Positions 1 to 64,000 of a stretch of 64,000 nt of DNA are shown here, in pieces. A model generated the notes under the pieces. The model was not told where the DNA came from. It did no database searches and saw nothing but the letters and a program-made list of their open reading frames with translations. The number at the start of each line of letters is the position of its first letter. Position 1 is the first letter of the stretch. The translations under genes and the position numbers were made by a program. Source of the stretch: an uncultured Chloroflexia bacterium. GTDB taxonomy: Bacteria; Chloroflexota; Anaerolineae; CG2-30-64-16. Location of the stretch: assembly GCA_963774265.1 (NCBI GenBank), contig CAVZDU010000003.1, positions 288,001 through 352,000 of the forward strand. The letters are read 5' to 3'.

Positions 1-716
1 CCGTCGATTTTGGCGATACGCTCCATGGCCTGGTGGCACTGGATCGAGGTTCACCGCCAGTCCGATCGGATGCCGTTTCTTGAGGTTCTCCGTGTAGAAG
101 ATCGTATCGCCGGGAAAGACCGCGACCCCTCGCTTCGTCTGCACCGTGAACGCCTGGCTGCACAACGTGTGTCCGCCGATGTAGAACGCACCGATTCCGG
201 GCAGTATCTCGGGCGCTTCATCGTCCGCCAGGATCAGTCGATCGCGCGCCTCGCTCGCGAAATAGGCCAGCACGTCGTGTGGGAAGAGCGGGTGAGGGCA
301 CAAGCCCTCCACAGGTGGGTCGAGTGTCAGGTGGAAACCGGTCCGAGAGACGATGAATTGTGCATTGGGAAATAGCTTGGCGTTGGACACGTGGTCGTAG
401 TGCAGGTGAGTGAGCAGCACCGCTGCGACGTCCTCCGGGCTGATGCCCTCTTGCCGCAGGAGCAGCGGGATATTCTGCGTCGCCATGTCCATGCGGAATT
501 GCCCCGCTCGCCCACGCCTGCCATTACCATCGGCTGAATCTCGTCCACGTCGCGCACGCCGGGGTCCACGAGCATCACTTGGCCGTCGTCTCGGCGCAAT
601 ACGAAAAAGAGAAAGTCAGCGGTCAGCCATTCGTCCCAGCGTGCCATGTAGAACATCTGCGGACCGGGCACTGATTGCTCGCAGAACTTGATCGCTTTGA
701 TGGAATAGGTCGCCAT
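1..716 (-). CDS. MBL-fold hydrolase, N-acyl homoserine lactonase family (frameshifted, runs off window edge)
   Basis: Starts MATYSIKAIKFC..VMLVDPG. After a frameshift near 500 another frame reads EDVAAVLLTHLHYDHVSN (HxHxDH), then GGHTLCSQ and VFPGDT. Confidence 0.75.
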
Positions 717-755
717 TGGCTCACGCCCCTTTTCAACCACGCTGCGCTTGTGGTC

Positions 756-1514
756 TCACTGCAGGTTGACCGACGTCCCCCCGTCCACCACGAGCGTCGC
801 GCCCGTGCACCATGCAGAGTCGTCGGTGGCAAAGAAGAGGACAGGGCCGGCGATGTCCTCGGGCTGGCCCAGCCGGCCCAGCGGGGCGCGCTTTGACCAG
901 TAGTCGCGCATCGCCGGATCGGCCAGTGCATCGCGGTTGATGTCGGTCTCGACGGTGCCGGGCAGCACCGCGTTGACGGTGATGCCGTGCGGTCCCAGCG
1001 AGATCGCCATGGATTTGACCAGCAGGTTGATGCCCGCTTTGGATGCGCAGTAGTGCGCCTGCTGGCTGCCGCCGAACTCGGCCGAGATCGAGCTGATCGC
1101 AATGATGCGGCCCCGAATGCCCCGCTCGACCATGATCCGGCTGACCGCCTGCGAGACCAGAAAGTAGCCCTTGAGATTCGTATCCAGCACCTGGTCCCAC
1201 AGCGCCTCGGGCATCTCCAGGAAGCCGGCGAACGGACAGATGCCCGCATCGTTGACCAGGATGTCGATCGTGCTCCAGTGCTCCAGGACGTCCGCCACCA
1301 TGGCCTGCACCTGGCTGCCGTCGGATACATCGGTTCGTACGAAGATCGCCTGGCCGCCCCCCGCCTCAATCAGGCGGACAGTCTCGCGGGCCTCCGCCTC
1401 GCGCTGATCGACGACGGCCACCCGCGCGCCTTCCTGCCCGAACCGCAGTGCGATGGCTCGTCCGATCCCTCGCGCCGCGCCGGTGACGATGGCGACTTTG
1501 CCGCTGAGCCGCAT
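756..1514 (-). CDS. SDR oxidoreductase, L-rhamnose 1-dehydrogenase (LRA1)-like
   Basis: TGAARGIG Rossmann motif, DAGICPF, SSIS..GGSQQAHYCASK (YxxxK), PGTVETDIN; lies in a rhamnose-type operon. Confidence 0.75.
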   Translation of the reverse strand: MRLSGKVAIVTGAARGIGRAIALRFGQEGARVAVVDQREAEARETVRLIEAGGGQAIFVRTDVSDGSQVQAMVADVLEHWSTIDILVNDAGICPFAGFLEMPEALWDQVLDTNLKGYFLVSQAVSRIMVERGIRGRIIAISSISAEFGGSQQAHYCASKAGINLLVKSMAISLGPHGITVNAVLPGTVETDINRDALADPAMRDYWSKRAPLGRLGQPEDIAGPVLFFATDDSAWCTGATLVVDGGTSVNLQ

Positions 1515-1547
1515 CAGCTATCCTCTCGAAGACGATAGTCGGTTACA

Positions 1548-1578
1548 GAGCCGGCTCCCCGTCTCGGGGAGCCGGCTC
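1548..1578. terminator. Perfect 13-bp stem-loop after the SBP gene (mRNA stabiliser or partial terminator)
   Basis: GAGCCGGCTCCCC-gtctc-GGGGAGCCGGCTC. Confidence 0.6.
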
Positions 1579-1597
1579 GGCCAGGTGAAGCTGGCGC

Positions 1598-4500
1598 TTA
1601 CTGGACGTTATCTTTAGTGTACCTGGTGAAGGGGCCCATCAGGACGCGGAGGCCCTTTTCGCGGGTCGGGTCCTTGGTGATGGTGTAGGTGCCCATGCGG
1701 CCGGCTTCGAACTGCACGCCTTCCTTGGCTTCCATCTGGCCGGTGGCGATCAGGTAGGTGGTGTAGTAGGTCAGGTAGCCGAGATCGACGAACGACCAGA
1801 GGGCGAACTCGGGTGCGCAGCCGTTCTTGGTGTAGGCGACCATCTCGGAGGGCAGGCCCAGGCCGGAGATCTTGACCTTGTCGCAGAGCTTCTCATCCTG
1901 GAGCGCCTTGGCCGCGGACGCGATGCCGACGGTGGTGGGTGCGGTGATGAGCTTGAGGTCGGGGTACTTCTGGATCAGGGCCAGGGTTTGGTTGTAGCTC
2001 ATCTCGGACTGGTCGTTGCCATAGACGACGTCGACGAGCTGCAGCTTGGCGTACTTGGGATCCTTGAGCGCGTCCTTCATGGCGGCGATCCAGGCGTTTT
2101 GGTTGGCCGCATCGGGGGAGGCGGAGAGGACCGCGAACTTGCCGCCCTCGGCGCCGAGGATGTCGAGGACCATGTCGGCCAGGACGGTGCCGGTCTCTTT
2201 GAAGTCGACCTGGGCGATGAAGACCTGCTCACCCTGGGCCGAGGGGATCGGAGAGTCCCAGGTGACGACGGTGAGGCCCTTGGTGCGGGCGGCTTCGGCG
2301 GCAGGGCCGATCTGATCGCCCGCGTTGTTGGAGATCATCAGGGCCTTGACGCCCTGGGTGGGTGCGTTGGTGACGATCTCGATCTGGCCGGCCACGCTGT
2401 TATCCGCAGTGGGGCCGACGTAGTTGAGCTTGCCGGGGTTCTGCAGCTCCTTCTGAGCTTCTACGGCGCCGGCGTTGGCCTCGTCGAAGACGGCGTTGCC
2501 CATGAACTTGGGCAGCAGGGTCATATCGACCGATTGGCCGGGCTTCGCCTCGATCACTGCGGCAGGCGCAGGAGCGGGCGCCGCGCCGCCGGACTCGACG
2601 TTATCCTTGGTGTACTTGGTGAAGGGGCCCATCAGGACGCGCAGGCCCTGATCGCGGGTCGGGTCCTTGGTGATGGTGTAGGTGCCCATGCGGCCGGCCT
2701 TGAACTGCACGCCTTCCTTGGCTTCCATCTGGCCGGTGGCGATCAGGTAGGTGGTGTAGTAGGTCAGGTAGCCGAGATCGACGAACGACCAGAGGGCGAA
2801 CTCGGGTGCGCAGCCGTTCTTGGTGTAGGCGACCATCTCGGAGGGCAGGCCCAGGCCGGAGATCTTGACCTTGTCGCAGAGCTTCTCATCCTGGAGCGCC
2901 TTGGCCGCGGACGCGATGCCGACGGTGGTGGGTGCGGTGATGAGCTTGAGGTCGGGGTACTTCTGGATCAGGGCCAGGGTTTGGTTGTAGCTCATCTCGG
3001 ACTGGTCGTTGCCATAGACGACGTCGACGAGCTGCAGCTTGGCGTACTTGGGATCCTTGAGCGCGTCCTTCATGGCGGCGATCCAGGCGTTTTGGTTGGC
3101 CGCATCGGGGGAGGCGGAGAGGACCGCGAACTTGCCGCCCTCGGCGCCGAGGATGTCGAGGACCATGTCGGCCAGGACGGTGCCGGTCTCTTTGAAGTCG
3201 ACCTGGGCGATGAAGACCTGTTCGCCCTGGGCCGAGGGGATCGGAGAGTCCCAGGTGACGACGGTGAGGCCCTTGGTGCGGGCGGCTTCGGCGGCAGGGC
3301 CGATCTGGTCGCCCGCGTTGTTGGAGATCATCAGGGCCTTGACGCCCTGGGTGGGTGCGTTGGTGACGATCTCGATCTGGCCGGCCACGCTGTTATCCGC
3401 AGTGGGGCCGACGTAATTGAGCTTGCCGGGGTTCTGCAGCTCCTTCTGAGCTTCTACGGCGCCGGCGTTGGCCTCGTCGAAGACGGCGTTGCCCATGAAC
3501 TTGGGCAGCAGGGTCATATCGACCGATTGGCCGGGCTTCGCCTCGATCACTGCGGCAGGCGCAGGAGCGGGCGCCGCGCCGCCGGACTCGACGTTATCCT
3601 TGGTGTACTTGGTGAAGGGGCCCATCAGGACGCGCAGGCCCTGATCGCGGGTCGGGTCCTTGGTGATGGTGTAGGTGCCCATGCGGCCGGCCTTGAACTG
3701 CACGCCTTCCTTGGCTTCCATCTGGCCGGTGGCGATCAGGTAGGTGGTGTAGTAGGTCAGGTAGCCGAGATCGACGAACGACCAGAGGGCGAACTCGGGT
3801 GCGCAGCCGTTCTTGGTGTAGGCGACCATCTCGGAGGGCAGGCCCAGGCCGGAGATCTTGACCTTGTCGCAGAGCTTCTCATCCTGGAGCGCCTTGGCCG
3901 CGGACGCGATGCCGACGGTGGTGGGTGCGGTGATGAGCTTGAGGTCGGGGTACTTCTGGATCAGGGCCAGGGTTTGGTTGTAGCTCATCTCGGACTGGTC
4001 GTTGCCATAGACGACGTCGACGAGCTGCAGCTTGGCGTACTTGGGATCCTTGAGCGCGTCCTTCATGGCGGCGATCCAGGCGTTTTGGTTGGCCGCATCG
4101 GGGGAGGCGGAGAGGACCGCGAACTTGCCGCCCTCGGCGCCGAGGATGTCGAGGACCATGTCGGCCAGGACGGTGCCGGTCTCTTTGAAGTCGACCTGGG
4201 CGATGAAGACCTGTTCGCCCTGGGCCGAGGGGATCGGAGAGTCCCAGGTGACGACGGTGAGGCCCTTGGTGCGGGCGGCTTCGGCGGCAGGGCCGATCTG
4301 ATCGCCCGCGTTGTTGGAGATCATCAGGGCCTTGACGCCCTGGGTGGGTGCGTTGGTGACGATCTCGATCTGGCCGGCCACGCTGTTATCCGCAGTGGGG
4401 CCGACGTAATTGAGCTTGCCGGGGTTCTGCAGCTCCTTCTGAGCTTCTACGGCGCCGGCGTTGGCCTCGTCGAAGACGGCGTTGCCCATGAACTTGGGCA

Positions 4501-4729
4501 ACAGGGTCATATCGACCGACTGGCCGGGTTTGGCCTCGATCACACCGGCAGCCGCGGACGCCGGTGCGGCAGTAGGTTGGACAACTGCCGCCGGAGCAGC
4601 GGTCGGCTGCGCCGGAGCGGCGGTCGGTTGCGCTGGGGCTTGTGTTGGTTGCGCGGCGCCGCCACATGCCGAGATCAACATGCTCAAGATCATCAGCGCT
4701 GAGAGAAGTTGAAACATCCGGGTTTTCAT
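1598..4729 (-). CDS. rhaS: Rhamnose-type sugar ABC transporter substrate-binding lipoprotein with three tandem binding domains
   Basis: Lipobox LISAC, Pro/Ala linker, then three RhaS/LsrB-like domains ([46 protein letters not shown]). Confidence 0.8.
1605..4543. repeat. Three tandem ~993-bp near-identical direct repeats inside rhaS
   Basis: Period of 993 bp (1605/2598/3591); a few copy-specific SNPs at 2228, 2231, 2423 and 3308. Confidence 0.97.
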
Positions 4730-4863
4730 GTGTGTCTCCTCCTGGGTAGACGTAACGTGAATTGGAAAGCGACCTCACTAAGCAAAGGGTCAACGTGCAT
4801 CTGGTGCGTGTAGCGCTCCTTTCTGCGCAAGCGGGATGGCAGGTTTCAACTTGAACGTCATGG

Positions 4864-5871
4864 TCAGCGTTGAAGGTTGGCCTGCAGGCGCCGACGGGTC
4901 ATGGCAGCCCGTGCATCTCTTAACAGATTCGGGCCGAGCACCGACAAGATCAGTAAGACGCCGATCACACCGGTCTGGAAATGACCGGACAGGCTGGCGA
5001 GGCCCATGCCGTTTCGCACGTTCAAAATGATCAGGATCGACAGGAACACGCCGTACAGCGTGCCCGAGCCGCCGAAGATGCTGACGCCGCCAAGCAGCGC
5101 CATGGTGATGATATCGAGCTCGTAACCCTGGGCCAGGTCGCCACGCACCGCGCCGAGGCGAGCGGCCAGGAGCAGCCCGGCCAGAGCCGACACCAGGCCG
5201 GAGGCGATGTACAGCAAGAACTTGACCCTGGGCACCCTAACCCCAGAGTAGCGGGCCATGTCCTTGTTGTTGCCGATCACGTAGACCTGGCGGCCGAATC
5301 CGGCATACTGCAGAATGATCAAGGCCAGTACGAACAGCCCGAGGAAGATGAGCAGTGATAGCGGGAAGGGGCCGATCAGGTTCTTCTGGCCGAGCTGGTT
5401 GAACCAGGCCGGGAACTGGCTGATGGACTTGTCCTCCAGCAGGACGCGGGCCAGACCGCGGTAGCAGATCAGCATGGATAGCGTCACCACCAGGGAATTG
5501 AGGCCTACCCGCGCGATCCAGAAACCGTTGAACAGGCCGCACGCCAGGCCGACGGACAGCGAGATGAGCAGCGCGGCGCCAAAGGGGATGTGATCACGAA
5601 ACAGGAAAGAAGTCACACAGGCCGACAGCCCCATGATCGACGGCGCGGACAGGTCGATCTCGCCGTTAATGATCAGGAGGGTCATGGTCAGGGCGACGAT
5701 GATCTTTTCGATCGAGAGGGTGAATAGGTTGATCTGGTTGTTGATGGTCAGATAGCCGGGCGCGACGAGGCTGTTGATCCCGACGATGACGATCAGCAGC
5801 GCCAACATCAACCCCTCCCAGCTCTTGAGCCGCTGCCAGGCGGTGCGCAGAAAGCTTGGTTTAGCCGACAT
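4864..5871 (-). CDS. Sugar ABC transporter permease (RhaQ/LsrD-like)
   Basis: [42 protein letters not shown]. Confidence 0.9.
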
Positions 5872-6934
5872 GGGTCACCCCCTTCGACGGTTCCTTCGAT
5901 TCCTCACCCGGCCTGTCCGCTCCGACTTGCAGCCCGACGCGCGCCCACAAGTTCTTGAGGCGGCCAAAGACGACGAAGTCCAGCGCGACCGCGAGCAGGA
6001 TCAGCATGCCGAGGATGGCGTCGAGCCAGAACTCGCTGATGACCGCCCAACGAAAGAGGCTATTTTGCAGCAGGTCGATCAGCAGCGCGCCGAGGAACGC
6101 GCCGACGACGGTGCCGGAGCCGCCCGCGTTGCTGACGCCGCCCACCACCGCGGCCGCGATGGACTGGAATTCCAGCCCGGTGCCGGCCAGCACGGTGATG
6201 TTGCCGAACCGGACCAGGAACAGGAAGCCCGCCAGGCCCGCCAGCGCGCCGCTCAGGACGAAGGCCACAAACACGATCCGCTTGGCGGGGAACCCCGCGA
6301 TGCGGGCCGCATCCGGGTTCGAGCCGATCGCGTACAGCCGCCGGCCGAACGGTAAGAACGACAGCACCAGCTGAAAGAGGATGATCACCAGGATCATGAC
6401 CACGAACAAGATGCGCACGTCGAACTGCCCGATCGTCAACACGCTCTTGGCCGACAGGTTGACGAGCCATTCCGGCAGGTTGTTGGTGGTGATCGGGATC
6501 GCATGGGAGTACTCGACCAGGAAGCTGCGGTAGATCGCCAGGGTGGCGATGGTGGTGATGATCGAGGGCACGCGGCCGTAGGCGATCAGAATGCCGTTGA
6601 TGGACCCCATTAGCACGCCGATGGCCAGCGCCATCAGCACCGCGGCGAACGGCGGGATGCCCGGATGATGCCAAAGCTGCTGGCCCACGATGTAGGCCGT
6701 GACCCCAACGATGGAGCCGAGCGATAGGTCGAAGTTGCGGGTCAGAAAGACGAGGGTCTGCCCGATCGCCAATACGGCCACGACCACCACGCTGGTGGAT
6801 TCACGGATGATGAACCGCGCGTTGAAGTAGCCCGGAATCTGGATGGAGAAGAAGACCACGACCAGGGCCATCAGCACGAGCAGGAAGAGCAGGCGGAGCT
6901 GTTCAGGGCGGAAGCGGCTGACGAGTGTCTTCAT
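5861..6934 (-). CDS. Sugar ABC transporter permease (RhaP/LsrC-like)
   Basis: [38 protein letters not shown]. Confidence 0.9.
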
Positions 6935-6935
6935 G

Positions 6936-8484
6936 TTACGCCCTCCGTTCTGGAGATTGCACGGGTTGACCCATCGCGGCGGCCATGACGCTCTCCTCGG
7001 TGGCCTCGGCGCGCTCCAGGATCGCCATCTGGCGCCCCTCGCGCATCACCAGTACGCGATCGCTCATGGCGAGCACTTCGGGTAGATCGGATGAGATCAT
7101 GATCACCGCCAGCCCCTGGCTGGCCAGGTCGCTGATCATGTGGTGCACCTCGGCCTTGGCCCCCACATCGATACCGCGGGTGGGCTCATCCAGAATCAGC
7201 AGCTTGGGGTCCGCGTTGAGCCACTTGCTGAGCATCACCTTCTGCTGGTTCCCGCCGGAGAGGCGAGCCACCTCCGCGAGGACGGACGGCGTGCGAATGT
7301 TGAGACGCTTGCGAAACTTCTCAGCCGTGGCAATTTCATCGCGCTGGCGCACCAGGCCCAACGGACTCAGATAGCTTGACAGCATCGGCAGCGAGATGTT
7401 GGCCGCCACGGACATCGGCATGGCCAGGCCGAGCTGGCGGCGATCTTCGGTGGCGTACGCGATGCCCAGCCGCAGCGCTTCGCCCGGCGATCGGATGCGG
7501 CGCGCCTGGCCCTCCGACGAGGATCTCACCGGTGTCGGACGGCTCGATGCCGAACAGCGCCAGCCCCACGTCGGTGCGCCGCGAGCCGATCAGGCCGGCG
7601 AAACCGAGCACCTCACCGCGATAGACGTCGAAATTGACCCCCTCGAAGACGCCGTTCTTGCCGAGATTCCGAACCGAGAGCAACCGCTCACCGCGTTCGC
7701 TCTTGCCCTTGGCGAAGAAATCGCTTATATCGCGGCCGACCATGTCTCGGATGACAATGTCGTGGTTCACCTGGCCGCGCGGCCGGGAGGAGATCCATTT
7801 TCCATCGCGCAGCACCGTGATGCGGTCGGCGATCCGAAAGACTTCTTCGAGACGGTGGCCGATGAAGAGAATGGCAACGCCCTGGCTGCACAGCGAGCGC
7901 ACCAGTGTGAAGAGCTGGGACACTTCATGTTGCGAGAGCGAGGCGGTGGGTTCGTCCATGATCAACACGCGGACCCGCAACGAGATGGCTTTGGCGATCT
8001 CGACCGCCTGTTGCGCGGCCAGGGTGAGTCCGCGGGCGGGCACGTGCACGTCCAGCTGCACGCCTAACTTGTCAAGGATCTCCTCGGCATCGGCGTACAT
8101 TTTGCTCCAGCGCACGATCGGGCCGCGGTTTGCGTGGCTGATGAAGATGTTCTCTGCCACGTTTAGGTCCGGATAGACCATCGGCTCCTGATAGATGGCG
8201 GCGATGCCGAGCGTCTGCGCCTCTTGCGAGTTGCGGACCTGCACGGGTTTGCCATCGAGCAGAATGTCGCCGGTGTCGGTTTGGTAGACGCCGGTCATGA
8301 TCTTGATGAGCGTGGATTTGCCGGCGCCGTTCTCGCCGATGACCGCATGGACCTCTCCCGGATAGAGGGTCAGCGAGACATCATCCAGGGCCTGGGTGGC
8401 GTCGAAGCGCTTGGAGATGTGACGCATCTCCATAACCGGCCCCACAGGCATGGCTCCCAATGTTTTGTCGGATGGTGGGATCAT
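6936..8484 (-). CDS. Sugar ABC transporter two-domain ATP-binding protein (RhaT-like), frameshift near 7520
   Basis: [15 protein letters not shown], then LSGGNQQK and [14 protein letters not shown] in a second frame. Confidence 0.88.
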
Positions 8485-10253
8485 CGCGTGGTGTGCCCCT
8501 TCCGTTGAGGTGCTGTCTCTTGGGCCGAAACGAATGTATGGTCGATGTAGATAGCCGGTGGAACCGGGTCGCCGCGCAAGATCTTCAGGCTAAGATCGAT
8601 CAGCCGGCCGCCGTAGGCCTCCGGCGCATAGCTGGTGGAGCCGACAAACGGGAAGTCCGCGCGTTGCAGCGCGGCGCGACCCAGCCGGTCCGCGTTTTGA
8701 CCGACCGCAGCGACCCTGTCGAGCTGACCTGCCGCCTCGAAAGCGGCGAGCGCGCCCAGGGCTGCGTCGTCGTTGTGGCTGATGATGGCGATGCGGGCGG
8801 GTTGAGGATTGAGGATTGAAGATCGAAGATTGTGAATTGCAGATTGAAGACTTGGCAGTTGCTCGGCTATCATCGCCTGGGCCTCGTGCATCAGGGTCGG
8901 GCAGGGGAGCGTCATAACGCATTCATCCGGGATCCGGCCCAGCACGGCCTCCAGTCCGTCGCGTCCCCCTTGCAGCCGGGCGGCCGGGGTGCTGCCCGCC
9001 CGCGCATCCACCAGGCACAGCAGGAGATCGAAGGCGCCCGCCCAGTGCGCCTGGATCCAGCGGCCCAGCCCTTCGCCGGCCAGGTACCCCGCACGGTAGT
9101 TGTCCGCGCCGAAGAAAATCGCACCCGGCAGGGGGATGTCCACCGCGATGACCGGGATTTTGGCCTGGCGGAAGCGCTCCATGATGATGTTGCCGGCCTC
9201 GAGCGTCGATCTGATACTCGATCACCAGGTCGACCTGACGCTCGATGAACCAGTCCACGTTTTCCAGCGCGCGGCGGCGGTCCAGGTCGTTGTCGCGGAT
9301 GAGCAGCTCGACGTTCTTTTGGGCCACCACAGCTCCTTCGAGGCCCAGGCGCACCTGCACGGCGAAGGGCATCCGTTCGGACAGATTAGCGAAGCCGATT
9401 TTGTAGTAGGGGCGGCCCTCACCCACCTCGTGAGGTGTATCGCACGGGGCGAAGGTCGAAATCGTGCTCTCGTCGCAGACCGTCAGCTGGAACACAGGCG
9501 CTTCGCAACTGCTCGATCCACTCGGGCGACACACTGCTGTCGGTGAAGATGTGGGCGATTTGATCGACGCGGGCGAAAGGCGCCAGGCCGACCTTGCCGA
9601 ACTTGCTGGCATCGATCAGCGCGATGACCGAGCCTGCGGCCGCGACCATCCTGGCTTTGAGTTGCGCGTCCAGGATGTCTGCCTCGGTCAGGCCGGCCTC
9701 CGGTGTAAAAGCCCTGCATGAGACGAACGCCAGTTTGACGTGGCAGGTCTTTGAGGATGGGATCGCTGAGGACGTCGGTTGTGGGCACGCCGTCCCCGCG
9801 CAGCAAGCCGCCCAGGAGCATCACCGTGTTCGTGGGATTCTGCGCCAGCTTCCGGCCCACCTCGATGCCGTTGGTGACGATCGTCAGGTTGCGCCGATCC
9901 ATCAGGAAATCGGCAAGGTGATAGACGGTGCTGCTGGCATCGAGCACGATCGAATCGCCGTCTTCGATCAGGTCCGATGCCCAGCGCGCCATTCGCTCCT
10001 TGGCCGCATGATTGATCGCGCAGCGAGCCAGGAATGGCGGGCTGGATGCGCCGTGCTCGCCGTTGGTCGGCTCGGCCAGCGCAGCGCCTCCGCGGATGCG
10101 CCGCAGGAGTCCTTCTGCGGCTAACGCGTTGAAATCATTGCGGATGGTGTTGGGGCTGACGACAAGGCGTGCCGCGACCTCGTCCACGTCCAGCATGCCG
10201 GACTCGCGCAGCAGTGAGAGGATGATTTGCCGGCGCTTGTGGGTTTCCAACAC
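8481..10253 (-). CDS. DeoR/GlpR-family regulator apparently fused to a C-terminal LacI/periplasmic-type sugar-binding domain (several frameshifts)
   Basis: DeoR HTH ([13 protein letters not shown]), DASSTV and DASKFG sensor motifs. Continues without an intergenic gap into [24 protein letters not shown]. Confidence 0.7.
8801..8851 (-). repeat. Heptamer tandem repeat (CTTCAAT-like x7) in frame in the regulator
   Basis: CTTCAAT CTGCAAT TCACAAT CTTCGAT CTTCAAT CCTCAAT CCTCAAC, encoding [15 protein letters not shown]. Confidence 0.75.
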
Positions 10254-10311
10254 TGGGCCCGATCCTTGAGTCGCCGAAGGGTTGATGGTTGCCGGTAGTT
10301 ACAGTGTCGCC

Positions 10312-10340
10312 AGCATACCATGTTTGTGAGAGTTTGTCAA
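10312..10340 (-). promoter_or_regulatory. Sigma70 promoter of the rha transport operon with overlapping TTGTGA direct repeats
   Basis: TTGACA-17 bp-TATGCT with extended -10 TG; TTGTGA-like repeats at ~10324, 10334, 10354 and 10375. Confidence 0.7.
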
Positions 10341-10414
10341 TACCTGTATTTGATTGTGAAACCAGAAAACAATATTGTGAATTGATGAAGATTTAGCGGA
10401 ATCGGGCGTATGCC

Positions 10415-11897
10415 TCATCCCATGTGTCCGTGTCTTGCGGCTCGAATTCCTCCGTATCGAAGGAGCGGCGGATGATCGCGCGACCTTCGGCCAGCGATGC
10501 TGATGGCGCCGGTGGCGAGCATCTGCATCAGCACATTGCCGGCCGCCGTGGCCTCGATTGGCCCCGCGACCACTGGCCGGCCGGTGGCATCAGCCGCAAA
10601 CTGCGACAGGAGCCGATTTTGCGTCCCGCCGCCCACAATGTGCAGCACGGCATTGCGTCGCCCGATGAGTTGGTCCAGCATCTCCAGCGTGCGACGGTAT
10701 TTCAGCGCCAGGCTCTCGAACACAACGCGCGCGACCGTGCCTCGATCCTGGGGCACGGGTTGTCCGGTGGCCGCGCAATACGCACGGATGCGCGCGGGCA
10801 TGTCGCCCGGCGTCGACAAATTCCCTGGCATCGACGTCGATGAGCGCAGTGAACTCAGGCGCTAGCGCTGCCATGACGACGATCTCGTCCCAGGACAGCG
10901 GCTCCGCTCTCCTGGATCCAGGTCCGCCGGCATTCCTGGATCACCCACAGCCCGGTGATGTTCTTGAGCAGGCGGATGGTGTCGCAGACGCCGCCTTCGT
11001 TGGTGACGTTGAACGCCAGGCTTTGCTCGTTCACCACCGGCTCGGCTGCTTTCGACGCCCATCAGCGACCAGGTGCCCGAGCTGAGATAGGCGTAGTCTT
11101 CGCTCTGCCCGCGTGCCGGCACCGCGGCGACGGCGCAGGCCGTGTCGTGGCAGCCGGGCGCGACGACCGTGAGGCCCGCGGCGCCGGTCTCCGCAGCCGA
11201 CGTGTGGCAGCAGCTCGCCCAGCACCGTGCCTGGCGCGACGATCTCGGGGAAAGATGGCGGTCGGAATGCCCATCCGGTCAATCAGCGGCCTGGCCCAGT
11301 CGCCCGTGAAGGGGTCGAGGCATTGGCTGGTGCTGGCGATGCTCCGTTCGCTCACCTTCCGGCCGGTCGAGCCAGTAGTTGAGCAGATCAGGTATGAAAA
11401 GCAGCGTTTCGGCGGCCTTCAGAGCCGGGTCGATCCCGCACGACCATCGCCAGGAGTTGGTAGAGCGAGTTGATCTGCATGAACTGGATGCCAGTCGCCG
11501 CGAAGATCTGCTCACGGCGGGACCCGCCGGAACGCCTCTTCGAGCATGCCGTCGGTGCGGCTGTCCCGGTAGTGATAGGGATTGCCCAGCAGCACGCCCG
11601 CCGCGGTCCAGCAGCCCGAAGTCCACACCCCACGCATCCAGGCCGACGCTCACCAACCCTGGGCCGGTCGAATGTTCGCAGGCCGCCACCGCCTTAGCCA
11701 GCCCTTCTTTGGCCTCGCTGTACAGTCGCGCGGCGTCCCAATACAGGCTGCTGCCGTACGCGGTCGGCAACGCCACCGGCCCGTTCGGCAAAGCGGTGCA
11801 CTTCCTCCAGGTGCAAACGCTCACCATCGAAGCGCCCGATCATCGCGCGTCCGCCGGATGCACCGAAGTCCAGGGCCAGGTAGTTCTGGGTCATCAT
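10415..11897 (-). CDS. rhaB: Rhamnulokinase family (FGGY kinase), many frameshifts
   Basis: Fragments [80 protein letters not shown]. Confidence 0.85.
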
Positions 11898-12000
11898 GTC
11901 TCCTCCCCCAACTTGACGATGCGCGCTTCCACACGCTGCACCTCAGCGGAAGTGAAGGTTATCATGATGGGACTTGAGCGTCAAAGCGGTGCACCGTCTC

Positions 12001-12445
12001 TCAATGCGGCGCCCTTTGCCCCCTGATATACCCCTCCAGATTGCGGATCTCAGAACGCTGCTCCGAGATGATCCACTTTCCGATGTCGCCGATGCTCACG
12101 ATGCCGCTCAGCCGCCCCTCCGTCAACACGGGCAGGTGGCGAAACTGCCGATCCGTCATCATAGCAAGACACTCGTCGATTCCGAAGTCAGGGTCGATCG
12201 TCACCACCGGCGAGCTCATCAACTCGCGGACCAGCGTCTTGTCCGAGTGCCGACCCATCAGGATACACTTGCCGCGCATAGTCGCGCTCCGAGAAGATGC
12301 CGATCAACTGGTCGCCCTCCGTAACGGGCAGCGCCCCCACGTTCTTTTCGGCCATGACCTCAAGGGCCCTGTACACGGTGTCGTCGGGCCCTATGGTCCA
12401 CACATCGGTCGACTTGTATCGCAGGATGTCCTTGATTTTGTTCAT
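12001..12445 (-). CDS. CBS domain protein (frameshift near 12270)
   Basis: MAEKNVGALPV..GIFSERDYAR, then RHLPV..GIVSIGD. Confidence 0.85.
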
Positions 12446-12577
12446 CGTTTGAACTCCCCGCCTGATCTGTGGATTATCACCGGCAGCAGTGACCAGATTA
12501 CAGGCACAAGTATTATACAATAGAAGTGCAAATGTGACAAGGGCAAACTACACCATTAATTATATTATTATTGGGAC

Positions 12578-12606
12578 TTGTAATTTGGCGAAAAGTGTTT
12601 TACAAT
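12578..12606 (+). promoter_or_regulatory. Possible sigma70 promoter for the META gene
   Basis: TTGTAA-17 bp-TACAAT in an AT-rich intergenic region. Confidence 0.4.
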
Positions 12607-12660
12607 TGCATAGATCATTTATTTGGAAGTTCTTCCTAATCACGGAGGGGGTGTGTCACT

Positions 12661-13731
12661 ATGAAGACGCTGCGTGTTGTAGTTCTTTTGAGCTTGACGG
12701 TCGTCCTGCTGGCAAGCTGTGGCGGATTGCCGCCCGTCTTTCCGGCATGCGCGCCGGCAGCGGTTGCGCCGGCTGAAGAAGCTGCGGCCGGTGCACCTGC
12801 GGAGCCCGCGGCTGTCGCACCGGCCGAGCCCACGGCTGTCGCACCGGCCGAGCCCGCGGCCGTCGCACCGGCCGAGCCCGCGGCCGTCGCACCGGCTGCA
12901 TCAGCCACCGAAGCTGCGGCTGCACCGGCCACCGAAGCTGCGGCTGGGCCGGTCATGGGCGCCGATCCGCTGGTCGGCGTGGTGTGGGAGTGGGCCGTAT
13001 TGCTGAAGGCCGAGCCTGCCTCGCAGGCGGTCGTGCCCAATCCCACCAGCTACACCGCAATCTTTGACGGCGAGGGTAATGTCCTCATCCAGGCCGACTG
13101 CAACCTCGCCCGCGCCACCTACACCCTGGAGAACGAGGCGCTGACCATCGAGATTGGGCCGCTCACCCGCGCGGCATGCACGCCTGGTTCGATCTCCAAC
13201 GACTTCCTGGATCGGCTCGGCCAGGTGGGATCATACATGATCGACGGCGATGACCTCGTCCTGCGGCTGAAGGAGACCGGCGACAGCATGCTCTTCCGCA
13301 ACGGCGGTCCTGCGGCCGAGCCTGTCGCTCCGGTTGAGCCGACTGCCGTCGCGACCGAGGCGCCCGCGGGCGCCGTGGCCGCGCCCCAGTTGATCGGCGG
13401 AACCTGGAACTGGGAGGAGTTCATCGACAACGCGGGAGTGCAGAGCCTTAAGGTAGCGGATCCCGCCAGCTACACCGTCACCTTCAACGAGGACGGGACT
13501 GCCGCGATGAAAGCCGACTGCAACCAGGCAGCGGGATCCTACGTGCTGGACGGAGGCAATTTGACTCTCACGGTGGGCCCGATGACTCTGGCCATGTGCT
13601 CGGCCGAGTCGCTCGGCGAGCAGTTTTTGGTGAACCTGACCAGCGTGGCCACGGTCGGCTCCAAAGATGGCAAGCTGCTGTTGGATCTGATGGCGGACGG
13701 CGGAACGATGATCTTCGCCCCGGCGAAGTAA
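12661..13731 (+). CDS. META domain lipoprotein (two META domains) with PAEPAAVA repeats
   Basis: Lipobox LLASC; two ADCN..Y..GP.T.A.C domains; 24-bp repeat x4 at ~12796-12894. Confidence 0.85.
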   Translation: MKTLRVVVLLSLTVVLLASCGGLPPVFPACAPAAVAPAEEAAAGAPAEPAAVAPAEPTAVAPAEPAAVAPAEPAAVAPAASATEAAAAPATEAAAGPVMGADPLVGVVWEWAVLLKAEPASQAVVPNPTSYTAIFDGEGNVLIQADCNLARATYTLENEALTIEIGPLTRAACTPGSISNDFLDRLGQVGSYMIDGDDLVLRLKETGDSMLFRNGGPAAEPVAPVEPTAVATEAPAGAVAAPQLIGGTWNWEEFIDNAGVQSLKVADPASYTVTFNEDGTAAMKADCNQAAGSYVLDGGNLTLTVGPMTLAMCSAESLGEQFLVNLTSVATVGSKDGKLLLDLMADGGTMIFAPAK

Positions 13732-13769
13732 GCGACCCTGCCTTAGTCCTGTCACCGCGGGCAAAATAA

Positions 13770-13798
13770 GGCGCCGGAGGGTTTCCACCCCTGGCGCC
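13770..13798. terminator. Stem-loop between convergent META and ppk1 genes
   Basis: GGCGCCGGAGGGT-ttcc-ACCCCTGGCGCC. Confidence 0.55.
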
Positions 13799-13810
13799 CT
13801 ATCTCTTGGC

Positions 13811-15949
13811 TCAATCCCGCACAAACAACTTCCCGTGCCCACCCTGCGGCGGGTGCGCCAGGAGCCAGGCCTGGCTGTCGATTTCCGGCTCGCCGGGCTC
13901 GCGGCCGCGGCACACATAGCTGCCGTCGGGCTGGAGCTCCCGGGCACGCGAGTTGTTCGCCAGCTCAACCGCCAGGACGCCGTCCCGCAGATACGTCCTC
14001 AGCGTCGGGTCCTTGACGGGGAAGATAATCTCCACGCGGCGATCCAGGTTGCGCGGCATCAAATCCGCGCTGCCCATGTACACCTCAGGTTTGCCGCCGT
14101 TCTCGAAATAGTAAATCCGGCTGTGTTCCAGGAAGCGGCCCACGATGCTGATCACGCGAATATTGTCGCTGAGGCCCGGTACACCCGGGCGCAAACAGCA
14201 GATCCCGCGGATGATCATGTCGATCTGCACGCCCGCCTGCGACGCAACATAGAGCCTGCGGATCAGCTGGTCGTCCACCAGTGAGTTCATCTTGAAGATC
14301 AGGCGGCCCCCGTGTCCGGCGAGCGCATGCTCGGTTTCCCGTTCGATCAGGCCTTCAAAGCGCTCACGCATGGAGCCGGGCGCAACGATCAGGGAGCGGT
14401 ATGACTCCTGGGTCGAATAGCCGGTCAGCGTGTTGAACAGTTCGGTCGCGTCCGCGCCCATCTCCGGGTCGCAAGTCAGCAGCCCGCAGTCGGTGTAGAT
14501 GCTCGCAGTGACCGCGTTATAGTTTCCAGTGGCCAGGTGTAGGTAACGCCGCAGCCCGCCGTCTTCCTTGCGCACCACCAGCGTGATCTTGCTATGGGTC
14601 TTTAGTCCCACAAGGCCGTACACGACGTGGACGCCCGCGGCTTCCAGCGCCTTGGCCCAACCGATGTTGCTCTCTTCGTCGAATCGCGCCTTGAGTTCCA
14701 CCAGGACCGCCACCTGCTTGCCGTTGCGCTGCGCCTCCATGAGTGAGCGCACGACCGGCGCGTTGCGTCCCACCCGGTAGAGTGTCACCTTGATCGCGAG
14801 CACCTGGGGATCGGTCGCGGCCGCCTGGATAAAATCGAGCACCGGCCTAAACGAGTCGTAGGGGTGGTGGAGTAGGATGTCACCCTTGCGTATCGCGGCG
14901 AAGATATCGTTGGTAGTCTTCACGTCGCGCAACTGAGGTGGCGCTGCCGGGACAAACGGCGTATCCTTCAATTCCGGGCGACTCAGCCCTGCAATTGTCC
15001 AGAGGCTGCTCATCGCCAGCGGCGGCTGGATCGAATAGACGTCCTCCGCGCTGACTTCCAGGTTTTCCATCAGCAGACGCACCATCGACTCGGGCATGTC
15101 ATGATCGACCGCAAGACGCACCACTGGCCCGAACTGCCGCAGCCGCAACCCTTCCTCGATGGTCTCCAGCAGATCGGGCGCTTCATCCTCCTGGATTTCC
15201 ATATCTGCATCGCGGATGACATGAAAACTGTACGACTCGACGATCTCATAGCCGGGGAAGAGCAGTCCCAGGTTCGCGCCGATGACCTCTTCGAGCCAGA
15301 CGAAACGGTGATCGGGCGTGACAGACACCAGCCGCGGCAGGGATGTGGGCACTTTGATCCGCGCAAACCGCTGGGTGCCCTCGGGGCCTCGCACGTTTAC
15401 GGCCAGATTCAGGCTGAGGTTGGAAATGTGTGGGAAGGGCCGGCCAGGATCGAACGCCAGGGGGGTCACCACAGGCAACACTTCGTCGACGAAGTAGGTG
15501 CGCAGGCGATCCTGTTCCTCCACCGTGAGTTGTCCATAATGGAGGATATCGATGCCTGCCGCCGAAAGCGCAGTCTGGATCTCCTCGTAGAAATAGCGTC
15601 GCTGTTCCTTCAGCATGGGCAGCACGAGGGCGCGCAGCGTGGTCAGCGTCTCTGCCGGGGACTTACCGTCCGACGAACCGCCGGTCACGCCTGCGGCCAA
15701 CTGGTCCTTCAGCCCCGACACACGAATCATGTAGAATTCGTCGAGATTGGTGCTGAAGATGGCCAGGAATTTGACGCGCTCGAGCAGCGGGTGGCGCGGG
15801 TCGTGGGCTTCGTCCAGGACGCGACGATTGAATTCCAACCAGCTCAGCTCGCGATTCAAATAGAGGGGCGCATTGCTGGGCGCGTTCTCTGCCGACGTCA
15901 GGATTCCCTGCGCGATTGTGGGTGTGGACGTGCTTGCCTCGACAGCCAT
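13811..15949 (-). CDS. ppk1: Polyphosphate kinase 1
   Basis: NRELSWLEFNRRVL, HPLLERVKFLAIF, LLHHPYDSF, ELKARFDEE, GRFLEHSR, SADLMPRNLDRRVE; likely start MAVEAS. Confidence 0.95.
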   Translation of the reverse strand: MAVEASTSTPTIAQGILTSAENAPSNAPLYLNRELSWLEFNRRVLDEAHDPRHPLLERVKFLAIFSTNLDEFYMIRVSGLKDQLAAGVTGGSSDGKSPAETLTTLRALVLPMLKEQRRYFYEEIQTALSAAGIDILHYGQLTVEEQDRLRTYFVDEVLPVVTPLAFDPGRPFPHISNLSLNLAVNVRGPEGTQRFARIKVPTSLPRLVSVTPDHRFVWLEEVIGANLGLLFPGYEIVESYSFHVIRDADMEIQEDEAPDLLETIEEGLRLRQFGPVVRLAVDHDMPESMVRLLMENLEVSAEDVYSIQPPLAMSSLWTIAGLSRPELKDTPFVPAAPPQLRDVKTTNDIFAAIRKGDILLHHPYDSFRPVLDFIQAAATDPQVLAIKVTLYRVGRNAPVVRSLMEAQRNGKQVAVLVELKARFDEESNIGWAKALEAAGVHVVYGLVGLKTHSKITLVVRKEDGGLRRYLHLATGNYNAVTASIYTDCGLLTCDPEMGADATELFNTLTGYSTQESYRSLIVAPGSMRERFEGLIERETEHALAGHGGRLIFKMNSLVDDQLIRRLYVASQAGVQIDMIIRGICCLRPGVPGLSDNIRVISIVGRFLEHSRIYYFENGGKPEVYMGSADLMPRNLDRRVEIIFPVKDPTLRTYLRDGVLAVELANNSRARELQPDGSYVCRGREPGEPEIDSQAWLLAHPPQGGHGKLFVRD

Positions 15950-16118
15950 AGGTGCATCCCCGGTGCCAGATGAAATGGTGTAATTGCTGGATTGTTTGAC
16001 GAACAAGATTGTAACGCAAGGGATAGCGGGATGGCAAGCCGGTGCTGACGCTGTCTTGGCTGTGATGGGCACGGCAAGTATAATGCCCCCAGGAACGACA
16101 TTCAACGGGAGGCGTCCG

Positions 16119-17835
16119 ATGATCCGCTCGGTCCCAGAGACCACCAGCGAAGGCATTGAGCTGTACATTCGCACCTACTACTCGCTGCTGCGTAGCTCGG
16201 GTGATGTGCGCATCCGCTCGCTCGAGGAGTCCCACGAGGGCATGAAATCGAGCATGCATCTGGAGGCCGAGTCCGAGGTCTTTGACACATCGGCCTTTAT
16301 CTACGCGGCAATGCGCCTGCCCGACTGCATCTACGAGATCCGTCGGATCGTCATGGGCCAATCGGAAGACGTGTTCATGCGCGGGGGCCTGCGCGACATC
16401 GCCGAATGGCAGCGCGTCGACGCTCTCGCCCGCCGCCGCCGCATGATGTTCAACGGTGTGGACATGCTCGCCGCGTTTGTCTCCAGCGTCTCAGACATCG
16501 ACGACCTGATTCCTTCGCTGACGGCCTACCAGATCGAATGGAACAAGCTTCACCGCCGGTTGGCCGCCACCCAACTCGGCCGCGATCTGGCAACGGGCGC
16601 GGCCCTTGCTTCGGAGTCGGCGAATGGCCTGGGCAACGCGCTTGGCCTATCGAACGAGGACATGGCACGGCTGCAAGGAGCCTGGGGCCAAAAGTGGGAC
16701 GCCGGTTGCGCACGCGGTGGCGAGCCATTTGCTGGATCTCCGGATTAACTCCCTGGCCAGCGGTTTCAACGATTACCGCAAGGCTGTCGAAAAGTGGTGG
16801 GAGGCGCTGCTCGAGGCCGCGGACGGCGCCTCGGTCACGTCCCGGCCGATCTACTTCGTGTCGTCCAACCCCCACAGCGTGACCAATCCGCTTTCAGGCT
16901 TTGCCCTGGCGCATCGCGACGAGTTGGTCGCGCTGGCGCAGGATGGCAATCCGGAAGGCCTGGCCGACGAATGGGAGCGCCTGGTCGGTGAGGACGATGA
17001 CGGCCCGCGCACCAATTTCCTTTATTACATGCAACGCTCCTACTTGCGGGGCGACGAGCAGCGGCAGGTCGCGTGGGCGGAGGCGGAGCAGGCCGTGGGA
17101 ATCACCCGATTCGACGAGCCGCCTGCGTTGAACATCAGCGCGCAGATCATCGAGCTGGCCAAGCTCAAGCCGGAGTGGTTGGACCCGCGACTCCAGCAAA
17201 AGGACATGGACCTGTTGCGGCTGAGCAACGCGATTATCGTCAACGTCGACTACCCGCTCGGGTTTGCGGCTTACCATCTGCTCTCCCAGGTGGCTTCAAG
17301 CTGCGCGGACCTGCTGGGCGTCTACATCATGGGCAAGGCTGCAACACTGAACGGACGTGTCGGCGATGTGATGATCCCGAACGTGGTCTATGACGAGCAC
17401 TCGCGCAACACTTTCCTTTTCAAGAATTGCTTTCTGTCGGAAGACGTCGCTCTGCATTTGCACTACGGCACGGTGTTCGACAACCAGAAATCCGTGACCG
17501 TGCGCGGGACCTTCCTGCAAAACCGCGATTTCATGAGCGTGTTCTATCAAGAGGGGTACACGGACCTGGAGATGGAGGCGGGGCCATATCTGAGCGCGGT
17601 GTATGAGGACATCTATCCGCAGCGCTACCCGATGAACGAGATTGTCAATCTGTTCATCAACGCGCCTTATGACATCGGTCTGTTACACTACGCATCAGAC
17701 ACCCCATACAGCCGCCGGCAGAGCCTGCTCAGCAAGAGCCTGAGCTATTTCGGTGTGGATGCAACCTACGCGTGCTCTATTGCTATCCTGCGCCGTATCC
17801 TCAGCGTGGAGATCGCGCGGCTGAGAGAGGCCTAA
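16119..17835 (+). CDS. Conserved hypothetical protein (DUF6909-like) with a nucleoside phosphorylase/AMP nucleosidase-like C-terminus; frameshift near 16700
   Basis: ELYIRTYYSLLRSSG; C-terminal MGKAATLNGRVGDVMIP, DLEMEAGPY, HYASDTP. Confidence 0.6.
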
Positions 17836-17838
17836 TTA

Positions 17839-17912
17839 ACCACAAAGTCACCAAGGCTCGAAGACCCATCATAGGCGCCTGGTGGGACTTCGTGACTCGG
17901 TGACTTCGTGGT
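17839..17912. repeat. Inverted-repeat element with 8-9-nt periodic arms between convergent genes
   Basis: ACCACAAAGTCACCAAG ... CTCGGTGACTTCGTGGT; a similar element lies at 32874-32946. Confidence 0.6.
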
Positions 17913-17918
17913 GAAGAT

Positions 17919-18813
17919 TTAAGCTCGCAACGCGGCGCGCATCGCGCGGATGTGCTCAGGCGTGCTTCCGCAGCACGCGCCGATGATAGTTCACCCCGAG
18001 ACCGCGCATCTTCTGCGCATACTCACCCATGATCTCGGGCGTGCCGTCGTAGTGGATCTCCTTGTTCACGAACTTGGGCAGGCCCGCGTTCGATTGGGCG
18101 ATGACATACACGCCCTCAGGCTTCACACGCCATCATCTCAGAGACGATGCGTTCGATCTCTGCCGGTCCGTTGCCGCAGTTCGCGCCCATGACGACGCAC
18201 GCCCGAAGTCGTGAAGCGCCTTGACCGCCTGTACAGGCCTGATGCCCATCATCGTGCGGAAGTGAGTGTCGAACGTCATGGTCGCCGCGATCGGGCAGAT
18301 CGGAGACGGAACGGATGCCGTCAATCGCAGCCTGCATCTCTTCCAGCGCGCTCATCGTCTCGATCAGGAAGAAGTCGACGCCGCCTTCGGCCAAAGCGGC
18401 CGCCTGTTCGGCGAACGCGGCTTTGGCTTCTTCGGGCTGGGTCGTGCCCAGCGGGAAGAGGATCTCGCCCGAAGGGCCCGATGTCACCTGCCACCAGCAC
18501 CTCATGGCCCGCAGCATCAGCCACCTCGCGCGCCAATCGCGCACCCGCGAGATTGAATTCTCGGACGCGGTCCTGGTAGTTGTGTAACCCCAGTCGCAGG
18601 CGGGTGCCGCCGAACGTGTTCGTTGTGATGATCTGGCTTCCCGCGTCAAGCGTAAGCCTGGTGGATGTCCTTCACGACATCGGGCCGCTCGACATTCCAC
18701 TCCTCAGGCGAGCCGCCACTGGTCAGGCCCGCGGCCTGGAGCATAGTCCCCATCGCCCCATCGCCGATCACGGGCTCCTGATTCCGGTTGAGAAGATCCA
18801 GGAGCTTATTCAT
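17919..18813 (-). CDS. Homocysteine S-methyltransferase domain protein (MetH N-terminal module), frameshifted
   Basis: VIGDGAMGTMLQAAGL..PEEWN, TNTFGG, FLIETMS, GANCGNGP, SNAGLP, GACCGSTPEHI. Confidence 0.85.
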
Positions 18814-19522
18814 GCACACCCCCTTCGTCCGTTGTACCTCTGCGTTTTTTCATCTCTTGCATCACGACGCGCGCGGCGTGCACCGCCTCGGCCGCGTCCT
18901 TGCAGTAGCGGTCCGCGCCGATGTCTTCGGCGAACGCACTGTTGAGCGGTGCACCGCCCACCAGCACGGTGATTCTGTCCCGCAAGCCGTCGGCCTGCAG
19001 CCGCTCGATGACCTTGGCCATGTACGGCATGGTGGTGGTCAGGAGGGCCGACATGCCCAGGATGTCTGCGTTTGTCTCCCGCAGCTTGTTAATGAACTTG
19101 TCTGCGTCCACGTTGACGCCGATGTTGTGCACCTCGAACCCGGCGCCTTCCCACATCATCGCCACAAGATTCTTTCCGATGTCGTGAATGTCTCCCTTGA
19201 CCGTGCCGATGACCGCAGTGCCGATCTTCGGTACGCCGGTTTCGGTCAGCAGAGGGCGCAGAATCTCCATAGCGGCCTTCATAGCGTTAGCCGCGCGCAG
19301 CACTTCAGGCACGAACAGGATGCCTGCCCCGAAGTCCTGTCCCACGATGTCCATGCCTGCAACCAACCCATGCGCGAGGATGTTGGCGGGCGGCTGCCCC
19401 CATGCCAGCGCCGTCCGAGTGGCGTCCACGACCGCGTCGGTCATGCCGTCGTAGAGGTCGTCCTGCATATTCAAGTAGTGTTCCTGCAGCTCAGCCGCCA
19501 GACTATCGAATCGATCTTCCAT
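18806..19522 (-). CDS. Corrinoid (B12-binding) protein, MetH cap plus cobalamin domain
   Basis: FVPEVL, GTVKGDIHDIGKNLV (DxHxxG), SALLTTTM, VGGAP. Confidence 0.93.
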   Translation of the reverse strand: MEDRFDSLAAELQEHYLNMQDDLYDGMTDAVVDATRTALAWGQPPANILAHGLVAGMDIVGQDFGAGILFVPEVLRAANAMKAAMEILRPLLTETGVPKIGTAVIGTVKGDIHDIGKNLVAMMWEGAGFEVHNIGVNVDADKFINKLRETNADILGMSALLTTTMPYMAKVIERLQADGLRDRITVLVGGAPLNSAFAEDIGADRYCKDAAEAVHAARVVMQEMKKRRGTTDEGGVHE

Positions 19523-19523
19523 C

Positions 19524-19994
19524 TCACTCTTTCTTCAGTATGCGAGCGATCTGCGACAGATGTACCTCATCGTGAGCGCTCAGGGCTTCCACCTGGCTGC
19601 GCAATGTAATGTCCCCAAGCTCCTCGTGCACCGCGGTCCGCCCGCGCGCGAGCGGGGTCAGACTTTCGAGGAAACGGATCGTCTCACAGCGCAGCATGGC
19701 GAAGGTTTCGACCAGGATCGCGATCGGCGTCTCCGGGTCGTAGTCGCCTGTGATGCAGCTGATGGCTGCCACTTGCGGGTGCTCCTCCACACTGATGCGC
19801 ACAAGTCGAGCACGATAAGGTGACTCGACTGCGCATAGGTGCCCCACAATCTGGCAGACTGACCAGTCATCCTGGCTCTCCCGCGCGGCCGTACTATCGT
19901 GCGACGCATCTGATGTCAACGTGGCCAGACGTTCTGGCACAGATCGCAGCGCGTTCAGCAACTCGGCCCACGTCATCGAAGCAGGTGCAGTCAT
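19524..19994 (-). CDS. DinB family protein
   Basis: WSVCQIVGHL and AHDEVHLSQI His triad. Confidence 0.8.
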   Translation of the reverse strand: MTAPASMTWAELLNALRSVPERLATLTSDASHDSTAARESQDDWSVCQIVGHLCAVESPYRARLVRISVEEHPQVAAISCITGDYDPETPIAILVETFAMLRCETIRFLESLTPLARGRTAVHEELGDITLRSQVEALSAHDEVHLSQIARILKKE

Positions 19995-19996
19995 CT

Positions 19997-22175
19997 TTAT
20001 CCTTCCTGTGTTCTCGCGACCGCTCTGGCCGCTTCAGGCTCAGCCACGCGCGGCCGTCGGTTGCGCCGCGTAAACACGTCGGACACCCCGCGCGCTCGCC
20101 GGCGGGCGAATGCCGTCGCGGTGATCTCGTTCAAGTGCGGGAATGCATGCGCGCCGTGTGGGATGGGCATCGCCTCCACAAAAGCCTCCTGGAAACGCGG
20201 TTCCATCGCGATGCCGATATAGTTGGTCCAGCGCGCCAACCGCCGCGCATCCTCGCGCTCTCCCTTATTGAGCAGTGCGATGCGTGCGCCGTCGCCGGCC
20301 GAGTTGCCCACGGTGGCCACGCGCGTCAGGTCGCAGTCGGGGATCATGCCGAGCACCATCGCGTGCACCGGGTCGATATAGCTGCCGAATGCACCCGCCA
20401 GCAGGACACGGGTGACCTGCTCCACCCCCATCCGTTCCATCAGAAGCCGGGCGCCGGCGTATAGCGCGGCCTTGCCCAGTTGGATGTTGCGCACATCATC
20501 ACTGGTGATGACGATCGCCCGTCCCGTGCTCGACTCGTGCGGCCAGGCGAGCACGTACTCCGCCTTCGCGCCGGCCCAGCTCAACCTGGCATGCTCGATC
20601 TCAGGCGCAAACCGGCCGTCGGGCGTCAGCACGCCGGCCATGAATAACTCGGCCACCGCCTCGATGATGCCCGACCCGCAGATGCCCGCGGCCAGGATCT
20701 GTGCCTGGCGCGCGCCGCTCCTTCCTGCCGTGGCGCCCATCGTTGTGGTCGTCGCCATCGGAACCCTCGTCCCCCACCTTCCTTCTTCCTTCTTCCTTCT
20801 TCCGTCCGCCTTCATCCGCCCACTGGTCATTCCACTCATCCCGCCCGATCACCTTGAACCGGCACTCCAACGTCTCGCCGTCGATCCGCACCCGCTCGAT
20901 CGCGCCCGGCGCGGCGCGCATTCCGTGCCGGATCTGCGCGCCCTCAAAGGCCGGGCCCGTTGGGCTGGACGCGGAGTAAAGCTCCTTGGAGTTGCCCAAC
21001 AGGATCTCGCCGTTTGTCCCAACGTCGATGATCAACCAAACCTCGTCGGCGGGCGCCTTGTCTGGCTCCTCTGCCAGGATCACGCCCACGTTGTCCGCGC
21101 CCACGTGGCCCGCCTCAAGGGGCAGCACGTGCGCCTGGGCGCCCAACGCGAGCTTCAGCCCCAGGTCGCGCGCCTTGATGTCCACCGCATCGCCGATCGC
21201 GGGGCCAAAAGGCGACTGTCCGAGCTCAACCGGCGGGATGTTCAGCAGGATGTGATGCATCACGCTGTTTCCCACCAGCACGATTTCGGTAATCGCTTCG
21301 CTCGTGATCTCCGCCTCGGCCGCGGCTTCCTTCGCAAGGCTGTTCAGGCTGCCGATGATCGCATCGTGCAGCGTCGCTAACCCTGCCGCACCGTTCAAGT
21401 CGCAGTAGCTGACGCGGCTCATCAGGTCTTCGCCGTAAGCAACCTGCGGGTTCATCTGGCTGGCTGTCGACAATATCTCACCGGTGCGAAGATTGCATAG
21501 GTGCATCGCGACCGTGGTCGTGCCGATGTCGACCGCCAGGCCGTACGCCTCTTCGACGTATCCGGGCTGCACGCGCACCGCTTCACGATCCTGCCAGACC
21601 GTGACCGTAACCTTCCAGTCTCCCTTGCGGATGACCTGTTGCAGCTCGCCGAGCAGCACAGGGTCGAGCCGGACGTCCTTCAATCCGAAACGGACCTCGA
21701 GCTCGCCTGCGATGCGATCCCAGTCGCCGAGTTGGTGCTCCAGGGTTGGCGGCTCGATCTCGACATAATACAGCCTGATCGCCGGGTCGACGACAATGGC
21801 GCGTTCGGTCGCAGCTTTGCGCACCACCTGCTTGCGCGCCTGGCTCTCCTCGGGCACAAAGACCATCAGATCCCCGCGCACCTCGCACGAGCATGCCAGC
21901 CGGCGGCCCGCCAGGGGGGATCCCACCTTATCCCAGTAGTGGGCCTCGCGGCCATCGGGTGGGGTCAGGTGGTCCGGCGACGACGTGATCCCGTGTTTCG
22001 GGAACGTCCCGTCTTCGACGACGACCTGGCACTTGCCGCACGTCTGGCGGCCGTTGCAGATGGATTCGATCTCGACACCCAGCGAACGAGCCGCATCCAA
22101 CAGGTTCGTGCCAGCCGCGACGTCACCCTGACGTCCGGATGGCTGGAAAACCACGCGATAGGTGTGTTCTGGCAT
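19997..22175 (-). CDS. ASKHA-domain ATP-dependent corrinoid reductive activator (RamA/RACo, DUF4445) with N-terminal 2Fe-2S domain; frameshift near 20710
   Basis: CNGRQTCGKC..RLAC, DIGTTT, NPQVAYGEDLMSR, DVGTNGEI, GPAFEG, GICGSG, AGAFGSYI. Confidence 0.9.
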
Positions 22176-22233
22176 GACAACTCGACAAACAGGATGATGC
22201 GACAACCGAACCGGCGAAGCAGTCCAGAGGACG

Positions 22234-22313
22234 ATTGTATGATAAGAGGGGGTGATAGGCAAGCGGCGCAGAAGTCGAAGCAACTTGCCGCAAGCACCGT
22301 CCTGTCCTATAAT
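22234..22313. promoter_or_regulatory. Back-to-back divergent sigma70 promoters
   Basis: Minus strand TTGCCT-17-TACAAT (22262-22234); plus strand TTGCCG-17-TATAAT (22285-22313). Confidence 0.65.
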
Positions 22314-22368
22314 CTCCGAGGCTGCCGCATGTGTGCAGCCGGCCGTTGTTCTTTTCGATGGAGAAGTC

Positions 22369-23289
22369 ATGCACACGATCCTTCGCTCGGCCGCGGGCGT
22401 TGAGACCATCATCGGACCCGACCAGCCGTTCGTCATTATCGGCGAGCGGATCAACCCGACCGGCCGCAAGGCGCTGGCCGCGGAGATGCTGGTTGGCAAC
22501 TTCGAACGGGTCAAGGCCGACGCCCTTGCCCAGGTCCAGGCCGGCGCCACGGTGCTGGATGTGAACGCGGGATTGGGCGTGGCCAACGCACACGATCTCG
22601 AGCCAGTGGTGATGGCCAGGGCCATCGAGGCCGTACAGTCGGTGGTGGACATACCCCTGTGCATCGATTCTTCGGTGCCCGGTGCGTTAGTGGCTGGGCT
22701 GAAGGCAGCAGGCGGCCGGCCGCTGATTAATTCGGTCACCGGCGAGGAGGAGCGCATGGAAAAGGTGCTTCCGCTGGTCGCAGAGCACAGATGCGCAGTG
22801 ATCGCGATCTCGAACGACGAATCGGGCATAAGCATGGACCCGAAGGTGCGATTTCAGGTGGCTAGGCGCATCGTGGAGCGGGCGGAGCGCTACGGCATCC
22901 CGCGTGAGGACATCTTGATCGACCCGCTGGTCATGCCCGCAGGCGCGGTCCACGCGGCAGGACGTGCGGTGCTCGATATTCTGCGGTGGATCGGCGACGA
23001 ACTGGGATGTAACACCGTGTGCGGCGCGAGCAACGTGTCATTCGGCTTGCCCGATCGGGAGGCGATCAACGCAACGTTCCTGGCGATGCTGGCCGCGGGC
23101 GGCATGACCAGTGCGATCACGAACCCGCTCAAGCCCGAGCTGAAGAAAGCCGTGATGGCCGCAGATATGTTGCTGGGGAATGACCCTGACTGTCTGAGGT
23201 GGCTGAAATATCAGCGCCAGCTCGTCGGCGAAGTCACGAGCGAGCGCGAGGCGCGCCGCGCTGCAAGGCGGGCCGAACGCGACGGATAA
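22369..23289 (+). CDS. Methyltetrahydrofolate:corrinoid methyltransferase (MetH pterin-binding module)
   Basis: IIGERINPTGRK, LDVNAG, PLCIDSS, INSVTGEEE, GASNVSFGLP; GGAG RBS. Confidence 0.9.
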   Translation: MHTILRSAAGVETIIGPDQPFVIIGERINPTGRKALAAEMLVGNFERVKADALAQVQAGATVLDVNAGLGVANAHDLEPVVMARAIEAVQSVVDIPLCIDSSVPGALVAGLKAAGGRPLINSVTGEEERMEKVLPLVAEHRCAVIAISNDESGISMDPKVRFQVARRIVERAERYGIPREDILIDPLVMPAGAVHAAGRAVLDILRWIGDELGCNTVCGASNVSFGLPDREAINATFLAMLAAGGMTSAITNPLKPELKKAVMAADMLLGNDPDCLRWLKYQRQLVGEVTSEREARRAARRAERDG

Positions 23290-23355
23290 TCTTCAATCTT
23301 TGATTTTCAATCTGCAATTCATCAAGGGAGTTGCTGATTAGCCGTTGGCTCACCG

Positions 23356-23383
23356 TTGACGGATGAAAATGGGGGCGTAGAAT
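23356..23383 (+). promoter_or_regulatory. Sigma70 promoter inside the IS110 left end
   Basis: TTGACG-16 bp-TAGAAT. Confidence 0.65.
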
Positions 23384-23389
23384 GGTGGA

Positions 23390-23566
23390 GACGCCCTGGC
23401 ATGAAGTCGGATGAATTACCTGGTGCCACGAGTCCGCAAGGGAGTTTGGCTCGAGTGCCTGCAGGCACCGTAGACTGTGGCCCTCCAATTTGGGGGAGTA
23501 CGCGAAGGAGACTCTTCGCATATCAGGCACTCCGCTGGGGCGATCACGAGCAAGCGGAGGCGCACG
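23390..23566 (+). ncRNA. Candidate IS110 bridge RNA
   Basis: Downstream of the promoter, several hairpins. Contains CAAGGGAGT (target left), GGATGA (reverse complement of target right), CGAAGGAG (donor left) and ATCAGgcACTCC (reverse complement of donor junction, 10/12). Confidence 0.6.
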
Positions 23567-24808
23567 ATGCAAGTGGTCTATGAGCGGTGCTGCGGGATCG
23601 ATGTGCACAAGCGCACGGTGGTGGCGTGTGCGATCGTGCCTGGGCCGGATGGGCAATCGGTGAAGGAGACCCGCACGTTTGATACCTTGACCGAGAACCT
23701 GGAAGCACTGGCGGAATGGTTGCAGGGCCTTGGGGTCACGCACGTGGCGATGGAGAGCACCGGGGTGTACTGGAAGCCGGTGTACAACCTGCTCGACGGG
23801 CGGTTTGCCATTCTGGTGGTCAATGCAGAGCACATCAAGGCGTTAGCTGGCCGCAAGACGGATGTGCAAGATGCGGAGCGGATTGCGGACCTGCTGCGGC
23901 ACGGGCTGCTCAAAGGGAGCTTCATTCCTTCGGCTGAGCTACGTGCGTTGCGCGATCTGACTCGCTACCGCACCAAGCTGGGCGATGAGCGCGTCAGTGA
24001 GATCAATCGGGTGCAGAAGGTGCTGGAAGACGCCAACATCAAGCTGGCGAGCGTGGCGACCGATGTGATGGGTGTCAGCGGACGAGCGATGCTGGATCAG
24101 ATCGTGCAAGGCCAGGCCGATCCAGCCGTGTTGGCCGAGCTGGCCAAGGGTCGCCTGCGGGACAAGCTGGACCTGCTGCAGAAGGCGCTAAGTGGACGCG
24201 TGCAGGCGCATCATCGCTTCATGTTGGCGCAGCACCTGAGCCACATCGACTTCTTGGACGAGGCCATCGACCGGCTCGACCAGCAGATCGCGGAGCAGAT
24301 GCGCCCTTTTGCGCCGGCGCTGGCGGCCTGGGACTCGCTGCCGGGGATCAACCAGCGGATTGCGGAGATCGTCGTCGCTGAGATTGGGGCCGACCTGCAG
24401 CCGTTCGAGGATGCGGAGCATCTGGCTTCGTGGGCGGGCATGTGTCCCGGCAACAACGAAAGTGCCGGCAAACGCTACAGTGGCAAGACCCGCAAAGGCA
24501 GTCCCTGGCTGCGGCGAGCCTTGGTGGAAGCGGCGCACGGCGCTGCCCGCACCAAGCACAAGTACTTCCAGGCGCTCTATGGGCGCCTGGCGGCCCGGCG
24601 GGGCAAACAACGGGCGCTAATGGCCGTCGGGCACAGCTTGCTGGTCACCGGTTACTACTTGATCACCCGGCAAACCAAGTACGAGGACTTAGGCGGCAAC
24701 TACTTCGACGAGCGCGACTGTGAAGCTGTGAAGCGGCGGGCCGTCAAACGCCTGGAGAAGCTGGGCTATCAGGTCCAACTGGTGCCAGCCGCCGTCCCAA
24801 CCGGGTAA
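23567..24808 (+). CDS. IS110 family recombinase/transposase
   Basis: GIDVHK, MESTGVYWKP, GRKTDVQDA (DEDD RuvC); SWAGMCPGNNESAGK with catalytic Ser; GGAGG RBS. Confidence 0.95.
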   Translation: MQVVYERCCGIDVHKRTVVACAIVPGPDGQSVKETRTFDTLTENLEALAEWLQGLGVTHVAMESTGVYWKPVYNLLDGRFAILVVNAEHIKALAGRKTDVQDAERIADLLRHGLLKGSFIPSAELRALRDLTRYRTKLGDERVSEINRVQKVLEDANIKLASVATDVMGVSGRAMLDQIVQGQADPAVLAELAKGRLRDKLDLLQKALSGRVQAHHRFMLAQHLSHIDFLDEAIDRLDQQIAEQMRPFAPALAAWDSLPGINQRIAEIVVAEIGADLQPFEDAEHLASWAGMCPGNNESAGKRYSGKTRKGSPWLRRALVEAAHGAARTKHKYFQALYGRLAARRGKQRALMAVGHSLLVTGYYLITRQTKYEDLGGNYFDERDCEAVKRRAVKRLEKLGYQVQLVPAAVPTG

Positions 24809-24835
24809 TCGAGATCATTTTCGAAGGAGTCATCC

Positions 24836-25879
24836 ATGAATCCAGTTTTGCTGAAACTCGGCCCTTTTCAGGTGCACTGGTATGGCCTGTTGATCGTCCT
24901 CGGCGCAGTGTTAGCGGCCTGGCTGGCAACCAAAGAGGCGCAGCGCCGCGGCGAAGATCCGGAGCACGTGTGGAACTTGCTCACGTGGTGCTTGATTCTC
25001 GGCATCATCGGCGCGCGACTGTATCACGTTTTCTCCACGCCCACCGGTAACTTCGCCGGCTGGGCGTACTATCGCGAGAATCCGCTCGACATTATCAAGT
25101 TCTGGAACGGTGGTTTCCGCGGCCTGGGCATCTATGGCGCAGTCGCGGGCGGTGTCCTGGCGGTCATCATCTACGCGTGGCGCAACAAACTGGTTCTGCT
25201 GCGTTGGTTGGACATTCCCACCCCAGGGCTGCTGGTGGCGCAAGCGATAGGCCGGTTGGGCAATCGCATCAATCAGGAACTGTACGGTCCGCCGACGGAT
25301 CGCCCTTGGGCATTCCACATCGATCCGCGCTTTCCGTGCCAGGAGCCGGCCGGTTCGCCCAATGCATGCGGCCTATCCGACCGTCTGACGCCCGAAGCCG
25401 CCGAGTGGTACAGCGCCAACGGTTTCCACCCGACATTCTTCTACGAGATGCTATGGAATCTGGCCGGCTTCCTGGTCCTCTGGTTCGGCGGTCGCGCGTT
25501 GGTCAAGAAGCTGCGCGACGGCGACATCTTCTTCGCCTACATGATCTGGTACGGGATCGGTCGTTACTGGGTCGAGATGTTCCGGCCTGACGCATGGCGC
25601 ATGGGCGCGCTGGCCACCGCACAGTGGATTGCCCTCGGAATGATCGCAGCGGGCGTCCTTGCCATCATCATTAACCACATGCGCCCTCAGCGCGCAGTCC
25701 CGGAGCCCGTGGCGGTTGAACCTGCAGCGGTTGAACCTGCGGTGGTTGAACCCGTGGCAGATGAACCCGTGGTGGCTGAGCCAGCGGCGCTTGAATCCGT
25801 GCCGGATGAACCTGTAGCGGTTGAACCCGCGGCACATGAACCCGTGGCGGCTGAACCCGAGGACAGCGAAGCGGTATAG
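24836..25879 (+). CDS. lgt: Prolipoprotein diacylglyceryl transferase with an acidic Pro-rich repeat tail
   Basis: HWYGL, GARLYHV, AQAIGRLGN..NQELYG, HPTFFYE, GRYWVEMFR; 15-bp EPVAV repeats at ~25702-25860. Confidence 0.93.
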   Translation: MNPVLLKLGPFQVHWYGLLIVLGAVLAAWLATKEAQRRGEDPEHVWNLLTWCLILGIIGARLYHVFSTPTGNFAGWAYYRENPLDIIKFWNGGFRGLGIYGAVAGGVLAVIIYAWRNKLVLLRWLDIPTPGLLVAQAIGRLGNRINQELYGPPTDRPWAFHIDPRFPCQEPAGSPNACGLSDRLTPEAAEWYSANGFHPTFFYEMLWNLAGFLVLWFGGRALVKKLRDGDIFFAYMIWYGIGRYWVEMFRPDAWRMGALATAQWIALGMIAAGVLAIIINHMRPQRAVPEPVAVEPAAVEPAVVEPVADEPVVAEPAALESVPDEPVAVEPAAHEPVAAEPEDSEAV

Positions 25880-25998
25880 TAGCCATAGAATATCGGCCTT
25901 CAAGGTTTGCGCCAATTCGTACTATCCCCAACTGAACTGCGCCCCGGCAGTTTGGGACCAGCGTGCGAAATCTTGAAGGCCCATCTTGCGCCATCAAC

Positions 25999-26020
25999 CC
26001 ACCCCCCCGGGGGAGGGGAT
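25999..26020. promoter_or_regulatory. Possible CsoR operator
   Basis: C-tract/G-tract pseudo-palindrome ACCCCCCCGGGGGAGGGGAT upstream of csoR-copZA. Confidence 0.45.
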
Positions 26021-26092
26021 CGCAACCCGCGTTACAGAACCTCCTCATTTTCTGTGCTAGAATGCCCTCTGTATGGAGGAATATCTAGCGAA

Positions 26093-26368
26093 ATGGACGA
26101 CCAGACCAAAGCGGGGGTGATCCGGAGGCTGCAGAGCGTCGAAGGCCACGTCCGCGGCATCCAGCGCATGGTTGAAGACGATAAGTACTGCATCGACGTG
26201 ATCAAGCAGATCAGCGCGGTGCAGGCGGCTCTGAACAAGGCGCAGGAGATTATCCTCGATGAGCACCTGCACTCCTGTGTGACGACCGCGATCCGGGGTG
26301 ACGATGCCGAGCGTCGTGAGGCTGTCATCGACGAAATCTTAGGCGTTTTTTCTATCACCAACAAATAG
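26093..26368 (+). CDS. csoR: CsoR-family metal-sensing repressor
   Basis: RLQSVEGHVRGIQRM..YCIDV..HLHSCV. Confidence 0.9.
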   Translation: MDDQTKAGVIRRLQSVEGHVRGIQRMVEDDKYCIDVIKQISAVQAALNKAQEIILDEHLHSCVTTAIRGDDAERREAVIDEILGVFSITNK

Positions 26369-26384
26369 CATAGGAGAATGAACC

Positions 26385-26594
26385 ATGTCCGTAAATGTTA
26401 AACTGAACATCCCGAATATTTCCTGCCATCATTGCACCAATACCGTGATGCGCGAGACCAAGGACCTGCCCGGCGTCGAAAGCGTCGAGGCCGATGTGGA
26501 GACCAAGACCGCAACCTTCACCCTGAAAACCGAAGCAGATTTGTCCCTCGTCAGGGAAACTCTGGCGGAGATTGGGTACCCGGCAGCGAACTAA
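26385..26594 (+). CDS. copZ: Copper chaperone (HMA domain)
   Basis: ISCHHC motif, 69 aa, between csoR and copA. Confidence 0.85.
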
Positions 26595-26623
26595 GTAGCG
26601 ACGCAACGGATGGCCTGCGGCCA

Positions 26624-26659
26624 AAACGGACACCTGCCGGTGGGTGCAGGTGTCCGTTT
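26624..26659 (+). terminator. 14-bp stem-loop between copZ and copA (CACCTGC..GCAGGTG repeat family)
   Basis: AAACGGACACCTGC-8 nt-GCAGGTGTCCGTTT followed by T-rich sequence. Confidence 0.55.
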
Positions 26660-26695
26660 CGTTTTCCGTTGCGGCGCAGCCCCCAAGAGAATAGA

Positions 26696-28888
<2,193 letters not shown>

Positions 28889-28913
28889 CCTGAATCATGT
28901 GTGACGTTTGTCG

Positions 28914-28942
28914 TTGACACTCGGGGGCTCCAATGTTATACT
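28914..28942 (+). promoter_or_regulatory. Sigma70 promoter of ccmE
   Basis: TTGACA-17 bp-TATACT with extended -10; TGTGA half-sites at 28884 and 28900. Confidence 0.7.
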
Positions 28943-28984
28943 CCGACTTGTCAGCCACACGGCAACACGCGAAACGGAGGATTG

Positions 28985-29464
28985 ATGGCGGAAAACTCCA
29001 CCATTTTGAAGGGCGCTGTATCGACCAGTAAGGCGAATAGCAAGGTTAAGTTCATCGCGGGTGGGCTCGTGATCGTCGGACTCATCGCGTACCTGATCGT
29101 TTCGTCCATCTCCAGCGCTGGCGCGTACTACCGCGAGGTGGGCGAGGTGCTCTCACAGCGCGATGCGCTCGCGGGCAAGAACCTGCGTGTGAGCGGCAAT
29201 GTCGTCACTGAAAGCGTGACCTACGACGCGGCCAAGTTGAATCTGAACTTCATGATCTCAGACCCGACTGACGCGAACAAGCAGCTAGCCGTGTACTTCC
29301 ATGGCGTCCAACCTGACCAAATCTCACGCGAGGGCGCAAGCGCTATTGTTGAGGGTTCCCTGGGTCCCAACGGCGTGGTTGAGGCGAACAACCTGCTTCT
29401 GAAGTGCCCGTCTCGCTACGAGGAATACGAACAAGAAGAGATCAGGGTCGAGGCTATCAAGTAG
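28985..29464 (+). CDS. ccmE: Cytochrome c maturation heme chaperone CcmE, CxxxY type
   Basis: N-terminal TM, YY, LRVSG, IVEG, LLKCPSRY. Confidence 0.85.
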   Translation: MAENSTILKGAVSTSKANSKVKFIAGGLVIVGLIAYLIVSSISSAGAYYREVGEVLSQRDALAGKNLRVSGNVVTESVTYDAAKLNLNFMISDPTDANKQLAVYFHGVQPDQISREGASAIVEGSLGPNGVVEANNLLLKCPSRYEEYEQEEIRVEAIK

Positions 29465-29613
29465 CCTACGCCTTGACGAATCGTTTGAACGGTCGCCTGC
29501 CAGTGGCTCATTGCGTTTGAGCCGGTGGGTGGCCGTTTTTGCGTCACTATGATATAACTCTTGCGCGGTGCTTGCCCGACCGCGCAACACGTCCAGAAAG
29601 GTCCCATCGCTTC

Positions 29614-31392
29614 ATGAGACTCATCCGAACCGTCATTGCCTGCGCACTTATCGCCTCGCTCATCCTGCCCATCTCGACGGCCCTGGCCCAGGAAGCCCCG
29701 ACCACCCCGCCTCAGCCGCTCAGCGGCCAGGCCAGCTTTGCAGAGAACTGTGCACCGTGCCATGGCTCAGCAGGCAAGGGCGATGGAGCCAGTGCCTCCG
29801 GGCTTGGCGTTCCCCCTACGGCACTCGGAGAGTACGACAAGATCGCAGTGCGCTCGTTCCAGGAGCTGTTCGATATCACGAAAAACGGCAACATGCAGCG
29901 CATGATGCCGCCCTGGGGCAGCCGCCTGACCGATCAGAAGATTTGGGACACGGTCGGCTATGCCTGGAGCCTGCACACGAGCCGCGACGAGGCTGACCGG
30001 GGCCAGGCGGTGTACGAGGCCTCTTGCGAGTCGTGTCATGGCCCTGATGGCAAGGGCGTCGCGGCCGGCGCGCCGGACCTGGCCGACTTTACGGTCACCA
30101 GCAAGGCCAGCCAGGCCCAGTGGGCGCAGGCCGTGGCCAACGGCAAGGGGACGATGCCCGCGTTTGCGGGCAAACTGAGCGATGCCGATCAACGCGCGGC
30201 GCTGACCTACGTCCGCAGTTTGTCGCTCGGCGGACCGCTATTCCGCGCAGCCCTGACCGCAGGCACGGGCGTGATCAGCGGCACGGTGACCAACAAGACC
30301 ACCGGCAAGCCGATGCCTGATCTAACCATCCAGTTGGGCATCTTTGACCAGGCCAGCCAGCTCGAACAACGCACCGGCGCCACCGACACTGCGGGCAACT
30401 ATCGCTTCGCAGATTTGCCGACCGACGCCACTTTGGCATATGCCATCCGCGCAGAGTACCCTGCCGATGTGCCGTATAGCTCGGACTTCGTCAGCTTTGA
30501 GGCCGGCAAGACCGAGCTGGATCTGCCCCTCTCCGTATTCGAGACGACGACTGACCCCGCGGGTGTGCGCGCTGAGCGCGTTCACTATATCGTCGAGTTC
30601 AGCGGCGGTTTCGCCGCGATCGCCGAGCTGATCGTGTTCAGCCTGGACGGCGATCGGGCCTATCTCGGGGACGGCAACCATGTGCTGCAGTTCCCGTTGC
30701 CGCCGGGTGCGCAGGATCTGGCGGTCAACGAAGGTGAGCTCGGCAGCCGCTTCGTTCAGATCGGCAATGGCTTTGTCGACCTGTTGCCCCTCCCGCCGGG
30801 GCAGAACGTGCGCCAGGTGCTTTTCCGCTATGCGCTGCCTTACACCGGCTCAGCCCTCGACCTCGTTCGCTCGCTCCCCTATCCGGCAGCGAATGTTAAT
30901 GCGTTGATCGCTGACGTCGGCCAGACGATCAACAGCCCCGATTTGGCCGACCAGGGCAAGCGCGCGTCGGAGGGCGGTTCCTATTACAACCTGGTAGCCA
31001 AAGACGTTCCTGCAAACAAGGAAGTGCGGATCAGCATGACCGGCTTGCCTTCGCCCACAGGGGGTGGAGTCGACATGGGTGCGACATCCGGCACGGCCGC
31101 AACCAGCGCTGCCGGCGGCTTGAATAAGTGGGTGATCATTGGCCTGATTGCTCTGGCGGCAGCTGGTGCAGTGCTCCTCGTTGCGATGCCGATCCTGCGT
31201 GCACAAAACAAGCATGGTCTGCTCGCGAGCAACCAACCCGGTGTGTCGAGGAGTGACGCACTGATAGATGCCCTGGCAGACCTGGACCTGGCTTACGAGG
31301 CAGGCGAAATAGCCGAATCCACCTATCGTGACCAGCGCCTGCGGCTAAAGGCCCAGTTGCGCGATCTTACGCGTAAGGAAGCTCAAGGGTGA
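29614..31392 (+). CDS. Diheme c-type cytochrome with beta-sandwich domains, C-terminal TM and CcmI-like helix
   Basis: Signal peptide, CAPCH and CESCH, MPPW/MPAF, C-terminal LADLDLAYEAGEI..Y...R..LK. Confidence 0.8.
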   Translation: MRLIRTVIACALIASLILPISTALAQEAPTTPPQPLSGQASFAENCAPCHGSAGKGDGASASGLGVPPTALGEYDKIAVRSFQELFDITKNGNMQRMMPPWGSRLTDQKIWDTVGYAWSLHTSRDEADRGQAVYEASCESCHGPDGKGVAAGAPDLADFTVTSKASQAQWAQAVANGKGTMPAFAGKLSDADQRAALTYVRSLSLGGPLFRAALTAGTGVISGTVTNKTTGKPMPDLTIQLGIFDQASQLEQRTGATDTAGNYRFADLPTDATLAYAIRAEYPADVPYSSDFVSFEAGKTELDLPLSVFETTTDPAGVRAERVHYIVEFSGGFAAIAELIVFSLDGDRAYLGDGNHVLQFPLPPGAQDLAVNEGELGSRFVQIGNGFVDLLPLPPGQNVRQVLFRYALPYTGSALDLVRSLPYPAANVNALIADVGQTINSPDLADQGKRASEGGSYYNLVAKDVPANKEVRISMTGLPSPTGGGVDMGATSGTAATSAAGGLNKWVIIGLIALAAAGAVLLVAMPILRAQNKHGLLASNQPGVSRSDALIDALADLDLAYEAGEIAESTYRDQRLRLKAQLRDLTRKEAQG

Positions 31393-32198
31393 GTGAATCC
31401 GACACCCCGATGATTGAGGTGAGGAACCTCGTCAAGTCGTTTGGCGCCAAGCATGCGCTGCGCGGTGTCAATCTGCGCGTCATGCCCGGCGAATCTCTCG
31501 TGATTTTCGGACCCAACGGCGCGGGCAAGACGACACTCGTTCGTATCCTTTCCAGCCTGAGCCGGCCCAGTGGGGGAACGGTGCGCATCGGCGGGCTGGA
31601 CCTGGCGACGCATTCGGACGGCATCCGGCGCTACCTGGGCGTGGTTTCCCACGCGCCGCTGCTCTACGACAGCCTGACCGCCGAAGAGAATCTGAGCTTC
31701 TTCGCCGGACTGTACGGCATGAAACAGCCGGAGGAACGCATCAGGGCGATGCTGCAGCGAGTGGGGCTCTATGGCCGCCGAGGCGACCTGGTGCGCACAT
31801 TCTCGCGCGGCATGGTGCAGCGCCTGGCGATCGCGCGGGCACTCCTGCATGATCCCGAGGTGCTCCTGCTGGACGAACCGGACACGGGGCTGGATCCCCA
31901 GGCCGCTGAGATGCTCCACGGTCTGCTTTCCGAACTGAGCGGCCGTGCGACCGCCGGCCCCGGCGAGCCGGATCGAGCCGGCGCGCCTGTGGAGCGACCG
32001 CGCACCATCGTGACGGTGACCCATAGCATCGAGCGGGGTCTCGCCATCGCAGATAAGGTATTGATCCTGGCGAATGGCCGGGTAAGCTATGAAGCCTCGG
32101 TGCAGGGGATGACCGCTGCCGAGTTCCGGCCTCTCTACGACCTCTATTGCGGGCCCGCTCCCCAGGCGCCCGGCAATGGGGTGGGAGGCGGCCGATGA
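31389..32198 (+). CDS. ccmA: Heme exporter ATP-binding protein
   Basis: GPNGAGKTT, LTAEENL, FSRGMVQRL, LLDEP; directly before ccmB. Confidence 0.85.
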   Translation: MSESDTPMIEVRNLVKSFGAKHALRGVNLRVMPGESLVIFGPNGAGKTTLVRILSSLSRPSGGTVRIGGLDLATHSDGIRRYLGVVSHAPLLYDSLTAEENLSFFAGLYGMKQPEERIRAMLQRVGLYGRRGDLVRTFSRGMVQRLAIARALLHDPEVLLLDEPDTGLDPQAAEMLHGLLSELSGRATAGPGEPDRAGAPVERPRTIVTVTHSIERGLAIADKVLILANGRVSYEASVQGMTAAEFRPLYDLYCGPAPQAPGNGVGGGR

Positions 32199-32866
32199 AC
32201 TTCTGGCAAGCCGTCACCGCCATCATCTGGAAGGACATCCGCGCGGAATGGCGCACGAAGGACATCTTCAGCAGCATGTTCGTATTTGCACTGCTCTCGG
32301 TGATCGTGTTCAACTTCGCGTTCGAGTTGCGGGTGCCCGATATGAAGATGGTTGCGCCCGGCATCGTCTGGGTGGCGATCACGTTTTCGGGGACCCTTGG
32401 GCTGAACCGGGCATTTGTGATCGAGCAGGACAAAGGCAGCCTGGCCGGCCTGCTGCTGGCGCCGGTCGACCGGGCCGCCATCTACTTCGGCAAGATGCTG
32501 GGCAACCTGGTGTTCATCCTGATCGTCGAGATCATCCTGCTGCCGCTGGTGATGATCTTCTTCAACCTGTCGCTGTTGACCTGGCCGCATCTGCTGGTGC
32601 TGTTCCTGGGCACCTACGGTTTTGCAGCGGTCGGCACGGTGTTTTCGGCCATGGCGGTGAACACGCGGGCGCGCGAGGTCATGCTGCCGATCCTGCTCTT
32701 TCCGGTGCTGCTGCCGGTGCTGGTTGCGGGTGTAAAGATGACCGGCAGCCTGCTGGACGGCGAAGCGTTGAGCGAGATCGCAAACTGGCTCAAGCTTGTC
32801 GCGATTTACGATATCGGCTTCACCATTATCGCCTATCTTACATTTGGCTTCGTGGTAGAAGAGTGA
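32195..32866 (+). CDS. ccmB: Heme exporter permease
   Basis: WKDIRAEWRTK, LGLNRAF, REVMLPILLFP. Confidence 0.9.
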   Translation: MNFWQAVTAIIWKDIRAEWRTKDIFSSMFVFALLSVIVFNFAFELRVPDMKMVAPGIVWVAITFSGTLGLNRAFVIEQDKGSLAGLLLAPVDRAAIYFGKMLGNLVFILIVEIILLPLVMIFFNLSLLTWPHLLVLFLGTYGFAAVGTVFSAMAVNTRAREVMLPILLFPVLLPVLVAGVKMTGSLLDGEALSEIANWLKLVAIYDIGFTIIAYLTFGFVVEE

Positions 32867-32873
32867 GCGACTG

Positions 32874-32946
32874 ACCACAAGGACACCAAGACACGACGGT
32901 TCGCCAGGCCCCCTCGAATCTTCGTCCAACTTTGTGGCTTTGTGGT
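32874..32946. repeat. Inverted-repeat element with 8-9-nt periodic arms between ccmB and ccmC
   Basis: ACCACAAGGACACCAAG ... CTTTGTGGCTTTGTGGT. Confidence 0.6.
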
Positions 32947-32986
32947 TAGTCCGGCTCCGACGGCGAGATACTCCTGGAGGGAGTGC

Positions 32987-33682
32987 ATGGAGCGTTCTTC
33001 TCGTGGGTTGATGGTCCTGACCGCCATCTCGGCAGTCATGGTTCTGTTCTCGGCCTACCTGGCCCTCGTCGGCGCGCCGGATGCCGTAGGTCTCACCGAA
33101 GATAACACCTACGCCCAGCGCATCATCTACTTCCACGTGCCGAGCGCCTGGCTGAGCATGTTGGCCTTTGGCGTCACGATGGTGGCGAGCATCGGCTACC
33201 TGATCACATCCAAGCGCCAGTGGGACAGCTTGGCCATGTCGTCGGCCGAGCTGGGTCTCGTCTTCACCCTTGCCGCGGCTGCCAGCGGCTCAGTCTGGGC
33301 CAAGCCGGCCTGGAATATCTGGTGGACCTGGGATCCGCGCCTGACGACCTACACGATCATGTTCCTGCTGTACGTGGCCTACTTCATGCTGCGCAGCGCG
33401 ATGGAAGATCCGGCGCGTCGCGCGCGCTTCGCCTCGGTCTACGGGATCTTCGCGTTTCTCAGCGTGCCGATCACGTTCATGTCGATCCGCTGGTGGCGCA
33501 CTATCCATCCGGTGCTGATCGACCCGAACGAGGGGTTCGGTTTCGGTCCGGGGATGATGACGGCCTTCTTCATCAGCCTCGCCAGCTTCACGCTGCTCTA
33601 CGTCGTCCTGCTCCTGCATCGGTACCGGCTGGAGCGGATCCGGGAACAGGTGGATGAGCTGAAGGAACAATTGGGATACTAG
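32987..33682 (+). CDS. ccmC: Heme exporter protein C
   Basis: IYFHVPSAW, WAKPAWNIWWTWDPRLT (WWD motif), RTIHP. Confidence 0.92.
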   Translation: MERSSRGLMVLTAISAVMVLFSAYLALVGAPDAVGLTEDNTYAQRIIYFHVPSAWLSMLAFGVTMVASIGYLITSKRQWDSLAMSSAELGLVFTLAAAASGSVWAKPAWNIWWTWDPRLTTYTIMFLLYVAYFMLRSAMEDPARRARFASVYGIFAFLSVPITFMSIRWWRTIHPVLIDPNEGFGFGPGMMTAFFISLASFTLLYVVLLLHRYRLERIREQVDELKEQLGY

Positions 33683-33691
33683 GAGATAACA

Positions 33692-33838
33692 ATGGCTTAC
33701 ATGGTAGCTGCATACCTGATTATCTGGTTGGCCTCGTTCGTCTTCATCTTCAGCATGGTGCGGCGCCAGAGCGCCCTGCAACGGGAAATCTCATCATTGC
33801 GCGAGCTTGCACAGGAGCGCGACGATCGCGTCCGGTGA
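33692..33838 (+). CDS. ccmD: CcmD-family small membrane protein (48 aa; absent from the ORF track)
   Basis: AGGAG RBS; MAYMVAAYLIIWLASFVFIFSMVRRQSALQREI..; directly follows ccmC. Confidence 0.8.
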   Translation: MAYMVAAYLIIWLASFVFIFSMVRRQSALQREISSLRELAQERDDRVR

Positions 33839-33905
33839 GATTCGTGTAACGTGGGCGACGGAGGCATCCCACTGGATGTAACCTCTGTTGACAGGAGAAA
33901 GGTGC

Positions 33906-34804
33906 ATGACTTCAGCTAATCGCTGGCAGACGTTTTCCCACGCGCTGGCGTTCGTGATTGGGTTCAGCCTGGTGTTTGTCGTCCTGGGCGCGTCGGTGGC
34001 GTTCTTCGGCTATGCGCTGAACACGTTCCTCCCAACCTTCGTCAAGATCGGCGGCGCGATCCTGATCCTGTTCGGGCTGCAGGTGTCGGGCGCCTTCGGC
34101 TGGATTGCGGATCGCATCCGTTCGGCCGGTGGCGACAGGACCTCTCTCGGCCGTGCGTACATCAACGGGGTCGACACGCTGGCTCGCCTGATGTACACCG
34201 AAGGCCGCGTGCAGGTGAAGGTCGACCGGCGCTGGGGTTATCTGTCCTCTGCCTTGATGGGCGTCTTCTTCTCGGCCGGCTGGATTCCGTGCGTGGGCCC
34301 GGTGCTGGCCGCAATCTATCTCCTCGCGTCGGACACAGCAACGGTCGGCCAGGGTGCACTGTTGCTGCTGGTCTATTCGCTGGGCCTGGGCATCCCGTTC
34401 CTCGTCACCGGCGCGGCCATGGGCCGCGTGGCCCCGGCCCTGCGACGGATGAACCGGCATCTGGGCTCGTATCCAAGATCACCGGCCTCTTCCTGATCTT
34501 GGTCGGCGTGCTGCTCTTCAAGGACCGCCTGAGCCTGATCTCGAACCTGTTCGTGTCTCGCTTCGGGACGGGACTGGCCAGCCTGGAGCTGGGCAGCGGC
34601 GGACTGAGCACGGCGGTGACGATACCCATCGCGTTCCTGGCCGGGCTGCTGTCGTTCCTTTCGCCGTGCGTGCTGCCGCTGATCCCGGCCTACATCGGCT
34701 ATCTGAGCGGTACGACTGTTGCGGACCGGGGCGCACAGACCGCGCCGCCGGCCGACGCGACCGCAGCGACAACGGGCGCAACGACCACCCAGGCCGGGGC
34801 ATGA
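33906..34804 (+). CDS. ccdA: Cytochrome c biogenesis protein CcdA, circularly permuted; frameshift near 34465
   Basis: FVIGFSLVFVVLG, GWIPCVGPVL, YSLGLGIPF; the usual N-terminal AGLLSFLSPCVLPLIPAY motif is at the C-terminus. Confidence 0.8.
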
Positions 34805-35478
34805 GCGTCGAGGTCCGGCCGCCTCAGAGCGATGGTGCGAAACGCTTGAACGCGGCCATCAACCGGGTCGCGGTGGGCATCGCACGGCACTGGCTGGCTG
34901 TCTTCAATATGATGGTGGCGCTTTTCGTTGCGTTGCCATTTCTCGCGCCGGTGCTAATGGAGGCGGGCGCGACGGGGCCAGCCAACCTGATCTATAAAGT
35001 CTACGCGGTCACGTGTCACCAGTTGCCCGAGCGTTCGATCTTCTTCTACGGTCACGACCATTTCTATACAGCCCAGGACCTGGAGGCGGAAGGTTACTTG
35101 CCCGCGGGCCTGTCACTTTTTCAACGCCAGGCGCTGCGATGGGCCGGTTCAGTCGAGGCTGGTTGGAAGGTGGCGCTTTGCCAGCGCGACGTGGCGATCT
35201 ATGGGTCGATCTTGGCTGCAGGCCTGCTGTTCGGGCTGTTGCGCCCAATTTTGCGTCGCCGCACGAAGTGGCCGAAGATGCCCGTCTGGATGTTCGTCCT
35301 TCTTCTGGTTCCGATCGCGGTCGACGGCATTACTCAGCTTTTCGGCTGGCGAGAATCGTTCCCGGCGCTGCGCTTCTTCACGGGTGCGCTTATGGGATCG
35401 GCCACGGTGTGGTTCGCCTATCCTCACATCGAGGAAGCGATGCAGGATGTGATTCGCACCACCCGCACGAACGCGTAA
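34801..35478 (+). CDS. DUF2085-like membrane protein
   Basis: CHQLPERS, CQRDVAIY, DGITQLFGWRES..LR..TG. Confidence 0.8.
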   Translation: MSVEVRPPQSDGAKRLNAAINRVAVGIARHWLAVFNMMVALFVALPFLAPVLMEAGATGPANLIYKVYAVTCHQLPERSIFFYGHDHFYTAQDLEAEGYLPAGLSLFQRQALRWAGSVEAGWKVALCQRDVAIYGSILAAGLLFGLLRPILRRRTKWPKMPVWMFVLLLVPIAVDGITQLFGWRESFPALRFFTGALMGSATVWFAYPHIEEAMQDVIRTTRTNA

Positions 35479-35487
35479 TCGCGAATT

Positions 35488-35516
35488 TTGGTCAGAAAAG
35501 AATCTTGCGCTATACT
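35488..35516 (+). promoter_or_regulatory. Promoter of rpsT
   Basis: TTGGTC-17 bp-TATACT. Confidence 0.5.
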
Positions 35517-35627
35517 TACTGCTTGTGACTGGCACAGCTTGACGCCGGTCACGTTCATGTCTTATCAACGACGGCCTTAGCCGTGAAATGACCAACACTC
35601 GTCAGTAGAAATCCTGGAGGCTTTTCG

Positions 35628-35930
35628 GTGCCAAACCTGAAGAAGAACCCATCTGCGTTGAAAGCAATGCGCCGGGACGCGCGCAAGGCCGTCTACCGCG
35701 GCGCTGTCCGCACCAGCACTCGCACCTTCATCAAGAAGGCGCGCACGTTGTTGGTTAGCACCAAGATGGAAGGGGCAGACGCGGCGATCCTGGACGCGAT
35801 CAGCGCGCTGGATAAGGCTGCTCAGAAGGGCGTCATCCACAAGAACGCCGCTGCACGACGCAAGTCCCGCCTGATGGCTGCCCTCAACAGGGCAAGAGCA
35901 GCCAAGACAGCCGCTGCGATCAAGGCCTAA
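35628..35930 (+). CDS. rpsT: 30S ribosomal protein S20
   Basis: LDKAAQKGVIHKNAAARRKSRL; GTG start with GGAGG. Confidence 0.95.
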   Translation: MPNLKKNPSALKAMRRDARKAVYRGAVRTSTRTFIKKARTLLVSTKMEGADAAILDAISALDKAAQKGVIHKNAAARRKSRLMAALNRARAAKTAAAIKA

Positions 35931-35957
35931 TCGTCCGTTACGATTCCCAGCAAAACG

Positions 35958-35992
35958 AAAGGATCGGCATCGCAAGACGCCGATCCTTTTTG
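35958..35992. terminator. Bidirectional rho-independent terminator
   Basis: AAAGGATCGGC-loop-GCCGATCCTTTTT between convergent genes. Confidence 0.85.
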
Positions 35993-36012
35993 TCTTTCGG
36001 CGGGGCTGCCGG

Positions 36013-36738
36013 TCAGTCTTCGCTGAGGAGGGGCACTTCATCCTCGGCGGGCGTGGCGTTCGGCATGGGGATCGCCAGCTTGTAGCCGATTTTGCGGACG
36101 GTGAGCAGCACGACCGGGCGCGTGGGCTCACTTTCGATTTTCTCGCGCAACCAGCGAATGTGGACGTCAAGCGTGCGCGTATCCCCCAGGTACTGCGTAT
36201 CCCAGATCTCTTTCATCAGTTCTTCACGGGAAATCACCTGGTTCGGGCGCTGCATGAAAATGGCGAGCAGGTGGGCCTGTTTGGGCGTCAGATGCGCTTC
36301 GCCTTGGGGGCTGTGAAGCGAGCGCGTCATCTGATCCAGTTCGATTTGGCCGACCTTCAGCACATGGGGGCTGACCGCGTCCAAGAGCCTGCTGAGGGTC
36401 TCACGGAGCTTCTTGGGCGTAAAGGGCCGGACCAGCCGCTCTTCGCACTCGATCTGCCTGCCTTGCCCGCGATCGATCAGCAGCAGGCGTCGGACTTGGG
36501 GAAACTTGCGCCTGAGCTCGATGCAGAGGCGTTCGCCAGAAAAATGGCTGTTTGTCGGATTGATAACAACGATATTTGGCTGCAGTTCCCGCGCCAATTG
36601 CAGACCCATTGATTGGGTGCGGGCAGACGCCAAGCCGATGCCCTCTTGCTCGATGCTCTGCCAAACCTTCTCGTACCCGGGATCCTCACGTCCGATGTAA
36701 AGGATATGGGCAGGTTTGGCGGTCGAGTTCCGGCTCAT
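36013..36738 (-). CDS. OmpR-family winged-helix regulator with an atypical receiver domain
   Basis: LTPKQ..LL, SREELMKEIW, RTLDVHIRWLREKIE; receiver has VVINP and VRPF in place of the Asp and KPF motifs. Confidence 0.85.
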   Translation of the reverse strand: MSRNSTAKPAHILYIGREDPGYEKVWQSIEQEGIGLASARTQSMGLQLARELQPNIVVINPTNSHFSGERLCIELRRKFPQVRRLLLIDRGQGRQIECEERLVRPFTPKKLRETLSRLLDAVSPHVLKVGQIELDQMTRSLHSPQGEAHLTPKQAHLLAIFMQRPNQVISREELMKEIWDTQYLGDTRTLDVHIRWLREKIESEPTRPVVLLTVRKIGYKLAIPMPNATPAEDEVPLLSED

Positions 36739-36809
36739 GATGCACACCCCTCTTCCACTCCAATACAGTAGGGAATATTATAGCGCATGTTTGAACGCAA
36801 GGCAACAGG

Positions 36810-36838
36810 TTGACCTTTACTCCCCCGCATGATAAAAT
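36810..36838 (+). promoter_or_regulatory. Sigma70 promoter, probably leaderless
   Basis: TTGACC-17 bp-TAAAAT, 4-7 nt before ATG ATG. Confidence 0.6.
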
Positions 36839-36842
36839 CGCC

Positions 36843-37703
36843 ATGATGCCTTCCCAAAGCACTGGCGGCGCTCCCGAGCGCGCCAAAATCATCGTCGTCA
36901 TCCCTACTTACAACGAAGCGGATAACCTACCGGGCCTGGTCGCCGAGCTCCATGCGCTGGCCGTGCCCGGCTTGTCTGTTCTTGTGGTGGATGACAATTC
37001 GCCTGACGGCACTGGCTGTGTGGCGGATGCCCTGGCTGAGCGCCTGCCTGGCGTCCTGCAGGTCCGCCACCGCGAGGCGAAGGATGGGCTGGGACGCGCC
37101 TATATAGAAGGCTTTAAGCTCGCGCTTGCCGACGGCGCCGACTATATCGTCCAGATGGACGCTGATTTTTCGCATCCGCCCGCGACCATCATCAGCATGC
37201 TTGACCTCATACGGGAGTACGACGTGGTCGTCGGCTCCCGGTATGTTAGTGGGGGCCAGCTGGACGAGCGTTGGAGTTGGTGGCGGCGATTGTTGAGCTG
37301 GTGGGCGAACGAAATCTGGTCGCGTCGCCTCCTGGGGTTGAGCGTGCGCGACATCACCGCCGGCTTCAAGTGCTGGCGAAGCTCGACATTGTCAGGTATT
37401 GGGTTGGACCGCGTCATTTCGAACGGCTATGCATTCCAGGTCGAAATGGCGTTTCTTACTGAGCGGCTTGGCTATCGCGTCAAGGAAATCCCGATCTATT
37501 TCGAAGATCGGCGCATCGGAAAGTCCAAGATGAGCGTGCCCGTGAAGCTCCAGGGTGCGGTTGACGTTTTCCGCATTCGCTACCGGCATCGGAAGACTAC
37601 CGTGCGACCGCCCGAGCGCGGGGACGACCCCGCCGCTCGCCCGGAGGCGGAGTCGAAGGCCTACGCGACGGTTCCCAGTAACGATTACACCCCTGACATC
37701 TGA
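36843..37703 (+). CDS. Polyprenol monophosphomannose synthase-like GT2
   Basis: IPTYNE, DDNSPDGTG, GLGRAY, QMDADFSH, GSRYV, SNGYAFQVEM, GKSKMS. Confidence 0.9.
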   Translation: MMPSQSTGGAPERAKIIVVIPTYNEADNLPGLVAELHALAVPGLSVLVVDDNSPDGTGCVADALAERLPGVLQVRHREAKDGLGRAYIEGFKLALADGADYIVQMDADFSHPPATIISMLDLIREYDVVVGSRYVSGGQLDERWSWWRRLLSWWANEIWSRRLLGLSVRDITAGFKCWRSSTLSGIGLDRVISNGYAFQVEMAFLTERLGYRVKEIPIYFEDRRIGKSKMSVPVKLQGAVDVFRIRYRHRKTTVRPPERGDDPAARPEAESKAYATVPSNDYTPDI

Positions 37704-37729
37704 CTGCTATCGCATCACCCGAGGGACCC

Positions 37730-40700
37730 TTGAGATCTTCCCGTAGAGCCGGTGCGTTCGTCACGATTGTGGCCTTGCTTCTGCTCCCGCTGCTCTGGTT
37801 TGCTCCGCAGGCGCTGGGCAACAAAACGCTACTCCCGGCCGACAATCTCTTTCAGTATCCTCCATGGCAGAGCTTTTCCGACCAATTGGGCGTTGACGTT
37901 CCCTATAACGCGCTGATCAGTGACCTGGTGCTGGAGAATCTCCAGTGGAAGTCGCTGATCGTCGACGCGTTGGCGGCAGGCAACCCGGCCGACATCCTCT
38001 GGAACCCGCGTTCCTTCACCGGCGTGCCGTTTTTCGCCGCCGGCCAGCAGTCTGCCGCGTATCCGCTCAGCCTGCTGTTCTATGTCATGCCTCTGTGGCG
38101 CGCCTATGGTGTTTTCACCTGGCTTCAGATCGGCCTGGCCGCGGTCTGCATGTACCTGTTCATGCGGAGTCTCCGCGTGCGGCGCATTGCCGCGGTCCTG
38201 GCAAGCATCGCATATGCGTTCTCCGGTTTCTTCATCGTCAGTGTCAACTTCACGATGGTCATCGCTGCCGCGGCGTGGCTGCCGCTGCTGTTGGCGTGCA
38301 TCGAGATCGTGGTGCGCAAGCAACAGGAGAACGTGGGCCGCAACTTCTTGCCTGCTCCGTTCGTAGCGTTGGGGGCGGCAGTGCTGGCGACTCAGATCCT
38401 CGCCGGGCACGTCGAGATCACTTACTATACGCTCATGGTGGCGGGCCTATTCGCCGTGTGGCGACTCGCCGGCGTGTGGCTCAGGTTGCGCGCGTGGCGG
38501 CCGGTCGTGCGTATCGGTGTGTGGCTGCTGATCATGATCGGCCTGGGGATGGCGCTCGGCGGTGTGCAGATTCTGCCGCTGGTCGAGCTAGTGCAGCAGA
38601 GCTTTCGTGAAGGCTCGGCGAGCCTGCAGCAGGTGCGCGATTGGGCATGGCCCTCGCGTCAAATCATCACCTTCCTGCTGCCCGATTTTTACGGCAACCC
38701 AACGCACCACGCCTATTTCGACATCTGGCAGCGCACGTGGGTTCCAGTGACGCAGAACGCTCTTGGACAGCCGCTCAGCACAATCGACTGGGGCGTCAAG
38801 AACTACGTCGAGGGCGGGAATTACCTCGGACTTACTACGCTGCTCCTGGCGGCCATCGGCGCGCTTGCGGGCGTTGTGAGTAGGGGCGACCCTCGCGGTC
38901 GGTCCCCCGCCCCTGAACTCGATCATTGCGCAGCACGACCAACCTACACGTGGTTCTTTACCATTCTTGCCATCTTGTCGCTGCTGTTCGCGTTCGGTAC
39001 CCCGCTCTACGCCATCCTTTACTACGGCTTGCCGGGCTACAGCCAACTCCATTCGGCGTTTCGCTGGGTGTTTCCTTATACGCTCAGCATGGCCGCGCTG
39101 GCCGGTTTCGGTCTGGATTGGCTTCTGTCGCAGCGCGAGACGAGAATGGAAGAAGGGCGAAGGAAACAGGAAGATCTACCTCACCTGCCCGGAACCGCAG
39201 GTGCCGGGTCTTCCCTCGTCCGTTTTGCTTCAGTGTCTGAACGGTTGCCCCGGCTCCTGGCGTGGCTATCCATCCTCGCCGGCGCCGGCGCTCTGCTCCT
39301 CGTTGTGCTGAGTGTCTTGATCCCCAGTCCTTTCATTGCGCTGGGTGAGCGGCTGCTGAACTGGGGTTTCTGGTCTGATCTCGCGCAGAGCAGGGGCTTC
39401 GCTAACGGCGCGATGTTCTGGAGTTATGAGGCGATGCAAATCGTACGCTTCGGCGCGATGGCTCTCCTCACGGGTCTTGCGATTCTGTGGTTGATGTGCG
39501 ACCGCGGTCGTCTCTACCGCGGCTTGCCGCACGGACAGGCGCTCCTGGCAGCGCTGCCCCTGGTCCTGACCTTGCTTCTTGATGTGTGGCTGGTCGGCAG
39601 AGGGTTCAATCCTGCGGTCGAAAAGAAGCTCCTGGAGTTCACCCCTCCCGCCATCGAGTTCCTGCAAAGCAAGTTGGACCCTGCCCAGCCGTGGCGTCTG
39701 ACCAGCTTCGATGGGCCGGATGAGAAGGTGCTCAACGCCAACTCGGCCATGCGGTATGGCCTGGAGGATGTGCGCGGGTACGATTCCATCATCCCCAGGC
39801 AGTATGTCGCGTATATGCGGCGGCTGCACCCCCAGGGAGAGTTGCTCTACAACCGCATCGCGGCGATCTATTCTCAACTTGGCGACCAAGCCAATTATGG
39901 TGCGCTCGACAACCCCTTGCTGCACCTGCTCGGCGTGCGCTACGTCGTCTCCACCCAGGCGATCCCGAATGACGGCTACGAGCTGGTGTACGATCAGGAG
40001 GTCAAGGTCTACGAGAACACGCAGGCTTTCCCACGCGCGTTCATCGTCCCGCAGGCCATGTCCGCATCGGATCAGACAGAGGCGCTCGATAAGCTGCAGC
40101 AGCTTGATCCCGCCGAAGTTGTGTTGATCGAAGGGCTGGCGCCAGAGCGGCTCCCACCCGCTGCATCACCCCAGGTGCGGGAGGTCCGCTTCAGCCAGCG
40201 CGGGAATCGCGAATACTTCATTGACGTCAATATCAGCGACCGCGGTTGGCTGGTCGTGACGGACAACTACTTCGACGGCTGGAAAGCCTACCTGCGGCCG
40301 TTTGGCGTCGAGGGTGAAGGCGTGAACGCCAGCGGCGAGTCGGTCGAGCAGCAGCTGCCGTTGTACCGCGCGGACGGTACATTCCGTGCTGTGTATCTTC
40401 CGCAGGCCGGCCAGTGGACCGTTCGCTTTGTCTATTCCCCGCGCAGCGTGCTGCTAGGCGCGTACTTGACTTTCCTGGCGGGCGTCACCTTGGTCCTGCT
40501 GCTCGGCTGGTGGGCATGGAGGCGGTACTACAAGGGGGAAGGCAGCGAGGTCGGCACGGTCGCCAAGAACAGCGCGGTCCAGGTGGTCATGAGCCTGTTC
40601 AATCGCGGCATCGATTTCGCGTTCGCCATGCTGCGGCTGCGCGTGCTCAGCCCGGAGGGCGAGGGAAGCTATGTCTTCGCCATCACCTTCTACCTGATCG

Positions 40701-42112
40701 CCGAGATCGTCACGCGATTCGGCCTGGGCACGCTGCTGACGCGTGATGTGGCCTTCGAGAGGAGCCGGGCGCGCAAGTACCTGACCAACGTGGTGCTCCT
40801 CCGGTCGCTTCTGTGGATGATCAGCCTGCCGGTGATGGCGCTGGCGCTGCTCGTTTTCCAGCGATCGCCCACCCCGTTGACGGGCGCTGAGATTCAGGCT
40901 ATTGGCCTGTTCGCCGGGGCGCTTTTCTTCGCGAATATCGCAGACGCGCTATCGTCGGTTTTCATGGCGTTTGAGAAAATGGAGTACCCCGCGGCAAGCG
41001 CCACCGCGGTCACGGTGGCCAAAGTGGCTTTGAGTGGCCTGGTGCTGCTGCCTCCGCTTAACCTTGGATTTGTCGGGCTGGCAGGCGTTGCCGTGCTGAT
41101 GAACGTGGTGCAGGTGATTTGGCTTTGGATCCTGCTGGAGCGCAAGGTGCTGGGGCCGGCAGAAGAGGCGATAAGTGCGGTAAGTGCCCGGCACTTCGAA
41201 AGTGCCGGGCACTTGAACGGGCACTTGAACGGCGCCCGGCGCTCGGGCGGCGTGGACTGGGGGCTCCAGCGGTATATGCTGCGTGAGTCCGGTCCGCTGA
41301 TGCTCAACCATTTGTTGGCGACGGTGTTTTGGCGCATCAGCCAATTGGTATTGCGAGGGGCCATCAACCCAGCGGCGGTAGGCATTTTTTCGGCCGGCAT
41401 TAAGTACATCGATGGGCTGAACGTCATCCCGGCCTACTTCACTGCGGCCATCTTCCCTCTGATGAGCCGCTATGCCCATGCCGGCAACGACTCCCTGGTC
41501 AAGGCATATCGCCTTGCGCTCCAGTTGTTGTTTATGGCCGCGCTGCCGATCGCGGTCTTCTTCACCTTTGCCGCGACCCCGTTGATTCAGATCCTCGGCG
41601 GCGCGGCCTACTTGCCCGATTCCGCTATCGCCCTGCGGGTGATGATCTGGTCCATCCCCATCGGCTTCATCAACTCGGTGACCCAGTACGTGTTGATTGC
41701 GGTGCATAAGCAGCGTTTCCTGACGGGCGCCTTCGTGATCGGCGTCCTCGTCGCGGCCATCAGCAACTGGGTGCTCGTGCCGCGGTATGGCGCGGTGGCG
41801 GCCGCCGCTTTGCTTATCCCTGCGGAATTGGCCCTGTTTTTCCCCTTTGCGTGGGCAGTGCAGCGCTACGTGGCCCCGATGCCGTGGCCTGCGTTGTTGG
41901 GGCGGCCGCTCTTGGCAACGGGTGTGAATCTGGTTATAGTATGGGGCTTAGAACGACTGGGCGTACCGCTGCTCGTTGCCTTGGTTGCCGGCTTCGTCGC
42001 ATACTGTGCGGTACTGTTTGCGCTCCGCGCCTTCAACGGCGAGGAGTTTGCCGTCCTGCGCAACTACGTCAATCGCCGACTTCGCCGGCCCGTGCGCGAA
42101 GCCACCACCTGA
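37730..42112 (+). CDS. YfhO-like GT-C membrane glycosyltransferase fused to a Wzx/MOP oligosaccharide flippase
   Basis: LWNP..GVPF.A...YPL, AYAFSG, VRGYDS, LGVRYV, YFDGWKA, then a multi-TM flippase (FGLGTLLTRDVA, AFEKMEY, GIFSAG, LVPRYGAVAAA). Start uncertain. Confidence 0.75.
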   Translation: MRSSRRAGAFVTIVALLLLPLLWFAPQALGNKTLLPADNLFQYPPWQSFSDQLGVDVPYNALISDLVLENLQWKSLIVDALAAGNPADILWNPRSFTGVPFFAAGQQSAAYPLSLLFYVMPLWRAYGVFTWLQIGLAAVCMYLFMRSLRVRRIAAVLASIAYAFSGFFIVSVNFTMVIAAAAWLPLLLACIEIVVRKQQENVGRNFLPAPFVALGAAVLATQILAGHVEITYYTLMVAGLFAVWRLAGVWLRLRAWRPVVRIGVWLLIMIGLGMALGGVQILPLVELVQQSFREGSASLQQVRDWAWPSRQIITFLLPDFYGNPTHHAYFDIWQRTWVPVTQNALGQPLSTIDWGVKNYVEGGNYLGLTTLLLAAIGALAGVVSRGDPRGRSPAPELDHCAARPTYTWFFTILAILSLLFAFGTPLYAILYYGLPGYSQLHSAFRWVFPYTLSMAALAGFGLDWLLSQRETRMEEGRRKQEDLPHLPGTAGAGSSLVRFASVSERLPRLLAWLSILAGAGALLLVVLSVLIPSPFIALGERLLNWGFWSDLAQSRGFANGAMFWSYEAMQIVRFGAMALLTGLAILWLMCDRGRLYRGLPHGQALLAALPLVLTLLLDVWLVGRGFNPAVEKKLLEFTPPAIEFLQSKLDPAQPWRLTSFDGPDEKVLNANSAMRYGLEDVRGYDSIIPRQYVAYMRRLHPQGELLYNRIAAIYSQLGDQANYGALDNPLLHLLGVRYVVSTQAIPNDGYELVYDQEVKVYENTQAFPRAFIVPQAMSASDQTEALDKLQQLDPAEVVLIEGLAPERLPPAASPQVREVRFSQRGNREYFIDVNISDRGWLVVTDNYFDGWKAYLRPFGVEGEGVNASGESVEQQLPLYRADGTFRAVYLPQAGQWTVRFVYSPRSVLLGAYLTFLAGVTLVLLLGWWAWRRYYKGEGSEVGTVAKNSAVQVVMSLFNRGIDFAFAMLRLRVLSPEGEGSYVFAITFYLIAEIVTRFGLGTLLTRDVAFERSRARKYLTNVVLLRSLLWMISLPVMALALLVFQRSPTPLTGAEIQAIGLFAGALFFANIADALSSVFMAFEKMEYPAASATAVTVAKVALSGLVLLPPLNLGFVGLAGVAVLMNVVQVIWLWILLERKVLGPAEEAISAVSARHFESAGHLNGHLNGARRSGGVDWGLQRYMLRESGPLMLNHLLATVFWRISQLVLRGAINPAAVGIFSAGIKYIDGLNVIPAYFTAAIFPLMSRYAHAGNDSLVKAYRLALQLLFMAALPIAVFFTFAATPLIQILGGAAYLPDSAIALRVMIWSIPIGFINSVTQYVLIAVHKQRFLTGAFVIGVLVAAISNWVLVPRYGAVAAAALLIPAELALFFPFAWAVQRYVAPMPWPALLGRPLLATGVNLVIVWGLERLGVPLLVALVAGFVAYCAVLFALRAFNGEEFAVLRNYVNRRLRRPVREATT

Positions 42113-42146
42113 TTGGGAACCGTCCCTATGGGACCAAGGGGGCACT

Positions 42147-42974
42147 ATGAGCTCCGAATCCGTCCTTGAACTGGAGCACGTCACCAAGCACTACGGCGAA
42201 ACGGCTGCCCTCTCCGATTTTTCACTCTCCGTGCTGCATGGAGAAATCCATGGGGTGCTGGGCGATAACGGTGCGGGCAAGACCACACTGCTTAAGATTT
42301 TGAGCGGAATGCTGGGTCGTGGAGCGTTTTCTGGTGTGGTTAAGGTTGATGGTGCAGCCGTTAGTATCGGCTCGCCGCAAGAGGCCATCAAGCACGGCAT
42401 CGGCATCGTTCCTCGCCGGCCGGGCATCTTTACGGGCCTCACCGTAGCCGATAATGTCGTCGTCGGCAAACAGATGCAGGGTCTCATCATCAACCAGGTG
42501 CGCATCCGGGAGCAAGCGCTACTGCTCATGGAGATGATCGGTCTGCGGCTTGACCCATTTGTCAAGGCCAATAATCTGACCAACAGCCAACAGCGTCTCC
42601 TGATGATCGCGCGTGCACTGAGTCTGGACGTCAAGATCGTGATCCTGGATGAGCCCTCCGCGTCCTTGACCACCCCTCAGGATCTCAGCCAACTGTTCCG
42701 CGCGGTGCGCAGCCTGGCCGAGCGGGACATCGCAACGCTCTATTTGACGCGGCGACCCGCCGAGGCAGTTCAGATCGCGGATCGCATCAGCGTGCTGCGC
42801 GACGGCGAGATTGTTGGTCAGTGGCAGCGCACGGATTTCGACGAAACCGAGCTGATCAAGCAGATGCAGAGCCAGCGGATCGGCGACGCAGGCTATATAG
42901 ATCATGATGATCTGAACCAGTCGCGCGGGTGGCTGGATGGGCTTCGGTCTTTGGTAAGCGGTAATCGCAATTGA
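42147..42974 (+). CDS. Single-domain sugar ABC ATP-binding protein (orphan)
   Basis: GDNGAGKTT, ILDEPS, ADRISVLRDG; degenerate signature LTNSQQR. Confidence 0.8.
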   Translation: MSSESVLELEHVTKHYGETAALSDFSLSVLHGEIHGVLGDNGAGKTTLLKILSGMLGRGAFSGVVKVDGAAVSIGSPQEAIKHGIGIVPRRPGIFTGLTVADNVVVGKQMQGLIINQVRIREQALLLMEMIGLRLDPFVKANNLTNSQQRLLMIARALSLDVKIVILDEPSASLTTPQDLSQLFRAVRSLAERDIATLYLTRRPAEAVQIADRISVLRDGEIVGQWQRTDFDETELIKQMQSQRIGDAGYIDHDDLNQSRGWLDGLRSLVSGNRN

Positions 42975-43061
42975 GTTAGGGCGGGTCTCACCTGCGCTGC
43001 ACTCACGCCCCTTGGGAGGCGCAGGTGTGCACTCGACCGCGCCTGGAGGAGGGTTTCTACG

Positions 43062-45260
43062 ATGCGGATCGGCATTATCACCAGCGGTGGCGACGCACCC
43101 GGCATGAATGCTGCCGTCCGGGCCATCACCCGATGCGCCCTGGACAAAGGAACTGAAGTCGTCGGCATCCATGAGGGCTGGCAGGGAGTGGTCGATGGGG
43201 GCGAGCAGTTCGAGCCGTTCAACTGGCGCAGCGTGGGCGGCATTCTGCAGCTCGGTGGCACGATCCTTGGTACGGCGCGTTGTGAGATCTTCCGTACGGT
43301 GCCTGGACGGCGCCAGGCCGCCCGCAACCTGGTCATGAATGACATCGATGGCATGGTGGTCATCGGCGGCGATGGCTCGCTCACCGGCGCCCTTTTACTG
43401 CAGCAGGAATGGGCCGAGCATGTCCGCGCATTGGCCGCCGAGGGGCTCATTCCAGCGGAGAAGGTCCAGGCTCACCCATCGCTGCGCATCGTCGGCCTGC
43501 CTGGATCCATCGACAACGACCAGTTCGGCACGGATATGAGCATCGGGGCTGACACTGCGCTGAATACGATCGTTGAGGCGGTGGATAAGCTGAAATCGAC
43601 CGCGGACTCCCACCAGCGCACCTTCGTGGTGGAAGTGATGGGCAGGCGTTGCGGTTATCTCGCTTTGATGGGCGCGGTGGCCACGGGTGCGGACTGGTTG
43701 CTGATCCCCGAAGAGGAAATGGATTCGCGCTGGCATTTTCGGATGATTGAAGCATTGAAGACCGGCCGGGAAGCGGGCCGCCGGCATGATGTCATCATCT
43801 TCGCCGAGGGTGCGCGGCACCCGGATGGGCTGCCCATCCGCGCCGACACCATCACCGAAATCTTGAGAAACCGTATGGGCATAGAGGCCCGCGTGACGGT
43901 TCTGGGACATGTACAGCGGGGCGGGTCGCCCAGTGGGTTCGACCGTAACCTGGCATCGCGGCTGGGCGCGGCGGCTGTGGACTACATCATGGGGCCGGAC
44001 GAGACGCCTGTGATGTTGGGGCTGGTTCACAACGAAACCAAGGCGACACCCTTGGATGAAGTGGTCGCTAAGAGCCTCGAGATCAACACCCAGATCGACC
44101 AGGGTAATTTCGACCAGGCGTTGGCCATGCGCGGCCGCAGTTTCCTGGACTCGCTCAGCTTGCTAAAGACGCTGGCACGCGCGCATCCCAAGGCAGAACT
44201 AGCGGCCCGTGGTCGCATCGCCATCATGACAGGGGGACCTGATTCGCCTGGCATGAACGCGATCCTGCGCACAGCGCTCCGCATGGCACGGAATGAGGGC
44301 CAGGATGTCATCGGCATCCGCTATGGTCTCGGCGGACTGGCGCGTGGGGATGTCTGGGACCTGAACTGGATGGACGTTCAGAACTGGATAAATCTGGGCG
44401 GCAGCGAATTGGGAGCGATCCGGCACGAACTAGACGATGCGGAGATCAAGGCGATCGCACAGCAGATCCGCCAATGGGACATCCGCGGGATCATTGCGGT
44501 CGGGGGTCTACAGACATACCAGCAGATCGCGAAACTCGAGGCCGCGCGTGACATCTACGCGGAGCTGCGCATCCCAATGATCTGCGTTCCCGCAACGATC
44601 GGCAACAACCTGCCCGCCACCGAGATCACCGTAGGCGCGGACACCGCGCTAAACAACATCGTCGATGCGGTGGATAAAATCAAGTATACGGCTGGCGCAG
44701 CCCATCGTACCTTCCTCGTGGAGGTCATGGGCCGGGAGAGCGGTTACCTGGCGCTGGCGTCGAGCATCGCGACCGGTGCAGAGATGCAACTGCTCAACGA
44801 GGATGGAATCGATCTGAGAGTCTTGCAGAAGGATATCGAGCAGCTCCGTGAAGGCTTTGCCAGCGGCAAGAAACTGGGGATTGTCATCATCGCAGAGGAT
44901 GCTTCGCCATACTACGACACCGAGTTCGTCCGTCGCATCATGGTGGCGGAGGCGCACGGTCAGTTCGACGTGCGCGAAGCGATCCTGGGGCACCTGCAGC
45001 GCGGGGGCGTGCCGACCGCGTTCGATCGGGTTCAGGGCAGCCGCCTGGGCGCTCATGCCGCCCGCAAGATCATGGATGACGTCGCGGCAGGGCGGGATGA
45101 AGTCAACGTCATCGGGGTTTGGCGCCGCGGTGTCGAGATCACCCCACTTGCCGAGGCGATGAACCAGATGGACTGGGTGCACGATCGTCCCAAGATCCAG
45201 ACCTGGCTTTCATGGCGACCCATGTCGGTGGTGCTGGCGAAGGCGAATCCGGGGATCTAG
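43062..45260 (+). CDS. pfkA: 6-phosphofructokinase, eukaryote-type tandem two-domain
   Basis: TSGGDAPGMN, GGDGS, PGSIDND, EVMGRRCG, LGHVQRGG; second half GGPDSPGMN, PATIGNN, LGHLQRGG; 732 aa. Confidence 0.9.
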   Translation: MRIGIITSGGDAPGMNAAVRAITRCALDKGTEVVGIHEGWQGVVDGGEQFEPFNWRSVGGILQLGGTILGTARCEIFRTVPGRRQAARNLVMNDIDGMVVIGGDGSLTGALLLQQEWAEHVRALAAEGLIPAEKVQAHPSLRIVGLPGSIDNDQFGTDMSIGADTALNTIVEAVDKLKSTADSHQRTFVVEVMGRRCGYLALMGAVATGADWLLIPEEEMDSRWHFRMIEALKTGREAGRRHDVIIFAEGARHPDGLPIRADTITEILRNRMGIEARVTVLGHVQRGGSPSGFDRNLASRLGAAAVDYIMGPDETPVMLGLVHNETKATPLDEVVAKSLEINTQIDQGNFDQALAMRGRSFLDSLSLLKTLARAHPKAELAARGRIAIMTGGPDSPGMNAILRTALRMARNEGQDVIGIRYGLGGLARGDVWDLNWMDVQNWINLGGSELGAIRHELDDAEIKAIAQQIRQWDIRGIIAVGGLQTYQQIAKLEAARDIYAELRIPMICVPATIGNNLPATEITVGADTALNNIVDAVDKIKYTAGAAHRTFLVEVMGRESGYLALASSIATGAEMQLLNEDGIDLRVLQKDIEQLREGFASGKKLGIVIIAEDASPYYDTEFVRRIMVAEAHGQFDVREAILGHLQRGGVPTAFDRVQGSRLGAHAARKIMDDVAAGRDEVNVIGVWRRGVEITPLAEAMNQMDWVHDRPKIQTWLSWRPMSVVLAKANPGI

Positions 45261-46393
45261 GAAATCCTCTCGATTTCGGCGATCAATCGGTCAATTTGTT
45301 CGCTGGTATGTGTGGCGAAGATGGCCACGCGCAGAGCGCCACCCTCAGGCGTACTACTGTAGCGGGTGACGTGCGCCACGCAAATGTCTCGCTGAAACAG
45401 CTCCGCCTTGATACTCGCCAGGTTGACTCCAGGGAGTGCCCCCAGGCAAATGATCGGAATCGGCGTGTCTTCGAGAGGCCAGCCGAGCTTTCTCAGCCCC
45501 CTGCGGGCACGCGCAACGTTGGACCATAGCCGTTCCCGAAGCTCAGAGTGAGTGCGGACATAATCAAGCGACCACGCCGAGGCGGCGGCAGACGGCAGCG
45601 GCGACGGGCTGCTCCCCTCTGGCGCATGTGCGTTGCGCCAGAGGCGCTCGATGAACGGGGACGATCCGGCGATGAGACCGCCGTGCCCTGCGAGCGCTTT
45701 GCTCAGTGTGTGGGTTGTGTGACACCGCACACCCGTATCAGACTCGATGGACTTTGGTTCGAATCCTTGCCGTTCCGATACGAACTCCAGCGAGCCGCGA
45801 CCGAGGCTGCCGATAACACCGGTAGCGTGCGCGTCGTCGATGAGGAGGATCGCGCCTTCATAGCTGCCGAGCACCTGCACGTAGTCCTGAAGGGGCGCGA
45901 CGTCACCGGAGATCGGGAACACGCCGTCTGTCAGCACCAGCGGGCGCTCAGCCCGCCCCAAGGTTGACCGTAAGTCATTGGCGAGCGCGTGCGGGTCCGC
46001 ATGGCGGTAGGTGTGCACCGGGACAGCGGTTGCGCCGGCCGCGTCGCGGCCACTGAAATGCGCAGCCTCGTCCACGTAGATTCGGTCATAGTCACCCCCC
46101 AGGCCCTGCAACAGGATTTCGCTCCCCAGGTAGGCTGAGACTGTGTAGAGCGCGGCTTCTTCGTCGAGGAAAGCAGCGGCCGCGCGTTCGACTGCGTGAA
46201 AAATCGGGTGCTCGCCATAGCCGCCACGAGAGGTAGCCGTGGTCAGGCCGTATTTGCGCAGTGCTTCGCTGGCGGCGGCCACGAGGCCCTCGTGCCCCTG
46301 CAATCCCAGGTAGCCGGTGCCTGCGAAATAGTCGCGCCACCGGCCATTGATCAGTGTGCGTGCGCCAGGCGCACTTTCCATAAGGAAATCCAT
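45257..46393 (-). CDS. PLP-dependent class II aminotransferase, 8-amino-7-oxononanoate synthase (BioF)-like
   Basis: GYLGL, DEAAHFS, TDGVFPISG, IDDAHATG, TLSKAL. Confidence 0.8.
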   Translation of the reverse strand: MDFLMESAPGARTLINGRWRDYFAGTGYLGLQGHEGLVAAASEALRKYGLTTATSRGGYGEHPIFHAVERAAAAFLDEEAALYTVSAYLGSEILLQGLGGDYDRIYVDEAAHFSGRDAAGATAVPVHTYRHADPHALANDLRSTLGRAERPLVLTDGVFPISGDVAPLQDYVQVLGSYEGAILLIDDAHATGVIGSLGRGSLEFVSERQGFEPKSIESDTGVRCHTTHTLSKALAGHGGLIAGSSPFIERLWRNAHAPEGSSPSPLPSAAASAWSLDYVRTHSELRERLWSNVARARRGLRKLGWPLEDTPIPIICLGALPGVNLASIKAELFQRDICVAHVTRYSSTPEGGALRVAIFATHTSEQIDRLIAEIERIS

Positions 46394-46399
46394 CCGCCC

Positions 46400-47416
46400 T
46401 CAGTTCTTCACGAAGGATCGTGCGCCCACAAACGTCTCGCGCAGCCCGTCGACTTGCTGGACGTTGTCTTCGTACACGCCGTTGATACGCCGCGAAGAGT
46501 GGATGATGTCCCATCCACCGCGGCTAACTGCCACGTGGGTGATCTTTCTTGCGTCCCCGGCCTCGCTGAAAAAGAGCAGATCGCCGGGCTGGTAGGGGAA
46601 GTCGACCGGCCGGCCAACCGCGTATTGCATATCAGCATCGCGCGGCAGGGTCACGCCGGAGAGGCGGTGAAGCAGCTGGCTGAAGCCCGAGCAATCGATG
46701 CCCCAGGCGGTGCAGCCACCCCACAGATACTGAACGCCAATGAACTGAGCCGCGTCGCGGATGATCTGGCTGCGTTGGGCTGCCTCATCGTGAGGCAGTG
46801 CACCGAACGCGCGCAGCGCATCGGCGCGAAGCCAGCCGGAGTGCGTCCCCGCGAGGGCGACGTGGCGCCACAGGCCTTCGCCTGCGTCCACGGCCACAGC
46901 GGTTCCTCCCAGGAGCCGCGTGACGAGCGGGGTCGCGTCATAGGGTTCTGCCCGGACCCAGGCTTCCGTTGTGCACACCAGATGGGTGACGGTGCAGCCC
47001 GTTGCATCGGTGAGGTATGGGGCGTAGGCCCAGCCGAGATAGCCATCAGCCAGGCGGACAAAACGCCAGCGCTCCTCTTCGAGCAAGACTTCGACGGACC
47101 AGCCGTTGAGCAACTGGCTCACCTGCTCGGCCATGAAAGAGGGCTTGGCGTACAGCCCGGTTACGTTGGCGCCAACAACAAGGGTTGGACCGCCGGGGCG
47201 GAGGATGCGCACTTGCGTTGCGTCGAATGTGGCCAGGGGAAATCGAGCGGCTAGTTGATCCAACACATCGTGAAGCGTTCTCTCGTCCAACACCGTACCA
47301 TCGAGGATACCCCCAGCCTCGGAATCTTCGACCATCGCAAGCCGGCAATAGCGCGTGCGGCTGTCGGAGTAGGCACTGGCGATCTCGCTCAGCGCGGCCA
47401 TCATCGCATCTATCAC
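46400..47416 (-). CDS. SH3 plus NlpC/P60 gamma-D-glutamyl peptidase (YkfC-like)
   Basis: VSQLLNG, DGYLGW, YLWGG..GIDCSG, LPRDA, GDLLFF, ITHV, IIHS. Confidence 0.85.
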   Translation of the reverse strand: MIDAMMAALSEIASAYSDSRTRYCRLAMVEDSEAGGILDGTVLDERTLHDVLDQLAARFPLATFDATQVRILRPGGPTLVVGANVTGLYAKPSFMAEQVSQLLNGWSVEVLLEEERWRFVRLADGYLGWAYAPYLTDATGCTVTHLVCTTEAWVRAEPYDATPLVTRLLGGTAVAVDAGEGLWRHVALAGTHSGWLRADALRAFGALPHDEAAQRSQIIRDAAQFIGVQYLWGGCTAWGIDCSGFSQLLHRLSGVTLPRDADMQYAVGRPVDFPYQPGDLLFFSEAGDARKITHVAVSRGGWDIIHSSRRINGVYEDNVQQVDGLRETFVGARSFVKN

Positions 47417-48459
47417 GGCAACACCTCCCCAAACACGCGCGCCATGTTGCGCCAGCAAACCTTTTCCACCTGGGGCGCTGTCAGCCCCGCCTCCCGGAGC
47501 ACGTCCACGATGCCCGGATAGCTTTCGATCCCGGTCACTCCCGCCGGCGTGATATTGATGCCATCCAGATCACCGCCCAGGCCGATGCAATCTTCTCCGC
47601 CGATATGCAGTGCATGTCGCACATGTCGCCCGACCCAGTCCAGCTTGGGGAGGGGGATCACGGCCAATTGGGGGCCGGCGGCCATGCGGTGCTTTTGCCG
47701 CGTGGCCGCGTCCGCACCCTTCACAGGGGCCATGATCGCATCCCACGCAGCGAGGTAGGACGGGTCGAGAAAATCGGGCGCGAGATTGATGCCCATGACA
47801 CCTCCCTGATCGGCCAGGATGCGGATTTGTGCATCGGTCAGGTTGCGCGGGGCGGGGCTCAGGGCGCGGCAGTCGGAGTGGCTGGCGATGAAGGGCAGGT
47901 CACCCATCAACGCGGACACCTCAAGAAAGGCCGCGTCTGACAGGTGCGACACGTCCACCATGATACGGAGCGAACGCGCCAGCTCGATGAGCCGGCGGCC
48001 CCCGGCGCTCAATGGCCCACCGCCGCCGGACGAGCTCCCAGAGAAGTGGTTATCGTCCCAGGCGGGGATGACCAGGCGCACGCCCAGCGCGAAAAAATCA
48101 GCCAACGCCTCAGCATCGGGGAGCGGATCTGCACCCTCCAAACCGACGATCGCTGCCACCCCCGCGCCTTCATCTTCGAAGGCGCGCGCGATATCGGCTC
48201 CTGTCCGGGCGATAATCATGCGCTCCCCAGACTCGTCTGCCCAGCCGTGCAGGGTGCGGATCGCCTCTTCTGCCAGTGCGCGGATGTCACGCTGGGGGAA
48301 GTAGGAGGCCGCGGCGAAGACCGCGAAGACCTGGGCGCGACTCCCCGCGGCGGCCAGGCGGGGTAGGTCTATGTGGCCGCGAGGGTCGCCGGCCACGAAG
48401 CCGAATGTGCGGTCATAACTGTTCATGACCGCGTCGCAGTGTGCGTCGAAGAATCGCAT
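47413..48459 (-). CDS. Membrane dipeptidase family (M19)
   Basis: DAHCD, GLEGA, VDVSHLS, ASHS, RNLTD, GGDLDG. Confidence 0.88.
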   Translation of the reverse strand: MRFFDAHCDAVMNSYDRTFGFVAGDPRGHIDLPRLAAAGSRAQVFAVFAAASYFPQRDIRALAEEAIRTLHGWADESGERMIIARTGADIARAFEDEGAGVAAIVGLEGADPLPDAEALADFFALGVRLVIPAWDDNHFSGSSSGGGGPLSAGGRRLIELARSLRIMVDVSHLSDAAFLEVSALMGDLPFIASHSDCRALSPAPRNLTDAQIRILADQGGVMGINLAPDFLDPSYLAAWDAIMAPVKGADAATRQKHRMAAGPQLAVIPLPKLDWVGRHVRHALHIGGEDCIGLGGDLDGINITPAGVTGIESYPGIVDVLREAGLTAPQVEKVCWRNMARVFGEVLP

Positions 48460-48474
48460 CGAAGTGTTCCTTAG

Positions 48475-48539
48475 GTAGGGGCGGACCTGTGTGTCCGCCC
48501 GATCACCAGGTAGGGGCGGACACACAGGTCCGCCCCTAC
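48475..48539. repeat. GTAG-family REP doublet (REPIN-like)
   Basis: Perfect 26-bp inverted repeat GTAGGGGCGGACCTGTGTGTCCGCCC / GGGCGGACACACAGGTCCGCCCCTAC. Confidence 0.85.
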
Positions 48540-48564
48540 TACAGGTCCGCCCGGTCGCTACCGG

Positions 48565-48622
48565 GGATGGCGCGATCCTGAGGATGGCGCGATCCTCAGG
48601 ATCGCGCCATCCTCAGGATCGC
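48565..48622. repeat. 17-bp tandem repeat forming a 51-bp palindrome over the epimerase stop codon
   Basis: GCGATCCTGAGGATGGCGCGATCCT-C-AGGATCGCGCCATCCTCAGGATCGC (48572-48622). Confidence 0.8.
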
Positions 48623-49641
48623 TCGATCACGCCGATGCCCGGCCGGTCTGGCAGGTGGATACCGCCATGCGCGTCGTATTGCAGCCCATCAAAGGGATCG
48701 TTTGCAATGAGCAGCGGCCCATCCAGGTCAAGCCAATCAGCGAGGCCGGCCAGGTGCGCCATGGCGGTGACGCCGATCGACGTCTCGATCATGCAGCCGA
48801 GCATAAGGCGCATGCCCAATTGCCTTGCGTAAAGCGCCATGCGCAGTCCGGGTCCCAATCCGCCTGCTTTCATCAGCTTGAGATTGATCCCCTGTACACC
48901 AGCGCCAGCCAGTGCCTCCACATCCGCCAGCGACTGGCACGACTCATCCGCCACCACGGGGATGGACGTGCGCGCCTGGACATAGCCCATGCCCGCGAAG
49001 TCGTCTTTGCGCACCGGCTGCTCGATCAGTTCGAGGACGAATGGCTCCATTCGTTCGATCATGGTGACCGCTTCGTCTGTTGACCAGCCTGCGTTCGCGT
49101 CGATGCGTAGTTTCGCGTCGGGCCGGGCTGCGCGTACTGCTGCAAGCCGGGCAAGATCGTCGCCGGGGACGGCGCCCGATCCAAGTTTGATCTTGAGCGT
49201 GTCATATTGCGCCACGGCGGCAGCCTGGTGGGCCATCTCGTCGGGTTCAGCGATGGCGATGGTGAAGCACGTGGCGAGAACAGGCGGCTGGGGGAGGCCG
49301 AGCATCTGCCACAGCGGTTGGCGCGCGCGACGCGCGATGCGGTCGTGGAGTGCGAGATCCAGCGCACAGCGCGCGGGCGCCGGTCCCTGTGCTCCGATCC
49401 AGGGACCGATTCCCTCGAGGTCATCAGGAAAAGGCTCGCGGCGTGCGGCGGCCCCAGCCCAAGTGGCAATCATGTCATCGTCGGACACACCGTAGTACGG
49501 AGGAATGGCTGCCTCGCCCCAACCCTCATCGTGCGGGAGGCGCAGCCAGAACGAGCGTCGAGTTTCGCTGACGCCGTAGGAGAGCCGAAAGGGTACGCGC
49601 AGGTGCAGGGTGAGCGCTTGCCAGGTGAGTGTGTCGGTCAT
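48613..49641 (-). CDS. Dipeptide epimerase (L-Ala-D/L-Glu epimerase, YkfB/YcjG-like)
   Basis: GWGEA, LKIKLG, RIDANAGW, IEQP, ADES, INLKLMKAGG, GCMIET, DLDGP. Confidence 0.9.
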   Translation of the reverse strand: MTDTLTWQALTLHLRVPFRLSYGVSETRRSFWLRLPHDEGWGEAAIPPYYGVSDDDMIATWAGAAARREPFPDDLEGIGPWIGAQGPAPARCALDLALHDRIARRARQPLWQMLGLPQPPVLATCFTIAIAEPDEMAHQAAAVAQYDTLKIKLGSGAVPGDDLARLAAVRAARPDAKLRIDANAGWSTDEAVTMIERMEPFVLELIEQPVRKDDFAGMGYVQARTSIPVVADESCQSLADVEALAGAGVQGINLKLMKAGGLGPGLRMALYARQLGMRLMLGCMIETSIGVTAMAHLAGLADWLDLDGPLLIANDPFDGLQYDAHGGIHLPDRPGIGVIERS

Positions 49642-49820
49642 CGGCCAGCCTTTCCTGAAGCGGAATACCGCCCATTATACTGGCGCGGTCGCGACTCGCC
49701 TACTTCTGGCCCGGGCGCTTCACCGAACAGGGCGAGCGTGGTAAACTAAGCGCAGTGCCAGAGACCTTCAGGGTCATCCGTAACTTCGACCGGCGGTATT
49801 CCGCTTCGATAGGAGCCGAC

Positions 49821-50984
49821 ATGACTCACAATCAGCGCGTATTGGCGGCCCTGCGCGATCATCAGCATGACATGGTCGCCGACTTGACCCGTCTCGTCGA
49901 GATGGAATCGCCGACCGATGACAAGCCAGCCCTTGACAGGCTCGCCGAGCACCTTGCCACTCGCCTGCGTCATCTGGGCGCACAGGTAGAGATATCGCCA
50001 CAGGAGCACACGGGCGATCACCTGCGGGCCTGCTGGGGAGGCGACAATGAGGGAGGCGTAGGCGGGTTGCTGTTGCTGTGCCACATGGATACGGTTTGGG
50101 ACCTGGGAACGGTCGCTAAACGGCCAGTCAGCATCCGGGACGGGCTCCTCTACGGACCAGGCGCGTTCGACATGAAGGGCGGCATCGTTATTGCGCTCTG
50201 GGCGATCCGCGCGCTCCGCGGCCTGAATATGATGCCTGCACGGCGGATTACGCTGCTGATCACCTCTGATGAAGAGACAGGGAGCAAGACATCCCGGTCG
50301 ATCATCGAGATGGAGGCTCTCCAGCATGATGCGGTTCTCGTCCTGGAGCCGGCGCAGCCGCCTCATGCCGCACTCAAGACGTGGCGCAAGGGTGTGGGCA
50401 TGTATCAGGTGCGCACGACCGGCGTTTCGGCACACGCGGGCGCGGCCCACGAGGAGGGCGTCAACGCGATTGAAGAACTCGCCCACCAGGTCGTGGCCAT
50501 CCAGGCGTTGACCGACTACGCTGCAGGCACGACGGTCAATGTGGGTGTTGTGGGCGGCGGCACGCGCAGCAACGTGGTGCCGGAGGCCGCGTGGGCCCGA
50601 GTCGACGTGCGGGTGATGGATCAGGCCGAGGCCGAGCGCCTGGATAAGTCCCTGCGCAGCTTGCGGCCACATCTGAAAGGCGCACGCGTGGAGGTGTCCG
50701 GGGGCATCAATCGTCCTCCGATGACCCGAACCCCGGCGGGAGTGTCTCTCTTCGAGAAGGCAGCCGCCATCGCGACCCAGCTGGGGTTCTCGGTGATTGA
50801 GACGGGCACCGGGGGCGGGTCGGACGGCAACTTCACCGCCGCGCTGGGCGTGCCGACGCTGGATGGGCTCGGGGTCGCGGGCGATGGCGGCCATGCACAG
50901 CACGAGCACGTGATCATTAGCTCGTTGCCCGAGCGCGCCGCACTCCTGGCAGGCTTGCTCGATCCTCAGATCGCTCGATCGTAG
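49821..50984 (+). CDS. M20 metallopeptidase (glutamate carboxypeptidase-like)
   Basis: HMDTVW, GPGAFDMKGG, SDEETGS, SAHAG, GGGSDGNF, DGLG..HAQHE. Confidence 0.9.
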   Translation: MTHNQRVLAALRDHQHDMVADLTRLVEMESPTDDKPALDRLAEHLATRLRHLGAQVEISPQEHTGDHLRACWGGDNEGGVGGLLLLCHMDTVWDLGTVAKRPVSIRDGLLYGPGAFDMKGGIVIALWAIRALRGLNMMPARRITLLITSDEETGSKTSRSIIEMEALQHDAVLVLEPAQPPHAALKTWRKGVGMYQVRTTGVSAHAGAAHEEGVNAIEELAHQVVAIQALTDYAAGTTVNVGVVGGGTRSNVVPEAAWARVDVRVMDQAEAERLDKSLRSLRPHLKGARVEVSGGINRPPMTRTPAGVSLFEKAAAIATQLGFSVIETGTGGGSDGNFTAALGVPTLDGLGVAGDGGHAQHEHVIISSLPERAALLAGLLDPQIARS

Positions 50985-51045
50985 AGGATCGACTCACCAC
51001 TCTGAAATTGGCGAGGATAGTACTTTTGTGCTATGATAGCGCGAA

Positions 51046-53361
51046 ATGAGTTCATCAAAAATGCCTGTGCAACTTTCGGACGCGCAAAGCGCCCTCGCCG
51101 CACTACCCACTGACCGCCGCATTTTCCTCGAAGGCATTGCCGGCGCCGGGAAGACGACGGCCGCTGTGGCGCGGTTGGAGCATCTTCTGCTCTCCGGTGT
51201 GCCCGGGAGCGATATCCTCATCGTCCTGCCACAGCGTACGCTTGCCGCACCGTACAACGCACTCCTGCGCCGGCCCAGCACACCTGCGAGCGGGGAGGTT
51301 GCCACGGTCACCATAGGCGGCCTGGGTCAGCGGATGATCGAGCTCTACTGGCCGCTTGTGGCGCGGCAAGCTGGCTTCGCTCACCCCGATCACCCGCCCG
51401 TCTTCCTCACCCTGGAGACCGCACAGTATTTCATGGCCCGGGTCGTGCGGCCGATGCTCGATGCGGGGAATTTCGATGCCGTCCGCATCGACCGTAACCG
51501 TCTCTACAGCCAGATCCTGGACAACCTGAACAAGGCAGCGGTGGTTGGTTTTGATGCGGCGGAGATTGGGCCGCGGCTCAAGGCGGCGTGGCTGGGTGAA
51601 TCCGCGCAGTTCCGGGTCTATGATGAGGCGCAGGAGGCAGCAGACCGTTTCCGCGCCACCTGCCTGGCCCACAATCTGCTGGATTTCTCGCTCCAATACG
51701 AGATGTTTTCCCGACATCTCTGGCCGCTGCGCCCTTGTCGGGAGTACCTTCTGACGCGCTACCGGCACCTGATCATCGACAACACCGAGGAAGACACGCC
51801 AGTGAGCCACGATATCCTGGCTGAATGGCTGCCGCACACGACCTCGGCGCTGGTCGTGTATGACGAGGGAGGTGGATATCGCCGGTTTCTGGGAGCGGAC
51901 CCGGGGAGCGGCTACCGGCTGAAGGCGTTGTGCCAGGAGCGCGTCTATTTCGATCGCTCCTTTGTGACCTCGCCGGCTGTACAGGCGCTGGGCGTGGCTA
52001 TGCGCCGCGCACTGCGACCCAAGCCGAATGCCGGTGAGGTTGCACCGGTCATGGGGCGGCGGACGTCGCCTGTGCTCGCCCAGGAACTGGATTTCGATGC
52101 ACCTGCGCGGGAGGGCGCGACCCAAGCGAGCGGCCCAGCCCCGGCGATCATGGACGCGTTGGAGTATGAAGGCCGTCGCTACCATCACCAGATGATCGAC
52201 TGGGTTGCCGACCGTATTGCCGTGTTGGTGCATGACGAAGGTGTTTCGCCGGGCGAGATCGCAATCGTCGCGCCGTTCGTCAGCGGTGGCCTGCGTTTCG
52301 CGCTCGAAAACCGCCTGGCTGACCACGGGGTTCCAGTGCGGTCGCACCGGCCCTCGCGCGCGCTGCGTGAGGAGCCGACCACCCTGTGCCTGCTCACCTG
52401 GGCTGCGTTGTGCCACCCGGGCTGGCGCATTCGCCCTGCGGCCTTCGATGTCAGCCAGGCGCTGATGCACACGATCGCGGACATGGACCTGGTGCGCGCA
52501 CAACTTCTCGCCGACATCGCCTATCGCACGCGCGATGGCATCCCCACCTTGACCTCCTTCGCAGAGATCGAGCCCGCGATGCAGGAACGCATTACTTTCC
52601 TGTTGGGCGGGCGGTACGAGGGGCTCAGGACGTGGATCAACGCGCACACGGTTTCTGTGGATCAAACCTGGGCCACGCCGGAGCGTTCGGCTATGACGCG
52701 TGGGGGCAAGTCCCGGCGGCGCGCGGAACTGGATCACTTCTTGTCGCGCCTTTTCGGCGAGCTACTTTCTCAGCCGGGCTATGGTTTCCACGAGAGTTAT
52801 GATGCAGGTGAGTTGACCGCCAAGGTGATCGAATCCGCGCGCAAGTTCCGCCAGGTGATCACGGCATCGGGCGATGCCGTAGCATCGCACGATGCCGCAG
52901 CATCGCACGATCGGTCTGACCGCCCGATGGGGCAGGAGTACATCGAGCTGGTGCGCGACGGTGTGGTGGCTGCACAATACGTGCGCAGTTGGCGCCGCCA
53001 GGCCGAAGATGCGGTTCTGATTGCGCCCGCGTACACCTTCTTGATGGGCAACGTCGCGGTCGATCATCAGTTTTGGCTGGATGTGGGCGCCACCGGATGG
53101 TGGGAGCGGCTGAACCAGCCGCTGACGCATCCCTACATCCTCAGTCGCCGGTGGGAGCAGGGCAACCAGTGGACCGACCTGGAGGAATATTTCGCGCGGC
53201 AAGAGGCGATGGCCGAACTGGTCATCGGCCTGGTGCATCGCTGTCGCAAGCAGGTCCATCTGGCTTTAAGCGAGCTCAGCGAAGCCGGCAGTGACCAGCG
53301 CGGCGCACTGCTGCGGACAGTACAGCATGTGCTGCGCAGCGAACGTTCTCTTCACAACTAA
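51046..53361 (+). CDS. UvrD/AdnA-like SF1 helicase-fold protein with degenerate motor motifs
   Basis: Walker A GIAGAGKT; Walker B replaced by LIIDNTEED; EIAIVAP; no C-terminal nuclease. Confidence 0.7.
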   Translation: MSSSKMPVQLSDAQSALAALPTDRRIFLEGIAGAGKTTAAVARLEHLLLSGVPGSDILIVLPQRTLAAPYNALLRRPSTPASGEVATVTIGGLGQRMIELYWPLVARQAGFAHPDHPPVFLTLETAQYFMARVVRPMLDAGNFDAVRIDRNRLYSQILDNLNKAAVVGFDAAEIGPRLKAAWLGESAQFRVYDEAQEAADRFRATCLAHNLLDFSLQYEMFSRHLWPLRPCREYLLTRYRHLIIDNTEEDTPVSHDILAEWLPHTTSALVVYDEGGGYRRFLGADPGSGYRLKALCQERVYFDRSFVTSPAVQALGVAMRRALRPKPNAGEVAPVMGRRTSPVLAQELDFDAPAREGATQASGPAPAIMDALEYEGRRYHHQMIDWVADRIAVLVHDEGVSPGEIAIVAPFVSGGLRFALENRLADHGVPVRSHRPSRALREEPTTLCLLTWAALCHPGWRIRPAAFDVSQALMHTIADMDLVRAQLLADIAYRTRDGIPTLTSFAEIEPAMQERITFLLGGRYEGLRTWINAHTVSVDQTWATPERSAMTRGGKSRRRAELDHFLSRLFGELLSQPGYGFHESYDAGELTAKVIESARKFRQVITASGDAVASHDAAASHDRSDRPMGQEYIELVRDGVVAAQYVRSWRRQAEDAVLIAPAYTFLMGNVAVDHQFWLDVGATGWWERLNQPLTHPYILSRRWEQGNQWTDLEEYFARQEAMAELVIGLVHRCRKQVHLALSELSEAGSDQRGALLRTVQHVLRSERSLHN

Positions 53362-53379
53362 GGCACGAAGAAGCTGACC

Positions 53380-55621
53380 ATGCCATTTGATCCGAGACCC
53401 ACACAAGCGGCTGTCCTCGCCTATCCTGGCGGGATGATGGGCGTGTCAGCCGCACCGGGGAGCGGTAAGACACATGTGCTCTCGGCGCTCGCGGCGCGGC
53501 TTGTTGCGGACGGCGGCCTGGCGGATGACCAGGAAGTGCTCATCGTCACCCTGGTCAATTCTGCTGTGGATAACTTCTCCACCCGGGTGGACGAGTTCGT
53601 CAAAGAGCGTGGGCTGCTGCCACGCGTCGGCTACCGGGTGCGGACTCTGCACGGACTGGCGCACGACATCGTGAGGGAGCGCCCCGGACTGGTCAGCCTG
53701 GCGGAGGATTTCCGCATCGCGGACGAGCAGGAGACGCAGCAGATACTTCAATCTGCAGTGTCAGCATGGGTTTCAGCCAACCCGGACGCAGCGGAGCCGT
53801 TCATCGATCCGGGGCTCGCAACTGATGAGCGGCGTGTCGGGTGGGTCAAGAGCGACCAGTGGCCCACGCTGGTGGCGGATATTGCGGGCAGCTTCATCCG
53901 CCTGGCAAAGGACTTGCAGCTTGCGCCTGGCGTGTTGGCCGAACGGCTGGACCTGCTGCCTCATGCTGCACCCCTCATGGAGATGGGCGTCGCCATCTAT
54001 GCGGACTACGAGCACAGCCTCGAGGCTCGCCGCGGCGCTCGACTACGATGACCTGATTCGTCTCGCGCTGCAGGCCTTGCGGACCGATCCTGATTACCTG
54101 CAACGGCTGCGCTACCGGTGGCCCTACGTGTTGGAGGATGAGGCGCAAGACTCCAGCCGGCTTCAGGAGGAAATCCTGAGACTGCTGGCCGGGCCGGGCG
54201 GCAACTGGGTTCGGGTGGGGGATCCGAACCAGGCGATCTTCGAGACCTTCACCACCGCCAACCCGCGCTATCTGCGTGATTTTCTCGAAGAAGAGGGCGT
54301 GGTCGCGCTCACGCTGCCCACTTCCGGGCGGTCGACGCGCAGCATCATCCAACTGGCCAATCTTCTCGTCAAATGGTCGCGCGCAGAACACCCTATGGCG
54401 GGCCTGCGCGATGCACTCGCGCCAACGTACATTGAGCCGGCGCCCCCGGGCGATCCGCAGCCCAACCCGGAGGACGATCCGAGCGCGGTCCACCTGCCCC
54501 GGGGAAAATACTCACCCGCGGATGAGCTGGAAGCAATTGTCCGGTCGCTGGCGCGGTGGCTTCCGGAGAACAAGGACCGGACCGCGGCGATCCTGGTGCC
54601 GAGCAACCAGCGCGGTGAGGCGGTAGTGAGTGCGCTTAAGGGCCGTGGCATCGAGTATGTGGAGCTTTTGCGCAGCACTCGCGAGACCCGTAACCATGCC
54701 GGCGCGCTGGGCAATATCCTGGCTGCCCTGGCAGAGCCGGCGAACGCATCCAAACTGGCTACGGCATACCGCGTGTGGCGGCGCCGCGATCGCGAGGACC
54801 CCGAGGCGCGGGAGCGCATGGCGCGACTATCGAAAAGCATCGAGCGTTGCCGAAACGTGGAGGAGTTCCTGTGGCCACGGCCTGAGTCGGAAGACCTGGG
54901 CTGTATCGAGCTTCCCGACGCGGACCCGATCTATGACGAGCAGTTGCGCGCCTTCCGGTCCCTGGCGCGGCGTTGGCAGGGCGCGGCCACGCTGCCCATC
55001 GACCAGTTGCTCATTACCATCGGGCAGGATCTGTTCGATAAGCCTGGCGAGCTGGCGTTGACGCACAAGCTGGCGGCCCTGTTGCGACAGGCCGCGGCAG
55101 AGCATCCAGGCTGGCGTCTGCCCGAGCTGATCGACGAGTTGGCCGCCATCGCACGCAATGAGCGCAAGTTCCTGGGCTTCTCGGAGGATGACAGCGGCTT
55201 CAATCCGGACGCGCACAGAGGCAAAGTCACAGTTGTCACGGCGCACAAGGCGAAAGGGCTGGAATGGGATCGCGTCTATCTGACCTCTGTGAACGCGTAC
55301 GACTTCCCATCGGCCCAGGCCGGCGACACATTCATTTCCGAGCGTTGGTATATCCGGGACCGATTGAACTTGCAGGCCGAGGCATTGGCCCAACTACAGG
55401 CGTTAGCCGTCGAAGCGCCGCTGCCTCCCCTGGGACGCCCGACTGAGGTTGCTCGTCTTGACTACGCGGCGGAGCGGTTGCGCCTGCTGTACGTCGGCAT
55501 CACGCGCGCGCGCCGGGAACTGTTCCTCACGTGGAATACCGGCCGCAGCGGCAAGGTGACGCCTGCCGTCCCACTGCTGGCGCTGCAGGGCGCGTGGGAG
55601 CGATTGAAGATTGAAGACTGA
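53380..55621 (+). CDS. ATP-dependent SF1A helicase (UvrD/PcrA/AdnB-like), frameshift near 54030
   Basis: AAPGSGKT, RTLHG, LEDEAQD, VGDPNQAIF, TAHKAKGLEWD, RLLYVGITRAR. Confidence 0.9.
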
Positions 55622-55623
55622 AG

Positions 55624-56500
55624 ATGGCTTTACCACCTGATTTCCAGTTCAGCCAGGCGAGCCTGCAGGACTATGTCGAATGTCCCCGCCGGTTCCAGTT
55701 GCGCTACTTGTTGCAGCTTCAATGGCCCGCGCCCGAGGCCGAGCCGGCCGAAGAGCACGAGCAGCACATGCAGGACGGCGAGACATTCCACCGGTTGGTC
55801 CACCAACACCGCTTGGGTATCCCGGTGGAGTACCTGCAGCCAGGTGGTGGCGACGAGGTGGCAGGCGAAGCGGGCCCGGTGGTCTCGTCCTTGCTGGCCG
55901 AATGGTGGGCCGCCTATCTCGCTGCCCCGCCCCCAGACCTGCCGCGGATGCAATTTCCTGAGCTGGCGCTGTCGGTTCCCCTGGGCGAGCACAGGCTGGT
56001 TGCGAAATTCGATCTCGTGGCGATCGAAGCTGGACGCCGCGCCGTGATCGTGGACTGGAAGACATCGCGCCGCCGCGTGTCGGCCAGCCTCCTGGCGGCG
56101 CGGCTGCAGACCCGCGTGTATCGCTATGTGCTGGCGCAGGCCGGCGCGCACCTTTAACGGTGGCGCAGCGATCGCTCCTGAGCAAATCCGCATGCTGTAC
56201 TGGTTTGCGGTTGACCCCGAACACCCCGAGATCCTGCTGTACGATGCCAACCAGCAGGGTGCAGATGGGCGCTATCTGTCGGGCCTTGCTGCGAGCATCG
56301 CCGCCTCCGGGGATGATGATTTTCAGAAGACGGACGATGTGCGGCGCTGTCGCTTTTGCCCCTACCGCTCGCTGTGCAACCGGGGCGTTGAAGCAGGTCT
56401 GCTCAGTGAAGATGGCGCAGAAGATGTGGGCGAACCCGAGCCAGAATTTGATTGGGAGCGGGGTTTGGATTTCGAGCAGATCGCGGAGATCGCGTTCTAA
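55624..56500 (+). CDS. PD-(D/E)XK nuclease, RecB/AddB/Cas4-like with a four-Cys Fe-S staple; frameshift near 56152
   Basis: FSQASLQDYVECPRRF, GETFH, KFDLV, IVDWKT, LQTRVY, CRFCPYRSLC. Confidence 0.85.
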
Positions 56501-56512
56501 GAGGAGATATGC

Positions 56513-58899
56513 GTGCGGCCGTGGGTTGAGCCATCGCCTGTGATCGTTCCGCCAGAACTGCGTGCGGCAGCGGGGGGACATCCGTTGGTCGCGGAGGCGT
56601 TGGCGCGGCGCGGGGTGGTGAACGCCGCTGCAGCGCGGGCCTTCCTCGACCCTGCGCAGTACACTCCCTCATCCCCCGACACTCTACCGGGTATGGCGCG
56701 CGCGGTCGCGCGCATCGGCCGCGGCCTCAAGACGGGCGAGTCGATCTGCGTGTGGGGCGACTTCGATGTTGACGGCCAGACGTCGACAGCCCTACTCGTC
56801 TCGACCCTGCGCGATCTGGGCGGCCGCGTGACCTATCACGTCCCCCTGCGGGAGACCGAAGGACATGGCATCCATCTGCCGGTCCTGGAGCAGGCCATCG
56901 CCAACGGCGCGCGGCTGATCGTCACCTGCGACACCGGGATCTCCGCACACGATGCGGTCGCGTTCGCGCGCTCGCAGCGCGTAGATGTCGTCATCACCGA
57001 CCATCACGATCTGCCTGACCGGTTGCCCGACGCCGCAGCCATCCTCAACCCGAAGCTGTTGACCGCCCCTATGGGACGCGACTCATCGCCCCTGGCTGAT
57101 CTCCCCGGTGTGGGTGTGGCGTACAAACTGGCCGAAGCGCTGTATGAGCGAGCCGGCCGTGCGGGTGAAGTGGAGAAACACGCGGACCTGGCCGCACTGG
57201 GCATCATCGCCGATCTCGCGCTGCTGCGCGGGACACGCGTCACCTGGCGCAAGTCGGCTTGGCCAGCCTACGAAACGGGCGGCGGATTGGCGTGCAGGCG
57301 CTTTTCGAGTCCACGGAGTTGGACCCGGGCAACCTCGGGGAGGAGCACATCGGTTTCGTGCTGGCCCCGCGGCTTAACGCGGCGGGCCGGCTGGCCGACG
57401 CGGGCCCTTGCGTGGAGTTGTTGACGACTTCCGACCTGACTCAGGCGCGCATCATCGCAGCGGATCTGGAAGCGCTGAACGCGCGGCGTAAGTTCCTGAC
57501 GGACAGAGTGACGCAAGAAGCGGAGGCCCAGCTCAAGGCCGACCGGTCGCTGTTGGATCACGCTGCGCTCGTGCTCGCCAGCGCTTATTGGCCCGCAGGT
57601 ATCATTGGGATTGTCGCCAGCCGGCTGGTGGAGCGGTATGGCCGGCCGGTCGCGTTGGTGTCCACCGCGCAAGGCGGGCCGGGTCGTGGATCGGCGCGCT
57701 CTGCGGAGGGGGTTGACATATCGTCAGCCATCACCGCATGCCAGGGGCTCTTGTTGGGCTTCGGCGGTCATCCGATGGCTGCGGGCTTCACTATCGAACC
57801 TCATCGCATTGGCGCCTTCCGCGCGGCGTTGTCGGCCCGCGTTGTAGCCCAACTGGCTGATATCCCCGAACCTGAGGGTCTCGCCATCGATGCTGTGCTC
57901 CCCCTGAGTGAGCTTTCGTTGGAACTGGTCGACGACCTTTCGCGGCTGGGGCCGTTCGGGCCCGGGAACCCTGCACTGATGCTGTGTGCGCCACGGCTCG
58001 AGGTTCGCGCCAGTCGATTGGTGGGCCGGCAGGAGGAACATCGCATCCTGACCCTGGCCGATGAAACCGGCTTCGCGCGGCAGGTGGTGTGGTGGAACGG
58101 GGGCAGCGAGCAAGCGCCGCAAGGGCTTTTTGATCTGGCCTACACGGCCCGCGCCAGCACCTACCGGGGGGAACGCAGCGTCCAGGTCGAGTATCTCGCA
58201 GCGCGGCCCTCCCCCGGCGCGCCGGTGGTCGAAATCGCGGCGATGGATATCGAGGTGCTGGATTTTCGGCGCGCGCGGGACGCTGAGGTTCACCTGGCCG
58301 AACTTCTCTCGGGGGGGGACGTCGCGGTCTTCGGTGAAGGAGAGATGGATACCGCGGCTCGGGGTTCTAATCGCCAGTTGCTCCTGCCCGCGGCCACCCT
58401 TGCGTTTTGGACCGCGCCCTCCAGCCCCAGCGAGGTGCGGGCCGCGCTGGCCGCAGTCCGGCCTGAACGTGTCGCGCTGTTTGCCATGGAGCTCGGCCTG
58501 GATCGGCCGGATGCATTCCTCCGTCGATTGGCCGGGCTTGTGAAGCATGCGCTGAAGGCTCGGGGCGGCCGCGCGGGAGTGGCGGACCTGGCTGCCGCGA
58601 CGGCCCAGCGTGAGCTGGTCGTACATCTCGGATTGAAGTGGCTGGTGGCGCAGGGGAACCTGACGATTATCGAGGAGGGTGACGGCGCGGTTCTGCTCGC
58701 CTGGGGAAGGGGTCAGCCTGCGCCCGAGCCTGAGCGCACCCTGGCAGCAGCCCGGCTCTCCGCTGCACTCCGGGAGACGGCCGCGTTCCGCGCGTATTTC
58801 CGGACGGCCGACAAGGACGCGCTGCTGCGCGGGTACCAGGGAAGCAGTCCTGTGGACCGTGGACCCTCCCTTCTATTCGGGCCGCAGCCATCCCCATGA
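56513..58899 (+). CDS. recJ: Single-stranded-DNA exonuclease RecJ with C-terminal extension; frameshift near 57230
   Basis: GDFDVDG, VTCDTG, ITDHH, GVGVAYKL, APRLNAAGRL, GSARS, GGHPMAAG, PFGPGNP. Confidence 0.92.
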
Positions 58900-58936
58900 T
58901 AAAATAGAGCCAGCGTAATCCATCAAGGAGGATGGC

Positions 58937-60241
58937 ATGCATCGCAGCATTGGGATTCGTCGTGAGGATAAAAGCCACTGGGAGCGCCGTGTACCCCTGA
59001 CGCCGGCCATTGCCCGTCAACTCCGGGAGCTACACGGCATCCAGACTTACGTTCAACCTTCCCCTATCCGTGCTTTCGGAGAGACCGAGTTTGAGGAGCA
59101 CGGCGCGGTCATCCAGGAAGACCTAGCGCATTGCGCTATCGTTTTTGCGGTCAAGGAGATCCCTGCCTCCCTTTTCCGCCCCGGCGGTGCGTACATGTTC
59201 TTCGCCCACGTGATCAAGGGGCAGCCGTATAACATGCCCATGTTGCGCCGGCTGATGGAGCTCAAGTGCACCCTCATCGACTATGAGAAGGTGATCGACG
59301 ACCAGGGCCGCCGCCTGATCTTCTTTGGGCGTTACGCCGGACTGGCAGGCATGATCGAGACGCTCCATGCGCTGGGCCAGCGTCTGGCGGGGGATGGCGT
59401 GGCCAATCCCTTTCAGGAGTTAGGCCACGCACATCAGTATCATGATCTGGGCGCAGCCAAAGAAGCGGTGGCGCGTGTAGGCGAGGCGATCCGGCGTGAA
59501 GGCATCCCGGAGCAGATCGCACCCCTGACGATCGGCGTGACCGGCTACGGAAACGTCTCGCGCGGCGCATGGGAGATCCTCAACCTCCTGCCGATGGAGG
59601 TCATCGAGCCGGACATGCTCCCCCATCTTGTGAGCGGTTTTGCTGGCTCGCGCCACGCGGTCTATGGGACCACCTTCAAAGAGCAGCACATTGTTGAGCC
59701 GCTGGATGGCGAGTTTGACTGCCTGCGCTACTACGAGTGCCCGGACAACTACCGTCCGATTTTTGAGCGTTACCTGCCCTACCTGACCGTGCTGGTCAAC
59801 GGGATCTACTGGGATGCACGCTACCCCAGGTTGGTCACCAGGGACGCGTTGCGCGGCCTATGGGAAGGCGGGCAAACGAAGCTGAAGGTCATCGGCGACA
59901 TCTCTTGCGATATCGAGGGTTCGATCGAAGTGACGCTCAAGACCACTCAGCCGGATGTGCCGTGTTTCGTGGTCAACCCGCTCACCGGCGAGGCCAGGGA
60001 TGGCCTCGAGGGCGAGGGTGTGGCGGTCATGGCCGTGGATATCCTGCCCAGCGAGTTGCCGCGTGACGCGTCGGAGGAGTTCAGCCGCGTGCTGGGGGAT
60101 TACATCCCCGCGATTGCTGCGGCGGATTTCTCAGCACCGTTTGAGGACCTCGACCTCCCCGCGCCGATCAAGCGCGCCGTCATCGTCCACCGTGGAGAAC
60201 TGACACCCGATTACGCGCATATCCGGCGATATCTGGAATAA
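58937..60241 (+). CDS. Lysine-ketoglutarate reductase / saccharopine dehydrogenase (Lys-forming); LKR half of AASS
   Basis: RREDKSHWERRVPLTP, VKEIP, FAHVIKGQPYNM, IDYEK, FGRYAG, GYGNVSRGA, DISCD, VDILPSELP. Confidence 0.85.
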   Translation: MHRSIGIRREDKSHWERRVPLTPAIARQLRELHGIQTYVQPSPIRAFGETEFEEHGAVIQEDLAHCAIVFAVKEIPASLFRPGGAYMFFAHVIKGQPYNMPMLRRLMELKCTLIDYEKVIDDQGRRLIFFGRYAGLAGMIETLHALGQRLAGDGVANPFQELGHAHQYHDLGAAKEAVARVGEAIRREGIPEQIAPLTIGVTGYGNVSRGAWEILNLLPMEVIEPDMLPHLVSGFAGSRHAVYGTTFKEQHIVEPLDGEFDCLRYYECPDNYRPIFERYLPYLTVLVNGIYWDARYPRLVTRDALRGLWEGGQTKLKVIGDISCDIEGSIEVTLKTTQPDVPCFVVNPLTGEARDGLEGEGVAVMAVDILPSELPRDASEEFSRVLGDYIPAIAAADFSAPFEDLDLPAPIKRAVIVHRGELTPDYAHIRRYLE

Positions 60242-60261
60242 GACGCAAAAGGAGCCTCTGA

Positions 60262-61584
60262 ATGAAGAAGGTCGTGGTTTTCGGCGCGGGCATGGTCGCC
60301 GGCGCACATGTGGAGTATCTGCTCGATCATGGTTTCGAGGTCACTGTCGCCAGCCGAACATTGAGCAAGGCGCAGGAATTGGTCAAGGGGCGTGGTCACG
60401 GTCACGCGGTCGCGGTCAACTCCGATGACGTTTCCGCGATGGGAGATCTCATTCGACAGCACGACCTCGCGGTCAGCCTGTTGCCGTACGCCTACCACCC
60501 TGCCGTTGCCAGGCTGTGCATCAAGCACGGCGTGCACATGGTGACGACTTCCTACGTGAAGCCGGAGATGGCCGGCTTGGATGCGGACGCCAGGAACGCG
60601 GGCGTGACCCTGCTCAATGAGATGGGCGTTGATCCGGGCATTGACCACATGACAGCCATGCGCGTGATTCATAAGGTGCAGGCCGCGGGCGGGAAGATCA
60701 CCAGGTTCGTCTCGATTTGCGGCGGGCTCCCCGCTCCCGAGGCCAACACGAACCCATTCGGTTATAAGTTCTCCTGGAGCCCGCGCGGTGTTCTATTGGC
60801 CGGCAAGAACCCCGCACACTACCTGTGGGATGGCAAAGAGGTCAATATCAAGGCCGGCACGCTCTTCGACCACTACTGGACCACCCCCATCGCGGTCGAG
60901 GGCGAGACCATCGAGTACGAGGTTTACCCAAATCGCGACAGTATGTCCTACCTGGAGACCTACGGCATCAGGGGTGCGGCAACCATGTTCCGCGGTACGC
61001 TGCGCAACCTGGGTTGGTGCACGACGCTGAGCAGGATTTCGGACCTGGGACTCCTGGATGAGACGCCGCGCGACGATCTTAGTGGCGCGACGTGGGCCGA
61101 ATTCACTCGCAAGCTAGTGGGAGGATCCGGAGATCTGAGGGCCGACCTGGCCGCCAAGCTAGGCGTCGACGTGGATTCGAAAGTTGTGGGCGACCTGGCT
61201 TGGCTGGGTGTATTCTCGGATGAGCCGCTGCCCGCGGGCCAGAAGTCGCCGATTGACATCCTGTGTGCGCGCATGCTGAAGAAGCTGCGGTACGAGCCAG
61301 GGGAGCGAGATCTGCTGATCCTGCGTCACGAGTTCGAGGCGGCCTACGCAGATCGCAGGGAGAGCATCACGTCGATCATGGTCGATTTCGGCATCCCGAA
61401 CGGCTATACATCCATGGCGCGCACGGTTGGCCTGCCTTCGGCTATCGGCGTACGGCTGATTCTGGAGGGGAAGATCAACCTGACGGGCGTGCAGATTCCG
61501 GTCGTGCCGGAGATTTATGAGCCGGTGCTGAACGAGCTTGAGACGATGGGAATCCACTTCGTGGAGAAGTGGGAGACGCAGTGA
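60262..61584 (+). CDS. Saccharopine dehydrogenase (Glu-forming); SDH half of AASS
   Basis: GAGMV, SLLPY..H, TTSYV, NEMGVDPGIDH, CGGLPAPE, YKFSWSPRG, YPNRDS, RGTLR, MARTVGLP. Confidence 0.92.
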   Translation: MKKVVVFGAGMVAGAHVEYLLDHGFEVTVASRTLSKAQELVKGRGHGHAVAVNSDDVSAMGDLIRQHDLAVSLLPYAYHPAVARLCIKHGVHMVTTSYVKPEMAGLDADARNAGVTLLNEMGVDPGIDHMTAMRVIHKVQAAGGKITRFVSICGGLPAPEANTNPFGYKFSWSPRGVLLAGKNPAHYLWDGKEVNIKAGTLFDHYWTTPIAVEGETIEYEVYPNRDSMSYLETYGIRGAATMFRGTLRNLGWCTTLSRISDLGLLDETPRDDLSGATWAEFTRKLVGGSGDLRADLAAKLGVDVDSKVVGDLAWLGVFSDEPLPAGQKSPIDILCARMLKKLRYEPGERDLLILRHEFEAAYADRRESITSIMVDFGIPNGYTSMARTVGLPSAIGVRLILEGKINLTGVQIPVVPEIYEPVLNELETMGIHFVEKWETQ

Positions 61585-61650
61585 CGCGATGACGCGGAGA
61601 CACGGTGCACCCTGTCATCGTGTCTCCCTTCGGGTGCGGACGGACGGTCG

Positions 61651-62706
61651 CTACTCCGGCCCGATCGTAAAGCACTCGGTCGCGCCGCCCTCGCCTGGGC
61701 CGCGCTCAGGCACATAGTCCGTTGTCGCAGGCAACACCACACAGTAAAAGCCCGGTGTGTAGGACGGGTCCAATTGCAGACGGATGGACAGCGTCCCGGC
61801 TTCGTCGGTGGGCATGATCGCCTGCTCGTGCAGGGTGAGCGTCGACTCGACGTAGTCCTCCTCTGCTGCGTAGTAAACGCCTACGGGTATCTCCGCATCG
61901 GGCGGCAGGTGAACGGCATAGATCTGAATTTCATCGCCGCCAGCCAAATCGGCCAGCCCGCGTCCCCCTTTGATTGCTTCCTGCCCAGGCGAGAGTCGCA
62001 TCGCCACCAGGGGTGGTCCTTCCGGCTGCGCCACTTCAAAGGTCTCCTGCATGTTCACCGTGGTCGAGGCCGCGCGGATCACCCACTGCCCGGGCGGGTA
62101 TGACCCCAGCGTCAGCACAACTGCCGCGGCCGGCTGGGGGCTGTCGAAGGTCGTGGACTGTGTGGCTCCTGCCTCAACCGCGTCGCCCTCGCTATCGTAG
62201 ATCTCATAACGGACTTCTTCGCCTTCGGCGAAACCGTACAGACAGAGCTGTCCGATGCCTTCGGCCTGCTGCCAGGTGACGGCCGGCAGGCTGACCTCCG
62301 GGGGGAGCTGATCGCAGGTGAACATGATGGCGAACATGGGCGCGCCCGCCAGGAAAATCTCATCCTGAAGAGTTAGCGGTAACGCGGCGGTGGGCTCCGG
62401 GCGGGGCGCCGTCGGTTGAGGCTGCGGCGTGACCGTCGGCGGCAGACGCGCAGGTGGGGGAGATGCGGTGGCGGAAGGCAGAGGCGGAGCCACGCGTGCA
62501 ACTTCCTCCTGTACGGTGGCATCCGGCGTTGGAGACTCACTCGCGGCCGGCGACTGTGCGAGCAGCGGCGCGGGTGGCGCCGGGGTGTCAGTTGGTGCGA
62601 GGTATGCCTGCTGACCCGGTGCAGCCGGAACAGAGGCGCAACTCGAGATCAGGACAACGATGATGGCGGCGAAGGCAAACCGAACCGGAACACGTGGATG
62701 GTTCAT
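61651..62706 (-). CDS. Hypothetical lipoprotein with a Pro/Thr linker
   Basis: Lipobox LISSC, PT-rich linker, beta-rich C-terminus with Cys pairs. Confidence 0.65.
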   Translation of the reverse strand: MNHPRVPVRFAFAAIIVVLISSCASVPAAPGQQAYLAPTDTPAPPAPLLAQSPAASESPTPDATVQEEVARVAPPLPSATASPPPARLPPTVTPQPQPTAPRPEPTAALPLTLQDEIFLAGAPMFAIMFTCDQLPPEVSLPAVTWQQAEGIGQLCLYGFAEGEEVRYEIYDSEGDAVEAGATQSTTFDSPQPAAAVVLTLGSYPPGQWVIRAASTTVNMQETFEVAQPEGPPLVAMRLSPGQEAIKGGRGLADLAGGDEIQIYAVHLPPDAEIPVGVYYAAEEDYVESTLTLHEQAIMPTDEAGTLSIRLQLDPSYTPGFYCVVLPATTDYVPERGPGEGGATECFTIGPE

Positions 62707-62727
62707 CGATAGCGCTCCTTCGTGCAA

Positions 62728-64000
62728 TCAAGGACAAGATGAATTGTGCAGCAGCCTCAACCTGCGTGTGTACTCGTCCACTTCAGCGGCGCGACCGTAG
62801 AGCCGCGCATCGTCAATGGCGCGCTGATGCAACTCGAGCGCGGCGCTGTGATCGCCTTGCTGGCACGCCAGTTCACCCAACCGGAAAAGATACAGGGCTC
62901 GTGAGATGGGCGCTACGAGATCCGCAGCACGTTTGTAGTGGGCGACGGCCGTCGGCAGGTCGCCCTCCTGGCGCGCGAGCAGGCCCAGGTAGCCGTATGC
63001 CAGGCCCGCACTCTTGGCGATGCTGGCATCGCCGATGCTGGCATCGCCGATGCCGGTTTCACCCGCCTCATACTGCTCGATCACGTTCTGCAGTTCGAGG
63101 TGTGCGCGTTCAAAATCCGCCGTCTGGCCGTACAGACCGCTCGTCAGGTAAACGTAGCCCAGCCCCGTATGGGCCGTGCTGACCTCACGCGCGCTGAGCC
63201 GACCGACCGGGCCAGCCAGCACAGCCTGGTATGCGGCGCGGGCCTCGTCCAGCCGCGTGCGATCCAGGCGACGCTGTCCTTCATCCCCCCGCTCGGCTAC
63301 GGAGAGCATCGCCAGGCAGCCCGCCCTGCCCAGTTGCGCCCGTATGTACTCAGGCTGAATGGCGAGTGCGCGGTCGTAGGCCGCAAGGGCCTCCTGCAGG
63401 GCGCCGGCCTGGCCCGTGATAGATGCCTGGCGGACCAGCGCGTGGCCCAGCAGCAGATAGGCGAACTCTTTACCGTCTACGGCCGGCCAGTGCGTATCGC
63501 CCTCGGCCTGCCGGATATAAGTCAGCGCCTTTTCCGGGTTGTCAGCGGAGAGGTAGGACAGACCGACGACCAGTTCCGCCAGCACATTCATGCGGACGAG
63601 ATGTGGCGGGTGCTCGATAACAAGCAGTGATTCGGGGTCGAACGGAAGTGTGATGGGCAGGGAGCCACCGAGCGCATAGGGGCCTGCCAGCTCATCCTCC
63701 TGGTCGGAGCCGGTGTATCCGACGTGGAAGGCCAACGCCAGGCGACCGGGCGCCGTCCCTGCGGGATCGACCTTCTGCGTATCGGTGATCACGCCGTAGA
63801 TCAGGATGTCTGCGGAGATTCGCTCGGCATAGGTCGCGGCCGCCGAGGCGCGTTCTTCTGCGGTGCGGCCGGGCAGGGCGCACGCGAGCGTAGGCCGGCG
63901 AATCTCATACGGCACGTCGAGATCAAGATCGGCCAGTGCAGGTCCGAAGCGCTGGTACAGAAACTCCGCAACCGCGTGGCCCGCGTCGCTTCGGATGGCC
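62728..64000 (-). CDS. Tetratricopeptide repeat protein (5' end outside the window)
   Basis: ALAAYDRALAIQPEY, AHTGLGYVY, AYGYLG..AVAHYKRA. Confidence 0.75.
   Translation of the reverse strand, partial: AIRSDAGHAVAEFLYQRFGPALADLDLDVPYEIRRPTLACALPGRTAEERASAAATYAERISADILIYGVITDTQKVDPAGTAPGRLALAFHVGYTGSDQEDELAGPYALGGSLPITLPFDPESLLVIEHPPHLVRMNVLAELVVGLSYLSADNPEKALTYIRQAEGDTHWPAVDGKEFAYLLLGHALVRQASITGQAGALQEALAAYDRALAIQPEYIRAQLGRAGCLAMLSVAERGDEGQRRLDRTRLDEARAAYQAVLAGPVGRLSAREVSTAHTGLGYVYLTSGLYGQTADFERAHLELQNVIEQYEAGETGIGDASIGDASIAKSAGLAYGYLGLLARQEGDLPTAVAHYKRAADLVAPISRALYLFRLGELACQQGDHSAALELHQRAIDDARLYGRAAEVDEYTRRLRLLHNSSCP

Follow-up and report, generated by a model that had tools for sequence, protein, structure and literature searches.

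The window, a 64,000-nt stretch of a contig from an uncultured Chloroflexia bacterium, contains an IS110-family insertion sequence lodged between a Shine-Dalgarno (SD) sequence, CAAGGGAG, and the ATG of lgt, with the element and lgt in the same orientation (Table 1). The two junctions, ATCAAGGGAGTTGCTGAT at 23321-23338 and TTTTCGAAGGAGTCATCCATG at 24818-24838, read in the window as they were given in the initial annotation. The five-base core GGAGT proposed there is too long: the string common to both junctions is GGAG, and two other near-identical copies of the element have G rather than T at the next position, so that the T at 24830 most probably belongs to the host. Across the aligned family, target and donor share only their last two bases (AG) in most members, and we therefore set the boundaries at 23331-24829, with the AG at 23329-23330 as the probable crossover core; in 41 of 45 guide pairs both members have the same core. 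This correction leaves the reconstructed empty site as it was. No terminal inverted repeat was found, none of the 18 inverted pairs within the element linking its two termini, and in place of a target-site duplication the flanks and ends have only GGAG or AG in common. The right end is identical in the three copies of this genome, and an end of the form TTTTC-N6-AG is found again across the family. Because the ends recur in three genome copies and the empty site matches uninterrupted relatives, the presence of the element at this junction is confirmed as more than chance.

The product of 23567-24808 has the domain order of the IS110 family, PF01548 (DEDD_Tnp_IS110; 9.9e-33, residues 9-156) followed by PF02371 (Transposase_20; 4.4e-20, residues 257-338), and matches by sequence the solved structures of IS621 (8wt6, 9e-17) and ISCro4 (9t56, 1.2e-13). 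Alignment with IS621 retains the motifs GID (D12), ESTG (E63), KTDvqDA (D99, D102) and SLPGI (S257), whose acidic residues (in the RuvC-like domain) and serine (in the Tnp domain) we take to be the catalytic positions of IS621. Homologues begin at the ATG at 23567 rather than at an upstream GTG at 23477.

The gene behind the element is the only full-length lgt in the genome; a second match is 31% identical over 174 aa. All eight relatives examined keep the gene order without the element. A GGAG-type SD precedes lgt in seven of them, and in two (L040, L042) the site has the form TCAAGGGAG-N5-ATG. The proposal that removal of the element yields the native ribosome-binding site (RBS) and start codon of lgt is thus borne out by the uninterrupted sites of relatives, with which the reconstruction agrees.

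Table 1 Features of the lgt locus. Positions refer to the window.
Feature	Position	Strand	Basis or remark
Native lgt SD, CAAGGGAG; target left half	23323..23330	+	uninterrupted in L040 and L042; matches the guide at 23437-23444
IS110-family insertion sequence, ~1.5 kb	23331..24829	+	extent of 99% identity with two other genome copies
Sigma-70-like promoter, TTGACG-16-TAGAAT	23356..23383	+	10/12 consensus matches; precedes the structured RNA region
Short hairpin adjoining the target guide on its 5' side	23421..23436	+	RNAalifold, 26 members: 5 pairs, 3 with compensatory changes
Putative left target guide, CAAGGGAG + TT	23437..23446	+	TT also opens the element's left end
Long-range helix, 5' arm, GAGTGCCTG	23453..23461	+	pairs with 23524-23532
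Putative left donor guide, CGAAGGAG	23503..23510	+	same-strand copy of the element's right end
Long-range helix, 3' arm, CAGGCACTC	23524..23532	+	pairs with 23453-23461
Transposase / bridge-type recombinase, 413 aa	23567..24808	+	PF01548 + PF02371
Right end, candidate replacement SD	24818..24829	+	conserved TTTTC, then donor left half CGAAGGAG, AG core last
Native spacer TCATCC; right half of the target	24830..24835	+	spacers of 5-6 nt in relatives
lgt (prolipoprotein diacylglyceryl transferase), intact, 347 aa	24836..25879	+	PF01790, 2.4e-73, profile 1-239 of 240

The left end of the element, upstream of the recombinase gene, holds two short copies of sequences that lie at its boundaries. An alignment of 31 left ends shows two variable slots within a conserved scaffold, and the content of each slot follows the DNA that it would be expected to specify. 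For 24 of 38 elements, the last seven bases of the target guide recur exactly in the left-flank region of the same element, compared with 10 of 1402 mismatched pairings (0.7%). For the donor guide, the last seven bases recur exactly behind the transposase gene of the same element in 29 of 41 cases, compared with 27 of 1596 mismatched pairings (1.7%). The left end tends to begin with the two bases that follow the target guide, at agreements of 83% and 79% over 24 elements. Slots shorter than 7 nt were excluded from these own-versus-mismatched counts and from the tree, right-end and SD-context counts given below; slots longer than 9 nt were also excluded from the comparison of donor and target at the right end. 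Outside the multi-copy elements most boundaries were located with the guides, and per-column identities of 100% are therefore partly circular; independent support comes from the own-versus-mismatched control, the ends of multi-copy elements and the conserved TTTTC and CCATGC motifs. As judged from sequence, the two copies occupy the positions expected for the left guides of a bridge RNA, which would presumably be transcribed and guide recombination. Guides for the right-hand side were not found: no RNA column follows the target's right half (agreement of at most 0.57, n=21), and three candidate segments pair about equally well with their own and with other elements' right-hand DNA. Poor alignment of the RNA toward its 3' end may hide such guides.

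In the predicted RNA, a covarying long-range helix surrounds the donor guide in an apparently nested topology. Over 26 sequences, the best helix has a mean length of 8.69 bp when both arms come from one sequence and of 5.41 bp when they are taken from different ones. RNAalifold on 26 sequences gives nothing beyond the one 5-pair hairpin in Table 1, and an Rfam E-value scan of 23200-24900 returned zero matches. A small hairpin before the donor guide is weak (own 4.46, cross 3.84). Several further pairings picked out by eye did not pass this own-versus-cross comparison and were rejected: a helix between the donor guide and the segment just downstream (4.81 vs 4.64), a local hairpin 3' of the target guide (3.85 vs 3.99), and a TGGTGCC/GGCACC pairing (5.92 vs 5.60) whose conserved sequence makes it uninformative. 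A conserved peptide starting from the ATG found at the left end of most relatives was likewise discarded, as this ATG is missing in the element of the window and the flanking CC..C is also conserved, which suggests a nucleic-acid motif. The internal promoter described in the initial annotation is recovered as a sigma-70-like site that reads toward the transposase gene and lgt; it is a consensus match, the only promoter-like site found compared with a mean of 0.3 in shuffled sequences. No terminator-like site was found between the transposase gene and lgt.

Twenty-four public runs were listed, all as contigs, and none of them contained more than 0.33 of the sampled words. The contigs of the four best runs over 23000-25200 represent related copies of the element rather than this lgt locus, and among them there is neither a contig that skips the element nor a joint of right end to left end. 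An 88-nt contig from one run (X1) carries the same right end followed by TTCCT-ATG and represents an additional insertion site.

Insertions of this type recur in front of start codons. All three near-identical copies in the genome end in GAAGGAG, 5-6 nt ahead of an ATG, as the initial annotation had predicted for further copies. The genes behind them are lgt, an epimerase gene that is split, and a 49-aa Cys-rich ORF without Pfam match. A sister element in another genome (G024) ends in GAAGGAG in seven of eight copies, with an ATG 6-9 nt later; this figure combines six of seven copies in the family tally with one copy (L098 = L035) that has a decayed transposase gene, lies outside the SD-context tally since its right end was not found, and had its flank read separately. 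Guides that spell an SD occur in sister elements in the variants CAAGGGAG, TAAGGAG, TGAGGAG, TCAGGAG and TTAGGAG. For such SD-type guides, an ATG that opens at least 45 aa lies 5-9 nt past the right end at 12 of 17 sites, compared with none of 40 sites for other guides; the gene start is absent at the remaining 5/17. One right end in the family-end and SD-context tallies (L056) fails to match its guide and is probably misplaced. Native spacers between GGAG and ATG are 5-9 nt long in 727 of 1076 candidate starts, and the insertion spacings lie inside this peak.

The guide alone is insufficient to explain this context, because just 69 of 303 genomic AAGGGAG sites and 15 of 109 CAAGGGAG sites (14-23%) precede a start codon with a long ORF. 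The earlier claim that the element targets SD motifs holds as far as its three copies and seven of eight copies of the sister element lie before ATGs; such sites are presumably sought, not merely survived.

The right end offers the displaced gene a second SD. Its AAGGAG is complementary to the 3' end of the host 16S rRNA (..CACCTCCTTTCT). A right end in GGAG is found in 9 of 12 SD-targeting elements and in 2 of 33 others, which makes replacement of the RBS by the right end plausible; the exceptions are one SD-type element with a non-SD right end (L061) and the two non-SD elements with a GGAG right end. The initial annotation described the right end as a recreated RBS, and its sequence does place GGAG at native SD spacing; we infer that it also functions as an RBS and that this function has a role in the persistence of the copies.

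Taken together, our data suggest an RNA-guided IS110 element that recombines at SD sites and brings a replacement SD with its right end, a reading to which we assign a probability of roughly 0.7. What is observed directly is the anatomy of the element, the covariation of guides with ends, the placement of insertions at SDs and the uninterrupted site in relatives. In the proposed mechanism, the element would move by RNA-guided site-specific recombination, and a structured left-end RNA would carry, in top-strand sense, one stretch equal to the target's left half (CAAGGGAG) and another equal to the right end of the element itself (CGAAGGAG), each terminating in the AG core. Since the target guide spells an SD, recombination would take place at SD sites, immediately 3' of GGAG, and the element would come to lie co-oriented with the gene. 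The gene behind the inserted element would retain an SD at unchanged spacing because the SD-like donor half at the right end terminates in the same GGAG. Transcription of this gene could come from upstream read-through, from the element's own promoter, or from both.

An alternative that accepts SD targeting regards the SD-like right end as a by-product of shared descent or of a preference in recombination, not selected to restore translation, in which case expression of the genes behind could be reduced or abolished. Some non-SD elements indeed have nearly identical halves (5/5 positions beyond the core in G021 and L062, 4/5 in L059), and the targets of IS117 and IS900 resemble their circle junctions according to Tobes and Pareja 2006 (PMC1525189). 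The two non-SD elements with GGAG right ends and the epimerase gene behind one copy (C10a), which is broken into two frames, also point this way. However, donor-target likeness is not obligatory, because 13 of 33 non-SD elements share at most 1/5 positions beyond the core, and the excess of GGAG right ends among SD-type elements argues against a mere by-product. The SD-type elements are spread over several lineages, and the tree requires at least four label changes; this tree was made by a quick method from 44 rows, with three SD-type elements (L056, L072, L078) left out for a stop codon in the extracted ORF. The genes for lgt, PPK2 and a zinc alcohol dehydrogenase and further ORFs downstream of insertions are intact. 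On balance we consider a by-product unlikely.

It is also conceivable that the proper target is the right end of sister elements (..TTTTCAAGGGAG), with host SDs such as that of lgt serving as look-alike off-targets. The guide CAAGGGAG has the same sequence as the donor half in the C10b, L046 and G024-type elements, the C10a copy is positioned exactly at the right end of C10b, and a contig from run X1 has ..CTATTT ahead of TCAAGGGAG at its left junction; a TTTTC-like string lies left of the target half in many family members. Yet in this genome two of the three copies occupy host SDs, and the relatives show the lgt site to be a native SD. The sister guide TCAGGAG equals no right end in the family list, and the eight copies of the sister element occupy different host sites. 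This origin of the host insertions is therefore highly improbable in our view, and we retain RNA-guided recombination at SD sites with a replacement SD as the preferred reading.

A broader interpretation, which we put forward tentatively and hold to be somewhat doubtful as a whole, is that these elements form an Anaerolineae lineage of bridge-RNA transposons with a safe-harbour strategy, in which an SD is both written in the target guide and present at the donor end. If true, insertion would be translationally silent for the gene behind, even an important one, and would place this gene under read-through transcription from the element. The landing site would be rebuilt at the element's own right end, so that related copies could stack head to tail; sister elements would split the pool of SD sites because they differ only at guide positions 5' of GGAG.

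The SD preference of these elements is readable directly from an 8-nt guide. The arrangement suggests a way to occupy the most sensitive bases before a gene without silencing it, namely a spare SD at the same spacing, and if the right end works as an RBS, the copies are natural examples of scarless, expression-preserving insertion. For annotation, the family pattern of a TTTTC-N6-AG right end and guide copies some 60-80 and 125-145 nt upstream of the transposase start provides a simple route to the exact boundaries and targets of such elements.

Like IS621, the element combines the same two protein domains and aligned motifs with a non-coding left end upstream of the recombinase gene. The left target and donor guides of IS621 are top-strand sequences with a common dinucleotide core at their end according to PMC11208160, as are the putative guides here, and the core is CT in that text and AG in our element. 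The protein is longer, 413 aa compared with 328 aa in IS621, and the match spans residues 10-152 and 225-353. Where IS621 has two sequential stem-loops, our element has a predicted long-range helix enclosing the donor guide, and no counterparts of the right-hand guides of IS621 were found by column agreement or by the pairing of candidate segments. Recognition of the left half-site alone may suffice, which would be simpler than the four-guide model and a shorter targeting rule than that of IS621. The target also differs, being an SD here and a REP element in IS621 according to PMC1525189.

Insertion at an SD has a precedent in IS900 and IS901 of the Mycobacterium avium group, which land downstream of a host gene's SD and ahead of its start codon, as does our element (Plague 2010, PMC2942039). 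The target motif of IS900 is given as CATGNNNNNNTCTCCTT in PMC8141618, and its resemblance to the circle junction was mentioned above. As this motif is written in the element's own orientation, the SD is found on the other strand and the transposase gene runs antisense to that of the host, in contrast to the co-oriented arrangement seen here. IS900 also has hed, a full-length ORF in antisense that is placed behind the host signals and reported to use them; our element has no such ORF, its longest antisense ORFs being 199, 140 and 115 aa. The accessible parts of the IS900 literature contain no statement that the RBS of a displaced gene is restored. Literature on IS110 insertion at the RBS or start codon, on IS110 with SD and bridge RNA, and on IS900 yielded no description of an SD-programmed bridge RNA guide or of an RBS-restoring IS110 end. 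SD targeting in the IS110 family is thus already known from IS900 and IS901, and a bridge-RNA-type guide would explain it in the element described here, which ties the old observation of IS110 insertion at SDs and start codons to the bridge RNA mechanism of 2024; co-orientation with the gene and the SD-like right end set our element apart from IS900 and IS901.

The IS110-family element just upstream of lgt extends from 23331 to 24829 of the window (G000:C3:288001-352000). The host genome, G000, comprises 5.5 Mb in 10 contigs; among named genomes, those nearest to it are metagenome-assembled genomes of Anaerolineae and Anaerolineales. Both junction strings quoted in the initial annotation lie exactly where it placed them. 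A DNA search of G000 with the element gave five matches, and tblastn identified four full-length transposase genes. Three near-identical copies start after ..AAGGGAG with TTGCTG (TTGTCG in the C5 copy) and share the right end TTTTCGAAGGAG, followed by TCATCC-ATG, GTTTC-ATG and GTCAGC-ATG. Each of the three lies at a Shine-Dalgarno (SD) motif 5-6 nt before an ATG, as had been predicted. Because the bases after the right end differ among these copies, the T of the previously proposed core GGAGT falls outside it, which leaves GGAG as the repeated string. The two termini of the window element are not joined by any inverted repeat.

Coordinates of the element, its neighbors and its copies in G000
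Feature	Location	Strand	Remark
MtrH-like gene, pterin-binding	22252-23289		upstream of element
Putative target guide	23437-23444		CAAGGGAG; identical to left flank
Putative donor guide	23503-23510		CGAAGGAG; identical to element's own right end
IS110 transposase	23567-24808	+	413 aa, two IS110 domains
lgt	24836-25879		
Near-identical copy	C10:428298-429805		99%
Near-identical copy	C5:453250-454755		99%
Sister element	C10, at contig end		83%; directly adjoins C10 copy
Left-end fragment	C2		155 nt

Homologs start the transposase at the ATG at 23567, with GGAGG 7 nt upstream, whereas the longest open reading frame has a GTG start at 23477 and would run over the donor-guide region. The left end of most relatives carries CCATGC around positions +5 to +10, of which the window element (23331-23343) retains only the decayed form TTGCTGATTAGCC; through this CCATGC, sister elements place an ATG about 6 nt behind the host SD. 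The end of contig C10 holds a head-to-tail pair of related elements (loci L002 and L004, G000:C10:428298-431288). The near-identical copy is placed exactly at the right end of its sister, which equals the target guide of the window element, and its left flank reads ..CATTTTCAAGGGAG. Locus L005 (G000:C2:601493-601639; left flank GGAAGGAG) is an isolated left end from a sister element; it keeps the target guide TAAGGAG and the donor-guide slot and is cut off by unrelated DNA after the donor guide. In a 1.9-kb contig (L010, G022:C541), a right end ..CATCCTAG directly joins another left end, TTGCTCCACT..; a circle, two elements in tandem or repeat collapse during assembly could each account for this. 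Two loci of an uncultured Chloroflexia genome (L055, L057) have a hexamer tandem repeat between RNA region and transposase gene and a pentamer-type repeat after the right end.

All eight relatives examined lack the element at this locus, lgt coming next after the MtrH-like gene. A GGAG-type SD lies 5-6 nt upstream of the lgt ATG in seven of them; L040 and L042 read TCAAGGGAG, 5 nt and ATG, and L044 is without GGAG. The site reconstructed in the initial annotation is therefore a native SD plus spacer. Immediately before the lgt SD, the AT-rich segment 23288-23320 is a tandem heptamer, (AATCTTC)n. Many intergenic regions of G000 also hold it (30 loci within 7 mismatches, e.g. C1:1300846-1305417 and C3:372918-372934), and it occurs dozens of times in same-genus genomes; several copies form inverted pairs.

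From the account of Durrant et al. it follows that the left guide reads like the top strand. We gathered relatives from 41 related genomes (11 with a match) and a species-representative collection (79 loci). When 31 left ends were aligned with MAFFT, two variable slots stood out within a conserved scaffold, at the guide positions. Over the whole family, which spans 29% to 100% protein identity, the ends of an element can be predicted from what its slots contain. Most boundaries were set using the guides, and 100% column identities are therefore partly by construction; the independent evidence is a permutation control together with the multi-copy elements. In the control, the last seven guide bases were compared with an element's own ends and with those of elements with different guides. 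The donor guide matched its own end exactly in 29/41 cases (27/1596 mismatched pairings), and the target guide in 24/38 (10/1402). A further signal is independent of boundary finding: among 24 elements, the two bases 3' of the target guide agree with the opening two of the left end in 83% and 79%, respectively, which resembles the so-called handshake guide.

RNAalifold predicts a short hairpin with compensatory changes just 5' of the target guide. A predicted long-range helix pairs 23453-23461, right after the target guide, with 23524-23532, after the donor guide; its arms are diverse yet complementary, giving 8.69 bp when both come from one sequence and 5.41 bp when they come from different ones. 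As these arms flank it, the donor guide would be enclosed by a helix beginning next to the target guide. The element has no match in Rfam.

The SD context extends to relatives. A sister element in genome G024 (85% protein identity, guide TCAGGAG) has eight copies, whose left flanks end in CAGGAG, AAGGAG or AAAGGAG. In 6/7 copies tallied, an ATG opening 76-352 aa lies 6-9 nt after the right end; copy L049 has a 5-codon frame only, and in the eighth copy the right end is followed by CTTCAC-ATG. Across sites with a located right end, an ATG 5-9 nt further on, with a frame of at least 45 aa, was found at 12 of 17 sites of elements with target guides ending in GGAG (SD-type) and at none of 40 with other guides. 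The five SD-type exceptions are the sister adjoining the C10 copy, L046, L049, L061 and L056, whose right end is probably misplaced. One further right end, followed by TTCCT-ATG, is on a contig of the public sequencing run X1. Genes behind SD-type insertions encode PPK2, a zinc alcohol dehydrogenase, a D-Ala-D-Ala ligase-like protein, an AsnC-type domain protein, a CDP-alcohol phosphatidyltransferase and four products without a Pfam match. Downstream of the C10 copy, a gene for an NAD-dependent epimerase (L002:433-1495, minus strand) is broken into two frames that overlap, 164 and 213 aa long, reflecting either a pseudogene or an assembly error (indel).

Guide pairing alone does not account for this near-exclusive context, because few motif sites precede starts, and neither family column agreement nor own-versus-cross pairing tests revealed an RNA position reading the spacer or start codon. 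Counting G000 sites with a start codon within 3-10 nt that opens at least 80 aa gave only 69 of 303 for AAGGGAG, 15/109 for CAAGGGAG and 131/693 for TCAGGAG. Most likely, the context results from loss of gene-breaking insertions together with tolerance of those that keep an SD.

Such tolerance may be aided by the right end. Read from the sequences, GAAGGAG can form six Watson-Crick pairs with the host 16S rRNA 3' end (..GGATCACCTCCTTTCT), and the native AAGGGAG about as many, one of them a wobble. The right end does stand at the native SD spacing, as initially proposed, the spacing being unchanged by construction; it falls within the 5-9 nt separating GGAG from ATG at 727/1076 candidate starts. 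A GGAG right end occurs in 9/12 SD-type elements (GAGAG in two more) against 2/33 others. Among these others, donor and target halves share at most one of five positions beyond the core in 13/33, and four or five in 5/33; given the former, the mechanism does not require donor and target to be alike. A quick maximum-likelihood tree, built from 44 transposases, groups the window element with four others from Anaerolineae (support 100); all five have SD-type guides that differ only 5' of GGAG. The other SD-type elements are dispersed: the label changes 5 times on the tree, and well-supported branches force at least 4 of these changes. An SD-type guide thus goes together with an SD-type right end in several lineages, with the caveat that related elements are not independent. 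The proposed internal promoter facing lgt corresponds to one sigma-70-like consensus match (TTGACG-16-TAGAAT, 23356-23383), also directed towards the RNA region and transposase gene. From the transposase stop (24808) to lgt, a consensus search of the + strand found no terminator-like site.

The initial observation is thus confirmed and its interpretation supported. Most likely, a bridge-type IS110 element targets SDs as programmed by its guide, and replacement of the ribosome-binding site (RBS) by the right end is plausible. The window protein matches the IS621 and ISCro4 recombinases of solved structure, with motifs aligned. However, the IS621 RNA is described as two sequential stem-loops, a different layout from the helix predicted here around the donor guide. 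A literature search of main texts turned up no description of an RBS-restoring end and no link between SD preference and a bridge RNA guide. Insertion between SD and start codon is known for the IS110-family elements IS900 (Doran 1997) and IS901 (Inglis 2003), as cited by Plague 2010 (PMC2942039). Conde et al. 2021 (PMC8141618) give the IS900 target motif as CATGNNNNNNTCTCCTT; as this is in the element's orientation, IS900 lies antisense to the host gene, and it is said to put its antisense hed ORF behind host signals. In contrast, the window element is co-oriented with the gene, is without a hed-like ORF, and has a right end that is itself an SD. Donor-target likeness was already known, as Tobes and Pareja 2006 (PMC1525189) note that IS900 and IS117 targets resemble their own circle junctions. 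SD-site insertion here is a variant of known behavior rather than a new kind of system.

Follow-up and report, generated by a model that had tools for sequence, protein, structure and literature searches.

The closest described systems are the bridge RNAs and seekRNAs of the IS110 and IS1111 groups. In the text available for IS621, the bridge RNA follows the order stem, left-target guide (LTG), stem loop, right-target guide (RTG), and the donor loop is built likewise (PMC11208158). The pairing of the right-donor guide (RDG) with the right donor (RD) is discontiguous in IS621, according to the available parts of PMC11208160. In the IS1111 seekRNAs, the accessible text of PMC11187229 places the top-strand complement 5' of the bottom-strand match, with the order reversed in ISEc21. 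Published surveys, in the portions that could be consulted, report diverse bridge RNA structures, many of which deviate from IS621 (PMC11208160; bioRxiv 10.64898/2026.10.21.760802).

The window, which is the whole stretch of 64,000 nucleotides that was analysed, carries at 23331-24829 an IS110-family insertion sequence of 1,499 bp when one copy of the core is counted. The element lies between the Shine-Dalgarno (SD) sequence and the start codon of lgt. Its left end, the non-coding region upstream of the transposase gene, is 236 nt long, and its right end is 21 nt long. The encoded 413-aa protein matches PF01548 (DEDD_Tnp_IS110, 9.9e-33) and PF02371 (Transposase_20, 4.4e-20), both above the curated cut-offs, and the only solved structures that it matches are the IS621 (9e-17) and ISCro4 (1.2e-13) recombinases. 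D12, E63, D99, D102, and S299 show little or no variation among 20 relatives, and the conserved residues of the protein align with the IS621 motifs GID, E(A/S)TG, KTD..DA, and ES.

Three copies with 99-100% identity and identical ends (23331-24829 in the window) are present in the genome, together with a further copy at 83% (copy B) and a 155-nt left-end fragment. The ends common to the three copies run from TTGCTGATT (TTGTCGATT in one copy) to TTTTCGAAGGAG, and an AAGGGAG-N5-7-ATG context surrounds all three. The left target with the core reads TCAAGGGAG and GAAGGGAG in the sibling copies, and their right flanks are GTTTCA and GTCAGC. All five same-genus genomes have an empty site with an uninterrupted lgt 5' region, and in the closest congener this site reads TTCATCAAGGGGG followed directly by TCGTCCATGAA. 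The uninterrupted lgt 5' regions of the congeners indicate a simple insertion, so that the target and donor sequences reconstructed in the earlier note were right. The features of the element are collected in Table 1.

Table 1. Features of the element and of its predicted RNA, in window coordinates.
Feature	Position	Strand	Remark
Left target + core AG, CAAGGGAG	23323..23330	+	Shine-Dalgarno region of lgt; identical to LTG 23437-44
Imperfect palindrome TTAGCC..GGCTCA near left end	23338..23352	.	From relatives' alignments
Sigma-70-like promoter TTGACG-16-TAGAAT	23356..23383	+	10/12 consensus matches; predicted start near 23390
Conserved ATGAAAATG	23363..23371	.	Inverted repeat of CATTTTC(A) in right end
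Target-binding module	23405..23451	+	Closed by helix H1
Helix H1	23405-09 x 23447-51		91% paired; both-side changes in 4/5 pairs
Loop X, right-target guide (RTG)	23410..23420	+	Between H1 and H2, 5' of LTG
Hairpin H2 (UGGUGC..GAGUCCG)	23421..23436	+	Caps target loop; 23421-26 x 23432-36
Left-target guide (LTG) CAAGGGAG	23437..23444	+	Same sense as left flank + core
Handshake-like UU	23445..23446	+	First two bases of element (right donor +1, +2)
Closing stem P3, 5' strand GAGUGCCUG	23453..23461	+	Pairs with 23524-32
Helix H5, 3 bp, AGG x UCU	23463-65 x 23513-15	+	86% paired; 2/3 pairs compensatory
Conserved loop Y CACCGUAGAC	23466..23475	+	Where a right-donor guide would be expected
Hairpin H4	23476..23502	+	Outer UGU x ACG + variable inner stem
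Left-donor guide (LDG) CGAAGGAG	23503..23510	+	Same sense as right end 24822-29
Closing stem P3, 3' strand CAGGCACUC	23524..23532	+	Inside the 'RDG' 23522-33 of the earlier note
Possible anti-SD hairpin, CUCCGCU 23530-36 x AGCGGAG 23553-59	23530..23559	+	Second strand is the transposase Shine-Dalgarno
Transposase/recombinase gene, 413 aa	23567..24808	+	Pfam + PDB matches
Right end: CATTTTC then left donor GAAGGAG	24816..24829	+	
Right target TCATCCATGA	24830..24839	+	lgt start codon inside

Homologues occur in 43 of the 401 genomes sampled from the phylum. Two scans, which covered genome and metagenome collections, gave 572 and 396 relatives, from each of which 80 loci were kept for analysis. 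The relatives by sequence belong to the IS110 type and come from Chloroflexota, Acidobacteriota, Firmicutes, and Actinomycetota; a search of plasmid proteins returned no named insertion sequence near the element. With a profile built on the core of the left end, nhmmer aligned 180 upstream regions, 173 of them usable, and the resulting RNA family spans many phyla. The profile also matches the left ends of three actinobacterial plasmid relatives from Rhodococcus, Mycolicibacterium, and Streptomyces (E 3.1e-10, 4e-5, and 8.8e-4; 38-47.5% protein identity), and it gives no match to a Citrobacter plasmid element at 33% identity. The left end probably encodes a bridge RNA of an IS110-family element, of a known kind and with a variant layout. 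The earlier note had made the same assignment, and it is supported by covarying helices, by the comparison of guides and core, and by the presence of the family in 173 elements.

No family in Rfam 15 matches the left end, even at E values up to 10, and the three matches obtained, at E 1.6-4.5, all fall in coding sequence, below the gathering score. The left end had been described as structured. Single-sequence folding does not bear this out (z -0.88, with 38 of 200 shuffles folding as well), while the comparative analysis of relatives does. Pair counts gave six helices, which were then tested in 51 diverse sequences aligned by MAFFT without reference to any structure. Over these helices 85.0% of 1,466 cells are paired, compared with 73.7% in shuffles (none of 500 as high), and 208 cells are compensatory, compared with 75 in shuffles; slid controls gave 31-49%. 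RNAalifold on the HMM alignment had recovered only H2, and the remaining helices came later from the pair counts. Two other pairings, UGGUGCC with GGCACC(G/A) and GUGCCUGCAGGCAC as a local hairpin, were set aside, the covariation favouring H2 and P3 instead.

H2 is paired in 100% of the 51 sequences, and four of its five pairs show compensatory changes. P3 is a 9-bp stem that is 79% paired, with changes on both sides at all nine pairs. A P3 helix scoring at least 6 is found in 92 of 101 relatives, with 83 distinct 5' strands, and the pairing of P3 strands within an element exceeds that of shuffled combinations (7.48 vs 5.08, z 21.6, a value that, like the other z-scores of this comparison, overstates significance because related sequences are not independent). 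The outer helix of H4 (23476-78 x 23500-02) is 98.7% paired and the inner one 60% in this unfitted alignment.

The 9-mer CAAGGGAGT, which the earlier note had read as the match to the left target flank with the core, is present at 23437-45 as quoted, and so are all the other strings given there. When the 176-nt RNA was shuffled 20,000 times by mononucleotides, a 9-mer match of this kind arose 23 times, and an 8-mer match like that of the LDG arose 115 times. Across the family, the LTG consists of the eight bases after H2, with a 7-mer of at most one mismatch in the left flank of 149 of 171 elements, and the LDG of the eight bases after H4, with such a 7-mer past the stop codon in 152 of 164; these counts are partly circular, since the same guides served to locate the junctions, a limit that does not apply to the results on the handshake, the core, the RTG, and the helices. 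Covariation supports both guides at the places given in the earlier note. The LTG columns reach z 11.7-18.5, and 146 of the 152 LDG matches follow a (C/T)ATTTTC motif. In copy B, the LDG and the right end have changed together, with CAAGGGAG in both.

The core dinucleotide is identical in the two loops of 171 of 173 elements, being AG in 129, AA in 39-40, and AC in 4. The two bases that follow the LTG repeat the first two bases of the element: among 128 elements, LTG+1 and LTG+2 equal RD+1 and RD+2 in 85% and 84%, compared with 38% and 32% in shuffles. The identity does not extend to the next base, the third after the LTG (13% vs 16% in shuffles). For a possible second handshake, between LDG+1, +2 and right target (RT) +1, +2, the bases match in 34% and 39% of cases, at the edge of the shuffle range (27% and 26%).

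These results bear on a reading in which the left end serves simply as the leader of an mRNA and folds into an anti-SD hairpin, while the flank matches are DNA-level ends that resemble an SD target. The target, the right end, and the transposase SD are all GGAG-like, which makes some of the matches cheap. The CUCCGCU at 23530-36 pairs with the AGCGGAG at 23553-59, and close relatives show compensatory changes in this hairpin when inspected by eye; family-wide, its own pairing scores 4.6 vs 4.5 when shuffled (z 0.9), a test without discrimination since both partners are conserved. Public RNA runs gave small shares (at most 0.11), all as contigs; in four of them contigs of relatives cover parts of the gene, and in two also parts of the left end, these contigs and the stretches without cover being silent on start, end, strand, and level. 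Against the leader reading, distant members have guides whose matching flanks do not resemble an SD sequence, such as GACCUAUUC, GGAAUGUCU, and TTGCTGAG. In 171 of 173 elements the core of one loop covaries with that of the other, the covariation of the helices is that of RNA helices and includes G-U pairs, and the protein is homologous to two recombinases that were solved with bridge RNAs. We regard a leader without a guide function as very improbable.

The guide for the right target sits on the 5' side of the target loop. The complementarity of loop X to the element's own core and right flank is 5.03, compared with 3.75 for shuffled ones (z 12.2, n=73), and in the same region test (n=73) no other RNA region exceeded shuffles in complementarity to its own right target. 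Loop X holds the best right-target match of 23 of 73 elements, where 7.7 would be expected. In a right-anchored matrix of 132 junctions, an antidiagonal runs from core -1 to +5 with z 3.3-4.9, and the RTG signal is blurred over two registers that lie one base apart. The family register pairs AUGAAUUA (23411-18) of the window with TCATCCAT (right target +1 to +8) at 6 of 8 positions, and it also pairs C23419 with the core G. For the right flanks of the sibling copies, which begin with GT, only the core and two bases pair, in the other register. That the guide order departs from that of IS621, as had been suspected, is confirmed by a right-target guide lying 5' of the LTG.

The earlier note had identified the guide as GGATGA (23409-14), the reverse complement of TCATCC in the right flank. 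This hexamer is present, and GATGAATT (23410-17) is complementary to AATTCATC (23316-23). A 6-mer match of this kind appeared 1,115 times in 20,000 shuffles (5.6%) and is weak alone. The loop was correctly chosen, and the register is not supported; the pairing of GGATGA with TCATCC is an alternative shifted by 4 nt from that of the family. Two other segments were considered as the RTG and rejected: C.GA.UGU (23470-78) is the conserved loop Y with the outer H4 stem, and CCCUCC (23482-87) is the inner H4 stem.

An IS621-type layout would have the LTG 5' and the RTG 3' of the capping hairpin, and the LDG and RDG likewise. It would require an RTG 3' of 23446, such as the GACU at 23473-76, which on reading the sequence could pair with AG|TC in the target of this element as well as with AG|TT in the donor; the pseudo-symmetry of the two modules also recalls IS621. 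The observed order is different, as the RTG precedes H2 and the LTG, and the LDG follows H4. Immediately past the LTG the target loop is closed by H1 (23447-51), which leaves nothing of the loop 3' of this guide. Complementarity to the element's own right target has a z of 0.7 in region Y and 0.7 in the linker, compared with 12.2 in loop X, and GACU is kept in relatives whose flanks differ. The canonical layout is therefore given hardly any probability here.

The right donor is a different matter. The earlier note had proposed the order RTG-LTG-LDG-RDG, with ATCAGGCACTCC (23522-33) as the guide for the right donor and a GCGAAG..CTTCGC hairpin presenting the LDG. The reverse complement of this segment, GGAGTGCCTGAT, matches the circle junction GGAGTTGCTGAT at 10 of 12 positions, and matches at 10 or more of the 12 positions came up 74 times in 20,000 shuffles. 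In a 76% relative (L038), CACGGGACACUCC stands opposite TTCCCCATG and is also partly complementary to it, and the RDG-RD pairing of IS621 itself is discontiguous in the available text of PMC11208160. On the other hand, ATCAGGCACTCC contains the 3' strand of P3, which pairs perfectly with 23453-61 in a stem that covaries at all nine pairs across the relatives, and its CUCC can also be read as anti-SD. Close relatives whose left-end sequences differ keep the segment fixed: ATCAGGCACTC is constant in relatives 77-100% identical, while their right donors vary (TTGCTGAT, TTGTCTAT, TTGTCGAT, TTGCCGAT, and TTGACGAT). The GCGAAG..CTTCGC hairpin can be formed by the window sequence and is not conserved, its pairs being present in just 21-57% of 101 relatives. 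Taken with the scans that follow, this makes the proposed donor guide improbable.

When the complementarity of RNA regions to their own right donor was compared with shuffled ones, the z-scores were 1.3 for the region after the LDG, -1.9 for loop Y, -0.4 for the linker, and -1.3 for loop X. An apparent right-donor signal in the region termed 'pre' is an artefact of overlap with the right donor and the palindrome of the latter. Position scans gave scattered signals with z 3.5-5.4 and no antidiagonal (for example, 23515 equals RD+1 in 56%). No covarying right-donor guide was found by column scans, by regional complementarity, in the H5-P3 segment, or in right-anchored scans of loop Y and the post-LDG region. 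Of the donor guides, the LDG is seen in 152 of 164 elements; for the right donor, these scans revealed no RNA guide beyond the 2-nt handshake, so that by the definition used for IS621 the donor module is not complete. Three of the four guide readings made earlier were thus essentially right, and the fourth was wrong.

TTGACG (23356-61) and TAGAAT (23378-83) are separated by a 16-nt spacer, and TAGAAT lies one base off the position implied by a start at 23379. A scan of 23200-24900 found this one site, compared with 0.3 +/- 0.6 in shuffles. The TAGAAT-like -10 is kept in close relatives; the -35 TTGACG is not conserved in relatives. A TAnnnT sequence is found between ATGAAAATG and H1 in 48 of 73 elements, ending 21-26 nt before H1 in 29 of these 48, and the other 25 have no -10-like hexamer in this interval. 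On reading the sequence, no promoter was seen across the RE-LE junction. An internal sigma-70-like promoter sequence, as described in the earlier note, is upheld as the sole consensus site of the scanned interval with a -10 kept in close relatives, and it is plausible that this promoter drives the bridge RNA.

The palindrome near the left end reads TGAGCC..GGCTCA in relatives, and distant members have other arm sequences. Among the elements scanned, 73 carry a ATGAAAATG-like motif, and the T-run motif of the right end occurs in 146 of 152.

It is likely that the left end encodes a bridge RNA with a mirrored guide order, a 9-bp closing stem, and no detected right-donor guide. Such an RNA would be some 140-175 nt long and would probably start near 23390, from the TTGACG-16-TAGAAT promoter. 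Its target module would be closed by H1 and capped by H2, with the RTG of loop X on the 5' side and the LTG on the 3' side, and the UU at 23445-46 would repeat the first two bases of the element. Because of this identity, the guide on the 3' side would span the left product junction in a handshake-like manner. The donor module would be closed by P3 (23453-61 x 23524-32) and H5 (23463-65 x 23513-15), with the LDG on the 3' side after H4. The helices, the positions of the LTG, LDG, and RTG, the shared core, and the handshake dinucleotide of this predicted RNA are shown by comparing related sequences. By analogy with IS621, the RNA presumably binds the recombinase and directs recombination, which would then proceed with mirrored strand polarity; the transcription start site is likewise a prediction.

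Compared with IS621 as described in the available text of PMC11208160 and PMC11208158, the RNA of this element is likewise located in a long left end, upstream of the DEDD/Tnp recombinase gene. It shares two pseudo-symmetric modules, each closed by a stem, capped by a hairpin, and single-stranded along two sides. In both systems the left guides, which include a 2-nt core common to the two modules, are directed at the bottom strand, the RTG reads the top strand, and the dinucleotide adjoining the core reads the partner DNA. Unlike in IS621, both modules have the left guide 3' and the right guide 5' of the capping hairpin. The handshake here comes after the LTG and has the bases of the right donor, whereas in the IS621 text it follows the RTG and RDG and complements the left sides. 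The core is AG, AA, or AC here and CT in IS621, and no covarying RDG was detected here. The promoter candidate lies wholly inside the left end, while the IS621 promoter is described as rebuilt across the circle junction, with its -35 in the right end. The protein is also longer (413 aa vs 326-341 aa), IS621 being a distant relative (E 9e-17).

With the IS1111 seekRNAs of ISEc11, ISPa11, and ISKpn4, as given in the accessible parts of PMC11187229, the element shares a top-strand complement (23410-20) that precedes the bottom-strand match (23437-44). It also resembles the IS1111 type in having sub-terminal inverted repeats, here ATGAAAATG and CATTTTCA. In contrast to that type as described in the same text, the non-coding region is upstream of the gene rather than downstream, and the left repeat lies ~33 nt inside the end. 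The suggestion in the earlier note that the architecture may be distinct was overstated, as the reversed order is already reported for the IS1111 seekRNAs (PMC11187229) and the surveys, in the text consulted, show many deviants from IS621. A bridge RNA encoded upstream and having the right guide before the left is not stated in the available text of PMC11208160, PMC11208158, PMC11187229, PMC13626964, bioRxiv 10.64898/2026.10.21.760802, and 10.64898/2026.08.14.744561. Within that text, the combination of an upstream position, an IS1111-like order, a handshake at the LTG, and no detectable RDG was not found stated.

A further resemblance concerns the target. The IS900, IS901, IS902, and IS116 group has transposases of ~400 aa and inserts between a ribosome-binding site and a start codon. 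The target consensus of the IS900 group is CATGN4-6*CNCCTT, and its elements, unlike the present one, are opposite in orientation to the host gene. The element of the window is like this group in its long transposase and in its target between ribosome-binding site and start codon. Actinobacterial relatives share the RNA family found here. A literature search joining bridge RNA with IS900 found nothing.

When the layout is read on the reverse complement of the DNA, it is exactly IS621-like, the position of the handshake bases included. This suggests that the same machine as in IS621 operates here, with its polarity mirrored relative to the element. A full mirror-image mechanism is a more doubtful proposal, and we put it forward tentatively. 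The strands that IS621 exchanges second would be exchanged first, relative to the RNA, and the LTG handshake would involve the right donor. The right donor would have no RNA guide and would be read by the protein through the conserved N4-5-CATG, the palindrome, and the sub-terminal repeat. The clade extends to the actinobacterial IS110 relatives. With an internal promoter, integrated copies would continue to supply the RNA.

The practical outcome in the source genome is ordinary, being a site-specific insertion sequence with spacers between SD sequences and start codons, as well as the right ends of relatives, as its targets. The bridge recombinases are under development as programmable tools for rearranging genomes, and their design rules come almost entirely from IS621 and ISCro4. 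Orthologues of the present kind would have to be programmed differently, given the mirrored order, the LTG handshake, and the absence of a detectable right-donor guide. The clade is very widespread, with the 572 and 396 relatives of the two collection scans, and its combination of an IS110-type RNA position with an IS1111-type guide order bears on the divergence of the two groups.

The right flanks of the element's close relatives carry CATG 4-6 nt past the insertion point in about 10 of 15 cases, as read by eye, which is commoner than a start codon alone would yield. This pattern resembles the start of the element's own left end (N4-5-CATG / TATG / GATT), which serves as the right donor. The conserved GGAUG on the 5' side of loop X, the right-target guide, could pair with CAT(C/N)C. 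The left-end start is followed by a palindrome or hairpin whose arms are unlike in sequence between distant members. This divergence suggests that a structure, at the DNA or the RNA level, is conserved within the right donor.

Left and right ends of the element and their relatives: features and positions
Feature	Position	Description
Palindrome or hairpin	window 23338-23352; also L008, L009, L012 and other loci	follows the N4-5-CATG-like left-end start
Conserved sub-terminal inverted repeat	window 23363-23371 and 24816-24823	left-end copy ATGAAAATG; right-end copy CATTTTCA
Possible anti-Shine-Dalgarno hairpin	window 23530-23559	its anti-Shine-Dalgarno segment overlaps the P3 3' strand in the last 3 nt of the latter
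Copy inserted at a relative's right end (L002)	G000:C10:428298-431270	
Solo left-end fragment (L005)	G000:C2:601493-601639	76% identity over 155 nt

The right-end copy of the sub-terminal repeat adjoins the bases matched by the left-donor guide (LDG), while the left-end copy lies ~33 nt inward from the element end and could act as a -35 in members with TAnnnT 16-18 nt away.

At L002, in the window's own genome, one element copy is inserted at the exact right end of the 83%-identical relative; this end, TTTTCAAGGGAG, is identical in sequence to the left-target guide (LTG) of the inserted copy. Related elements are repeatedly paired in tandem or nested in other genomes (L117, L122, L129, L024 and L034), and many of the "left flanks" are the right ends (ATTTTC-N6-AG) of relatives. 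In L118, a 92% relative on a metagenome contig, the LDG is CGAAGGAG whereas the right end reads CAAGGGAG, giving two mismatches. This locus may be a chimera from recombination between adjacent relatives.

The solo left-end fragment retains helices H1 and H2 of the target module and LTG-like and LDG-like segments, and no transposase ORF is present downstream of it. Possible readings of it are a decayed copy and an orphan bridge RNA gene.

The anti-Shine-Dalgarno segment can pair with the transposase Shine-Dalgarno sequence. Since this segment overlaps the 3' strand of P3, the closing stem of the donor module, translation of the recombinase might be coupled to the folding of the bridge RNA.
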